A DNA stretch of 64,000 nucleotides from Selaginella moellendorffii (Eukaryota > Plantae > Lycopodiophyta): positions 1,680,457 to 1,744,456 of the forward strand of contig NW_003314293.1 in the NCBI RefSeq assembly GCF_000143415.4, in the 5' to 3' direction. This document shows, piece after piece, positions 1-64,000 of the stretch (the first letter of the stretch is position 1; each line of letters opens with the position of its first letter). The notes beneath the pieces were generated by a model. The model was not told where the DNA came from, made no database searches, and saw only the letters and a program-made list of their open reading frames with translations. The translations under genes were made by a program, and so were the position numbers.

Positions 1-660
1 ATTGCTTGATGAACTGTTAGCGGGTTTTGAGCAATATCAACAGCCATGGACGTTGGGAGAGATGCTATACACCTCTGCATCAAGGCCTCCTCCAGGATAT
101 TGTTGACAGCATAACGAGCTTGCAGCCATTGTTCGTTGAACTCTTTCAAGGTGGTAGATAAACAATCCCGCATAGCTTATTGAACGGGTAACTCCTCCAT
201 AGCCACGTTGATGACTCCTAACGAATTAGCTTCTTGAATGTTTCCCAGTTTGGAAGAGTGTGTGCTCTTTCTAGGCTGAAGAACCACCCTGAAGCCAATC
301 CTTTGAGGTGTAAAGTAGCAAACGGCACTTTATAATCCTCTGAATGTCCTTCGTAATTGAACCATCATTCAATGCAATGCAACCAATCCTGCAGCTTGAT
401 GATATCATTCTCCCCCCCATACTCAAGAACGTTGAGCTTATCTTTTTCCTGCCATAAGTTGGACACTATTGGGTAACAAGCTGGAAAAGTTGGACTGACG
501 ATGGTGGCACCATGGGCTGGAAAGGTGGCACAACAACAGGCTGCTGCCACAGAGTGCCCGTCGATGCCGATGCTGCCTCGCCACTCCCCTGTGGTGAATT
601 TGTTGTTCTAGGGAACATCGGGTTGGCTGGAGCGAGCTCAGGAGCTCTCATACACTTAGA
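1..660 (-). mobile_element. Decayed LTR-retrotransposon gag fragment
   Basis: Minus-strand translation reads EYGGENDIIKLQDWLHCIE*WFNYEGHSEDYKVPFATLHLKGLASGWF, resembling the Ty3/gypsy capsid region. It is interrupted by stops. Confidence 0.6.
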
Positions 661-919
661 AGTGATTTAAAATTGGAGTGACTTCACATTGCCTTTAGAC
701 GTGTCAAACTTATGAATCAAGCAAGTACATTGGCAAGTTTGTTCTTCAGATTCTTGCAGAAAATTTTGAATAATACTCTAGCTTCTAGTGGCTTTTTTGA
801 ATTGTAGTCTATCCACGAGGGAGTCTCAGTTGGTATGCCTGACTTTTAATTTCATTCAAGAACTTGTGTATACTTTTGAGTATAAATCTAAGGACACTTT
901 ATCATCCAAGGCTGTTCCA

Positions 920-1165
920 TAGTGGTGGTGTCGGTGGTTCTATTGGGTAAGTGTATAATTCAGTGTGGAAGATTGCCCTATGGGTGCGATGCAAGCTGAA
1001 GCCGCAGGACAGAGAGCGCTCGGTGAGCAACCAATTTCCTGAAACTTTCCTTAATGATTTTTCTTTCTTAGTTTGCCCTGCTGTGTACCAATGCCAGCAG
1101 AGGCGCTCTGTTTAAAGATACATGCTATAACGCTTGCACTCTCCATGGGGTTGTTTATATCTGAG
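920..1165 (+). pseudogene. Decayed copy A of the small Cys-rich peptide gene
   Basis: Matches all three exons of 1474-1777 (VVLLG; MQAEAAGQRAL; CPAVY...TCYNACTL). No in-frame ATG before the signal-peptide exon, intron-1 acceptor lost, frameshifts in exon 3. Confidence 0.7.
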
Positions 1166-1473
1166 AATGTCCAGGTTATGGTAACTCACTATTGAAGTAC
1201 TTGAGAGTTAAGTCTTGTCGATATCATACGAATATGAAGCTTTTTCTGTATGTCTCACTTTGAAAAGGTAGCAAAAGAAAATTTCAAGTTCGATATAGTG
1301 TAGGACTTTCTTTGCATGAGTACCTTGAGATTGCGTGATTCTATGTATAGCTTTATAAGATAATCTTTGTGTACAAGTCTCAGTTGGGAGGCTTGACTTT
1401 TCTGGTTGCAGCGTTCATGAAATCAGAGCGTTTGTGTTACATTCTGTGCTTGGAGCGAAAGGCTTGGTTGGAA

Positions 1474-1777
1474 ATGGGAATGAAATCAAATATCATGGCA
1501 ATTGCTGCGGTGCTGGTTGTTCTCTTGGGTATAATCTCGGCTTGAGTGAAGGATTTTTGTCATTCTTGTTAATATAACAGGGGTTGTGATGCAAGCTGAA
1601 GCTGCAGGACAGCAGGCGCTCCTCCAGCGAGGTGATACATCAGACAATTCGATATAACTTTGGAGATCTCTTCTAGTTTGCCCGGCAGTGTGCCAGTACA
1701 CTAGAGTGGTTTGCAGAGTGAATAGGAATGCATGCTTTAACTCTTGCAATCTCCCGCGAGGATGCCGGCCAGTGTAA
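1474..1777 (+). CDS. Secreted 68-aa six-cysteine peptide, Pin-II (potato type II) proteinase-inhibitor-like; 3 exons
   Basis: Exons 1474-1528, 1581-1631 and 1677-1777 with GT-AG introns of 52 and 45 nt give MGMKSNIMAIAAVLVVLLGVVMQAEAAGQQALLQRVCPAVCQYTRVVCRVNRNACFNSCNLPRGCRPV*. Hydrophobic signal peptide, TATA-like TATAAG near 1354, AATAAA at 1783. Confidence 0.78.
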
Positions 1778-2103
1778 CTTCTAATAAAACGTTATTATTA
1801 TTGTTTATTATGACATAAGGAATCACAACTAGCTTACAAACGACGAAGGATAAGTTGAAGCACGAGGGGGGAAATCCGGAAATGCTGGCCTCGATCTCCA
1901 CTCTGGTTCCCGAGCAAGCGAGAGACTATCTACTCTAGCAGTCACATGCCGCACACACCACAATTTGGCAAAGCTCAAACCTTTTTTGCTCAAAACCGCT
2001 TGTTCCAGGTAAGAGCTTTCGAGAAATTTTCCAAGAAAAGCTGCAGGATAGAACCGGCCAATTTGCTGATGTTTCGATTAAAACTCGTGATTTTATTTTT
2101 TAG

Positions 2104-2199
2104 TCCTTGCTGCGGTGTGCCATACTCTGGCGTCGTTTCCAGAGGCGTTCTGTTTGATACAACGCTTGCAATCTCCCACGAGGATGCCGACCAGTTTGA
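2104..2199 (+). pseudogene. Decayed copy C (exon 3 only) of the Cys-rich peptide gene
   Basis: Follows a ...TTTTTAG acceptor and ends NACNLPRGCRPV*. The upstream part is frameshifted. Confidence 0.7.
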
Positions 2200-2430
2200 C
2201 ATCCAGAACAAAATTGCTGAATAAAGCATTGGTGCAAGTGAGTTTGTGAAACCTCCTAAAGAAGTCAAAGATCAAAAGACAAGGTGGATGCTGCTTGATT
2301 TTTTTTTTCGTTTGATTACACCTATCGCCCAGCTTTCCATTGTTATGCAGTGTTGAGTGGCTTCCAAGTTGAAAGTCCGGTCGGTTTCAAATTACTATGA
2401 AGTTTTTGCTGTATTTCACAAGTAGAAGAA

Positions 2431-2667
2431 CTTGTGGTGCTGGTGGTTCTCTTGGATATAATCTTGGCTTGATCGTGAAGATTCCTTGTCATTCTTGTTA
2501 ATATATCAGGGGTTGGGATGAAAGCTGAAGCTCCTGCACAGCGGGGGCTCCTCCAGCGAGGTGAGCGATCAATCTTACAAGTTTAGATTCCCAATTCGAT
2601 ATAACTTTGGAGATCTTTTCTAGTTTGCCCGACTGTGTGCCAGTTGCCAAGATGCCGGCAAGTGTAA
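2431..2667 (+). pseudogene. Decayed copy D of the Cys-rich peptide gene
   Basis: Closely matches 1505-1777 including both introns. Intron-1 donor is mutated GT>AT and exon 3 has an internal deletion (CPTVCQLPRCRQV*). Confidence 0.75.
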
Positions 2668-2727
2668 TCTGACATAGTCCCATAAGGAACTACATTATTG
2701 TTTGTTGTGTTAAATACCACGAGCCGG

Positions 2728-2769
2728 TTTAGGGTTTAGGGTCTACGGTTTAGGGTTTAGGGTTTAGGG
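2728..2769 (+). repeat. Interstitial plant telomeric repeat (TTTAGGG)x6, one unit degenerate
   Basis: TTTAGGG TTTAGGG TCTACGG TTTAGGG TTTAGGG TTTAGGG read directly. Confidence 0.85.
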
Positions 2770-5190
2770 CATACAAGGTCAACGTCGTTTTCTTCTCTTT
2801 GCAAAAGCGCTTGTCCAGGAAGCCTTGCAAGCTCCGGGGATTTTCAGTTGGATTGTTGGTTGAAGCTCTGGGGATTTGTGTGCCGCAGGAGTGGTTTGCT
2901 GGAAAGAAGATCTGCAACATGTTGAACTTCCACTCCTTCCTCCAAGAAGTGGAAGATCTCACACTGTTTTGAACTTCTGGATTCGATGGTGGTGGAGGTG
3001 GCAAGAACACAAGCTTGTCCATGGCAGGGAAAGGCTCAAACTATCCACATCTTGCTGGTTGGCTTGCCTGGAAGCAGCAAGTCTTCTGTTGAGCAATTGC
3101 CATAAACTATATTGAATTGTTGGAGAATGATCAGATTCAACTTGCTATGGCTACTGCAAGAGTGGTTTTCCAGCAAGAGAGCTTACAATGGATAAAGTGT
3201 GCTTCATAATGACCATTTTACTTGATTTAATTAATTTATCATTTGGTAAGTTGATTGATCAAGTCATTAGTTTATTAGTCAATTCATGAATCTATTAAAT
3301 TCACAAGTTGATTGATCATTTCATGAGTTGGTTGGGTTGGTTGATGAGTTGATGATTCAATTAATATATAGTTTCTAAACACACTCTTTACTTAAATCTA
3401 TGTAAGAGCTTAAACTACCATCTCTGTTGCTCTCTGGAATAAAAGTATAATTCAAGATGTTGTAGAGCATAAATAATATTCTTAGAACATGAGTGGATAT
3501 TCTATATGGGGTATATCTTCCCTTGCAAGTTTAGAGTATGAGTGATTGAGGTGATCATGGTGGGATAAATCAATTCCTAGCTAGCCCATTCAAATTCCAT
3601 GTGATTTTTTTTGTTCTTAGCACAATTCTAATTCTCAATGAGATTCACTGCCATTATCACAAATTCTTTAATTTCTTTAAGTTTTCTTTGGGTTTTGATA
3701 CTCATGGCTAAAAACTTTAATTTTCAGACTTGTAAATTTGTGATACCAAAGGATAGAAAGATAATATACAAGCCCATCTACTCAATTTGCTGAAAAATAA
3801 AAAACTAAGGTTTAATTTATAAATCATGCAATTAAATTTGAGACAAGACCATTAGTGGTGTATGCTCTTTATAAGTTACTATTTTCTCAGATCTTTTTGG
3901 CTCTTAAAAAATCTACTTTCAAGGTTTTTAGTTTTTGCTTATTCAATCCATTCTCTTGCAAGATTTTGTCATTTCTTGATTGTTTAAGTGGTTTTTTCTC
4001 TTTGTCTTGTGATTTCTTTGAGTGTTTTTTCTTCCTTTCTAGAAAGAACTTGAGGAGAGCTTCTTCTTGAGTCCTATCTTGAATCTCATATCATTTTTAT
4101 TTTTTTTGGTATTGTTTATGAGGAATTTAGAACTTTCTCGCTGTTTATTTGCTTGGATTTTGTAAGATTTGTTTTGTCCAAGAGCTAAAGCAGGTATTAG
4201 CTTTCCAAAAGAGTTTTATCTCATGAGTTTTGGTGCTATATGTCAAGAGATCTAGTGTCATTTCTCTTCTTGCATTATCTATGGGAAGTTTGGAGCTTTC
4301 TCACCTATTTTTTACTCGAATTTTTGTGTTGTGGGCTAGATTTCTAGGAGTGCATCTCAATCAATGAGTTTTCTTTATTAGTTGCATTTTTCAAGTGTGA
4401 GCATTTTGATCTTGACATGGAGCAACTAACAATCCACTTTCTCCTGTGTACTATAGCTCTACCTATGTTTAATCCTACTTCAGGGTTTCTTTTAGAGACC
4501 ATATTACAATTTTATCAAATCATATCTTGATTGATGGGGTATAATATTTGGAGTTCACAAGCTTGTTGGCAGGGAAAATGCAGGCTTTAATAGATGAAGA
4601 TTTCCTTATACTGCTTCTTTTGTTTCATAAGGTGTTTGAAATTGAGAAGGGCTCACAAGAGCTGTTTTGTGAGCTTTTCCTCTTCTAGGGCAGCAACAAA
4701 TGTAAACTTGATTACATGCTGTGATTTAAACAATACTAGAAGATTTGTCAAAGGAAGGAGGTAAGGGAGGAGAATTTGGTTATTTCCACATATATGACCA
4801 AACTCTAGCTAGGGATTTAGTAAAAAGTGGCCAAGCAATGCCATTCCAAGTGTATAACCATGCCATGGAGATTGAGAATGATTTAATATATGAGTTAAGT
4901 GTTTCTAGTGTGGTAGAGATGCTTGGGCCATCTCTTACTATAGTAGTGTATGCCATCTCTAGGACATAACTGCCAACCTTTAATGCCATTATGGCACCAG
5001 CCACAAGCTCTTTCATTCCCATCATGGACTTAGCCATGTTAGAGCTTTAACAATACAAGTCTCTATTACTGCAATAACAAAACTTTATACTCCAACAACA
5101 ATGGCAAGAGTGGCTTCTATAAGAACTCCACACTTTTAGGGTACAAGCCTCTTCTCATGTCATTATTGCTCACACTATGATTTTCAAACA
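2770..5190. mobile_element. Degenerate AT-rich, probably retroelement-derived DNA
   Basis: AT-rich and CpG-depleted, with only short broken ORFs and no spliced gene structure. No diagnostic domain confidently seen. Confidence 0.35.
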
Positions 5191-5199
5191 ATGACAATC

Positions 5200-5730
5200 A
5201 TTGCTGGAATGTTTTTCTTTACAAAGCACTAGAGTGGAGTGCATGGGTGCCCAAATGAATATTCAATGGCTGTGCTTTATCACCTGTCGCATAGGACACT
5301 TGATCCAGACCCAAGAAATCGATCAAAAAGAGCAAGAGAAGAGGAAGGCTGAAACATGAGAAGCACAGGCAAAAGGAACTGAAATTTTGAGTGATCTTAT
5401 GTTTTTTCCAATTAGACTTGTCCAGAAACGAAGCCTTAACGAACTCAGCTGAAATAATTGTACACATCTGCACAATATCAAGCTCCTCACTGTGAACAAA
5501 CTTTCTCTGTTCTAGGCTCACCCTGACCACTCCTCAGGAGGAATAGATTATCTGGAATTCTGTTCTTGGTGAAAGCAGCTATCGTCGTGAGACCCCTGAT
5601 GTTGCAGGAGCGGCTGTAAGTGCTCAGCAAGAACGCAAGTGGCACTCTTCATCTTAAGCACAGCAAGATGTTCGTCCTATCAAGTTCTCTCTTTCTTTCT
5701 TCCTGTACCTTTTAATATTATAGATGAAAA
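5200..5730 (+). pseudogene. 3' fragment of the local F-box-like gene family
   Basis: Inverted match to about 29000-29450, e.g. ATGAATATTCAATGGCTGTG, GTGAACAAACTTTCTCTGTTCTAGGCTC and GGAGCGGCTGTAAGTGCTCAGCAAGAA. Confidence 0.7.
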
Positions 5731-5876
5731 TATTACACTTCAGAGTAAGATGGTATAAATTATAAATTGATCAATTGGATTAATAAATAATACTAAATAG
5801 TAATAACACTGTTGCATGCAAGAAACAAAATTTTATTGTAAGTCACACTTAAAATCTTTCTAGTCCAAATCACATG

Positions 5877-8515
5877 TTACAATTCAAAGTTAAGAGGATG
5901 AAAGTTGAGTTTGTGAGCTTGACAACAGACTCCCACACTTTCTTGCATTCCTTCAGGCCCACAAGCAAACACTCCCACATACTCCTTCCTTCCTTTTGAA
6001 TGCTCTGGAATAATGTCTGCACAGAATCAAACGCCTAATCCCTCTCTTAAGTCTGATTCATCAATTCACCTTGAAACTCCGGATGCTTTCCATACTGAAT
6101 GTTGGTTGGCTTGAGTCCAACTTCAGTTGAAATGGAACCCACATATGGCGCATCTACAAGGTGCAAGTCTTTTCCTTTCCACCAGTTCCAAGCGAGAATC
6201 GTTGCTCCACCGAAGAACACAACTCCAGCAACGTATTCCATGAGCAAGCTGAAACCCCTCCCTGCTCTGGAGAAAGCTTTGTAGGTTTTCTCGTCTTGTG
6301 GAAAGATGTAATAGCGATGAATAACTCCGGCAAGGAGCATGTAACCGAGGAAAGATGCCAAGATCGTTGCAGCATATAGTCTGTAGCCCTGAGTTCTCGA
6401 GATTCCTCTAACTTGCTTCTTGACCTTACTGATGTCTTGTGATGGAGAAGGCTCGGCACACACTGATGCTGTTGTTGCTCTTCCAGCAAACTTGACAATG
6501 TCCAGCTTTTCATTGTAGACCCCATTGTCCAGGGCTTGTTGCTTCTCTCCTATATCTTGGCGAGTAACATAAGCTTGAATGTCAATTTGAAGAGTTTGTA
6601 TGAATATTGTTTTGAGAATGCCAAGCTCATCCAGCTTCCTCACCGCCCACACAAGAAAAATCTTCTCCAGTGGAGTGCGCTGCTTTGTTTGGACCTTGTG
6701 GAGAAGATCCTTGATAATCGATAGAAAAGGAGCTATTCCACTTCCCCCAGCAACGAATAAGTACATTTTGTATCTAACAAAGTAACCCATCATAAGAGCA
6801 AAGTCATATATTTGATACACTTACATATGCAAATAGTCAATGTTATGCCCGTGGGGACTTGGATTCTCGTTGGAAATACTTCTGTAACCCTCTTGGATGA
6901 AGAGCTCCCTGAGTTTGTATGTCCATTTTCCACTTCACTTCACTAAAATCGAGAGCTTGTCAAACTCGACTCCAGAGCAGGAGGTGACTGTAAATGAATG
7001 CCACTGCAGACTTGAAGTCGCAGGGAGGTTCACAAAAATCACACTTGCTGCGTCATATCTGCAAAAATAAGAACAAAAAATATTAATACAGATATTAAAA
7101 AAATAGATAAGTATAATACTTGGGAGTTTTGCAAACGTCAGCTCTATGGTCTCACTACAGATCATCCTTGCCGATACCACCTCAACATGCCTTCTGGATT
7201 GTAAGAGCCTGAATAGTCTATCAGTCTACATTTTGTTTGTGATTGGATTCGTTTTTCCGTGTGGGAGAGAAATGGCTTGCCATGATAGTATAATAAAAGA
7301 GCTCAAATCTCTGCTTGCGAACAGGATTGAGTGATGTGACCCAAATAATCAGGCCAACAATCCATGCAAACATGCTCGTCTTCTCCCACAAAATAAAATG
7401 GACCAAAAACAGAATAAAGTTTAAAAAATGTAAAAAACAGGTTTACCTCTTTGGATTGTGAGAAATTGACATAAACCATATAACCATCATAATATGCCCA
7501 ATCCAAATGTGATAGCGGATCGAGTGCTCAACATTGATAAGCTGGACAAGGGAGGAAAATCTTGCAACTGGAAAGAAAAGAAATGCAAACGGGACGGCCC
7601 AAGCCTGCCTCCAACGATGTTAAACTTCCTCTGCCACCTTCTTGTTTCAATCAAGAAAAGTACATCTCAGTTGAGAGTTCGTGACTTTGAGACACTTAAT
7701 ACTTACAAAGGATCCATGTGGTCGCTCATTCTGGGATGCATCATGAATGGAATATTGATCCTGTAGAAAGATCTTGAGGTGTTTAGCGGTCGTCCAAGCA
7801 AACAAAGCCACAAAAGCCCCAAGCAGCGCCAACTCGGATAATGAGATTAGCGCTAATGGGACTCTAACAAACACTGGATAGTTCCATGGATTTATCTTAA
7901 GTGGCTTCATGGTCCTGCATAAAAGAAAGAAAAAGAGGATGCTTAAATTATTATCAAAGAAGAATTTGAGATTCTAGCTCACTTGCTTCTCTTGCTGTAA
8001 CTTAGATAAATGGCTCTAACGAACGCCACCAGGAGTATGGGGGAGAAGTAAATAAGCGTGTATGCCCCTGGAAGAATCACAGTGAGCAGTGCTATCAACT
8101 TCCTGGCGCGATTATATACCAGTGTCGCCATATGCTTTGGAGGAGACATGGCGAAGAACAGGATTCCAGAATCCACGTTCTCGTTGGCCTCATGAGGAAC
8201 AGGGCGTCGCCCAGGATCGAGGAGCGAATTCTCGCCCAGTATTAATCTGGCAAGAGAATATTCTGGCAAAGCCATTTGTAGTATGATCTTCGCAAAGCAC
8301 CGGACACTTTGATAGGTCCTTGGTGTAAGAAATTCTCGAAATTATTGCCTTCTCCCTCTCCTCCAGCGCCAGAGCCCGGTGTCCCTGTGTTTGCCATGCC
8401 AAGGATTCCAGAAATTTTTTGTCCAAGTTCTCGTTGGCCTCATGATCCAGATCATCATCCATCCTGCAAAGACAATCGCCATGAAAGCCTTGGCAGCAAC
8501 ACGAAGAAAAGCCAT
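5877..8515 (-). pseudogene. FRO: Ferric reduction oxidase (FRO) pseudogene, tandem paralog of 8843-11362
   Basis: Retains LQWHSFTVTS, FVAGGSGIAPF and C-terminal NFHPLNFEL*. Exon 1 is interrupted and partly duplicated, heme-His segments are deleted, and an in-frame TGA at 6935-6937 replaces the paralog's Cys. Confidence 0.75.
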
Positions 8516-8842
8516 TGCGGATGAGAGGAATGGCCTCTGTCTAGTCTATAGTCATGCAAAAGCTGTACACCCTTGCTTCATGCAAAATAGTACATAAAAT
8601 TGTCAACTCCCCTTTTGCAAACTCGAGGGATTAATCCTCGTATATTTTAGTGGTGGATTTTGCCCAAGTGAGCTTCAAGTGTTCGTTCGTTGTCAAATCT
8701 TTTTGTTTTCTGCGCCTGTGATTGCGCCGTGATGTGGAGATCCCTCGCGTAAAGCATCACGCAAGAATTTGCTACAGGTATGATCCTTCCCGCTTCCAAA
8801 CAATACTCATCTTTGTTCCTTTTTTATTCCAAAAAGAAAAGT

Positions 8843-11362
8843 TTAGAGCTCAAAGTTTAATGGGTGGAAGTTGAGCTTGTGATCTCGGCACTGGAAACCC
8901 ACATTCCTTTGCATTCCCTCGGGTCCACAAGCGAAGACTCCAGTGCATTCCTTGTTTTTGCTTGCGTGCTCAGAGAAGATCTCTGTGACGAAAAAACGCA
9001 ACTTAGATCACAAATCGAATTTCTCCTTGCTTGAGGAGCTGCTTACCTTGGAAATCCGGGCGTCTTCCATAAACCACTTTGCTTGGTCTCATTTTCGTCG
9101 AGCTTGGGTCTATCACTGGCGCGTCTACAAGATTAGAGTCTCGTCTCGACTTGGACCAGTTCCACAGGAGGATAGTTCCACCACCAAAGGCACAAATGGC
9201 GACCACGTACTCCAGAAGCGACGCAAATCCTCTACCCGATATCGAGCAAACTTGGTACGTATTGTGATCCATCGGATAGATGTAGAAGCGGTGCACCAGT
9301 CCCGCGATGAGCATGTATCCTGCGAACGATGCCAGGATTGTTGCTGCATACAGCTTGTAGCCAAATGTCTTTGCCACTGCTCTAACTTTCTTCGCGTTTG
9401 GATTTCCAGACGATGCCGCGCGTCCCGCGAAATGGATGACGGACTTATGATCGAGCTCGTTCAACTTGACGGGGGATTCGAGATCACTTTCGCTCTCACG
9501 AGTGACATAAGCATGAAGTTCCAAGAAATCCGCAGCGGAGAAATCGGGAGCGATGGAAGAAGGTGAGATGGAATGTAGAATCTGGAGCTCCTCGGAGAAC
9601 TTGACTGCCAGAATGAAAACGATTTTCTTTGGTGCAAGCCTGAGCTTGTTGTGGACTTTGTAGAGCAAGTCCTTAAGGATTGAGATGAATGGTCCGACTC
9701 CACTTCCTCCGGCCACGAAGATCAAAGTTGGATATCTGCAGCACAAAGGTGTGAGGTTTAATGCATTTTGAGCCCAAAAACTTACGCATGAAGATGATCC
9801 AGCTCGTGACCATGAGGACCTTCAACTGCTGCTTCAAAGTGTACGGGATAGTTGTGTGAGTTCTCGTTGAGACGCTCCTGATCGAGCAGCGACTTGAGTT
9901 TGCAGGTCCAGCTTCCACTGCATTTCACGAAAATAGTAATTCGATCCACGTCCACAGTTGAGCATGATGTAACAGTGAAAGGATGCCACTGCAATCTCGA
10001 GATGGCTGGCAAGTTGAGAAAGATCACACTTGCGGCCGGGTACTTCAAATCTGTCCAAGTAAGTCATAAGTTAACAGCGAAGAACAGAAAAATGTATCTG
10101 CTTTTCACCAGGAACTTTAGCGAGAGTGAGCTCCAGAGTTTCTGGAGAGATGACTTTCGCCGAGACCACCTCAACGTGCCTCATCGATTGCAAGAACCGG
10201 AAGAGTCTATCGATGAAGAAGAGAAACACTCCGGCGATAACAATGGCGAGCCATCCCTCCCCGAGGTGAAGAGCAAAGCCAACGATGAAGACAAAGTAAA
10301 GCTGGTGTGTGTGGTAAAAGAGCTCGAATCTGTGCTTCCGGACTGGAGCTAGAGAAGTCCCCCACATCAGAAGGCCGACGATCCAAGTAAACAATCCAGT
10401 AAGCCCACTTATGTCGATCTTGTGCCACCTTACAAGCTGCAAGAGAGAAACCAAATAAGCTCTTTTCTCGAAAACTTTGATACCTCTTGTGATTTGTTTG
10501 CCATTGTCCAGTAGAGGATATAAACCAAGCCATGGACAGTCCAGAGGAACATCGTGATATGCCCCGTCCAAATGTGGTACCGCACGGCATGCTCGAATGG
10601 TATGTTTATCAGCCGGAAGAGTGAAGAGAGCCGCGCGACTGGGAAGAAGAGAAACGCAAAAGGGACGGCTCCAGTCATACCAAAGACTTTTCCAACAATG
10701 TTGAACTTTCGTTCCCATCTGGAAGCCAGCAAAAAAAGTGATATGGTTTTTTCTTCTCTTTTTTGTTTGTCAATCACTTACAGTGGTCCCAGTGTTATAG
10801 GCCTTCCCATCCAGTCGAAAGGGACATTGATCCTATCGAAAGAGCCCTTCATGTACTTTGCAAGAGTCCATGTGTATAAGGCAATGGAAGCTGTGAGAAG
10901 CGCGAGCTCGGCGAGAGAAATCAGTGCCAGTGGTCCTCGGAGAAAAACCGGATAAGTCCACGGATTAACTTTGAGAAACTTTCTCAATCCCCTGGCATGG
11001 TACAAAGATTGATGAGAAAAGGGTGAGTTTTAACTAAGTTCTCTTAACTCGTTGGTGTTCGTGTGCTTCTTGGTGTGGCTCAGGTAGAGCGCTGCGATGA
11101 ATGCCATGAAGAGAACCGGAGCTGTGTAGATGAGCGTGTAAACTCCTGGAAAAGGGGTAACATAAAATTCTCAGTGTTGATCGAAGAAGGGAAAGATCTT
11201 ACCAGTTTGTCCGTAGGATTTGAGAGAAACACGCTCGGCAATCGGCCCCGAGAAATGGGTGAAGAACGCTGATGTTGGAGACATGATCCACACGAGAATC
11301 CAGCCAGCGAACACCAAGAACATGAAGAACTTGAAGACGAATCCACGAATCGAAGCTCCCAT
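8843..11362 (-). CDS. FRO: Ferric reduction oxidase (ferric-chelate reductase), multi-exon
   Basis: Heme-His motifs RYHIWTGH...TVHG and FYHTHQ...ALHLG, FAD motif QWHPFTVTS, VEGPHG, NAD(P)H motif FVAGGSGVGPF; GT-AG introns. Confidence 0.92.
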
Positions 11363-11689
11363 CTTCCTGGAAACTTTTTGTTCTATGGCAAAGGATTTAG
11401 ATTTTTTTTGCCAAGCGCGATGTAGAACAAGCGCGAGAGTCAAAATAAGTATGCAGTGGATCTTCGCTGGATGACGACAGTGCAAAAATATTGGTATTTT
11501 TACACGAAATATAGCTTTTTTTATCGCGCGACACGTGGTGCAATGTGATCGCGCCATCTTGGCTAGCACCGTATGAAAATTTCTAGGGTTTCGCAAAGAA
11601 GACTCCAGAAGGTACTCTGGTGCTGTTCTTGGCGGCTTTCTTAGCCGCGATTTCTTCCTCTTGGCAGTGTAGATCGCTCCAGGAGTGAG

Positions 11690-22859: not shown

Positions 22860-24800
22860 ACTTTTTGATTGTCACCTTTGTTTCAATTGTGAATCATTTA
22901 AATCTATGGTTTGTTTTTGGGTGGATTTCAATTGTCAAGGATATAGAGGCTGCTTCTCATGCTAACAAGTTTGAAGTTAAAGATTGTTTGAGATTGTTGT
23001 GATGTGATATTTACAGATCTTTTGAGATTGTGAGTTGGAGAATTGTGAGAGTTGATAAATCATGGCTAAAGAGTGATGTGGCATTTATAGATCTTTTAAG
23101 ATTATGACTAAGCTAGTATGAACTTAATGTTTACAGATCTTTGAGATTGTGAACTGTGAAATATGCCTACGTAGAGAACTACAACTGAGGAATGATTGTG
23201 ATGTTGTGATAAGACAAATTGCATATAGCTATGATGCTTGAGTGTGCATATATGTAAGGATTTGAGTGATATTGATGCTAAAAAGGATAGTTCATGCAAT
23301 TTTCATTGAGATGAATATGATGCTAGAGTTGAGCATGCTAATGCCACCATGGACATTTGAGATCTATAAGGGAAGAGTAGCCTTACCACTCCAAGGAATG
23401 ACAATTGCATTAGTTGTTTTGGCCCTACTCAAGAGTCCAGAGATGCTTTTGAACATACTAGGTTTTAGAAGCTCAAGCATATGCTCTATTTGTTGAGGAG
23501 AGTGCATGTCCTACCAAGATCAAGTATCCATCTTACCAACTGGGTGATAATTTTGATAGTGGCATGGGAGTGTGCTGCCAGGTGACCAAGAGAGAAAGGA
23601 TCAATGCCTTTTGTACTAGTTCATCAATTATTCATTATTGGAGATCCTAAGGATATATGCTGTTAGACACCATATAGACAAAAAAGTACATGAAGGGAGA
23701 GATTGTGCAACAGTATTGGACAACACTGCACCATGCCTATATCACCACTGATATAGATAAAGTTGAGAGATTAAGCAAGTTTTCTACTGTGGTTTTCTAG
23801 ATGAGCTAAATATGCATATCTTTGATCAAAACTTGTGGACAAATTGAAGATGCACTTAAGGAATGGAAGCCTTAGACGCAAGTTGCCCATATTGCACACT
23901 TGGAGATGGCTGATGATTGTGGCTGCTCAAATCAGTCATAATTCAAAACTACCAAATTTGAGTAGGAAGACGTCTATGGGGCCAATAGAGGGGAGAGTTA
24001 TAACTAAAATGGAGGCTGGTCTCAAAGAAATCCCACAGTGGTAGTGATAAGTATTGCTACAGGGATGACTCATATACATGGAACCACAAGGATGAGGGGC
24101 TTTACAAACTAACATGCTTTACCTATGGTGAGAAGGGTCACATTTAAAAAGATTGCACAATGTTATTTGATCTAAAGAAGGAATATGAGGAGTTACTTAG
24201 GCATGCCAATTCTAAGTCTTTAGACTGAAGGTTGTGTTCAGGCAGGGGTTAGATGCAAACTTGGTCAAAAACCTTTAATTACACATTGTGGAGGTCAATT
24301 GTTTATTTTCTACCATTGCCAGATATAGAAGTGGAAGTGACAATCATAGTGTGGCTGATGATGCAAGATTAGTTAAAGGTGGTGGCAATTGTGAACATGG
24401 GCTGTGACATCATGACAGTACCCAAGTCTTAGGTGTGAAAGGTAGGAGCTATGGTGCCATGCACCCATGGCCAATGATGAACTTTATACCCCAAATGGTA
24501 TAACCAAGCTCTTTTTGAGAGTTGGCGAGGCAGAAGCTATGGTCTCATATTTGGTCACTAAGTGTGGCTCTATTGGGCATGAATCAGTGTCTTCATCAAC
24601 AGAAGTAGAGGATTGTTATTTGTAGATGGAAGGAAGCTAGTTAGTATCATGGAAGCTATCCCTTTCAAAACATTACTTGTGAGAATAAACTATCTCACAA
24701 ATTCAAGGGAGAGCATACCAATGCATTTCCCTGTGTGGTTGAGTTTAACGAGTTCTTGCCAATTGAGGATGGGTTACAGAGCTTGAGAAAGGTATATTTA
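22860..24800 (+). mobile_element. Decayed LTR-retrotransposon gag/protease relic
   Basis: Degenerate zinc knuckle TCFTYGEKGHI*KDC near 24112-24160 and a protease-like segment VAIVNMGCD near 24380. Short TTTACAGATCTTTGAGATTGTG repeats at about 23010-23150. Confidence 0.55.
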
Positions 24801-27800
24801 TTGCTATATGAATTATTTACCAAAAAAGGAGTTGACTAAAGAATATTTTGTTGGAATATATATACTGCTTAAAGAATATTTTGATTTTTTATTGCCTTTT
24901 CTTCAAATATAATATGAATATTGGTATGTAATAAATTAAATTTAAAAATATTTTGTCATTCTAACTATATATTAAATAATATAACTATACCTTATGTTGT
25001 AACTATAAAATATTATACAATATTAGATATTATTAAAACTATAACAAATTATATCTCAATCCACAAAAAATCTATACTTCTTCTTTTTTCTTTTTCTTTT
25101 CTTATCTTTTGCATGATCATTAACAAGCTTCAACATAAAAGCTAACTTCTTCTTAATATGCATCTTATAATGCTCTAGATGCCTCGCCATAAACTTAGTC
25201 ACAACCTTTACATTGGGTGGTATATCATAAAGAGTTTTCTTCATAATAATACATTGGAACCATTGCATGATGCTGGAAATACAATCTAATCCAAAGGTAT
25301 TGCAATCATTTCATCAATAGTAACTAAGAAAGCCCTTGTGCCAATGAAGAAATCAAGATACAACCACCTTCATAACAAATGTGTCATACAACCATGTTTG
25401 TCAAAGCTTCTAACTTTTCTAATATTAAAGGTGTTTTCTTGTTTAAAAAGAAATGACTTACTATACTTTGCATTCAATGTCATATATAGCAATGTTAGCA
25501 TATTCATAATGAAAGAGATTAGACAAAAAGTTCAAAGGTAAAGCCACTTTTTCCCTACTTCTATTCTTTTATAGAATAGTTTTGATTTATACTGCAAAAT
25601 CAATTATTAGCTAAGAAACACAGAAACTTTAAACATACTTACTTCTTACTGCTGATTTGTGACTCTAGTATGTAATATTTAATTAGAACAAAGTGAGCTC
25701 AAAAAAACATTTATGCCATCTCAATTGTGTATAATGTCATCTTGAAAGCTAAACACCAATTAAAAATCCTATATAATTCATATACAAGACTATCATTAGA
25801 ATAAAGTTGGATTAGATTACTTTCATCATATTTCTTCATTAGACCCCTTGGCAACTCTAATGAAGCCAAAGGGAAGTAAAAACTAACCAAATTTAATATG
25901 TAAAGTGAGCATAAAAAAGATTAAAGGAAATTTACACACTCACAGCAAAGGAATTCTAAAAGTGGTAGTATATAAATTTCTTTAACTCCTCAAGAATTAA
26001 TTTATGTTGTTTGAAAGTCTCAATATCTTGAACTATTGGATCTTCACCAGTCTCAAGATTATCAACAAAATCCTTATCAGCATATTTACTATATGTTTTA
26101 TAACTTTCTTGAAGAATGACTTCAGTTAAGTCTTTTATACCCCCATGTTAGACAGCAAAGTGGCCAAATGCCTTTAGTGTTTCATCTGAATTATCGATAT
26201 ATAACTTTTATCTAAGCTTGTGAGAAGGCCTTTTTCATTTCTTCTAAGATTAGTTAGAAAAAACAAAGTTAAAAGGAAAAAAACAAAAAAAGAGAAAGTT
26301 GATGAGCTTATTAAGTGCAATAAAAGCTTTTAGCAGTTGTTGAGTAATATGCCTTCTTTTCTCCTTTTGTGGTTATAGTTTCACTTTGGTAAGCTCATTA
26401 ACATAATCAAATTCTATCAAGAATTCTTCCTTGATGGTCATGAGTTACTTCTTTTTGAACTAATCTTGTGCATATAAGTTTTATATTTTTTGCTCATTTT
26501 TCAACACTATAGCAACAATAAGATCTAGCCACTAAAGATAGCTTTCTCATTTTAAGTTTGTGATTCCAGTACTATTAGGTAGTTTTTTGTCCCCATATAT
26601 GTAGGTAGGTAAAGTAAGGGAAAACCATGGCTTAACAATGGTTGGAATTGCCTTCCATATAAATTTGAAGTACTTAAAATATATAAAAAGTTAAAACTTG
26701 AAAAGTAGAAAGTGATGAAAGTGCTACCTATACTCTATATATTGGCTAGCTTCTTGCATTATTACTTTAGTTGTCATATCCCTTTAATCTTCATCATCAT
26801 TCTTTTTTATCTCAACCTTACTGAACATTAGTGGCTAAATTTGTAGAATGCCAAACTTAAGTTCACACCTTTAATAGTGTTTATACTTTGATTAATCTTT
26901 TCTAGAGAAAGTTCTTCACCCACCTCCTCAACACACCTAATCACTTTTTCCACCATTTTGATATTCATCACTTTTTTTCCTCTATTGAGATTAAAAAGTG
27001 AACAACCTTAAATGATTTACTAATTGCTTTGAACACCTTAAATGTTTTTAATTTGTATAAATTTGGAATTTGTGCAAAATTATCATGTCCAACTTTTCAA
27101 ATATGCACTATTTATATTGTGAATCCTCTATATTGAAGCTTATCACAACATCGAACCATTCCTTTCCAAATTTAAGTGTGAGATATTCATCAATTTTATT
27201 ATCTTCACTGTATGTTTTTGCTTGTTTTTGTACTCCTTTCTAACAGTAGCATCAATGTCAAGACTCATCTTCAATATCTCAAAGTCATTGTTAATGTCAT
27301 ATTAGAGAATAAAAAAAATTTAAAAAACTATTTTAGCAAATTTAAGTACTTTAATAAGATGTTATAGAAATGTATTAAGGGAACTTGGAATAGCTATTAT
27401 ACTTCTTAAATCAGTTTTTCTTAGTTACTATCATGTTAAGTTAGACTTTTCCTTGTCCATAAGCTCGTTTATAATCTTGTTGGTATCTATTTGAAGAATG
27501 TTCCACATAGCCATGATTGTGTGTAGAATAGTCATTTTGACCATTAGATCTTCATATTGTCTATATAAGAAAAAATTATGTCAATAAAGAATCTAAAGAA
27601 AAAATAGGTGTATTTATTCATAGAAGTCAAAATGCATGTCTCTAGATGGAGAAGCACAATGTTTATTTATTTCCAAGAGGAGAAAGGATCATATGGAAAT
27701 TTGAGAAGAGGTAGTGTCTTGGTGTGAGCAGTTATTCTAGCTTAGCAATCCCATTGATAGGGTGTTGAAGATTATACACTGCAAGAAGTGTTAAACTGAT

Positions 27801-28650
27801 GAACCTTTGCAAGTCTGCTGAGCAACTCTATTGCGTGTAACTTGCATTTTAAACCAAGATCTATATGAAGTTAACTCCATAGCATAACAAATCTTCTATA
27901 ATGGATTGCCAATGGTAGTGAAGTCATGGGTTGCAATATATAAAGACAAGCTATTGCAAATGTTCTTTCAAGTGGCAAAAGTGAGGATTAACGACATTAA
28001 GGCTATTGGCAAGGTAGTCAAGGTCTCATGTGCATCAGAATCAGGTGAGGACAAAGAAAAGTAGGCAAAAAATGGTGGAAATTAAATGTGGCTAATTCTC
28101 CCCAAAAGGAAGTCCCTTTAAGAGTTAGGGAAAAGGATGATTACCAGAAGTGGCCATATTTAAAGAATTATTGAGCATGAGGACAATCTGTTAAGAGAAA
28201 TGGGCTTAACTGCCAGTTGGACTTGTACAGCTCGATATAGCAGTATAAAAATGGGTGTATACTCGAGTGAAGTTGGAATGGACAGTTACAATTCATTTGT
28301 GCTGGTAAAACTTTCTAGATGCCCAATTTAATATTTATGACAATTAGAGTGCATTGCATGCAAATTCTGCTATACTCCACCATGAATCTATTTGGCATCC
28401 CTTTTCTGCTTGACTCACCCTGTTCTTGACAGTCATGCCAGAGAGATTGAAGGTAGGGAGATTTCTACCAAATATAGGAACTTGTGGTCTGTCCAGGAAG
28501 AGAGCTGAAACTGATTTGGCAGATAGAACAATAGTGATAGCTTTGAGCAAAGTTGAAATCTTTATAAATTGTTTATTGAGTCAAATACTCTTTGATTATT
28601 TACACCTAATTGGTTGATGATAACCTAATACTACTTTAAACCCAAGGATA
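24800..28650. mobile_element. Very AT-rich degenerate TE-like DNA
   Basis: No long ORFs, strong CpG depletion, composition unlike flanking genes. Family not identified. Confidence 0.3.
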
Positions 28651-28999
28651 CTTAACCCTAACTGATGTTACATATGGACTTCTTAAACCCAAAGACATTT
28701 AACTATAAATATTCTAGCAGGGAATGCAGTTGTAAGGTTGCTGCAAATATCCACCACAAGCCATCACAGGAAGCAAGCAAGCAAGCTGGCACACGAGCAA
28801 GGAATATGAGATGTGCTTCCAAACAGAATTGTATCTTCAAATGTTTTGCCAATACTTTTTCTCGCTGGAAGGCAGTTGCAAACGAGAAGAGAATTTGACC
28901 ATGAGCTGAAAGAGTCGATCTCTTCTTCCAGCGGTGCACTGGGATGGAACACGTTGAGGGAGTGAACTCACTCCCTGGAATCGATCATGCCGTTTTTTT

Positions 29000-30450
29000 T
29001 TTCATATAAAAAAGGTACAGGAAGAAAGAAAGCGAAACTTGCCAAAACGAACATCTTGCTGTTCTTAAGATGAAGAGTGCCACTTGCATTCTTGCTGAGC
29101 ACTTACAGCCGCTCCAAAGTCCTGCAAGAGGCCTGTGTATAGCAAAAGCCAACATCAGGGGTCTTGCAACGATATTTGCTTTCGCCAAGAACAGCGTTCC
29201 AGATACTCTATTCCTCCTAAGGAGTGGTCAGAGCGAGCCTAGAACAGAGAAAGTTTGTTCACAGTGAAGATGTGCAGCTAGGCGTGAGGAGCTTGATTTT
29301 GTACGGATGTGTGAGTTCGTTAGGGCTTCTGGAAAAACAACAATTTCTTGTCCGGACCAAGTGTCTCAAGGGACAGGCGATAAACCACAGCCATTGAATA
29401 TTCATCTGGGCGCCCGCGCACTGCACTAAGTCGTAAAGAAAAACAATCCCTCTCTCCGAAAAGATGACGAGATTGCCCTCGCCATGGGTATAACAATCAG
29501 AAGCAATAAAACTGCACTGCACTTGTTCAAGGATGTCTTCGTAGCGCACTGCTGAGACTGTAACCAAGTCATCAACCCTCCACACGCCATAACCATCACC
29601 TCGTATTGGGTACACTAGCTCGGAGTAGCCACCCGCATACACCCAGCCGCTAGCAAAGTATTGCTGCCCATTGTGCTCCCACAGCCTCATCATGCGCGAA
29701 CAGCGCAAGATCTCTCCTTCCAAGCCCGTTGTAATTCTCAGGCTGCGCACAACTTCCCCGGTGGTCCACTTCGTGCGGCCAAAGTCGTACAATCCTAGGA
29801 TACTAAGGTCGTAGAAGTAACTATCCAAGTCTGGGAATACCGCCGGCGGAGAAAACCTTCCTCCCGGCGCTAAGCTCTATCCCGCGGTGTACTCGTCATG
29901 TTGTAGGCTGGCGAGAATGGGAGCTTGGGGAGTGAAGACCACGCGCGTGTTGCCGAGTTGTAGATGCAGCACCAGTTGGCCCGAGGCATTGGGGGGCGGT
30001 GTAGTGAATTCCGACATTCTTGTCGACAAACATGGCAAAGTCGATCGCTCCCACAAGATACCTTTCTTTGTCCCCCCAATGGAGCGGTGGTACCGGGACA
30101 CTGGATTGCCTACCCCCAGCTGAAACACATCCTCAGAGAGAGCGATCCAGGCCTTGCATGGGCTCCATGGTGATGCATACCAAGCCACCTGCAGATGCAA
30201 CGACTTCAATAACCGATGGAGGCAATGAAAACTCGGAATGGTGGTTTGGCCGTAATGGATTCAAGGCTAAAAAGTGGTGGGTTTCCGAGTCCACAAAGCT
30301 GAGAGAATATCATCTTGATCACCAAAACCTTGTTTGTACTGTCGAAAGAGGGCCAAAAGGAGTCGGCAATGGAGAAAGATTGAACCCTTGCGTAAAGAAC
30401 GGAGCAATAATTTTTCTCTTCATGTCAATTCCCGCGTTAGCATTCGTTTG
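29000..30450 (-). pseudogene. F-box(-associated) family pseudogene
   Basis: Segments VVASAGGLVC, CIYNSATRAWSSLPKLP and LWEHNGQQYFASGWVY lie in different frames. Paralogous to 47820-48295 and 49385-50125, which keep the F-box end (CKSWKCII / SKSWKSII). Confidence 0.6.
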
Positions 30451-30559
30451 GTGTGGGCAGCAGTCGTAAGGCACTGCGGCCAGGTTGATCGGGGTGCGTG
30501 TCCAACGGTCGAGGGCTCTGCTCGTAAGCAGCTTGTTCGAGTTTGGAGGTAGAATATTT

Positions 30560-30705
30560 GAAATGGGAGCTGACTCGAGCTCGGCCGTGAGAAATGCGCT
30601 ACTAATATATAGCGTAGCGGAGAGCTGGAAGACGCAGAGAGATTCCTAGTGAAGATGGATCACAACGGTGTTTGCCTGGTATGGAGGGGTCACAGCCAAC
30701 AACAA
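30560..30705 (+). pseudogene. Duplicated fragment of the PPR gene
   Basis: Matches about 21775-21960 (ATGGGAGCTGACTCGAGCTCGG...GGAGAGCTGGAAGACGCAGAGAGA...GAAGATGGATCACAAC) with indels. Confidence 0.8.
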
Positions 30706-30913
30706 GACGCTTGCATGGCTTGTTTTAGCAGACCAGACTTGCACTAGACCAAATGCCCACTGACTTCATGGGAAAAATCTTCACTTTTGAGCTGGACTTT
30801 GAGCTGCAATTTTGGTATATCCCCTTACATTTGGCCTGTGGTTTTTCACTCATGGAACCTTCACAATCCATGGAAGCAATTCTAAATCGGCACCAATGCT
30901 CATGGCAATACAA

Positions 30914-32327
30914 CTATGTGAGGAAGATTTGACAACCCTCCACGTTGAAATAATTAACATCAATCACAGTTCTCCCAAAATCGCCTGAAACAAAAATAAA
31001 GAGACACAGTGCGGTGAATCTATCAGCTAGGAACGCAAACACACTTACTCTCGTAGATGGTTCTGACCACATCAACCCATTCCGAAACGAGCTCCTTAAA
31101 CACAACGCCACCAGGCTTGGCATCCAAGATGAAGAGCGCACCTGCAACCAGTTCAAGCAAATTTTGCAATCCAAGATGTTAATATATTTGCAGTCCAAGA
31201 GTTACCTGGTGCGAGCCATTTAGTCGAGCATTTGTGGCTGGTACACGACGGCATTGGTGCGAGCCAGACAATGTTTCTTAAGTTCATGCTGCTGTCGTAA
31301 GGAACGCATGATCCTGTCAAATGCTGTAAGGCGCTGCATTGAGGCATTCGCTTACCCGTTTGGCAATAGCCGAGGTTCAAGGCAAAGCTGTTCTTGTCAT
31401 ACTCGGGGTACTCTCGACAATGAAACCTGCAAAGTTACAAACATTCAGTCATGGTGACTAGCGTTTGAGCAGGCAAGCTTACAGAATACCGAGCCTTCCA
31501 GTGCCGTAAGCGGTAAACATGTGGCCATGGAAAAGATCGTAGCGGTTTAAAGAAACGTTAAAACCTGCCAAGGGAGCTAGAGCAACAATTGCTTCAAATA
31601 GGAATGCCATGTACGAGTTGATTTCCTGCAAGCCACACATAGTTAAGAGCGTGCTTTATCTTCAAATGATGGGAGGACACGAACCTGATCAACAAAACGC
31701 TTGGCACAATCGTGCTTGGTAAGCACGCACTTGCTAGCGTTCGAATTCTCAACATCGGGGACCTGACGAAATTTTCAGCTGAAGATTCGAAGGAAAAATA
31801 CCAACTTCTACCTTGTGAAGTGCCGAATCCAGCTCCGCTAGTATAGCGTCAGGCTCCCCAGCCCATTCCACGGATTTCCTGGCTAAGTTCGCAACAGAAG
31901 CCGGAGGTTCCCTTATCAACCTCCACATTCGCTCCTTGGAATCTGGCTTTTCTACTCGAGAAACTCCCGTGGACCGGTATGACGAGCTTCTCAGCGTTGG
32001 TGGAGCTAGAAAGCGAATGGACGACAGAAGCTCCTGAGCTCGAGATTCTGTCACTGATTTTTCCGCCTCACTTCCACCCAGTAAAGCTAACACATCCGCT
32101 GCGCAGCGTCGAGCAATAGTGTCTTCGTCGTCGTTTGAAGGACCCGGTGGAGGCGAGGCAGCCCAAGTAGCGCATTGAGCTGATAGCCATTTGGAGCATC
32201 CAGAATTCGGTAGCCGGAGCTTGTTCTTGGCCTTCCATAGCTGGCTATGGCAAACTGCTGGTGACCAAGCGTAGTGTGGCGAGAGCAAGGCGACTACCAC
32301 CACATACAGCACATGAATACCTCTCAT
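30914..32327 (-). CDS. Conserved-looking plant protein of unknown function with hydrophobic N-terminus, multi-exon
   Basis: GT-AG splicing gives MRGIHVLYVVVVALL...NVSLNRYDLFHGHMF...GILFHCREYP...NLGYCQTGS...MNLRNIVWLAP...DFGRTVIDVNYFN...FLT*. Confidence 0.65.
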
Positions 32328-32460
32328 CCTTTTGAGCGTTCTCCTTCTCCTCTCCTCTAGCCTGCGTGCCAAGAAGTTTTTCAAAAAACAAAAGTAATGT
32401 CCGCTGCTTTTTACCAGGATTTTCTTTCTAGCTCGTTGACCTCGCCCGTCTTGTCATTTT

Positions 32461-34453
32461 CTATTTGGCAGCGCTGTTTGGTACGTGTTCGGGGACCGAA
32501 TCAAGAATCCCCGTTAGCTCTTGCTCGAACGAAAGCTTTGCTCTGTTGCTCTTGCCTCCGACTATAATTGAGCTTCCCTTTTGGAGGGCCCAAATCTGAA
32601 AAAGAAAAAGAACAGAAAACGTGCAATCCGATATGAAAAAGGGAGCTTGAATCAAACCTGAGAGTGAGAGAGATAACTTATGCACGTTGTAAACATGAGT
32701 GCACCAAAACCGGCATAGACAACGGGCACGGCTGGATCCATCTGTAAGAATTTGAAAAGAAAAGCGTAGAACAGGATCAGTTGCTGTAGTTACAATGGTT
32801 CTTACCTTCACTTCAAGGCCTGTGCTGCCAATCATATCGTCCACAACAAGGTTTACACCGTCCACTTCAATCGGCTTCTGCGATCCAACTCGCCTCACAC
32901 CCACAAACTCTCCTTTCTTGTCATACACCACCACAGATTCTAAATCCCGTGCTAAAATAGATCTGCAGAACATACAGCATCATCACGAGATAAACGCTAA
33001 AGGCTCGGAGAACTTACATTCCTTTGGAGTTCAAAACACCTTCGGGAATTAACGTTCCAAAAAGCTTGTTGTCACCTTTTCGCAGCGGAGCCATCGCGAG
33101 GTTGAAAGGCTCAGAATCATCGATTCTCACTAATACTGTCGATATTCCCCAATCAGTCTGGTAAATGGTGGCACCGGCGATTCGTAACGGGTTGTTTACA
33201 CTGATTGTTTTCCTCAGAAGCTCGCCCTCCTTTGCGTCTGTGATAGATAAATCGGAAAAGAATTGTTTCACCTGAAACAACCACAACTCATGCTTTGTTT
33301 CCACTGAAGATTTGGCGTAGCTTACCTGACCATTGGGATACTGCTCGATGTAAAACTTATTGACGTGTATGTTAAGGTCCATGGTCGGAGATGGTGTGGC
33401 CAAGATGCCATTCGGATTTAAACCATCGCCCAGCCTCAAGTCGAGACCCTCTGGAATTGTCACGCTTCCATGATAACCTCCTAAAGCACTAACGAGGCCA
33501 CCTCCCATTATAAGTAGCAACGCGGCATGGACACCAATCGGAGCAAGCCTTCCTGCAAGGCCCTTGAAAGCGTACAAACACGAGCCTTCGGAGAAAACCT
33601 GCACAGGAGTTCTATTACGTGATGAAGCTATATGATTGAACTTTGAGCGCTTACCTCATAGCCATTTCCGGATAGCAAGACACCAAGTTCCCCGAGACTC
33701 GCGTCAGGAAGAGTCTCTGCTGCATCCATTTTCAAAATGCCCGCGGGGTTCTTCATAAATGACCACCTGCATGCAAGATGTTTTAATCAGGAGAAGAGAA
33801 AAGAAAGAAAAAGAGGTGGAAGAACAAAAACCTTCGAGCAACTTTCACCAGTGGGACTTGTCTCGTCGACGTACACGCAACGAGCGAAGCGGCCAGCAAT
33901 GCGAGCAAGCCCAGAAAATATGGAGCCGTGTAGATATGATCAAAGTTGAGCGCAAGTATAACCTTCCAAGAAAAAATCCCCAAGAAAGGATGATCCTCTG
34001 GATAAGCCTTGAAGTAGAACTCCGGAACTCCGCCTTGATCGATCACAGTACCTGGGATAAAGCAGTAGATAGAACTTGAATCTTTACAAGCGAGAAAAAA
34101 ATTCGCGTACCTATGGACGAGAGTGCTGCGATGAGGACGAGCTCGGCAATCGCCAGTTTGAAAGACGAGAGTGAAACTAAGACCTTCTTGAGTAGTTTCC
34201 GCCACAAAGACGATGATTCCACTGCCATTTTCTTCGAATTCTGGGAGATTTCCGACGTGAGAGGAGGTGCCGATGAGACTGAGGGCCGGGAATTCGTGCT
34301 CTTGTTGCCGCGAGCTCCGCCATTGAGAGCAAACCTGACGGTGCGAAGCCGATTAGCGACGACTCTCCTCTGGACGATCTGAGCAGAGCTGCTGAGGCTG
34401 TGAATCACGCAAGAACAATGCGCGCTCGAGCCGATCACCAATGCGGCCTCCAT
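32461..34453 (-). CDS. CCS1: Cytochrome c biogenesis protein CCS1 (ResB family), plastid, multi-exon
   Basis: Transit peptide, SSIGTVIDQG, FDHIYTAPYFL, SLVACTSTRQ, GRLAPIGVHAALLLIM, ISVNNPLR...TIYQTDW, GGKSNRAKLSF. Confidence 0.93.
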
Positions 34454-34660
34454 ATTTCCCTCCTTGCGAGATAAGAGCCCTAGAAGCATTGGCATGGCGA
34501 CATGTGGCAACATCCAGGCCCTCGATCAGCCGCTATTATTATAACCACCGCCAAATCAGTAAACCTTATTGCTATAAGGATATTCTTTGTGAGTGTTCTT
34601 TAGGAAGAACCCTAAAGAGGCGAGAAGGGCGTCCCAGGGGATCGTCCATTCGAATTCAGG

Positions 34661-36219
34661 ATGAGCAATGCAGATCAACCAGATCCTGCTGTGAAAGGTT
34701 CTCCGGTGCTTCTCAATCTCTTCTTTCTTGATCGGTTTGATTGATTAGCTCCGTCGGCGCGCGTTGCGGAGCATCTTGCATCGCTCCCCGAGGATGTGAA
34801 GCAGCGCGTCAATTCGCTTCAAGAGATCCAGGTGAGAGAAGCCTTGCTTTCTTTCGCCCAATGATTTTTTCCTCTCGGACCAGAAAGAGCATGACGAGAT
34901 CGAGGCGAAATTCAAGAAAGAGAGGGAAGAGCTCATCACGAAATATCAAAATCTCTATGCTCCGCTATACGAGAAGGTAAAACGAGATGTCTCTTTCTTT
35001 TCTAACTTTGAATGCTCGCAGCGAGCGAGCATTGTGAATGCTTCTTCAGCAGAGGAAACAAAACCGGACGAAGGTTGGTTTTCTTTACATTTCCCCCTTT
35101 TTCTTTGTGGAATTCATTGACCAGTTAGAGTATGTAGCCGCGAGCAACGGCGTGCCGGAGTTTTGGCTTGGAGCTTTGAAGGCAAACGAGATTGTGGCAG
35201 TCCAGGTTTTGTGTTGTATGCTTCATCATCTTTCTGTAGAATCTAACGGCACATTTTCGTTTCTCCTGTTCTAGATCACTGAAAGAGATCAGGGAGCATT
35301 GAAGTATCTGAAGGATATCAAGTCGTACTACGTGAGCAGTCCGAAAGGCTTTAAGCTGGAGTTCTACTTCGACGAGAATCCTTACTTCACGAACAGTGTC
35401 GTAAGTGTGTTCTTTAATGTGCACGTTCTGTACTGATCTCGACTGTTTCACAGCTGACTAAAGAATACCACATGGAAGAGGATGACGACGAGCCGATTCT
35501 GGAGCGTGCAGTCGGGTACGTGGTTTCATTTCTTTACTATCTTACAATATATTTATTTTTCAGAACCAAAATCGACTGGAAACCCGGGAAGGACCTGACT
35601 GTCAAGCTGATGAAGAAGAAGCCTAAGAAAGGCGCCAAGGACACCACCCCTCAGACAAAGTTGCAGGCATGCGAGACGTTTTTTAACTTTTTCAACCCCC
35701 CTGAAATCCCAGAAAACGAGGAGGAGATTGATCCTGAAGAGGTACGATCTTTTATCATCTCTTCTAAAAGGTGTGCATAACTTCTTTCTTTAGGCCGAGG
35801 AGCTTCAAGATCTCATGGAACAAGACTACGACGTGGGGTAAGAACTATAGTCGGGATCAAAGTTTCGCAACCATGCTAACAACAACCTTAATTTGCAGTG
35901 CCACAATTCGCGACAAGATTGTTCCTCATGCCGTCTCGTGGTTCACCGGCGAGGCAGTGGAATCTGACGATGAGGCGGGAGACGACGAGGATGACGAGGA
36001 TGAGGAAGACGAAGACGAGGACGACGAGGTGACTGACGATGAGGAGGAATTTGATGCTAAGGTACGTCGCTCGGGTTTTTCCCTTCCCTTACTCATTACT
36101 TTAATTCGTTTCCTATTAGGAGGAAGCCAAGCAAACCGTGCCAAAGGTGAGCAGTAATCCTTTTTGATCCTGTCCTTGCTTCTGAACAGTTCCTTGTTTC
36201 TGGTCTTTGGCAGGAGTAG
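34661..36219 (+). CDS. NAP1: Nucleosome assembly protein 1, multi-exon
   Basis: [64 protein letters not shown] and an acidic tail. The last exon is uncertain. Confidence 0.9.
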
Positions 36220-37040
36220 GCTACCTAGACTAGCTAGGAATTTTTTTGAGTCTGTGAGAGGATTTTGGTCGGGTATACTATTTTCTGTTCGTCGGCAAAG
36301 CAAGTATTTTTGTTTTTGTTTTGGTTTTGGTTTTTCTCTCTCGGCTTTTTCGCTTCTGTTTTTTCTTTTCCAGAGAACACGCTGACCTGTCGGGACGAAA
36401 TGCCACGTCTCGTCGCTGACTTTGCTTTGATCCTGTCTGGATAGGTTCTAGCGTGACAGCAGCAGCACACACAGCACAGAGCTCCTCGCGAAATATAAGA
36501 AGTTTTCCAGCGAGCACAAGGCGAGAGGTATGAATCCATACGGTTCTTTGCTGCGCGCTGACTTGGAACAAACCTTCTATTCTCTTTAAATGCGAGGGGC
36601 AGCACACAGACAGCGTTTTGTTCGCTCGATCGACCACCCATCGGTTCTGTGAGTTTATACGAGTGTGGAGATATTCGATCGCGACAGTGGTGAGTTTCTC
36701 TCAATCATGTGGATGTATTTTGACCCTCTGGAGTTGCACGTGGTTGCAGGCCGTAATTCAACACGAGATTATCGTCGACTGCACTCAAATCCTTGACATC
36801 AGCCAGCTTTGCAATGCGTGAGAGACGAGAACGATTAGTCAAAATCATCAAATGCTTCTCGGTGAGCGCTTTTCTTAAGCTTATATGTGCTTCGTTGTTT
36901 AATCGCTCGCGATGCTTTCTTTTGGTTTTTCTAGTCCGGAGAGGCCGAGAGAACAGCAGACAGTGGCCCGCAAAAGCCGGGCTGTGAAACTCCTTGGCAC
37001 AAGCAAGATCCAGCGTTTCAGTGTTGGTGTTCTTGGAAGT

Positions 37041-37210
37041 TTAGTGCTCTGGGACCTTTGAATTTTTCCAAGGTTTTGCTAGCTATAAGTTTCTCATACT
37101 ATATGCTCTATGATCCTTGAATTGATCAAACTTAGTGCTCTGGGATCTTTGAATTTTTCCAAGGTTTTGCTAGCTATAAGTTCTCATATTATATGCTCTA
37201 AGATCCTTGA
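37041..37210. repeat. Two-copy tandem direct repeat (about 90-bp period) upstream of the NAC gene
   Basis: TTAGTGCTCTGGGA(C/T)CTTTGAATTTTTCCAAGGTTTTGCTAGCTATAAGTT...ATATGCTCTA(T/A)GATCCTTGA at 37041 and 37132. Confidence 0.85.
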
Positions 37211-37929
37211 CATCAATTCAAGGATCTTAGAGGAAAACCATGGATCCATGGTTTTTCTACCTATGGTTTCTCATACTACAGATATCATTGAAACTTTTAT
37301 GCTATAAGGTAATGGGCCAGAAAACCATTATGACATCGAAATGGGCCAGTTTTTCCCAATGTGGACGATCCCACGTCCAAATGCCCGAGAATGCAATGCC
37401 ACGTCACGGCCTTGACGGGCTGTGACGTGCTGACGGCCCGTCAGAGGAATGTGGGGGCAGAAGCGCGTTAAACTTGTCCCCCCCTCTCAGCGTGGAAGCT
37501 TCTTCTTCTTCTTTAGGGCCACGGGGGCATTCCTTGGCGCTCACTCTTTCTCGCAAGAGAGCTACATTCTTCTCTCGCAAGGCGCTAGGGTTTATCGCCT
37601 CCTCTGCTCGATCGGTCCATCCCTCCGTCGATCGGGCCTGCCAGAGCTCGCGATCGTCATTATTTCGGATGCGCTCGGCTTGGCTCCTCGCGATCGGGGA
37701 ATCGATTGTGTCGGAGTTTCTTATTCCTCTCTAGTCTTTGTGATCTTTCTTGGCGCCGCGCGGAATGAGGAAGAATTTGCTTCCAAGCCAAGCAACAAGA
37801 GCTTGAATGCGGCACAATCTCTCATAATATCGCCGAACTCGGAGCTAGCGAGAGTTCTTCCAGGGAATCGGGGCCGCAGCGCCAGATTTTCTTGTGTAAT
37901 CGCGAGCGCATCGATCGATAGTCCTAGGT

Positions 37930-39237
37930 ATGACTCCATTCGCGGCGGGCAACAGCAGCTCTCGCGTGCCGCCGGGCTTTCGATTCCATCCCACCGACGA
38001 GGAGCTGGTCGGCTACTACTTGCAGAAGAAGGTGGCCTCCAAGAAGATCGACTTGGACGTCATCCACGAGATCGATCTCTACAAACTCGAGCCGTGGGAC
38101 TTGCACGGTAGTCTAGTCTCCTCCATTTCGATATGATTGCACACCACTGACACCTCTTTCATTGTTCTTCGATTTTGGCAGAGAAGTGTAAGATCGGATC
38201 AGCTGAACAAACCGAATGGTACTTTTTCAGTCACAAGGACAAGAAGTATCCCACGGGAACTCGCACCAACAGAGCCACCGCCGCGGGCTTTTGGAAGGCC
38301 ACTGGGCGGGACAAAGCAATCCACGCCAAGTATAAGCTCATTGGGATGAGGAAGACGCTCGTTTTCTACAGAGGGAGAGCTCCAAACGGGCAGAAGACCG
38401 ACTGGATCATGCACGAGTACAGGCTCGAGGAGGACATCAGCAGCAGTGGCAGCAACAACAATGTAAGATCCTCTCGTACTTGGCAGCTTTTTTCTTCTAT
38501 AACCCTCTTATTTTTTTGGTTTTGGCTCTGAAATGCAGGATGATGGCTGGGTGGTTTGCCGGGTTTTCAAGAAGCGCAACAACAGCATCAAGGTGCTTGA
38601 TCGGGATATAAGCTGCGGCTACGACATCGACCAGATCGCTCTGCTGCCGGAGCTGGAGCTGCCCAACAAATTCGTGACGGACTTCGCCTATAACAACAGC
38701 CACCTGATGCTGAATTGCAAGCAAGAGTTTGAGACCGACTTCGCGGCGGCGCTGCCGCACGACCCGTTCTCCCAGACTCTTCCGCAGCTGGAGAGCCCGC
38801 GAATGGGCAGCTTGGCGCCTTTCAAAGGACTCCCAGCGAGCTTCTCACTCCCAGCGGCGGCGCAGTTTGAGAGCTCCTTCGATCACTACCGGCTCTTTCA
38901 ATCTCTTCAGCACCATCAGCCGCAGCAGCAGCGGCAGAACGAAAGCCAGCCACAACAACAACCAGTCACGGACTGGAGAATGGTGGACAAGTTCGCGGCG
39001 GCTCAGCTGAGCCACGAGCGAGACGATCAGCACAGCAGCAGCGGCGGCGGCGGCGGCGGTGGCAACCCATCAAAGGAGAGGTTTTTGGAAGCGATCACGC
39101 CCCCGCCCGGGCAGGAGGAGAGCAGCGATCACTCGGAGGACGTTGCGTTGCTTCTTCGGTTGAGCAAGCAGCATGATTACACCAACAACAAGTCAGCCAA
39201 CGACGGGGACCTCTTGTGGAGCTTCCATGGGAGGTGA
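37930..39237 (+). CDS. NAC transcription factor, VNS (VND/NST/SMB) group; introns 38108-38181 and 38463-38538
   Basis: [47 protein letters not shown], plus C-terminal LPQLESP and [15 protein letters not shown] boxes typical of VNS proteins. Confidence 0.92.
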
Positions 39238-40185
39238 AATCTATGAGTGACTTTGAATGCACTCGTTTACAGTACACACACAAAGGCGGGGGCAAATCAC
39301 ATCACCAAGGAGGAGCCAAAGAGAAAGAAATAATCCATCCGAGGACCCGGGGGCTGGATTGAGTTGGGCGTCACGTCTCGCCCAGCTAAAACTCTGGTGG
39401 GATCGGATCATCCATTCTTCTTCTAGGTACTCTATATTTTTTTTTTCCATTTACTTCTAAGGATCTGGGAGCTTGCTGCTGCTACAATTTAACACTGGTG
39501 GGAGTGTGGCCATCGTCCTCAAGAACAGGTACACAGTCACCACCAGGGAAACTATATGGACGAAATAGTTATTTCGTTTGCTACTGATTTGTTCCAGTGC
39601 TCTATATAGTACTGATTCATTGGCTTTGGGTTGGCTCCACAAAAGTGGAGGTTGGAGCTCTATAGTAAAAACTCTCAAGATGGCCAGTTTCATCATATAT
39701 ATAAGAGAGGTGAAATGTATACAAGCTTCTATTGAATGATTTCTTCCATGCTGCTGGTGCTGCTTGGGTCTGCAGCATGGAAGAAATCAAGCTTGATATT
39801 ATAAATATTAGGCTTGATCTTATAAACAAGGAGATTTTCCTATGGATAAACTATAGTGTAGCACTTGATATGCGATTTACAGGTTGGTGTGTTTGGAGAT
39901 CTCCACAGGCAAAAGAGGAAAAGCGCTTGCAATCGTCATGCTCCGAAAGTCCAACATTTGGAAGGGTGGTCACTGGTCCATCACTGACTATAATACTACT
40001 TTAGAAGAATAGTGAAAAGAAAAAAGAATAAAATGTGCGAGGCTGTTGCCAGTGAAGTCCTTGTTCCGAGGATTTTACAAAGAAAAACCAAGTGAAGGAT
40101 TTTTCAAATCCCAGAATAAAGAAAATATTCCCCAAAGTACCAAGAAGTCCGACGTTCAAGTCCTGTCCCCCGCGCTTTTAATTCT

Positions 40186-40707
40186 ATGGCTTCTGTGCTG
40201 CTGTCGGTGGTGGCACTGCTTCCCTCGCAACGAAGAACACGCCACCCATGCCGCAATTCCACCAAAATCCCCGTAAGTCGGATAGAAATCGCCAGGAGCG
40301 GCAGCAGCAAGGGAATTGGATCGATTCTCCCGGTAGCGGTGGCAGCGACGACTACATTCTTGTGGGCAAATCTGGATGTGGCGGCGGCGGCGGCGAGCCC
40401 CGACTTGGTGGATCCGGGCGTGGCCAGATTGGCGATCAATGTCTTGGGACCGGCCATGGCGTCGTTTAACGTGCTCTTCATTGCCCGGATCGTCATGTCG
40501 TGGTACCCAAGGATCCCGGTGGACAAGCTGCCGTATGTGATCGCCTTCGCACCCACCGAGCCCGTGCTGGCGCCAACGAGGAAGATCATACAGCCCATTG
40601 GCGGCGTGGATATGGCGCCCGTGGCCTGGTTTGCGCTCCTCAGCTTGCTCAATGAGGTCCTCCTTGGCCAACAAGGCCTCCTCGTCGTCCTCGCGGAGCA
40701 AAGATAG
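40186..40707 (+). CDS. CCB3: CCB3, YGGT-family cytochrome b6 heme c-i assembly factor
   Basis: FIARIVMSWYP...PYVIAFAPTEPVLAPTRKIIQPIGGVDMAPVAWF...NEVLLGQQGLL after a transit-peptide-like N-terminus. Confidence 0.88.
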   Translation: MASVLLSVVALLPSQRRTRHPCRNSTKIPVSRIEIARSGSSKGIGSILPVAVAATTTFLWANLDVAAAAASPDLVDPGVARLAINVLGPAMASFNVLFIARIVMSWYPRIPVDKLPYVIAFAPTEPVLAPTRKIIQPIGGVDMAPVAWFALLSLLNEVLLGQQGLLVVLAEQR

Positions 40708-41068
40708 ATAGATGGTGTTTTAGAATATTCTAAAGGTTCCATGTAATGCCCATTTGCGGCATCTGGGGGAAGAGAGGAAAACTCGTTTCTCGCGTACCTT
40801 TCAGGAAGAACTGCCAAAGAAATCACTACTTGTGAGCTATTTCTCATGCATGTGTTTAAAGTAGGAGTAATAACATTTATTTTTCATCAAATATTCACAT
40901 AACCAGAATTAGAAAAATATTCCCAGATGAGAATATTCTAGAGATTCTTTTCATGCATTTAAGAAGTTTAGATCTAAATATTTAAAGAAAAAAATGGCGA
41001 TAAAAAATTCGAAGAATTCGAAGAATATCAGACACGAGTATAGATAGAAGGTTTACGTAGCTGTATAT

Positions 41069-42209
41069 TTAATTGAAAGCTCTACACCTTCTCCTAACCT
41101 CTCCCTGGTTTCCAGTCTTGGTATGTACAACGCTGAGCTTGAGAAACGAGTCCGCCCACGACCCGAAAAACTCTCGGCTGTCGCCCGACAACGAGTTCAC
41201 CGCCTGCCTGCTTCTCCGGTCCGTGAAGAGAACTTGGTCGGATCCAAACAGTCCTTTCCCGTTCTGGAGATTCCTGTAGTACGCGTTGTCGAAGGCGTTT
41301 GGGGTGGTGGGATCGATCGCTACCGCGACTCTGGGATTCGGCCTCTCAGGACACGCCTGGAGCAGCTGCCTTGCGAATCCGGGGTCGAGTGTCGAGTCCA
41401 CTTTGACGCTGCCATTGCTGCTGAAGTGGAAGCGCTCGTTGAATGCAAAACAGTGTGCCAGGCCGACGGTGTGCGCTCCTGGAAAATCCATCCACTTGAG
41501 AACAAGACTTCGAACGAAAACTTCTTTATACCTGAGAGAACGATGAGGTCCTTTTGAGACAATCCTTTCGAGTTGAAGACTTTGGTGAGCTGGTCCAAGG
41601 TAAGTGTAGTGTCCGGTATGTTTCCACGCACATTGGAAACCTTAGAAATCAACCCGTCTCTTCGGCCCATAGGTATTTGTACCTGTGGTCCACCCATCTA
41701 CAATTTGAAAACAGAAAACGAAGTGAGATAGAAAACGCAATTTTACGTTTCGACTTACCATGATTACCGCCTCCCGAGCAGCCAAGGCCACAATATCAGC
41801 GCACGAAACAACTCCAGGGCAGAAGAACTCCAGCGCGGATTTTGCAGAATCGATGGCAGCATAACCATCAACAGTTTTGTTGGATTCGTCCTCCTTTTCA
41901 GCCGTATGATTCGCGGTTGAATCGACCAAAATGGAACCATCACATCCCTGACGAACAAAAAACCATGACAATTTGGACTGCTTTGCGAGTTTGTACCTCA
42001 ATGAAGCAATCGTGGAACATAAGCCGGAGAAGTTTTGGTGGCAGCGTAGAATCAAAGAATGTGGCACTCCTGATTGCGTTTGCGACTACTGCTTCGACCC
42101 TGGGACAACTGTTGGCGTAGAAATCAAATGCCAGCTGACCGCAAACCGATCCAAGCGCTAAGCACACTAAAACCAGCCGCTGCTTCCAATGCCGCACAGA
42201 GGTTCCCAT
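41069..42209 (-). CDS. Class III secretory peroxidase, 4 exons
   Basis: Signal peptide, FYANSCP, RLMFHDCF, GCDGSIL, VSCADIVALAAR, GRRDG, GAHTVG, GEVRRRCRAFN. Confidence 0.95.
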
Positions 42210-43051
42210 TCGCGAGAGAGAGCAGCACTACCACCGACAATGGAGATGAGCTCGTACCTACATGAACCCATCAATGCAATGTCCAAAGCGCAAAACAAAA
42301 AGAAAAAAAGAAGACAGTACGCACCTTTTTCCGGGGGCTAAGAACTCGTGGAAGAGAGGAAAGGCGAGAGCGGGTACACGAGACAGAACACCCTCGGTGC
42401 CTCCTCTCCTCGCTATCCCTTCCTCGGAATCGGCACTAGATAGACTGGCACAGCAGAGGTATAAGTCACCATTTCAAGGAGAAAGCAAAGAAAAGAGCCT
42501 TTTTCGCTGTTGTTGCTGTTGCCATGCCAGGCTTTGTCGCGAGACGGGAGCGAGAACGCTCTCCTCTCCTCCTTAACTGACCGATAAAACCAAGAAGTGA
42601 AGTAGATCAGTGCGAGCGAGACGCCGCGAGGACTCCAAAGAAGCATCAAATGCCAAATAACCATAGCTTCGGTTTTCAAAAAACTTTGTTTCAGTGGGCA
42701 TGCTATGCATATGGTCAGTAATGAGGGGTGGCAGAGGCCAAAATAAATGCCTGCAACTGCGACAGCTAGGCAAAGGTGGAGAGGAAAAACTGCCAAAGTG
42801 AAGTGCATAAGATACTGGATGATTAAGATACAAAAACGCTCCTGGAAAAGTCAAACACCCATGCAGAGAGCAACACAGACGCAAATGCCACGAAACAAAC
42901 AAAGAGTGTGGTAGTGGAAGGAAAAGAAAAAGAATGGAGCTCGAGCAACACGGGGTTCTAGCCTGATTGCCCAACTTACGAGTGCTACACTATTAACAAA
43001 ACCTGGAAAACAAAACTTTCGGCGTCGCAGCCGCGTTGTTCGTCAAAAGAA

Positions 43052-43567
43052 TCACATTGGAGGCCTTGAAGAGCCGAGAAGCTGGCCGATAATCGTCGTC
43101 ACCTGCGAAGCAAAACTCTGTCGCTACGGAAAAGGAGAGGAAAAAAAAAGGAGAAGAAAACAAACCTGCCAGTACTTGGCAGTGCACCGATCAATGCAAC
43201 TATTCTCGCCCATATTCAATTCCGACTCCTTGAAGCTACATTCGCAGAAAAGGAAGAAAAGGAATCAGTGAAAATGGAAAGGAAATTACGACGGAGAAAG
43301 AAAAAAAAAGACTCGCCTGCTTCCAATACATTTGTTGAAGCACGAAAGCGTCATTCTACCATTCACAAAAGGCTCAGTGACACAGGAAGAAGAGAATTTC
43401 CTCTTTGCTTTCTTACTTGTTGAACAGATCCACTCTCGACTCCAGTTCCTGCTGCGCCATATTGAACATCTGCGGCAATACGATCGTCCAGCGATCCAGC
43501 GGAAGAATCGATCGCTTACCATCTCCTTCTCCGCGACGGTGGGATTCACTCCAGCCGCGTTGCTCAT
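43052..43567 (-). CDS. TIM10: Mitochondrial small Tim chaperone TIM10, 5 exons, one GC-AG intron
   Basis: Spliced product MSNAAGVNPTVAEKEMMFNMAQQELESRVDLFNKMTLSCFNKCIGSSFKESELNMGENSCIDRCTAKYWQVTTIIGQLLGSSRPPM* has the twin CX3C motif. Confidence 0.92.
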
Positions 43568-44210
43568 CCTCTCCGCCCTGCCCTAGCTCAACAGGTATAA
43601 ACCCTAAAGTTAAATTTTATTTCTAGCGAATCTCTACCGAATCTCTCACAACCACATGAAGATTATTCCCCCACCAAAAACCATGTGATCTCTGATCGAT
43701 TTGATCGACAAAAATGGCCAGTGTCCTTTCTTGTACAAAGTCAGCTTTAGCGTAAGTAAGTCTTTCTCTTACGTCAAATCTTCGAGCATTCCAGCGATCA
43801 AGATCTTCGACTACTAGACTTTCATTACGATCAAGCCAAGTCTCCGCTTACTTTTTGCTTTCGATCGATCTATCAAGGCTGCTGAAAAGGCCCCAAGTTG
43901 TTCGTTCTTTACAGAGCTAGTCTAGAACACAATCAAAGAGCTGCGAAGAACACGCACAGAGAAAAGGGAAAAACAATGCCCCGCAAAGGAATTCTTAGCT
44001 GCTAAATGCTCCTGCCCTCGATCTCTGTCTATCTGATCACTCACGAACTATAGCGAAAAGAACAAGGAAGAAGAAGAAGAAAAAAAAGAAAAATCCCTGG
44101 TACCTGGTCTGATCGGTATAGAGTTTTACAGACTGACCTCTCCAGCATCATCGTGTTCTTGCCAGCAGTCGATCTCCACAGCCTGTGTGCCACTGCTCGC
44201 TCGTCTCGTC

Positions 44211-44591
44211 TCAAGCAGCTCCACTGAGATTCATGCACAGCTGCCGGCTCATCTCCTCGAAATTCCAGTCCCGGAACAAATCCCTCCGCACAGCATGGCA
44301 TCTCGTCAATCTCGGGCTACTGGGCGCTTCCACCAAGTTCGCTGCTGCCGCGGCGACGACGATGGTGGAAGAGGAGCCGGGCACTGGAGCAACCTGTTGC
44401 TGCGATCTCGTCCGCGATCCAAGCTCCGACTCCGACATGGAGGACACGGTGGGCTCGATCTGAGCGGCATTGGGGAGCTTCCTCGTCCAGCAGCCCAAGC
44501 CCAGGCATCGCCCACCATTGTCGGAGTAGCTCCGCAGCGTTCGCTCCGGGGAGCTGTCCAGGACATGGCATGCGAGGCACGCTAAGCTCAT
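44211..44591 (-). CDS. Small plant protein of unknown function (MSLxCLxC...PRLxR...RRD...WxFE type)
   Basis: 126-aa single-exon ORF with N-terminal MSLACLAC and C-terminal SPRLTRCHAVRRDLFRDWNFEE, a motif pair I recognise from uncharacterised plant proteins. Confidence 0.7.
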   Translation of the reverse strand: MSLACLACHVLDSSPERTLRSYSDNGGRCLGLGCWTRKLPNAAQIEPTVSSMSESELGSRTRSQQQVAPVPGSSSTIVVAAAAANLVEAPSSPRLTRCHAVRRDLFRDWNFEEMSRQLCMNLSGAA

Positions 44592-45278
44592 TGCTTCGCC
44601 CCCACCTGCGAGATCGAAAGAAATCCCCTCCTTTTAGCATCAAAGATCCAGAAATGTACGGTCATCAAGAACACTGCCGCGAGATCGAAATGGAAGTGCC
44701 TAGACGATGCATTCCTAGCCGGGATCTCTCTCGACACACCGAAATTTCGCTAGAAAGGCACTTCCTATGGTAGAATCGAGAGAAATTTCGCTTACCAGTG
44801 CTGCCAGGATCTCGATTCCTGCGCCGGAGAGCTCGAATTCGACCCTGCTGCCTGGAAACTAGCCTAGCGCCACCGGAATCTCGATCTTGCCGCTGTCCGC
44901 AGTGGCTGCGTCGCGCGCGCGCTTGGCCGCAAGAACAAACCCTCGCAAGAAACCAAAGCGATAGGAACAACAATGCAAGCCAAAAAGGAAAGAGGGAATA
45001 TTCACTCCCGGCTTAAAGATGGTTTAATTTAAGCGAGTCCTCCGCCAAATGTGGGCATATCCGGTGGAATATCCGGCGCTTTTAAATTCAACCATTGACA
45101 CTTTGGCGCGCGCGTCAAAGTCTTTTGGGGATTCTCTCGCGGATCGATTCAATCGATTCGAGTCTTTGAAAGAAGACGTGAGCGATCGAGAAATCTCGCG
45201 CAGAGATAACGGTGTTTCAAAAGGTCGCCCTCGCTCGGTCGCGATGGAGCGATGATCATGATCTTCTCGTCGTCCACA

Positions 45279-47764
45279 TCAAATGGTCGTGGCGGACGAC
45301 AAAGCTTTCCTGGCGATGAGACACTTTCGCTGTAGCAAAGCGCCACCCGTTGGCTTCACGTAGCGCCTCAAGAACACGGCAAGGCCGGCCTGGAGCGCCG
45401 AGAGCTCGGGTGCGCGAGCGATGCGGGAGAATGCCGTGGAGACGAAGGCGTCGTCCTTGTCCGTGAGCAGTGCCTCGAAGAACGCACGGAAGTGGACCAC
45501 CACCCGTGCTGTCATGGTCCGGGAATCACCAAAGTCTACCGCTTTGAGTGCTGTCAAGGATAAGGCGGAGGATCCGACCAGGAAAGCGAGGAACTTGGCC
45601 AGATTGATGCTGCGCCTTGCTTCCATGCTGGCCAGCTCTTTGAACTGATCCCAGACGCAATACTGCAAAGAAAAGGACTTTTAGCCTTTGGTCATTCTTT
45701 TCCGCTTCGATTTTTTTCTACCTGTAAGGTGAATCTGTGGTTCTTGTCATGGTGACATAGTTTGGAAGCCAGCAGTGCGTAATACCTGTTGAAAACTTTC
45801 TCTTGGAGGCAGCATTCGAGGATGACTCTCATGATTTCTCGGTCCTGTTAGGAAAACAAAAAACCAAGAGCCTTAGTGAATTGATGAATCGAAAAAGAGG
45901 TACCTGTTTCCCCGTCAAGGTGAGCCTCAGTAGTTTCTCGAATGCGTCAATGTAGTCTTCGCTACTCATGACAATCGAGAAGATAGCTCGTCTTGCGTCT
46001 GTGTTCATTCTTTGAGCAGCTGCTAGCTTAAGCATTTTTTCAGCTTCGACTACCCCAGAGTCAATCAGATCCACCACTTTTGGAACCTCGGCCTCGTCTG
46101 CTTCATTCGAGACTGTCCCGAGCCACCACTGACCTTTCTTTTGAGGATCGACTAGCTTCTTCCAGGGTACTGACCGCAGTTGCACGTCCTCGACTTTCAG
46201 CTACACTAACAAAGTTTATGAGTGAAAACATGTAAGGTGATACACACCTTTTGAAGCCACTTCTTCATCCTTGGATGCCGAGCTGGTTCATCTACTCTAC
46301 GCTTATTGTTTTTAACTTCGCAAATCGCCTCGAGCATAAATTCCACCTGCAAGAGATCCGTGCGTGTCAAAACAGACACAAAACGTTTTGACAACTGCTT
46401 ACTCGTTTGGGCATTTCTCCATCGGTCGTGGAACGCTTTAAATCCGACGTGCGTTCTTGAACAGCAAGAATAAACTCTTTCATCGCTACTGGATCGCTGG
46501 TCCTAAGCCCCATTCCACAACCTTCATACATGTTAATAAGAACTCATTTCCAGCCGCTCATTCTCTAGTGTTCTTACTTCGAATAATGTGCAAAATAGTG
46601 GCGACATCTATTTCCTGGAATCGTTTGCAGAGATGGTGCAAGAGATCGTAGACCAGCTCGCTGTTTCATTCAAAAACAATTGTGTTAACCGAATATATAT
46701 AAATTCACACAAGAGCACCTTGTAATCAACCCCAGGCTGTAGAGCGAAGAAATAAGTAGCGTAAGGTTGCGAACAGCTAGACCATCCTTCTTTTCATATT
46801 GTCTCTGCAGAAAAAGGTACACATAAGAATCGAAAGAAGGCTCCAAGACGGGCACTAGTTTCACCTCAAAGCACGAAGCAACGCCCGCCATAAAATTAGC
46901 ACCGAAATCCATCCCGACGAGACAAGCGGTGCCAGAGATGCTCGCTGCAAAGACTGCTGCGTACCTTTAGCCATGAAAAAGTATAATATGTGAGGACAGA
47001 GAGAAGAGCATGAGAGAAACATTGTTGTACTCACTGCTCGTTACCGCGGGGACCACTGGAGCAAGACTCCAAAACATGGTCAGTGATCGTCTCGGTCATG
47101 AAGCTCCTGCTATGGAACTGTCAAAAAATCACTCCTCTCGTAGAAACAACAGGACTTTCAAGTGCTTTTTACCTGGAAGAACTCGGCAATCTCCGATGTT
47201 AGAGTCTCCACATTATCTTCCGAGAGTCGATTTAAGAGACCTGGATGAATGAAGCAAAGAACTAAGCAAGAAAGGAAAAAGCTTTGCTCATGCGAACGTA
47301 CCTTTGATTCTTCGTTTGACGCGAACTTCATCCTCGGAAGGATCTTTCTTTCGCTGGTGAGGAGGAACGTACTTAGCACTGGAGGCTTGCTCCGGCTCAG
47401 CCTCCAATTCATCGCCAGAACTAGATTGCTCACCGGACTCGCTTTCACCACTAGAACGATCACCGTCACCGCCATCGCCATCGTCATCTCCATCGCCATC
47501 GGAATCCTCATCCTTGTCACTGGAGTGATCATTCTCCCCTTGCAAATCACCTGGATGAGAGCCTTGTTCATCAGAGGACAAGCCCTCGCTGCCGATTCCT
47601 GCCAGCAATCCCGCCAGTCCATCGCCGACATCGTCCAGCTTCCCACGCTTGAGCTTGAGCTGCTTCGCGAGGCGCCGCTGGAATGCGGCCTCGCCGGCGG
47701 CCGTGGACGCATCCTTGCCCAGCTCCATCTCCAGGTAGTCCTGGAATTTGCGCCTGCGCTTCAT
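45279..47764 (-). CDS. NOM1: Nucleolar MIF4G/MA3 domain protein (NOM1/SGD1-like), multi-exon
   Basis: KYVPPHQR, GLLNRLSEDNV, EFMLEAICEVKNNKRR, KKGQWWL, AAAQRMNTDARRAIFSIVMSSEDYIDAFEKLLRL, QYCVWDQFK. Confidence 0.88.
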
Positions 47765-47819
47765 CTCTCATAAACCCTAATATTCTAGGTTTCCAAGTTT
47801 ACGTATATTCTTCCCTGCA

Positions 47820-48295
47820 CGAAAGCCTATAGCCATCAAATCTGGACTTCCATAGCTCACTGTCATACACCCAGCCGCTTGCAAAGTATCGCTGGCCATT
47901 GTACCCCCACAGCCTTTTCATGCACACTCCCGGGAGCAAAACACAGCGCTGGTGTCCACCCTTGTCTGCATGGCGATCCCAGGAGAGTGAGGGTCGTCAT
48001 CGATTTCAGGACGCTCCCTAATCTTTGACGTAGGCTCGGGAGAGCGAGAACGGGCAAAGAACCACGCTTGTGTTGCCGAGTATGCAGCACCAGTGGCCCG
48101 AGGCGACGGTCTAGTGCAGACCGACTTTGAATCCGACAAACATGGCTTCTGAACGCTATCTTTCTGTTTTGGCACTGGCGGCGGCGAAAGAGTGGGTTGA
48201 TGATGCACTTCCATGACTTGTAAATGGTGGAAAGCTGAGAACCGTCTCCAAAATGTCATCTTGCTCCAACACAGGCGCTTGTTTTTCTGCTCCAT
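47820..48295 (-). pseudogene. F-box family pseudogene fragment
   Basis: Frameshifted F-box-like start (DDILETVL...CKSWKCII) and LWGYNGQRYFASGWVY, shared with the other copies. Confidence 0.6.
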
Positions 48296-48439
48296 CCTAA
48301 GGAAATGCCTAGAAGAGTTTGAAATACAAAAATCAATATACTTGATCGTAGCAGGCTCTTATGAATCATGTAGTTTGGTAACTTTATTATAAGTTATATA
48401 GATCCTACGGAGGTTTTCTACCAGAAACTCATTTCGTTC

Positions 48440-49310
48440 TTTCTACAAAATAGTGGCTACATCCATTTCCTGGAATCAGTGGTACAAGAGATCATAGACC
48501 AGGTCACTGTTCATTCAATGCAACGTGTATATACATTACTCAATGTCCCTTAGGGATTAATACAACAAAGATTCACTCATGGTGCTACTCTCTCAACAAA
48601 ACCATCGTGCTATCTCTTGCTTAATGGTGATCACTGCCTTCCAACTGAGGCTGCTGGGGTCGTCGCCTCTGCAAAGCGTTCAGTGCCAGATCACCTCGTT
48701 TTGCCTCCTTTACTACAGTGTTTAGTGATCTTCATTTCCATTTGACCCCTCCATTGTTTCATTCAAGAACAATTGTGTTAAACCGAAAAAAAAAAAGAGA
48801 AAGTTAATTAACCCTAGGCTGTAGAGAGAAGAAATAAGGTTGTAAACAGCTAGACCATCCTCTTTTCATATTGCCTCTGCAGAAAAACGTACACATAAGA
48901 ACCAAAAGAAGCCTCCAGGACGGGCCCCAGTTTCACGAAGCAACGCCTGCCATAAAATTAGCACCGGAAATCATCCCGACGAGACAAGCGGTGCCAGAGA
49001 TGCTCCGTGAAAAAGGATAAACTGGGAAAAAAAGAGAAGAGCATGAGAGAAACATTGGTGTACTCACTGCTCGTTATCTCCGGAGCAAGACTCCCAAACA
49101 TGGTCAGTGATCGTCTCGGCCATGCTGCTACGGAACTGTCGGAAAATCACTCCTCCTTGTATTTTACCCGGAAGAGCAACCCGGTGAGAATGATCACTCC
49201 AGTGGCAAGGATGAGGAATGGCGATGGCGTGCCTCCAGTGCTAAGTACATTCCTCCTCAAGTTCCCATCAAGCGAAGAATCAATTACGAGCGAAGCTTTC
49301 TTTCTTTTCT
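48440..49310. pseudogene. Rearranged partial duplicate of NOM1
   Basis: 48440-48520 and 48755-49170 match 46590-47180 in direct orientation. 49180-49310 matches 47260-47540 inverted, with deletions. Confidence 0.8.
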
Positions 49311-49384
49311 TTTAAGGGCGATAAACCACTGCCGCTGGAAATGCCCGCCCACCCCGCCCCAGAGCCAAGTGCTCAAGTCGTAAA

Positions 49385-50125
49385 TCAACACCTTCCCTTC
49401 AAAAAAAGATGACGAGATTGCCCTCTACGTGGATAGAACAACAATAAACGATTCCGACTGTGTAGCGCCCGGGATACACTAGTTTGATCAAGCATGGCTT
49501 CATAAAGCACTGCCGAGACTGTAACCAAGCCACCCTTGTCATCAACCATACCCATCAACTCCGCAGTCCCCCGACTCACGGTTGCCTCCTGCATACGCCC
49601 AGCCGCTTGCAAAGTATCGCTGGCCATTGTGCTCCCACAGCCTCGTGGTGCACAGTCCTGGGAGTGGTAAAACGCAGCGCAGGAAATCTCCATCTCGTTC
49701 AATCTTGTCCTCCAGGCCCGCTGTAATCCTCAGGTTGTGCACGACTTCCCCGGTGCTCCACCTGGCGCGGCCAAAGTCGTAAAATCCCAGGATGGTGAGA
49801 TCATAGAATCGAGTGGTGCTACTCTTGGGTCAGTGGATTGCCCACCACCATGTGGGCAACTCGTCATCAGAAGGATGGACGACCAACTTTGGCGTCCTGA
49901 CGATGCATACCAGGCCACCAGCAGAAGCAACGAGTTGTTGAGCGAAATGAAATTGTCGCGGTTTGCAAACTTCACGCTGTTGTTGGGCCGTGATGGATGG
50001 CAGCAGTCGCCGTGAGAGAAGGAGCTGGTCATAACCCGAGGTGATTCCTTGTCGCCACTGTTTTCGCACCACTGCCGGCCAAAGGATGGATTTGCTGATG
50101 ATGGACTTCCATGACTTACTAACGG
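49385..50125 (-). pseudogene. F-box family pseudogene fragment
   Basis: VSKSWKSIISK, QQLVASAGGLVCIV and RLWEHNGQRYFASGWAYAGG in shifted frames. Confidence 0.65.
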
Positions 50126-50199
50126 GAAAAAAAAATCGCTTTTGATCTATAGAAACTTTTCTAGATCAAGAAGAAAAAGTAGAAGACCAGAAGCTCGCC

Positions 50200-51466
50200 T
50201 CAGCTAAAGTCTATGATCGTAGCAAGACGTTCTCTAAGTTTCCTCTTTTTCTGTTTCTCCGAAGAAGTTAGTCGCCTCCTGTCATGGCCCGGGACTCCCA
50301 TGAATTTGTGACTCTTCGTTCTGAGCAGCCGCAGGATCACAAGCGTAAGAACTTACGCCAAGCCCAATCACAATGCTCACCTGAACTTAAACGATATGAA
50401 CCTCTTCGTTGGCTTGTGCTTCTCGAGTAGCTCCGCCGTCTTATTCGTGAAACCGAGCTTCTCATAAATCTTCCCGATCCTGATTATTGTCGCTGGGTCC
50501 GGCCTCGTTCCTGAAAGCTCCAGCTCTTTAAACATCTACGACCACAAAACAAACGCGTCACCACCACGATCGCAAAACGTTTCGTATACCTACCTTGATA
50601 GCTTTGTCTGGCAATGCTCGCCGATCATACATCGTGATCATTCGAGCATACATAACTCTGGGGACGCTCTCTTGTTTCGTCACCACAAAAGTATGCCAGA
50701 TGTGCTCAACCTCGTCCACCCTGCCATCAATGTCCAAAGCCCGGAGGAGACATCCATAAGTGTTCATTGTAAAGCCATGGCCTTTGCTAAACATCCACTT
50801 GATCACCTGTGACGTTTTTCCAGTCAGATAGAACAGAGAACTCACAGAACTTACGTGAATAACTCTGCGCCATTGTTTCAGCCGGAAGAGCCTGTGAGTG
50901 GCCATCTTGATTGTATGCAGAGGAAATCTTAGCTCCCAGGCAATCCATGTATCGCAAGCGGCCCAAATCTCCTCTTTGACATCGGGCAGTGGCAAAACCT
51001 GTGCACGAAGTTCTGAAAGATCCAGAAGAAATAAAAAGAAAAATAGAGAGTGAAGAACTTACTGCATCCACCAAGTCCCGTGCTCTTTGCATCTTAGTTC
51101 TTCTCGGGAGCACATCATAAGGCGCTTTAGTTCTTTCATTCGGAACTTCATTCTGCCTGCTCTGGAAAAAATCGTAGTTCAATCAATCAGATCTAACTCC
51201 ACACGCCCCGAAAGCATCGAAACTTACTTCCAACTTGCCACATTCTCCAGCGCCAGAACCTTGTTCGTCGTAGGCCCAAGCCGGAGCTTCTTGTGCCTCA
51301 CAAAGATCAAGCTGTGCTTCGCGTCTTGACGCCGGGCAAGAAAATCGCGCACGCACGGCGCGCTGCTCTCAACGCCGAATAGAGCGCAGCTGGAGAGGCC
51401 CCGCGATCGAAAGCCAGATATCCCAGCTCGCGCAGCAGCGGCATTCCGCCATAGCCACTGTCTCAT
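50200..51466 (-). CDS. Small intron-containing PPR protein, probably organelle-targeted
   Basis: KEEIWAACDTWIAWELRFPL, QWRRVIHVIKWMFSKGHGFTMNTYGCLLRALD, FKELELSGTRPD. The 3' end is either the stop at 50377 or, with one more intron, 50200. Confidence 0.8.
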
Positions 51467-51770
51467 GAAAGAACCCTAAATCTAGCACAAAGGGACGAAT
51501 ATCCCTCTCGTTTGTTTTTAAATTTAGCGCCAACTTTGCCGTTCGAGCATGTTGTCAGAAATTCCGAGAACAAATTAGCGCCAGAAATCTCAAAGAACAC
51601 TGGGGCGATTTAATTCAGCATTGTCAATTTCTTTGCAAGTAATTACAAGATTTATCCAAGAGAGGATGCAATTGAGCCAGAAAATAACGAAGTGTTGGGC
51701 GACGATTAAGAAACAAGCATGAATGGCAAGAAAAAAAAATCAATAGAAGCAAAACCACCATAGCTCCACC

Positions 51771-52544
51771 CTAGTTTCCAACTGGATCTGGCCCCTCCGG
51801 AACGCTATGGAACACGGTTCCAAAGTTGTGGAGTGGATTCGGACCCGCTGGAACCAAGTGAAGATCGATCTCGTCGTGGACGGGGCTGGGACCGGACGGA
51901 GGCGATGGCGTAACCTTGGGCTTGGAGACGACGAACTGGCCTTCTCCATTGTGAACTGGGCTCGGACCGGCCGGAGGAGATGGCGTTGTGCGGGGCTTGG
52001 AGACGACGAACGGGCCTTCTCCATTGTGAACTGGGCTCGGACCGGCCGGAGGAGATGGCGTTGTGCGGGGCTTGGAGACGACGAACGGGCCTTCTCCATT
52101 GTGGACTGGGCTGGGACCGGCCGGAGGAGATGGCGTTGTGCGGGGCTTGGAGACGACGAACGGGCCCTCTCCATTGTGGACTGGGCTCGGACCGGCCGGA
52201 GGAGATGGCGTTGTGCGGGGCTTGGAGACGACGAACTGGCCCTCTCCATTGTGGACTGGGCTCGGACCGGCCGGAGGAGATGGCGTCCGGGGCTTCGAGA
52301 CCTCAAACTGCGATCCACCGTTACCACCAGGGCTGGGACCGGTTGGCGGAGAGATGAATTCCATTGCCACCTCGTCCAGATCCTTCGAGTTCCCGCCCGG
52401 ATTAGGCCCCGTTGGTGGCGAGAGCAAAACCACATCGTCGAGACGCTGGATCATCCTGGAGGAGTCGACCACCACCGCGGCCATGAGAGCAGCGACGAGC
52501 AGCAGCAGCAGCATTTTGTTGGTCAAGGACGCGATCAAGGCCAT
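51771..52544 (-). CDS. Secreted multi-domain CLE/IDA-like peptide precursor (10 dodecapeptide motifs)
   Basis: ATG at 52544 and a signal peptide, then LSPPTGPNPGGN, ISPPTGPSPGGN, PSPPAGPSPVHN x5, PSPPSGPSPVHD, HLVPAGPNPLHN, HSVPEGPDPVGN*. TATATAAA upstream near 52665-52672. Confidence 0.85.
   Translation of the reverse strand: MALIASLTNKMLLLLLVAALMAAVVVDSSRMIQRLDDVVLLSPPTGPNPGGNSKDLDEVAMEFISPPTGPSPGGNGGSQFEVSKPRTPSPPAGPSPVHNGEGQFVVSKPRTTPSPPAGPSPVHNGEGPFVVSKPRTTPSPPAGPSPVHNGEGPFVVSKPRTTPSPPAGPSPVHNGEGPFVVSKPRTTPSPPAGPSPVHNGEGQFVVSKPKVTPSPPSGPSPVHDEIDLHLVPAGPNPLHNFGTVFHSVPEGPDPVGN
51880..52320. repeat. Coding tandem repeat, 75-bp unit, about 6 copies
   Basis: Near-identical GGGCTTGGAGACGACGAAC...CTCCATTGTG...GGACCGGCCGGAGGAGATGGCG units, each encoding 25 aa. 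Confidence 0.95.
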
Positions 52545-52865
52545 TGCGATTGTAGTAAACTCTTCCACGAAGATTGGAGCGAGGGATCCCCGAAGAACTT
52601 CCCAAAAGGATTGATCAGAGAACTACTGCGCCGTGATCTGTGCTTGACACTCTTGTATAAAGTGTTTATATACCCGGGCCTCGATGTGCCAAGCATGGAA
52701 GCTACGCCATATCCAGCTCCGCCTCCGCACCTTTTGAGGACGAGGTATATCGTCTCATCAAAAATAACGCGAGATCGTCTTATTGTGAATTAAGAGAATA
52801 TCGGTCAACGATCTTGCTCGCCCTAGCGAGTCAAAGGACGGTCAAAACGGGGGACTTTCGGAAAT

Positions 52866-52937
52866 GCCTTTATAGCTCAGTGGTAGAGCGTCAGTCTTGT
52901 AAACTGAAGGCCTGGAGTTCAATCCTCCATGGAGGCA
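52866..52937 (+). tRNA. tRNA-Thr (UGU)
   Basis: GCCTTTATAGCTCAGTGGTAGAGCGTCAGTCTTGTAAACTGAAGGCCTGGAGTTCAATCCTCCATGGAGGCA forms a cloverleaf with anticodon TGT, followed by TTTT. Confidence 0.92.
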
Positions 52938-53004
52938 TTTACTAAAAAGACCCTTTGGCTAGTCAAAGAGTCAATGGTAGTCAACTGAGTCTTTTCGTGC
53001 AAAT

Positions 53005-53076
53005 GCCTTTATACCTCAGTGGTAGAGCGTCAGTCTTGTAAACTCAAGGTCTGGAGTTCAATCCTCCGTGAAGGCA
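53005..53076 (+). pseudogene. Second, degenerate tRNA-Thr (UGU) copy
   Basis: Same sequence with G10>C (D-stem mismatch), a C:C mismatch in the anticodon stem, and no immediate T-run. Confidence 0.7.
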
Positions 53077-53233
53077 GGGAAAAAGTCCTTTTCATTTATT
53101 TTAGTACGTTTTGCCTAGTCCCGGGTTCGAATCCGGGCCACAAGTCTAGAAAAGGCCGAGATAAGGAAAGCGTTCGTACTAAGAGAGGCGTTGTTAGGGT
53201 TGCAAGGGTAGGGAAAGAGAGAGAGCGAGGAGG

Positions 53234-53820
53234 ATGTCGACCAAGGTAAAGCTCCGCAGCAGCGATGGCGAGATGTTTGAGGTGGACGAGGCCGTGGCGC
53301 TCGAGTCCCAGACGGTGAAGAACATGATCGAGGACACTGGGTCGGACGCGCCGATACCCTTGCCCAACGTCCCAAGCAAGATCCTGGCCAAGGTGATCGA
53401 GTACTCCAAGTACCACGTCGATGCCCAGAAGAGCGGCGACGACTCCAAGGTCGTGCCCACCGAGGAGGAGATCAAGGCCTGGGACGCCGAGTTCGTCAAG
53501 GTCGATCAGGCGACGCTCTTCGACCTCATCCTGGTAGGATTTCTTCGTTCGATTTCTTCCCCCCTTTTTCTCTCGCTTTTCTCGTTTTGGGTCTTGAGCT
53601 TTCGACTGACAATCGATTTGGGTGATCTGGTTTTGCGTTGTTCCAGGCCGCGAACTATCTCAACATCCGGAACTTGCTGGATCTGACGTGCCAAACCGTG
53701 GCGGACATGATCAAGGGCAAGACCCCGGAGGAGATCCGCAAGACTTTCAACATCAAGAACGATTTCACGCCCGAGGAAGAGGAGGAGGTCCGGCGGGAGA
53801 ACCAGTGGGCGTTCGAGTAA
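53234..53820 (+). CDS. SKP1: SKP1; intron 53534-53646
   Basis: [74 protein letters not shown]. Confidence 0.97.
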
Positions 53821-54564
53821 GAGAGGAGAAAACAAAGGATTCGCGTTTTAGCGTCGTCGGCGTCTATCTCCACCTCTCTCTCTCTCTCCTCCCTCTGTTT
53901 GTTTGCTTCCTATTGAACGAAAGGTTTTGTTATGGCTTAAAAATTGTGTAAAAGTTAATTCCTTTAAATATTTGGCCGGTTATTATGAATATACTCTTTT
54001 TTGGGAGTATGCGGATCTCTCTAACTTAAAGTTAAGTTTTGTTCGTTCGAAACTTAAAAGTTAAGTTTACGCTACAGAGATTCGAACCCTGGAAATAATT
54101 GGGTTAAATAATTTTCCGGTTAAGCTTTTAACTTGTACTTAACAGTTAAGTTTATGCTAGTGAGATTCGAACCCTGGCCGGATGGGCTGGAAGGAATCGA
54201 ACCCGCGACGTTTGACTAGTTCTTCTACGTGTAAGCTATTTTGCCCCTTCTATTTTTTCTGTGCGCGTAAGAACGCGGTTTCACGGGCCATCGCCAGGGA
54301 CGACTGTGGAGGGCGTGCGCAGCGATCTATCATCACCTCCGGCAGCTCGATCTACGATTTCCAGGGTAGCCGCCGCTTTGCGCGTCGATTTCTAAGCTCA
54401 GGTGAGATCTTCCAGATCTACAAACCCTTGCTCGGTAGAATCTTAGCTCTTTGTGCTTGGCCGCAAGTGCATTCCATTCTAGTGCCGGTTTTCTTGAGAT
54501 TCTCTTCGCAGAGGGCTAAAAATCTGGTGGTGTCTTGCAGTGTGGAATTTGGAAGCCGGGCACA

Positions 54565-55629
54565 CTGGCGACCTTCTGGAACTTGCCGGACGAGCCGGTA
54601 GATCACAAGGCGGTGGATTGGAAATGGCGAGGCACTCCCTCGCTCCAATCGCTCCAGGCTTTCAAGCAGCACCACCAGGCGCAGCTACCAGTCCTGGGCA
54701 AGCAAAAGTTTGACCCCAAGCCGCGGATCACTGTCAACGAGGTGAAGAAAGTGGCCAGCGATCTCAAGCGCGGTGGTGGTGTCGGACTCGGGAATCCAAA
54801 GCAGTCGTTCCTCGAGCAGAAGCAAGCGAATCTAGAGAAGCAGCAGGGATCCTCGGGGCTTGACAAGCGTTTCAAGACGCTTCCACCGTCGGAGATGCTA
54901 CCACGGAATGAAACGCTTGGTGGCTATATCTTTGTTTGCAACAATGATACCATGCAAGAGGACCTCAAGCGCCAGCTCTTTGGTAAGTCCTCTCTCGTTA
55001 TTTCTCTGTCTTTCTTCGTAGCTATGACTGAAAGCTTGTTTTTTTTTCTTTTGCGCTTTCAGGCTTGCCTCAAAGGTACCGTGACTCTGTTCGTGCTATC
55101 CAGCCGGGCCTGCCTTTGTTTCTTTACAACTATACTACGCACCAGCTTCACGGGGTGTACGAGGTAAAGCTACCTCTCTCGCAGGATTTGTGACACTCAT
55201 GTTGATGGCGAGTCCAAACTTTTGCGTGACTCTACAGGCTGCGAGTTTTGGGGGCTCAAACATAGATCCTACTGCGTGGGAAGACAAGAAGTGTCGTGGA
55301 GAATCTCGGTTCCCTGCACAGGTTTGTCTTCACTTCTTTCTCATTTGCTTCTCGAGCGTGTGTGAGGATCCGGGCTTAACTTTCTCTCGCTTTGTCCTCT
55401 CCAGGTTCGCATAAGAGTTAGAATGAACTACAAGCCTCTGGAGGAGGATGCTTTCCGCCCCGTGCTCCATCACTACGACGGTCCCAAGTTTCGTCTCCAA
55501 TTGTCCGTCCCAGAGGTGTGCTGTCCTCTCTCGGCTCTTGATTTTGTTTCTCATCCCTTTGGTTTGTTCTTTCGTCGGTTGCAGACGTTGATGCTGCTAG
55601 ATCTCTTCTCAGACAAAGGCTCGGCTTGA
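54565..55629 (+). CDS. DCD (development and cell death; B2/NRP) domain protein, multi-exon, putative CUG start
   Basis: KRFKTLPPSEMLPRNETLGGYIFVCNNDTMQEDLKRQLFG, AASFGGSNIDPTAWEDKKCRGESRFPAQ, PLEEDAFRPVLHHYDGPKFRLQLS. The start position is inferred. Confidence 0.85.
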
Positions 55630-56122
55630 TCATATATGTCTACGCTACTTATTCGCTACTAGATAAAACAGAACCAAGGCACCGGTTGCTAAAAGTATGC
55701 GAGGAAGCCATGGGAAAAAGCTTGTTTTTTTGCCCTCACTCTTGATGGCCAAGACGAAGAAGCGCTACACGGATGGTGTAAGATATTTGCTAAGTGTGTA
55801 TAAACAAAACAAATGGTAAATAAAAGCGCTCGTTTTATGGAATCGATGACATCGCCATCGCCATCTCTCTGCGTTAGTTGTGGTGTTGCGCAAAGATTTG
55901 GTTTTGTGGAAGAGCTTTTCTCGAAGATCGTTTGCTTCCGTGGTGCTGATGCTTTTTTTTTTTTTTCAATCAGAAATGGGGCCCCGTGCAGCATTGCGAG
56001 GGCAGGTGTTGGATTTGGATTGTAATGTGGCGTGCCAAAGGCGGTGCCACATTCACTTCCAACTGTTTAAAAGATTTTATTTCGCGTTCCGCGGATCACG
56101 GAAGAACGACTAAAGTGTTAAT

Positions 56123-56194
56123 GGGCATCTGGTCTAGTGGTATGATTCTCGCTTAGGGTGCGAGAGGTCCCGAGTTCAATTCTCGGAATGCCCC
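56123..56194 (+). tRNA. tRNA-Pro (AGG)
   Basis: Identical to the copy at 16100-16171 except T7>C, which gives a C7:A66 mismatch in the acceptor stem. Confidence 0.9.
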
Positions 56195-56449
56195 ATTCGT
56201 TTAGAATAAATTTCATCGTGTTTTAGAAGATCGAGCAGTGGTTGCAAGCATAAACTGTTTATGTTTGTCACCATAAAATTCCCTCCTGACACATAAAGTT
56301 CTAGAATGGAACGGTTCCTTCTATAGGTTGATGCCGTGTTTGATTTCTCCAAACTTTTCTGAAGCAGAGAAGCTAGGGAGAAGCTACCACAATCTGGAGC
56401 GACATGGAGAAGCTACGAGAGCGAAGCTCAACCGCAACAACACAGCTTG

Positions 56450-59250
56450 CAGCATGTCTCATCAATTGCATCGAGGTGGCAGCAAAGTCATTGTTATCAC
56501 CATAAAAACTTCACAAAAGCACCGACGTTTTCCATGCTGCCCAAGCGTGTTCGAATAGAAAGTCGAGAAATGAGCTCGACGCACACTAAGAGGTAATCTT
56601 CACAGCAACACCCGCCCACCCGCCCAATCTGCCAACAGATCAGGTCAAAGACAAAGAGCGCACAATCTTTTGATGCCTGGCATACACTCGCCTGCAACTC
56701 TCCTTCCCCGAACTCCGCTTCATAACCTCCTTGCTTGGGACTTTCTCGACCGAAACGGCTGGAAGCACTTCCTCCGATGCCTAACAGAACCATTCTCAGC
56801 GTAAGCGCTTGACTGCAAGACTGATCTCCGTCACACCAACTCCAGTCATCATTGACACCAGCCAGTCATCGCCTCAATACAAAATCGGAAAGGTCCAATG
56901 CCCCACCGGGCGCCGCAGTGACCATAACATCTCTCTCTCTCTCCCTCTCTTTACAAGAAACATCCGTAAGTGTAACTGTTGACCTATAGAATTTCCCATC
57001 ACGAGAAGAGTTGGCCTCGGAAAGCCCCAGTCCATCGCCCAATCCGTGAGCGTGAGGCATGGTACCTTTGGATGCTCTCCGCTCCTGGATGTTAGTGATG
57101 GACAAGGCAAAATATATCTTGCCCGGTCAATCTAGAAAGTTTAAACCTACTTTGTGATGGTATTCCGCGGACGAAGACATCTCAGACTTGCACTGCCAAA
57201 ATCATCAAAGATACTCCATGTAAACATTCAGCATTGCTCCATGTAAACATTCAGGTAAAAGGATGGCTAGGTGGCTCCCGAAAAAGAAATAATAGGCAAC
57301 CTGTCATCGATGGCTATAACCCGGAGCCCTCGTTCCAGAGGTGATGGGATGATACAAACGTTCCTGTTTGATTGGCACATGGTACATTTCAATAGCGACG
57401 TACCAAAACCTTTGGAACATTGATGGGAAGTTTTGCTATATCTTGGTCTGCAAGGTAAGCATCAAAAACATTACAGCACGGACCTAGAAAGCTTACAAAC
57501 TTGGAAAACCTTACAAGTTACAGCAAGCGGGTAGAAAACCCGAAGCTTCGATTTGCAGAGCCACATCACTGCGTGCTCAATGCAAACCATCACAGCTTCG
57601 GTATGAGGTATCAGCGACTGCTGATCTGGCCTCCTAGAACTGGAGAGTCGTTAATTCCCCTGAGCAGCTATGGTGCCACAACGAGTGCCACGACATCATG
57701 GCTGGGTCAAAGTCCAACAACTCCTGGAGCCATAGTGGACGAATTCCACTCACGGTAGGCTTGAAGAATGGCGTTCATCGATGATGCACTCGCCTTATTA
57801 CGCCAATGTGCTCAGCTCGGACGGAGATGGCCAACGTATGGTAAGGTCTCTTTTGGGATCCGGCAACTGCCAGCCGAGTTTTCGGCAAGATCATGGCGGC
57901 AGGAGGCGATTGTCACTCGCAGCAGTTTTCTTCCAGAGATTGAGCGTCCACTGATGTCAACTATAGCTTCGTCTTCGGGGTAAGAGCCGGATCATAGAAA
58001 AAAGAAAAAAACGAAACGAAACAAAGATTGATGTCTCATCCTCGAGGACTTTTATCTTCTACTGGGGCCAGAGTTCTTCATTGTGAACATTTAATCTCAC
58101 GTCAGAGGGCGCACATCCCTTGTTTGCAACGATCCCATAAACTGGCCCTCACTCTCTGGCTCTGGATTGGAGACCACTGTGTCTGTGATTTTCCCTCTCT
58201 ACCATGAAGTTATTTTCGGACTTGGTGTAGAGAAGCCTGTCGTGAAACTCTGCTCTGCGAACACCATAAGCAAAGGACAGAAAACACAAAGAGTGATCTA
58301 AGCGATGAGATCCCCGAGCCAATGGTGGCGATCGACAAGCATTTGCCCGCAAATAAAACCTTCTTAAATGCGTGTTCTCGTCTTACCGAGCAAAAAAGAA
58401 AGAAAAGACAAGATGCAACTCCTTGTAGTAACCTCAAACGTCCCTGGAAACGTCCCTGGAGTAGATCAATGCAGCAAGCCGCCTGTACATCCGCGGTGTT
58501 TCACTGAACTTGAAATCACATAAATCGTCTTCCACGCCCTCCTCAAACTCAATCTTGTCAACCTCGACATCAGGACGGGGAGCCTCCCTCGGTTTTCGTG
58601 ATGGGGTAACGTACCTTCGCGTAACACTTGAAGAAGGCCGGGCAAGTCTCGGGCAAGTCGTTAGGCGCCGGATGCTGAAGAGACAGCCCATGGTTTTGCA
58701 CCTGCAATCAAACGTGATTAAATTACGAAACCATTGGAAATCTTTTCGAGTTCCAAAATAACTGACTTCGCTTTAGAAGAGAACCTCCCATCCAAGTTCC
58801 AGATCACAATGAGGGAGACAACGCTGATAGGCATGCACCAGTGGTTCCGCCGGTGGCACTGCCATTTGCCTGAGCTCCTCAACTGAAACATCCCAAATTC
58901 TCGAGCTTTAGCTAGATCATCCAAAAACCAATCAAGAACTTACAAGTTGTCGGGCATCCAACATAAAGTGGTAGCTTGGACGCACTTAGCCAGAGCCGGA
59001 CTACTTGGACCCTTATATCCAAGTTCTCCTCAAACGTGAGGAATGCGCATGGTTCCATGAGCCACGCGGGGATGAGATTCCTTGACAGAAACAGTGTCAC
59101 TTTGGCTAGCTTCCTCGCTGGCGAGGCCAAGATTGAAGTCGAGTGGGCAGTTCACTCGTCCCTCGTCATAGGCCTCGAGCAGAAAATCGAGATCCCTGGG
59201 CATCCCAGCAGTGGTGGGGGCACAAGCAGATTGTAGAGCCATCCATGGCC
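56450..59250 (-). pseudogene. Unidentified spliced-looking decayed gene
   Basis: Gene-like GC content with several minus-strand splice signals (e.g. GTAAGT at 58943, TTGCAG near 58702), but stops in all frames and no recognised domain. Confidence 0.3.
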
Positions 59251-60804
59251 TTCCTTGCCCAGGAAAGCATATTCAACTTAAATGTGGTAAGGTACTTATA
59301 GAGTAGTTTTGTTTTGTCAAATATCATTTTTGCATGGAGTTTCCATAATATGAAAGAGAATGTGGAGTTCACATTTTTTATATTAATCTTAAATAATATG
59401 ACAAGTTAACATAGATGAGTAGAACATGCTTGGAATCTACATTTGTTATTTCAAAGGTAGTAGATCAATTTCCAATAGCTTAACTTGTAATTATAGTTAC
59501 TAAAGCAATAAACAAGTTGATTTTTCAAAATGTCTTTAAGTTGGAAACACTCTGACTATTTCACCTTAATAATTGATAATAATCTTTTGGTGCTTACCAA
59601 TAAATAAAAATATAACTTAAAATATTATTTTGTGCTTACTTTAAAATATCTTTGCAAAATATGAAATGTTATAAAGAACTCCAAAAGGAAATCTAGTTTT
59701 TTTTTAGAAGTCCTCAAATCTCAATGCAATTTTAAAGCTCAAAAGTGAATTCAACTACAATTCCTTTCAAAGCATTGCTTTTCTAGGATTAATGTAAGTT
59801 GAAGTTGAGAAATAATGTTATGTTTTTAAATGGTATTGGAAGTGGAGTTGATCTCATTAAATGGATTTAACCAAGCAATACTTATAGGTGTACTTTGACT
59901 ATATATATTGAATTAACAAATAGTCTATAATGACTACCATTGTGTATAACCCTAGGTAAATATGCAATTATTAAGTTATTATGCTAATAATGTTCTCTTA
60001 TGTAAAGTGTAATTTTTGATGGTGATATCTATATGTGATATGAAAGGAGAGGACACATTAGTTCAATTTTTTTTTTTTTGGGAGGGGGGGGGGGAATACT
60101 ACTAAACAAAACATATTAAGTTGGAACAGGATCTTCAATACAATCAACATTTTATAGTTTCATGAATGATGAAATGTAAGTTAATTGACAAGCTATTAAA
60201 ATTGTCTACAATGGTGGTCTAAACAAAGTTTTTAAAGTTTCTGTTAGTGGAGAGAGGAGTTGTCTTTTACATTAGGAGCAAAGTTTATATGAACATGCAA
60301 CAAAAATGCATTTGAGTTAAATACTATGGTAAACACAAATGGTTGTGCAGAAGTTTAAAAATTATAAGCATTTTACTTGTTTTTCCACATTAGGGTACTC
60401 TAATTATTTCTCAAATGAGCAAGTCCTAGTATTGAATTTTTTTATTAATTCTATTTTTTTCATAGATAAGTTCTGAAACAATTATTACCCAAGTGTTAAC
60501 AATAAATCTTACTAAGAGTTATTGAAAATAAAATCTTAAAATCTTACTAAGAATTTGCAATATGGCTATTGAAAATAAATGACTCTAAATGTGTATCTTT
60601 AATTGAATCTTACTTGAATAACTTGGTCATCTCTATCCTATAACAATCCTTTATGCACATTTATATGAAAGGCCAAGTGATAGGAAATAGATTGAACCTT
60701 AAGGATTTTATGACATATTTATTTACTATAACATTGATATGACTTTTTTATCACAAGCTCATAAAAGTGATGGGATCAGTTTTAAATAATCTTGGAACTC
60801 AATT

Positions 60805-63800
60805 TGTAACAAAACTATTTGGGAACTTTGAAATTATCATAAAGAAGTGATAAGCAAGTAAACTAATGCAATTGATAGATTTGCACCATCCTAAGTACGA
60901 ATATATCACTAAAAAGCAAAAAGGACTAATGCTTCTAAGCAACTAAGAGCCTAAGTACTTCTAAGATGAAAAACAAAAGATTCATAATATTGAATGGGTT
61001 ATATGTTGATTTAGAGTAAAATATGCAATTAAATGATTTTATGCACTTTAGCTCTATGAGTGCATGGAATATGGAAAGGGAATACAGAAATGTGCATATT
61101 AATTAGCCCAAAAACTCTAGCTTATATACAAGAGCAAATGGTCTGGATTGAAACTAATTTGACAATTACCAAAATCCCACTACACTAATATTAATATACG
61201 ACATTGTAGTTGTACACTTGGCCCTCACATCATCCCCTCCTCTTGGAATAATGGAAGACCATCAGGGTTCTCTTGTAGATGGGCCAGGATCTGGAGGAAC
61301 GTCAAGAGGTGGCATCAATGGATCTGTAAGTAGTATTAATTGTTCTTGATCCCTATGTATGAAGTGTTTCAACTGTTACACATGCACAATCTTTGGAGGA
61401 TCGGTTTGCTAGACGTCATGCCAAACCTCATAAATTTGTGGTCCAACTTGCGGCAATACTCGATACGATCCTTTCCATGGAGCAAGGAGCCTCTTAGATA
61501 AACCATATACTATAAGATAGGGAAAATGGATTAACACTAAGTCATCCATTTTGTACTCCACAGGTGGATGATGATGGGAGTTGTAACACTGTTATTGTCC
61601 CACTTGTACATGGTTTAAGTGTTCGGCAGATTCTGCTCGGACAAGTGGAAAAATGCTCGTCAAATACTGATCCCATGACCTAACATTCGCAATTTGTGGC
61701 AATCGCAAAGGTAAATCCAGCTCCGTTGGTAATATTGGATCATGACCATATAAGAGTTTATATGGTGAAGCACCAATAGAATTTTGTACCTCTGTGATAT
61801 ATGTATACCGAAAAGACGGCAAATAAACATCCCAATCTAAATGCTGAAAGTTCATATACTTCGCAATCATCCCTTTGAATGTTTGAACGAGCCGTTCCAC
61901 CAAACCGTTTGATTGTGAATGATAAGCACTCATGAAAGTATGGCATATCCCCAATTGAGACGTCAAAACATGAAATGCCTCAACCATAAATGCGGGACTA
62001 TTATCTGAAAGAATATGCTCTAGACAAGAATGCTAAAACACCACTTGATTAAGGAGGAAGTATCCAACAGCAGTTGCAAAGGTGCTAGCAAAAGCAACAA
62101 TTTCCACATAATGAGTCAAATAGTCAGAAGCAATAATAACATACTTATTGTTAATAGTCAATCATGGAAAAGGTCCCATAAAATCAAATGCCACCAACTC
62201 AAATGGACAGAAAATTACAATTGATTTCAACCATCCTTCTGCGGTACGAAGAAGAGTATTACGAGTTTGGCATTAAACGTAGTTATGCATATATTGGATA
62301 ACATCACGTTTCATCTCCGGCAAATAGAAGCTTCTAGGTCATACAACGATGTCCCATATGCCTGCCTAGAACAGGAGAATCATGGTAGGCATGGAGAAAC
62401 CGTAGAATAAAGACAAAAGGCACCACCAGCCATAAAGGATCATCAGGATCTGTTCCCACAAAATAAATAAGGTTGTCTTTAAGGCGATATTGAGAATGTA
62501 AATGCCAGAATGGCAAATCATCAGCAAGTGATGCAGGATTTTTAAACCCATCTCGAAGCCTTCTAATCCACAGCTCAATCTTTTGAGCCTCACAAACCTC
62601 CTCAAGAGAAGGTAGATCTTGCTCTGCATCTTGTTGACATTGAACATCAAGTATAATAACCATTAACGGCATAAAATTCTCGTCTAGAAAATCCATAAAT
62701 GCTAGAACAACAAACTCATCAGAAACATGAAAAAAGAGTGGAGAAGGAAGAGAAGCTTGAAAAAGGGCATCAGCATCAGCCATAAAACTCCCAAAGTGAT
62801 GAACATCATCAAAATCATATATTTGAAGCATCAAAGCCCACTAAGTAGTACGATCAACCAAGTTCTTTCACTTCAATAATGAAGTAACAGCAGCATGATC
62901 ACCTTCAAGTAATGTCCAAAAACCATGTAGATATGCATGAAGTTTTTTCGAAACCTAAACTGTTGTTAAACACTTCTTTGTCGTGGAGTAGTTCACCTTC
63001 GCTGGTTGTAACATATGGTTTATATACGCAATAGGATGGTGCTGACTAAGCACACTTGGGCTTTCTTGCATCAACACACCTCCAATACCAATATCAGAAG
63101 CATTCACATGCAAAATAAAAGGTCGAGTGTAGTCAAGATATGCCAAAATTGGAGGAGTCGTCAATAGCTTTTTGAGATCCACAAACGCCCACTCACAATC
63201 TGTATACTAGATAAAAGATGACATTGATGACTTCAGCAATGCTCGCAACGGTGCAATGCGATCAAAAAGACGATCCACAAAACGACCGAGATACTGCATC
63301 TTGTCCAGGAAACACTGCACATCATTCATACACTTTAGAGTAGGGAACTTTAGAATAGCCATAAGTTTGTCAGGATCAATTTGCAAACCCTCATGAAAAA
63401 TATAGTACCCAAGATAAGTTGTGTTTTTAGACCCAAACATACACTTCGACCACTTCAGTTTTAAACCAACGTCCTGCAGCCAATCTAACACTTTACAAAC
63501 ATCACGAATGTGCTCCTCCCACATCCCCTTTGAGTGGATCATTATCAATGAAGTTAACAGTCATCTTTGGCATATCTCGTCTATCATCCACTGGAAAGTT
63601 GCTAAAGCATTGTTCAAACTAAATGGCATCACCAAGAACTTATATAAACCAAACGGTGTACAAAAAGTAGTCTTAAGAATATCTTCTTCAGCCATCAGTA
63701 CTTGCTAGTACTTAGAAGCAAGATATATCTTGGTGAACCAACGACTTCACCCCAAATGATCCAAGAGATCAGTAGTGTGAGGAAGAGGGTACACATCCGG

Positions 63801-64000
63801 AATCGTCACTTCGTTTAACAGATGATAATCGATACACAAACAAATACTCCCATCAGGCTTCATCACAAGATGAGGTTCACATGCCCAAGAACTCTACAAC
63901 TTCCGAATAACACCCTTCTCCAACATCTCCTTCATATTTGCATGTAAAATCTTGATCTCTTTGAGTGATCGATGATGAACATGAACCTTGATTGGATGCA
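60805..64000 (-). mobile_element. Decayed Ty3/gypsy retrotransposon (RT-RNaseH-integrase), with PPT and start of 3' LTR
   Basis: RT (KPDGSICLCIDY, VYPLP, VMPFSL), RNase H (LHVNASDIGIGGVLMQ) and integrase (SAYHSQSNGLVER) in gypsy order, with many stops. Polypurine tract AAGAGGAGGGGA at about 61244-61233 is followed by TGTGAG at 61229. The distal LTR end is uncertain. Confidence 0.88.

What the first reader, a model, noticed from the sequence alone, without database searches (positions are those of the whole stretch)
1474..1777. Hidden three-exon gene for a minimal three-disulfide Pin-II-like inhibitor
Seen: absent from the ORF track because the exons are 55, 51 and 101 nt. Splicing at canonical sites gives a signal peptide, a short pro-region ending in Arg, and VCPAVCQYTRVVCRVNRNACFNSCNLPRGCRPV. 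Known: Pin-II (MEROPS I20) domains have a C-P-P1-x-C reactive loop and a C-x-N-C-C-x4-G-C motif. In potato PCI-1 the first Cys of CC pairs with the later ICEG Cys. Pin-II genes have a phase-1 intron splitting a Gly codon in the signal peptide. Here the spacing C-F-N-S-C-x4-G-C matches, the first Cys of CC is Ser, the segment holding its partner is absent, and intron 1 is phase 1 within a signal-peptide Gly codon. Inference: a roughly 33-residue Pin-II mini-domain lacking exactly one disulfide pair, with P1 = Ala (elastase/subtilisin-type specificity) and an extra intron isolating the pro-region.
Basis: partly seen in the sequence, partly recalled or inferred. Interest (0 to 1): 0.8.

Follow-up and report, generated by a model that had tools for sequence, protein, structure and literature searches.

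The report
Spikemoss secreted six-cysteine mini-peptide gene
A small three-exon gene of the spikemoss Selaginella moellendorffii, not annotated as such, encodes a secreted, positively charged peptide of about 33 residues with six cysteines; the gene family is real and transcribed, but its proposed kinship to potato type II protease inhibitors could not be confirmed.

Summary
ATG 1474, GT/AG introns of 52 and 45 nt (both phase 1) and stop 1775-1777 give a signal peptide, a short linker ending in Arg and a six-Cys peptide (window:1679-1774:+).

The genome is Selaginella moellendorffii. An RNA-derived contig identical to the window splices intron 1 exactly as predicted, but runs 11 nt into intron 2.

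An intact sister gene lies about 21 kb away (L001:6001-6338). It has the same exons and phases and is clearly expressed. Its exon 2-exon 3 junction and its stop codon are read by RNA-seq. Exon indels are multiples of three, and exon 3 has 4 synonymous against 2 non-synonymous changes. Three decayed copies flank the gene.

The Pin-II reading is only partly supported:
- The Cys spacing and a phase-1 intron splitting a Gly codon in the signal peptide do resemble Pot II genes.
- The Pfam Pin-II model, PDB sequence and profile searches, and fold searches gave nothing.
- Two structure predictions contradict each other (all-beta versus helix-loop-helix).
- The peptide has net charge about +5.

I read it as an orphan, lineage-specific secreted defence peptide. 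Direct antimicrobial action is about 0.4, a Pin-II-derived inhibitor about 0.25.

The scan noted the same family before on other DNA (s1-402731), probably the allelic array.

The parts
1474..1528 (+). Exon 1. Start codon plus 18 codons and the first base of a Gly codon. Encodes the n- and h-regions of a signal peptide (GRAVY 1.97).
   Evidence: The RNA-derived contig X1 covers 1456-1527 and joins to 1580 (equivalent to 1528/1581) with no mismatch.
1529..1580 (+). Intron 1. 52 nt, GT..AG, phase 1, splits a Gly codon inside the signal peptide.
   Evidence: It is removed in the X1 contig at depth 7. It is 83% identical to the 52-nt intron 1 of the sister gene.
1581..1631 (+). Exon 2. Encodes the end of the signal peptide (a likely A-E-A cleavage motif) and a 9-residue linker or pro-region ending L-L-Q-R.
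   Evidence: It is 92% identical to the sister's exon 2. The L-L-Q-R end is kept in the sister and in relic D; relic A lacks it.
1632..1676 (+). Intron 2. 45 nt, GT..AG, phase 1. Removal is not shown for this copy.
   Evidence: The X1 contig runs 11 nt into it, to 1642. The homologous 70-nt intron of the sister gene is removed in 4 RNA-seq reads.
1677..1777 (+). Exon 3. Encodes the whole mature six-Cys peptide (33 residues counting the split Val codon) and the TAA stop. Cys gaps are 3/6/6/3/5; 5 Arg and no Asp or Glu; pI 9.3.
   Evidence: Against the sister gene there are 4 synonymous and 2 non-synonymous changes plus one in-frame 6-nt indel. The haplotype-2 allele has 1 non-synonymous change (Pro>Leu at 1683) and 1 synonymous change (1753).
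1783..1788 (+). AATAAA polyadenylation-type signal, 6 nt after the stop.
   Evidence: The sister gene has AATAAA about 30 nt after its stop.
905..1164 (+). Relic copy A (approximate bounds). It has no in-frame ATG, the intron-1 acceptor is AG>TG, one Cys is replaced by Tyr, and there is an in-frame stop.
   Evidence: No reads map to it.
2104..2199 (+). Relic copy C. An exon-3-like piece only, with an in-frame TGA; the C-terminal 13 codons are conserved.
   Evidence: It has the same stop in haplotype 2.
2397..2667 (+). Relic copy D. It has no in-frame ATG and the intron-1 donor is GT>AT at 2456-2457. In this haplotype exon 3 has lost 63 nt between 2644 and 2645.
   Evidence: Haplotype 2 keeps a full six-Cys exon 3 (L003:949-1050) but has the same dead donor and start.

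Best explanation
The stretch is a real protein-coding gene of Selaginella moellendorffii. It is one of two intact members, on this scaffold, of a small family found only in this species so far. The family turns over by duplication and decay, and three relics lie next to this gene.

The 68-residue precursor has three parts: a classical signal peptide of about 26 residues, a conserved 9-residue linker ending in Arg, and a 33-residue peptive with six cysteines and a net charge of about +5. After secretion the peptide is presumably locked by three disulfides into a compact, protease-resistant fold.

I take it to be an extracellular defence peptide. The single most likely mode of action is direct antimicrobial activity of the cationic, Val/Arg-alternating disulfide-stapled peptide on microbial envelopes.

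Shown: the gene structure, splicing of intron 1 in this copy and of intron 2 in the sister, transcription, and coding constraint on the mature peptide. Inferred: secretion, processing, disulfide formation and activity.
For: - Gene model and translations.
- Organism.
- Spliced contig identical to the window.
- The sister gene L001:6001-6338 has the same three exons, phases and stop position. The RNA-seq reads match it exactly and run through its stop into the 3'UTR.
- Identity by segment against the sister gene: exon 1 81%, intron 1 83%, exon 2 92%, exon 3 89%; intron 2 46%, 5' flank 64%, 3' flank 42%. All exon indels are multiples of three.
- Exon 3 has 4 synonymous and 2 non-synonymous changes.
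- Charge +4.7, pI 9.3, no acidic residue.
- No family assignment from Pfam, PDB, the 1.84-billion-protein search or the atlas. This fits an orphan cysteine-rich peptide family.
- Relics with stops and lost splice sites indicate birth-and-death evolution, which is usual for plant defence peptides.
Against: - No activity was tested, and the fold and disulfide pairing are unresolved (disagree).
- This copy was not detected in the one raw RNA-seq run laid. All 18 reads belong to the sister.
- Its only RNA contig keeps the start of intron 2.
- The position aligned to the sister's TATAAAA reads CATGAAA here, so this copy may be weakly expressed or on its way to decay.
- The Cys spacing and signal-peptide intron resemble Pin-II inhibitors, which would point to protease inhibition instead.
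Confidence: 0.4

Rival explanations
1. This is a Pin-II-derived mini-inhibitor. The peptide would be a potato-type-II repeat in the ancestral L-H order that has lost the last beta strand and one disulfide. It would inhibit serine proteases in the canonical substrate-like way through the C-P-A-V-C loop, with P1 = Ala.
For: - Spacing C-x3-C ...
- A phase-1 GT..AG intron splits a Gly codon after 18 signal-peptide residues. PMC2259423 reports this feature in all surveyed Pot II genes, after 12-17 residues.
- Pin-II inhibitors are reported in S. moellendorffii, and natural Cys-loss variants exist (PMC8188708).
- One AF2 model is a three-stranded sheet.
- Copies differ at the two residues after Cys1: P-A, L-A and P-T.
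Against: - The Pfam Pin-II model gives no hit at E up to 10.
- No PDB Pin-II chain is found by sequence or profile.
- No Pin-II chain reaches Z 2 among 48,161 PDB representatives.
- The second AF2 model is helical.
- It has 6 rather than 8 Cys, 33 rather than 50-55 residues, and an extra intron.
- It has no acidic residues.
- From my own knowledge, phase-1 introns in signal peptides with a split Gly are common in plant cysteine-rich peptide genes, so that feature is not specific.
Confidence: 0.25
2. It is another small disulfide-rich fold with inhibitor or antimicrobial function. One option is an alpha-hairpinin-like helix-loop-helix (CX3C-x13-CX3C) with an added third disulfide. The other is a knottin, since spacing 3/6/6/3/5 lies within knottin loop ranges (from my own knowledge).
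For: - Two CX3C motifs are 13-15 residues apart.
- The single-sequence AF2 model of the sister's pro+mature piece puts each CX3C on a helix.
- Alpha-hairpinins are cationic defence peptides, and some are trypsin inhibitors with the reactive Arg between the CXXXC motifs (PMC7191063).
Against: - The other AF2 model is all-beta and slightly more confident.
- The sequence is rich in Val, Thr, Tyr and Asn, which are poor helix formers (inference).
- Known alpha-hairpinins have four Cys and come from multi-module or vicilin-type precursors. This peptide has six Cys and a single-module 68-residue precursor.
- Foldseek found nothing for the helical model.
Confidence: 0.15
3. It is a secreted signalling peptide, a ligand of a receptor kinase like other plant cysteine-rich peptides, released from a pro-form at the conserved L-L-Q-R site.
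For: The linker ending in Arg is conserved at the exon 2 / exon 3 boundary in this gene, the sister gene and relic D. The mature peptide is small and constrained.
Against: - No similarity to any known signalling peptide family.
- Tandem decay of copies and restriction to one species fit defence better than signalling (inference).
Confidence: 0.1
4. This particular copy is a young, still intact but functionally dying paralogue, and only the sister gene makes peptide.
For: - There were 0 of 18 RNA-seq reads from this copy in run X4.
- Intron 2 is retained in the only contig.
- The TATA-like box of the sister is altered here, and an in-frame upstream ATG lies at 1417.
- Three neighbouring copies are already dead.
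Against: - The frame is intact and all four splice sites are canonical.
- Exon 3 is intact in both haplotypes.
- A spliced contig at depth 7 exists in run X1.
Confidence: 0.25

Closest known systems
Potato type II (Pin-II / Pot II, MEROPS I20, Pfam PF02428) proteinase inhibitor repeat, single-repeat L-H type as in the Arabidopsis and rice genes
   Same: Both are secreted. Both have a phase-1 intron splitting a Gly codon in the signal peptide. The order is reactive-loop-like C-x3-C first, then C-x3-C-x5-C with Gly before the last Cys. The family is reported in the same species.
   Different: It has 6 rather than 8 Cys, about 33 rather than 50-55 residues, and no C-terminal strand. Two loops are shorter, and a second intron precedes the mature domain. 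It is strongly basic. There is no HMM, profile or fold match.
Alpha-hairpinins (EcAMP1, MBP-1, VhTI, BWI-2 type; CX3C-Xn-CX3C)
   Same: Two CX3C motifs lie 13-15 residues apart, the peptide is cationic and Arg-rich, and the expected outer/inner pairing is the same as the Pin-II-like one.
   Different: It has a third disulfide and a sequence with low helix propensity. The precursor is a single module rather than a multi-module or vicilin-type one. Only one low-confidence model is helical.
Knottin-type plant inhibitors (squash trypsin inhibitors, potato carboxypeptidase inhibitor)
   Same: It has six Cys in 30-40 residues, loop lengths within knottin ranges, and C-P-x at the start as in squash inhibitors (from my own knowledge).
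   Different: There is no sequence or fold match, and the pairing is unknown.
Lineage-specific plant cysteine-rich peptide families (defensin-like and similar)
   Same: The precursor is small with a signal peptide, an intron lies in the signal-peptide region, the genes show clustered birth-and-death evolution, and the mature peptide is basic.
   Different: The Cys pattern fits none of the named families, and there are three exons.

Membership tests
Pin-II / Pot II (PF02428, MEROPS I20) | Match to the family profile (Pfam Prot_inhib_II) at or above its cut-off | tested here: not met
   hmmscan against Pfam-A at E up to 10 gave 0 families for window:1679-1774:+. For P0005:1-70 and P0005:37-70 it gave only a chance hit to yeast metallothionein.
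Pin-II / Pot II (PF02428, MEROPS I20) | Eight-cysteine motif giving four disulfides in a 50-55 residue repeat | tested here: not met
   It has six Cys in 33 residues. The family definition is from PMC8188708 and PMC2259423.
Pin-II / Pot II (PF02428, MEROPS I20) | Phase-1 GT..AG intron inside the signal peptide splitting a Gly codon | tested here: met
   G|GG is split at 1528/1581 after 18 residues, and the junction is seen in RNA. The feature is described in PMC2259423. It is not exclusive to this family (my own knowledge).
Pin-II / Pot II (PF02428, MEROPS I20) | Two-exon gene with no intron between the signal peptide and the mature domain | tested here: not met
   A second phase-1 intron (1632-1676) is present here and in the sister gene.
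Pin-II / Pot II (PF02428, MEROPS I20) | Pin-II fold (reactive loop on a three-stranded sheet) with the family's disulfide connectivity | tested here: inconclusive
   AF2 gave three strands at pLDDT 70.7, but a helical model at pLDDT 63.4 for the sister's pro+mature piece. No Pin-II chain appeared in the fold searches. Model coordinates were not readable, so the pairing is unknown.
Pin-II / Pot II (PF02428, MEROPS I20) | Inhibition of serine proteases | not testable with these tools
Alpha-hairpinins | CX3C-Xn-CX3C cysteine motif | tested here: met
   The Cys gaps are 3/6/6/3/5, so C1-x3-C2 and C4-x3-C5 lie 13 residues apart, and 15 in the sister. The motif is defined in PMC7191063.
Alpha-hairpinins | Helix-loop-helix fold with two disulfides | tested here: inconclusive
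   One model is helical and one is all-beta. It has six rather than four Cys.
Knottins | Cystine knot pairing C1-C4, C2-C5, C3-C6 | not testable with these tools
   Only the spacing could be compared. No knottin appeared in the fold searches.

The most novel reading that the evidence does not exclude
The family is a natural minimal Pin-II domain. It would be a 33-residue, three-disulfide version of the potato type II inhibitor repeat in a lycophyte, either a reduced derivative or a relic of the form from which the eight-Cys repeat grew. It would still work as a canonical serine-protease inhibitor with a small P1 residue.
Probability: 0.25. Interest if true: 0.65.

Novelty: new variant of a known kind. 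Interest (0 to 1): 0.4.

Why it matters
- It shows that short multi-exon peptide genes are missed or mis-modelled in the Selaginella annotation. The sister gene is filed as a 198-residue hypothetical protein whose last 128 residues are not supported by RNA reads.
- If the Pin-II kinship were proven, the peptide would be the smallest natural member of that family, in an early-diverging vascular plant. That would bear on how the repeat arose and offer a very small inhibitor scaffold.
- If it is instead an orphan cationic peptide, it adds a lycophyte-specific family to the plant defence peptide repertoire.
- Either way the claim can be tested directly by synthesis, disulfide mapping and simple assays.

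Tried and rejected
**Family, homologue and fold searches that found nothing**
- Pfam scan of the exon-3 peptide and of the sister precursor: no Pin-II hit.
- PDB sequence search with the peptide and with a four-row profile: none at E up to 10.
- Exhaustive search of 1.84 billion representatives: only the sister's mis-modelled protein P0005.
- Word-indexed searches with P0005:1-70, with P0005 scored on region 1-70, and with P0005:27-70: nothing else.
- Protein atlas: best score 0.79 to lantibiotic clusters, which is noise.
- Foldseek and VIA-align on the beta model: best E 0.9 and Z 2.4, generic small sheets. A locust protease inhibitor (4gi3_C) at Z 2.2 was tied with unrelated chains.
- Foldseek on the helical model: no match.

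**Steps that could not be run**
- Complex prediction with Streptomyces griseus protease B: not folded, because the tool does not pair a plant chain with a microbial one. This is no evidence either way, and I did not try another route.
- The PINIR supplement held no Selaginella sequence. I therefore had no referenced Pin-II sequence for a profile-profile comparison and left that step out rather than type one from memory.
Each exon was used by reference, and P0005:1-70 (the sister's annotated N-terminus) served as a referenced full-length stand-in.
- Haplotype 2 could only be read from inside exon 3 onward (L003), so the allele's exons 1-2 were not seen.

**Reading considered and set aside**
- I first rejected the alpha-hairpinin reading on the beta model, then reopened it after the helical model.

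Full report
**1. The observation**

- ATG at 1474 and exon 1 to 1528.
- GT at 1529 and AG at 1579-1580 (intron 1, 52 nt).
- Exon 2 at 1581-1631.
- GT at 1632 and AG at 1675-1676 (intron 2, 45 nt).
- Exon 3 at 1677-1777, ending in TAA.
- AATAAA at 1783-1788.

Both introns are phase 1; the first splits a Gly codon (G|GG) and the second a Val codon (G|TT). Translated exon by exon, the model gives three parts:
- A hydrophobic signal-peptide core (GRAVY 1.97).
- The end of the signal peptide with an A-E-A motif, plus a nine-residue linker ending L-L-Q-R.
- A peptide with six Cys at gaps 3/6/6/3/5.

All searches used single exons by reference or the sister gene's stored protein.

**2. Organism and setting**

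The neighbouring 605-residue HSP70-like ORF is identical to an NCBI protein of Selaginella moellendorffii. The window is scaffold GL377597.1 from about position 1,680,457. An intronless PPR gene and other plant genes follow. Introns of about 50 nt are evidently processed in this plant, because the 52-nt intron 1 is seen spliced.

**3. A small family with decaying copies**

Repeat and pattern searches and alignment show three further copies beside the gene.
- Copy A (about 905-1164) lacks an in-frame ATG and the intron-1 acceptor. It has a Cys>Tyr change and an in-frame stop.
- Copy C (2104-2199) is an exon-3 piece with an in-frame TGA.
- Copy D (2397-2667) lacks an in-frame ATG, has AT instead of GT at the first donor, and in this haplotype has lost 63 nt of exon 3.

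The exhaustive protein search found one relative, P0005. It is the annotated hypothetical protein SELMODRAFT_416968, encoded about 21 kb away on the opposite strand of the same scaffold. Its locus (L001:6001-6338) has the same three exons, both phase-1 introns (52 and 70 nt) and a stop at the same codon.

Identity to the window gene by segment:

| Segment | Identity |
|---|---|
| 5' flank | 64% |
| Exon 1 | 81% |
| Intron 1 | 83% |
| Exon 2 | 92% |
| Intron 2 | 46% |
| Exon 3 | 89% |
| 3' flank | 42% |

The only exon indels are 3 and 6 nt. In exon 3 there are four synonymous and two non-synonymous changes, plus TAA>TGA. This is the signature of a constrained coding sequence, strongest on the mature peptide.

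**4. Transcripts**

- **Run X1.** A 167-nt contig with adapters at both ends has no mismatch to the window. It covers 1456-1527 joined to 1580-1642. Intron 1 is removed exactly as predicted, but the molecule continues 11 nt into intron 2.
- **Runs X2 and X3.** These hold the unspliced genomic form.
- **Run X4.** In the raw RNA-seq run all 18 reads are 95-99% alike. Their differences and loose ends match the sister gene exactly.
  - They use the donor homologous to 1631 (four reads with different starts). Read length leaves room only for the spliced form.
  - Twelve reads run through the sister's TGA into its 3'UTR, so the annotated 198-residue tail of P0005 is an artefact.
  - First mates lie on the minus strand, as expected for a plus-strand RNA in the usual stranded libraries.

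For the window's own copy, junction 1 is shown and junction 2 is not.

**5. The second haplotype**

L003 (GL377610.1) begins one base inside exon 3 of the allele. The allele differs at 1683 (CCG>CTG, Pro>Leu directly after the first Cys) and at 1753 (synonymous). The adjacent non-coding DNA differs by 0.69%. Relic D keeps a full six-Cys exon 3 there, but has the same dead start and donor.

Among the four available mature sequences (alignment A2), variation sits in three places: the two residues after Cys1, the Cys3-Cys4 loop (6 or 8 residues) and the Cys5-Cys6 loop.

**6. Is it a Pin-II inhibitor?**

For:
- The spacing C-x3-C ...
- The L-H order of the single-repeat genes.
- The phase-1 intron splitting a signal-peptide Gly codon. 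PMC2259423 reports this in all surveyed Pot II genes and uses it as an argument for homology.
- PMC8188708 lists S. moellendorffii among the species with Pin-II inhibitors, and describes natural repeats that have lost cysteines.

Against:
- No Pfam hit at E up to 10.
- No PDB sequence or profile hit.
- No Pin-II chain in Foldseek or VIA-align results.
- Six rather than eight Cys, 33 rather than 50-55 residues, and a second intron.
- A net charge of +4.7 with no acidic residue.

The AF2 model of the 32-residue peptive with the four-row alignment is a three-stranded sheet (pLDDT 70.7). The model of the sister's 44-residue linker+mature piece is helix-loop-helix, with each CX3C on one helix (pLDDT 63.4). 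The fold is therefore unresolved.

The helical model recalls alpha-hairpinins (PMC7191063). The spacing also lies within knottin ranges (my own knowledge). From my own knowledge, phase-1 introns with a split Gly in signal peptides are frequent in plant cysteine-rich peptide genes, so the gene-structure match is suggestive rather than specific.

I put descent from Pin-II at about 0.25.

**7. Most likely function**

The following are typical of plant defence peptides:
- A compact peptide that is secreted, basic and held by three disulfides.
- Stretches of alternating Val and Arg.
- Membership of a species-restricted family that duplicates and decays.

My odds for how it acts:

| Reading | Odds |
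|---|---|
| Direct antimicrobial action | about 0.4 |
| Pin-II-derived canonical protease inhibition | about 0.25 |
| Another mini-fold (hairpinin- or knottin-like) with either activity | about 0.15 |
| Signalling | about 0.1 |

Separately, there is about a 0.25 chance that this copy is losing function while the sister carries it. No reads from it were seen in X4, its only contig retains intron 2, the sister's TATAAAA reads CATGAAA here, and an in-frame ATG lies at 1417.

**8. Novelty**

No paper describing this family turned up in the literature searches. The window's own gene is not annotated as this peptide. A 157-residue model spans window 980-1938 but was not retrieved as a relative of P0005:1-70.

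The scan noted the same kind of array before on another piece of this genome (s1-402731). Its length of 1767 letters fits the allelic array on haplotype 2, and its follow-up reached a similar verdict. That is a lead, not independent evidence.

Noticed in passing
window 2725-2766 (also L003 about 1113-1140): There is a short interstitial run of the plant telomere repeat TTTAGGG, about six units, directly downstream of relic D. It is present in both haplotypes. One DNA contig shows a 1-nt length difference at 2746.
   Followed up: partly
L001:6336-7009: The annotated 198-residue protein SELMODRAFT_416968 (P0005) escapes the peptide's stop by a splice just before the last Val codon. Twelve RNA-seq reads instead run through the TGA into the 3'UTR, so only residues 1-70 of the model are supported.
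   Followed up: partly
window 980-1938 (+): A called 157-residue gene model spans from the exon-2-like piece of relic A (ATG at 980) to a TAG at 1936-1938, across the finding. It was not retrieved as similar to the sister precursor and looks like an ab initio chimera.
   Followed up: no
window 1416-1422 versus L001:5960-5966: The sister gene has TATAAAA 35-41 nt before its ATG. The aligned position in the window reads CATGAAA, which also creates an in-frame upstream ATG at 1417. This may explain the lower expression of the window copy.
   Followed up: partly
window 2644/2645 versus L003:968-1030: There is a 63-nt presence/absence difference between the two haplotypes inside exon 3 of relic D. 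The haplotype-2 form still reads as a complete six-Cys peptide.
   Followed up: yes
window 6047-6820 (-), 11690-13507 (+), 20110-22578 (+): Neighbouring genes are two ferric-reductase/NADPH-oxidase-like genes, an HSP70-like gene in a GC-rich stretch (GC 0.62) and an intronless 822-residue PPR gene. Further genes (photolyase-like, ubiquitin-LRR, WD40) are called downstream.
   Followed up: no
window 24001-28000: An AT-rich stretch (GC 0.30-0.32) contains no ORF of 110 codons or more.
   Followed up: no

Follow-up and report, generated by a model that had tools for sequence, protein, structure and literature searches.

The gene described here, a nuclear gene of Selaginella moellendorffii, probably encodes a secreted polyprotein in which modules of different kinds are mixed and from which small, Pro-rich signalling peptides of the CLE/IDA superclass would be released. 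Judged by their residues, two of the modules are intermediate, six are IDA-like and two are CLE modules, a mixed-class architecture that is real. The gene is known already; its multi-class architecture is absent from the catalogue entry devoted to it (PMC7552357).

The window (the whole stretch of DNA analysed) comprises 64,000 nucleotides. The coding sequence occupies 51771..52544 on the minus strand as a single exon of 257 codons plus a stop (ATG at 52544, stop at 51771-51773). It is the same as the NCBI gene call and the published Sm416983, and the product annotated on scaffold GL377597.1 (Selaginella moellendorffii, GCA_000143415.2) is identical to the 257-aa translation of the ORF, again from a single exon. 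The gene is flanked on one side by a spliced minus-strand gene (about 48971-51466) and on the other by two tRNA-Thr genes, a SKP1 gene and a DCD-domain gene on the plus strand. A candidate TATA box (TATATAA, 52666..52672, minus strand) is found 128 nt before the ATG and a candidate poly(A) signal (ATTAAA, 51609..51614, minus strand) 157 nt after the stop; both are putative assignments. A plus-strand ORF of 328 aa that runs over the repeat was rejected: the differences between the first two modules fall at minus-strand third positions, and the annotation concurs.

The signal peptide covers approximately aa 1-28 (52461..52544, minus strand), with Lys10 followed by a hydrophobic core of 16 residues (aa 11-26). 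SignalP (0.864) and TargetP (0.946) values have been published for this exact 257-aa protein (Zhang 2020, PMC7552357). Together with the hydrophobic core, they indicate the N-terminal secretion signal that forms part of the definition of a CLE precursor.

Ten 12-residue Pro/Gly modules (u1 to u10, all on the minus strand) follow the signal peptide, and the ORF and module positions agree exactly with the preliminary description in this respect. The two intermediate modules come first: u1 (LSPPTGPNPGGN, aa 41-52, 52389..52424) and u2 (ISPPTGPSPGGN, aa 64-75, 52320..52355), an old duplicate of u1. These are followed by five copies of the IDA-like PSPPAGPSPVHN, u3 to u7, which together span 51948..52283 (aa starts 88, 113, 138, 163 and 188; minus-strand starts 52283, 52208, 52133, 52058 and 51983). 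The last IDA-like module, u8 (PSPPSGPSPVHD, aa 213-224, 51873..51908), has an SGPS core and is the oldest of the IDA-like units. The CLE modules are u9 (HLVPAGPNPLHN, aa 229-240, 51825..51860), with His at position 1, and u10 (HSVPEGPDPVGN, aa 246-257, 51774..51809), which is of the H-type. The stop codon follows directly on the final residue of u10, and the protein thus finishes precisely with a CLE motif.

A core, P-x-G-P-[S/N/D]-P-x-[H/G]-[N/D], is common to all ten modules. When searched as P.GP[SND]P.[HG][ND] it is observed 10 times; in none of 100,000 shuffles of the mature protein that kept its composition did it appear more than once. A motif scan of the 64-kb window found no such motif in any other frame or place. 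Since u3 to u7, all identical, arose by recent tandem duplication, the modules should be counted as about five independent motif kinds rather than ten.

Twelve reference peptides, eight of them CLE peptides, were set against every module, using identity and BLOSUM62 scores. Modules u3 to u7 share 9/12 residues with the PVPP-type peptide PVPPSGPSPCHN of Amborella and spruce, 8/12 with MpIDA1 (EVPPQGPSPIHN) and 7/12 with AtIDA (PIPPSAPSKRHN); their best identity to a CLE reference is 7/12. With BLOSUM62 they average 49.5 against the IDA-type and 35.0 against the CLE references, and MpIDA1 itself gives a like contrast (49.3 and 36.1, respectively). For u3 to u8 in general, the scores obtained with IDA-type peptides exceed that with any of the eight CLE references. 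When an IDA-like unit is shuffled, 1 of 100,000 shuffles reaches the best IDA-class score and 22 of 100,000 reach the AtIDA score. The alignment of the six repeated units with IDA, proposed initially from inspection of the letters, is thus upheld both by the higher scores against IDA-type than against CLE references and by the shuffled controls.

The two C-terminal modules had been described as CLE peptides with His at position 1, as in TDIF. Both are indeed close to CLE peptides (10/12 each), u10 to SmCLE14 (HSVPSGPNPVGN) and u9 to AtCLE9/10; u10 can be described as TDIF/SmCLE14-like, and the comparison with TDIF is less apt for u9 (8/12), which is better viewed as CLE9/10-like in its body but starting with His. 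The best matches of u1 and u2 are split between a spruce (P. abies) peptide, HVAPSGPNPGGN, and SmCLE14 (7-8/12), and u1 has 8/12 identities with each. Both modules carry Pro-Pro at positions 3-4, as does IDA, and neither has His or Arg at position 1, while the GPNPGGN tail of u1 resembles that of H-type CLEs. To judge from these residues, u1 and u2 really are intermediate between the IDA-like and the CLE modules, as had been suggested.

Class membership depends on the definition used. The CLE motif, [R/H]xxPxGP[N/D]Px[H/G][N/H] at or near the C-terminus, is found in u9 and u10. It is not found in u1 to u8, which have neither Arg nor His at position 1 and of which seven of the eight have Ser at position 8. 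The class of peptides known from non-flowering plants as xxPPxGPSPxHN (Pro-Pro at positions 3-4, G6-P7-S8-P9 and H11-N12) is matched at every position by u3 to u7 and at every position except 12 (Asp) by u8. On this pattern, u3 to u8 are members of the group that has been named IDA in Marchantia. His-Asn is reported to be essential for IDA; u8 ends in HD.

Under the angiosperm definition of IDA/IDL (precursor shorter than 100 aa, EPIP single and C-terminal, core S(G/A/V)PS, then (R/K)(R/K)HN; Vie 2015; Shi 2019) the repeated units are not members. The precursor is 257 aa long and carries six internal copies. Residues PV, and not two basic residues, precede HN/HD, and the core is AGPS in u3 to u7 and SGPS in u8. 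The segment F80-N99 of the first IDA-like unit (u3) is 20 aa long, which is the length of the EPIP motif. A Phe placed as in the extended IDA motif, noted previously, occurs in u3 (at -8); in the other five units it is displaced to -9.

A Pfam-A scan of the protein at E<=10 gave no CLE or IDL match and one meaningless match (0.078), although the CLE_plant and IDL5 models may be absent from the Pfam copy used. In the Atlas, the adjoining clusters are PF27922 (CLE_plant) and PF27884 (IDL5), with scores of 0.74-0.82, and look-alikes, all below 0.9, include a nematode CLE-like cluster, CEP9 precursors and the IDL5 cluster. These serve as leads only.

The six IDA-like modules lie within a tandem array of 75 bp (25 codons) repeated 5.5 times (51876..52286, minus strand; TRF, 94% matches). 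Each array unit consists of a 12-aa IDA-like module and a 13-aa spacer, GEG[QP]FVVSKPRTT. A sister protein, Sm420331 (207 aa), has four IDA-like units compared with six in Sm416983 (PMC7552357), a difference between two published gene models for which repeat assembly could partly account. The N- and C-terminal parts of the two proteins are the same except for one Gln-to-Arg change. This diagnostic change (52309 T>C) is borne by a contig of run X6, which makes the other haplotype of the heterozygous assembly the most likely identity of Sm420331. The array may expand and contract by unequal crossing-over, and the dose of IDA-like peptide would then differ between haplotypes. The preliminary description had envisaged release of the ligand classes at a fixed ratio. 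The ratio is not fixed, because the sister protein carries four IDA-like units and not six.

Comparison of the modules at the nucleotide level is evidence that the peptides, rather than the spacers, are what is maintained. Modules u1 and u2 are identical at 10/12 residues but at only 25/36 nucleotides, and the differences fall 1, 1 and 9 at the three codon positions (9/11 at third positions). They differ at 9 of approximately 10.5 synonymous and 2 of approximately 25.5 non-synonymous sites (pS 0.86, pN 0.08, Fisher p 2e-5), and their flanks do not align. Because the differences are mostly synonymous, the peptide sequence of u1 and u2 is under selection. For u3 and u8, pS is 0.40 and pN 0.08, and the change in the spacer is conservative (Arg-Thr to Lys-Val). 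Within the array, dN/dS for u4 to u7 rests on four variable sites and is uninformative, these copies being too recent.

When 1.84 billion representatives were searched exhaustively with phmmer, 10 matches were obtained. Eight of the ten were rejected as periodic or low-complexity proteins that do not carry the motif. Two were retained, one of which is a convincing relative: O6H91_11G047900 of Diphasiastrum complanatum, an 834-aa protein encoded by a single exon, with a signal-peptide-like N-terminus and annotated as a hypothetical protein. It carries first one PTPGSGPSPGGN unit (aa 115-126) and then at least 14 xxPPSGPNPxHN or PTTPPGPNPVHN units, each preceded by LP[K/E/T/Q/A]G. In a BLASTP comparison with the Selaginella protein (best E 4e-13) the modules align and the spacers do not. 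A word-indexed protein search with the full 257-aa query gave nothing at E<=0.01, and the exact sequence is absent from that collection; the same search with O6H91_11G047900 as query returned only the protein itself.

Cleavage of IDA is known to occur at FGYLPK/GVPIPP and PSKRHN/SF (the slash marks the cut). Pro at P2 is important, and the product is a 14-mer. In the Selaginella precursor the corresponding upstream sequence is KPR/TT in u4 to u7, KPR/T in u3 and KPK/VT in u8. The IDA-like modules thus possess an N-terminal site that resembles the IDA type in sequence (Pro at P2, a basic P1, and two residues before the 12-mer). No upstream Pro-Lys/Arg site of this kind is present before u9 and u10, and the flanks of O6H91_11G047900 include LPK/G itself. 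Since the Pro-Arg/Pro-Lys spacing matches that of the IDA site, the IDA-like modules would be expected to yield 13-14-mers.

The mechanism that we propose is as follows. The precursor would enter the secretory pathway, where its central prolines would be hydroxylated. Subtilases could then cut after the Pro-Arg or Pro-Lys located two residues upstream of the IDA-like modules, giving 13-14-mers (for example, TT+PSPPAGPSPVHN), and further cuts may follow the terminal Asn. The released peptides would bind subfamily-XI LRR receptor kinases, of which S. moellendorffii has three HSL, two PXY and three CLV1/BAM. The IDA-like modules would be directed to the three SmHSL receptors, and putative SmIDA peptides have been modelled in silico on SmHSL2. 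The CLE modules may act on SmPXY and/or SmCLV1/BAM or, following the precedent of AtCLE9/10 and HSL1, on HSL as well. Both HSL1 and BAM1 are bound by AtCLE9/10, and a receptor clade common to u9 and the IDA-like units is therefore conceivable.

For expression, the region 49000-52850, which ends before the tRNA genes, was aligned to four runs: two 2026 RNA-seq runs (approximately 12% of each), run X1 (labelled 'RNA?') and run X6. The sampled 12% of the two RNA-seq runs contains 0 reads on 51580-52850; in the same two runs, the adjacent minus-strand gene (50161-51479) is covered 10-25x with five spliced introns. When an index of RNA runs was queried with the gene's unique 5' portion, none proved to contain it (best share 0.05). 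Run X1 provides one 151-nt contig of depth 2 on 51769-51910, a depth no higher than the low coverage of X1 at 49258-49902, where X10 and X11 have almost no reads. Run X6 covers 52035-52657; it also carries intron sequence of the neighbouring gene and is therefore probably DNA. Runs X6-X9, although they appeared to contain the gene, were rejected as transcript evidence: the X6 contig enters the neighbour's intron and carries the other allele, and the kind of run is not given.

The supposition that the gene might already be catalogued as a CLE was correct. The exact protein is listed as Sm416983 in CLE group 3/3C (Zhang 2020, PMC7552357, Additional file 12), where the entry contains the single motif HLVPAGPNPLHN at 229-240 with 'Tandem FALSE'. 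Because the catalogue recorded one motif, as non-tandem, counts of multi-module precursors in non-seed plants may be too low. A passage of Hirakawa and Bowman (2015) states that SmCLE12-15 (Miwa 2009) encode five H-type CLE sequences; by that account, four genes encode five sequences and one of them would have two H-type motifs, like the precursor gene. Furumizu (2021) reports SmIDA1-3 without naming the source gene in the text, the sequences being given in figures, and the IDA-like modules of the precursor have possibly been used already under these names. A full-text literature search for six motif strings found no paper, a search by gene numbers gave nothing relevant, and the precursor's motifs are absent from the iScience 2026 supplements.

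It could be argued that this is a simple multi-CLE precursor, all ten modules being divergent CLE peptides that act on one promiscuous receptor type, and that the IDA-likeness is a question of naming. We consider this unlikely, although several observations speak for it. The PSGP core and the HN end are common to CLE and IDA, published work calls the PVPP-type peptides 'IDA-like CLE candidates', and the catalogue places the gene in CLE group 3C (PMC7552357). In addition, the Diphasiastrum units have Pro-Pro at positions 3-4 and yet a CLE-like Asn at position 8, an HSL receptor is bound by AtCLE9/10, and Furumizu et al. speculate that early receptors had a lower specificity. However, u3 to u8 have neither Arg/His at position 1 nor Asn/Asp at position 8, and they score clearly higher against IDA-type than against CLE-type references, as does MpIDA1. 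The IDA-resembling upstream Pro-Lys/Arg site of u3 to u8 is, moreover, missing before u9 and u10.

The absence of reads from two RNA-seq runs in which the neighbouring gene is well covered, the lack of an indexed RNA run that contains the gene, and the unequal repeat number in the two published gene models might instead indicate a silent gene or one in decay, a relic that looks intact but no longer gives any peptide, or else a gene whose activity is confined to very few cells or very special conditions. This seems to us improbable. The frame is intact in both published alleles and their 50-aa difference is in frame; allele differences in the 5' part amount to two synonymous changes and one Gln-to-Arg; and the contrasts between synonymous and non-synonymous differences among modules are strong. 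CLE and IDA genes are, furthermore, typically on in few cells. It is highly improbable that the product is an unprocessed structural proline-/hydroxyproline-rich cell-wall glycoprotein, even though a signal peptide, a Pro content of 23%, tandem repeats and 21 [A/S/T]-P dipeptides would be in keeping with such a protein. The features by which extensins, AGPs and PRPs are recognized (SP3-5 blocks together with Tyr motifs for cross-linking, PAST >50% along with AP/SP/TP runs, or PPVxK repeats) are lacking: the mature part contains 0 SPPP, 0 Tyr, 0 Cys, 0 Trp and 0 PPVxK, Pro+Ala+Ser+Thr (PAST) amounts to 43.2%, and there is no C-terminal hydrophobic tail. Conservation, both from one 12-mer to another and from Selaginella to Diphasiastrum, concerns the hormone-type motif with its [H/G]-N end and not a wall-protein repeat, and the protein terminates exactly on a CLE motif. 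A secreted precursor with mixed modules is our preferred reading.

How such a mixed precursor may have arisen can be considered in the light of the age of its modules. The xxPPxGPSPxHN class also occurs in Marchantia (MpIDA1), spruce and Amborella (PVPPSGPSPCHN) and, since it is present in a liverwort, a conifer and Amborella, it predates the lycophytes. The initial idea that IDA-like motifs arose from CLE motifs within this one gene is thus not supported. Either an old multi-module arrangement has been preserved or pre-existing types have been assembled, and the Diphasiastrum relative and the intermediate u1 and u2 fit the first alternative better. A bolder extension, which we regard as doubtful, is that lycophytes retain an ancestral kind of polyprotein that yields IDA-, TDIF-, CLV3/CLE9-type and intermediate ligands from one transcript, that the Selaginella gene would supply HSL-, PXY- and CLV1/BAM-type receptors simultaneously, and that seed-plant IDA and CLE would derive from the break-up of such a precursor. 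A link between CLE and IDA has been proposed earlier from the sequence similarity of separate genes (PMC7552357, PMC8462819).

The precursor touches on two open questions: whether IDA and CLE have a common origin, and how receptor specificity came about in the subfamily-XI LRR kinases. A precursor joining IDA-class, CLE-class and intermediate modules would provide concrete peptides for the small Selaginella receptor set, and a second, collinear example exists in the Lycopodiaceae, a lycophyte lineage outside the Selaginellaceae. The missing transcript evidence and the possible prior use of the IDA-like modules as SmIDA1-3 restrict its value.

The Diphasiastrum protein is among the known precursors closest to that of Selaginella. 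It is collinear with the Selaginella precursor, with a GGN-type unit first and an HN-type array after it. It differs in having a two-unit period of 63 aa, Asn instead of Ser at position 8 and LPKG-type flanks, and its C-terminus does not carry a His/Arg-initial CLE module. The multi-CLE precursors (for example, those of Amborella and Brachypodium; PMC7552357 Table S1; PMC2254619) resemble the Selaginella precursor in having a signal peptide, tandem units of a spacer plus 12 aa, CLE motifs toward the C-terminal end, and repeats that evolve by duplication. They repeat a single motif type, whereas the Selaginella precursor carries two modules of the CLE pattern, six IDA-like and two intermediate.

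The IDA/IDL peptides and the 'IDA' peptides of non-flowering plants (AtIDA, MpIDA1, PVPPSGPSPCHN and the SmIDA1-3 of Furumizu 2021) share with u3 to u8 Pro-Pro at positions 3-4, an [S/A]GPS core and a His-Asn end. A further shared feature is the Pro-Lys/Arg, which stands two residues before the 12-mer and predicts a product as long as mature IDA, a 14-mer. However, IDA/IDL precursors are shorter than 100 aa and have one C-terminal motif, while the 257-aa Selaginella protein has six internal copies and places CLE motifs at its end. The angiosperm IDA core is followed by (R/K)(R/K)HN and that of the Selaginella IDA-like units by PVHN. Finally, CEP9 (five CEP motifs) and PIP2, PIP3 and PIPL1 (two SGPS motifs) also contain several short Pro-rich motifs per precursor, as in Selaginella, but the copies in each of these belong to one family, unlike the mix carried by the Selaginella precursor.

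The gene adjoining the precursor (window 50161-51479, minus strand), for which the stored annotation gives a faint PPR_2 match, is expressed, with a coverage of 10-25x in each of the two RNA-seq runs. Five introns, all short (48-71 nt), interrupt it, and one acceptor/donor pair (51155/51161 to 51227/51228) is alternative. Between 50650 and 50856 the reads skip 205 nt and have 16 other letters instead, which looks like a haplotype indel. Numerous SNPs at half frequency in this gene are consistent with two expressed alleles.

Upstream of the precursor and on the opposite (plus) strand lie an SKP1 homologue (53234-53820) and a gene with a DCD (Dev_Cell_Death) domain (54182-55544). Two tandem tRNA-Thr(UGU) genes (52865-52938 and 53004-53077, plus strand) are located between the precursor and SKP1, 320 nt upstream of the precursor ATG. 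Two tRNA-Pro(AGG) genes occur elsewhere in the window, at 16099-16171 (minus strand) and 56123-56194 (plus strand).

The top phmmer match with the precursor as query, P0001 (1984 aa, E 2.5e-39, 17 stretches), should not be taken as a relative and was rejected together with P0009: both are periodic proteins with 51-aa repeats and without the peptide motif, and their score stems from repeat periodicity and composition. P0005 (229 aa) is encoded at positions 792-1481 of a 1740 bp metagenome contig (ENA ERZ1034429 NODE_7512). It contains repeated units of the type PSGPNPGGN or SGSNPGGN with the spacer NSxNLVAQV, and looks like a further multi-module precursor of plant origin carrying GGN-type modules. 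A signal peptide is not visible in P0005 as called in the gene model on this contig.

The published CLE catalogue (Zhang 2020, PMC7552357) contains a discrepancy. One IDA-like candidate, MA_9094901g0010, is given as a Marchantia polymorpha gene in the main text, whereas Table S9 of the same paper has it under Picea abies. The basis of its 'bryophyte missing link' statement is a conifer gene.

The Diphasiastrum complanatum match, O6H91_11G047900 (gene at 2001-4505 of the extracted region CM055102.1:24805538-24812042), carries no annotation beyond 'hypothetical protein'. The units in this protein alternate, with a two-unit period of 63 aa. Most are preceded by LPKG or LPxG, a flank that corresponds to the cleavage context of IDA.
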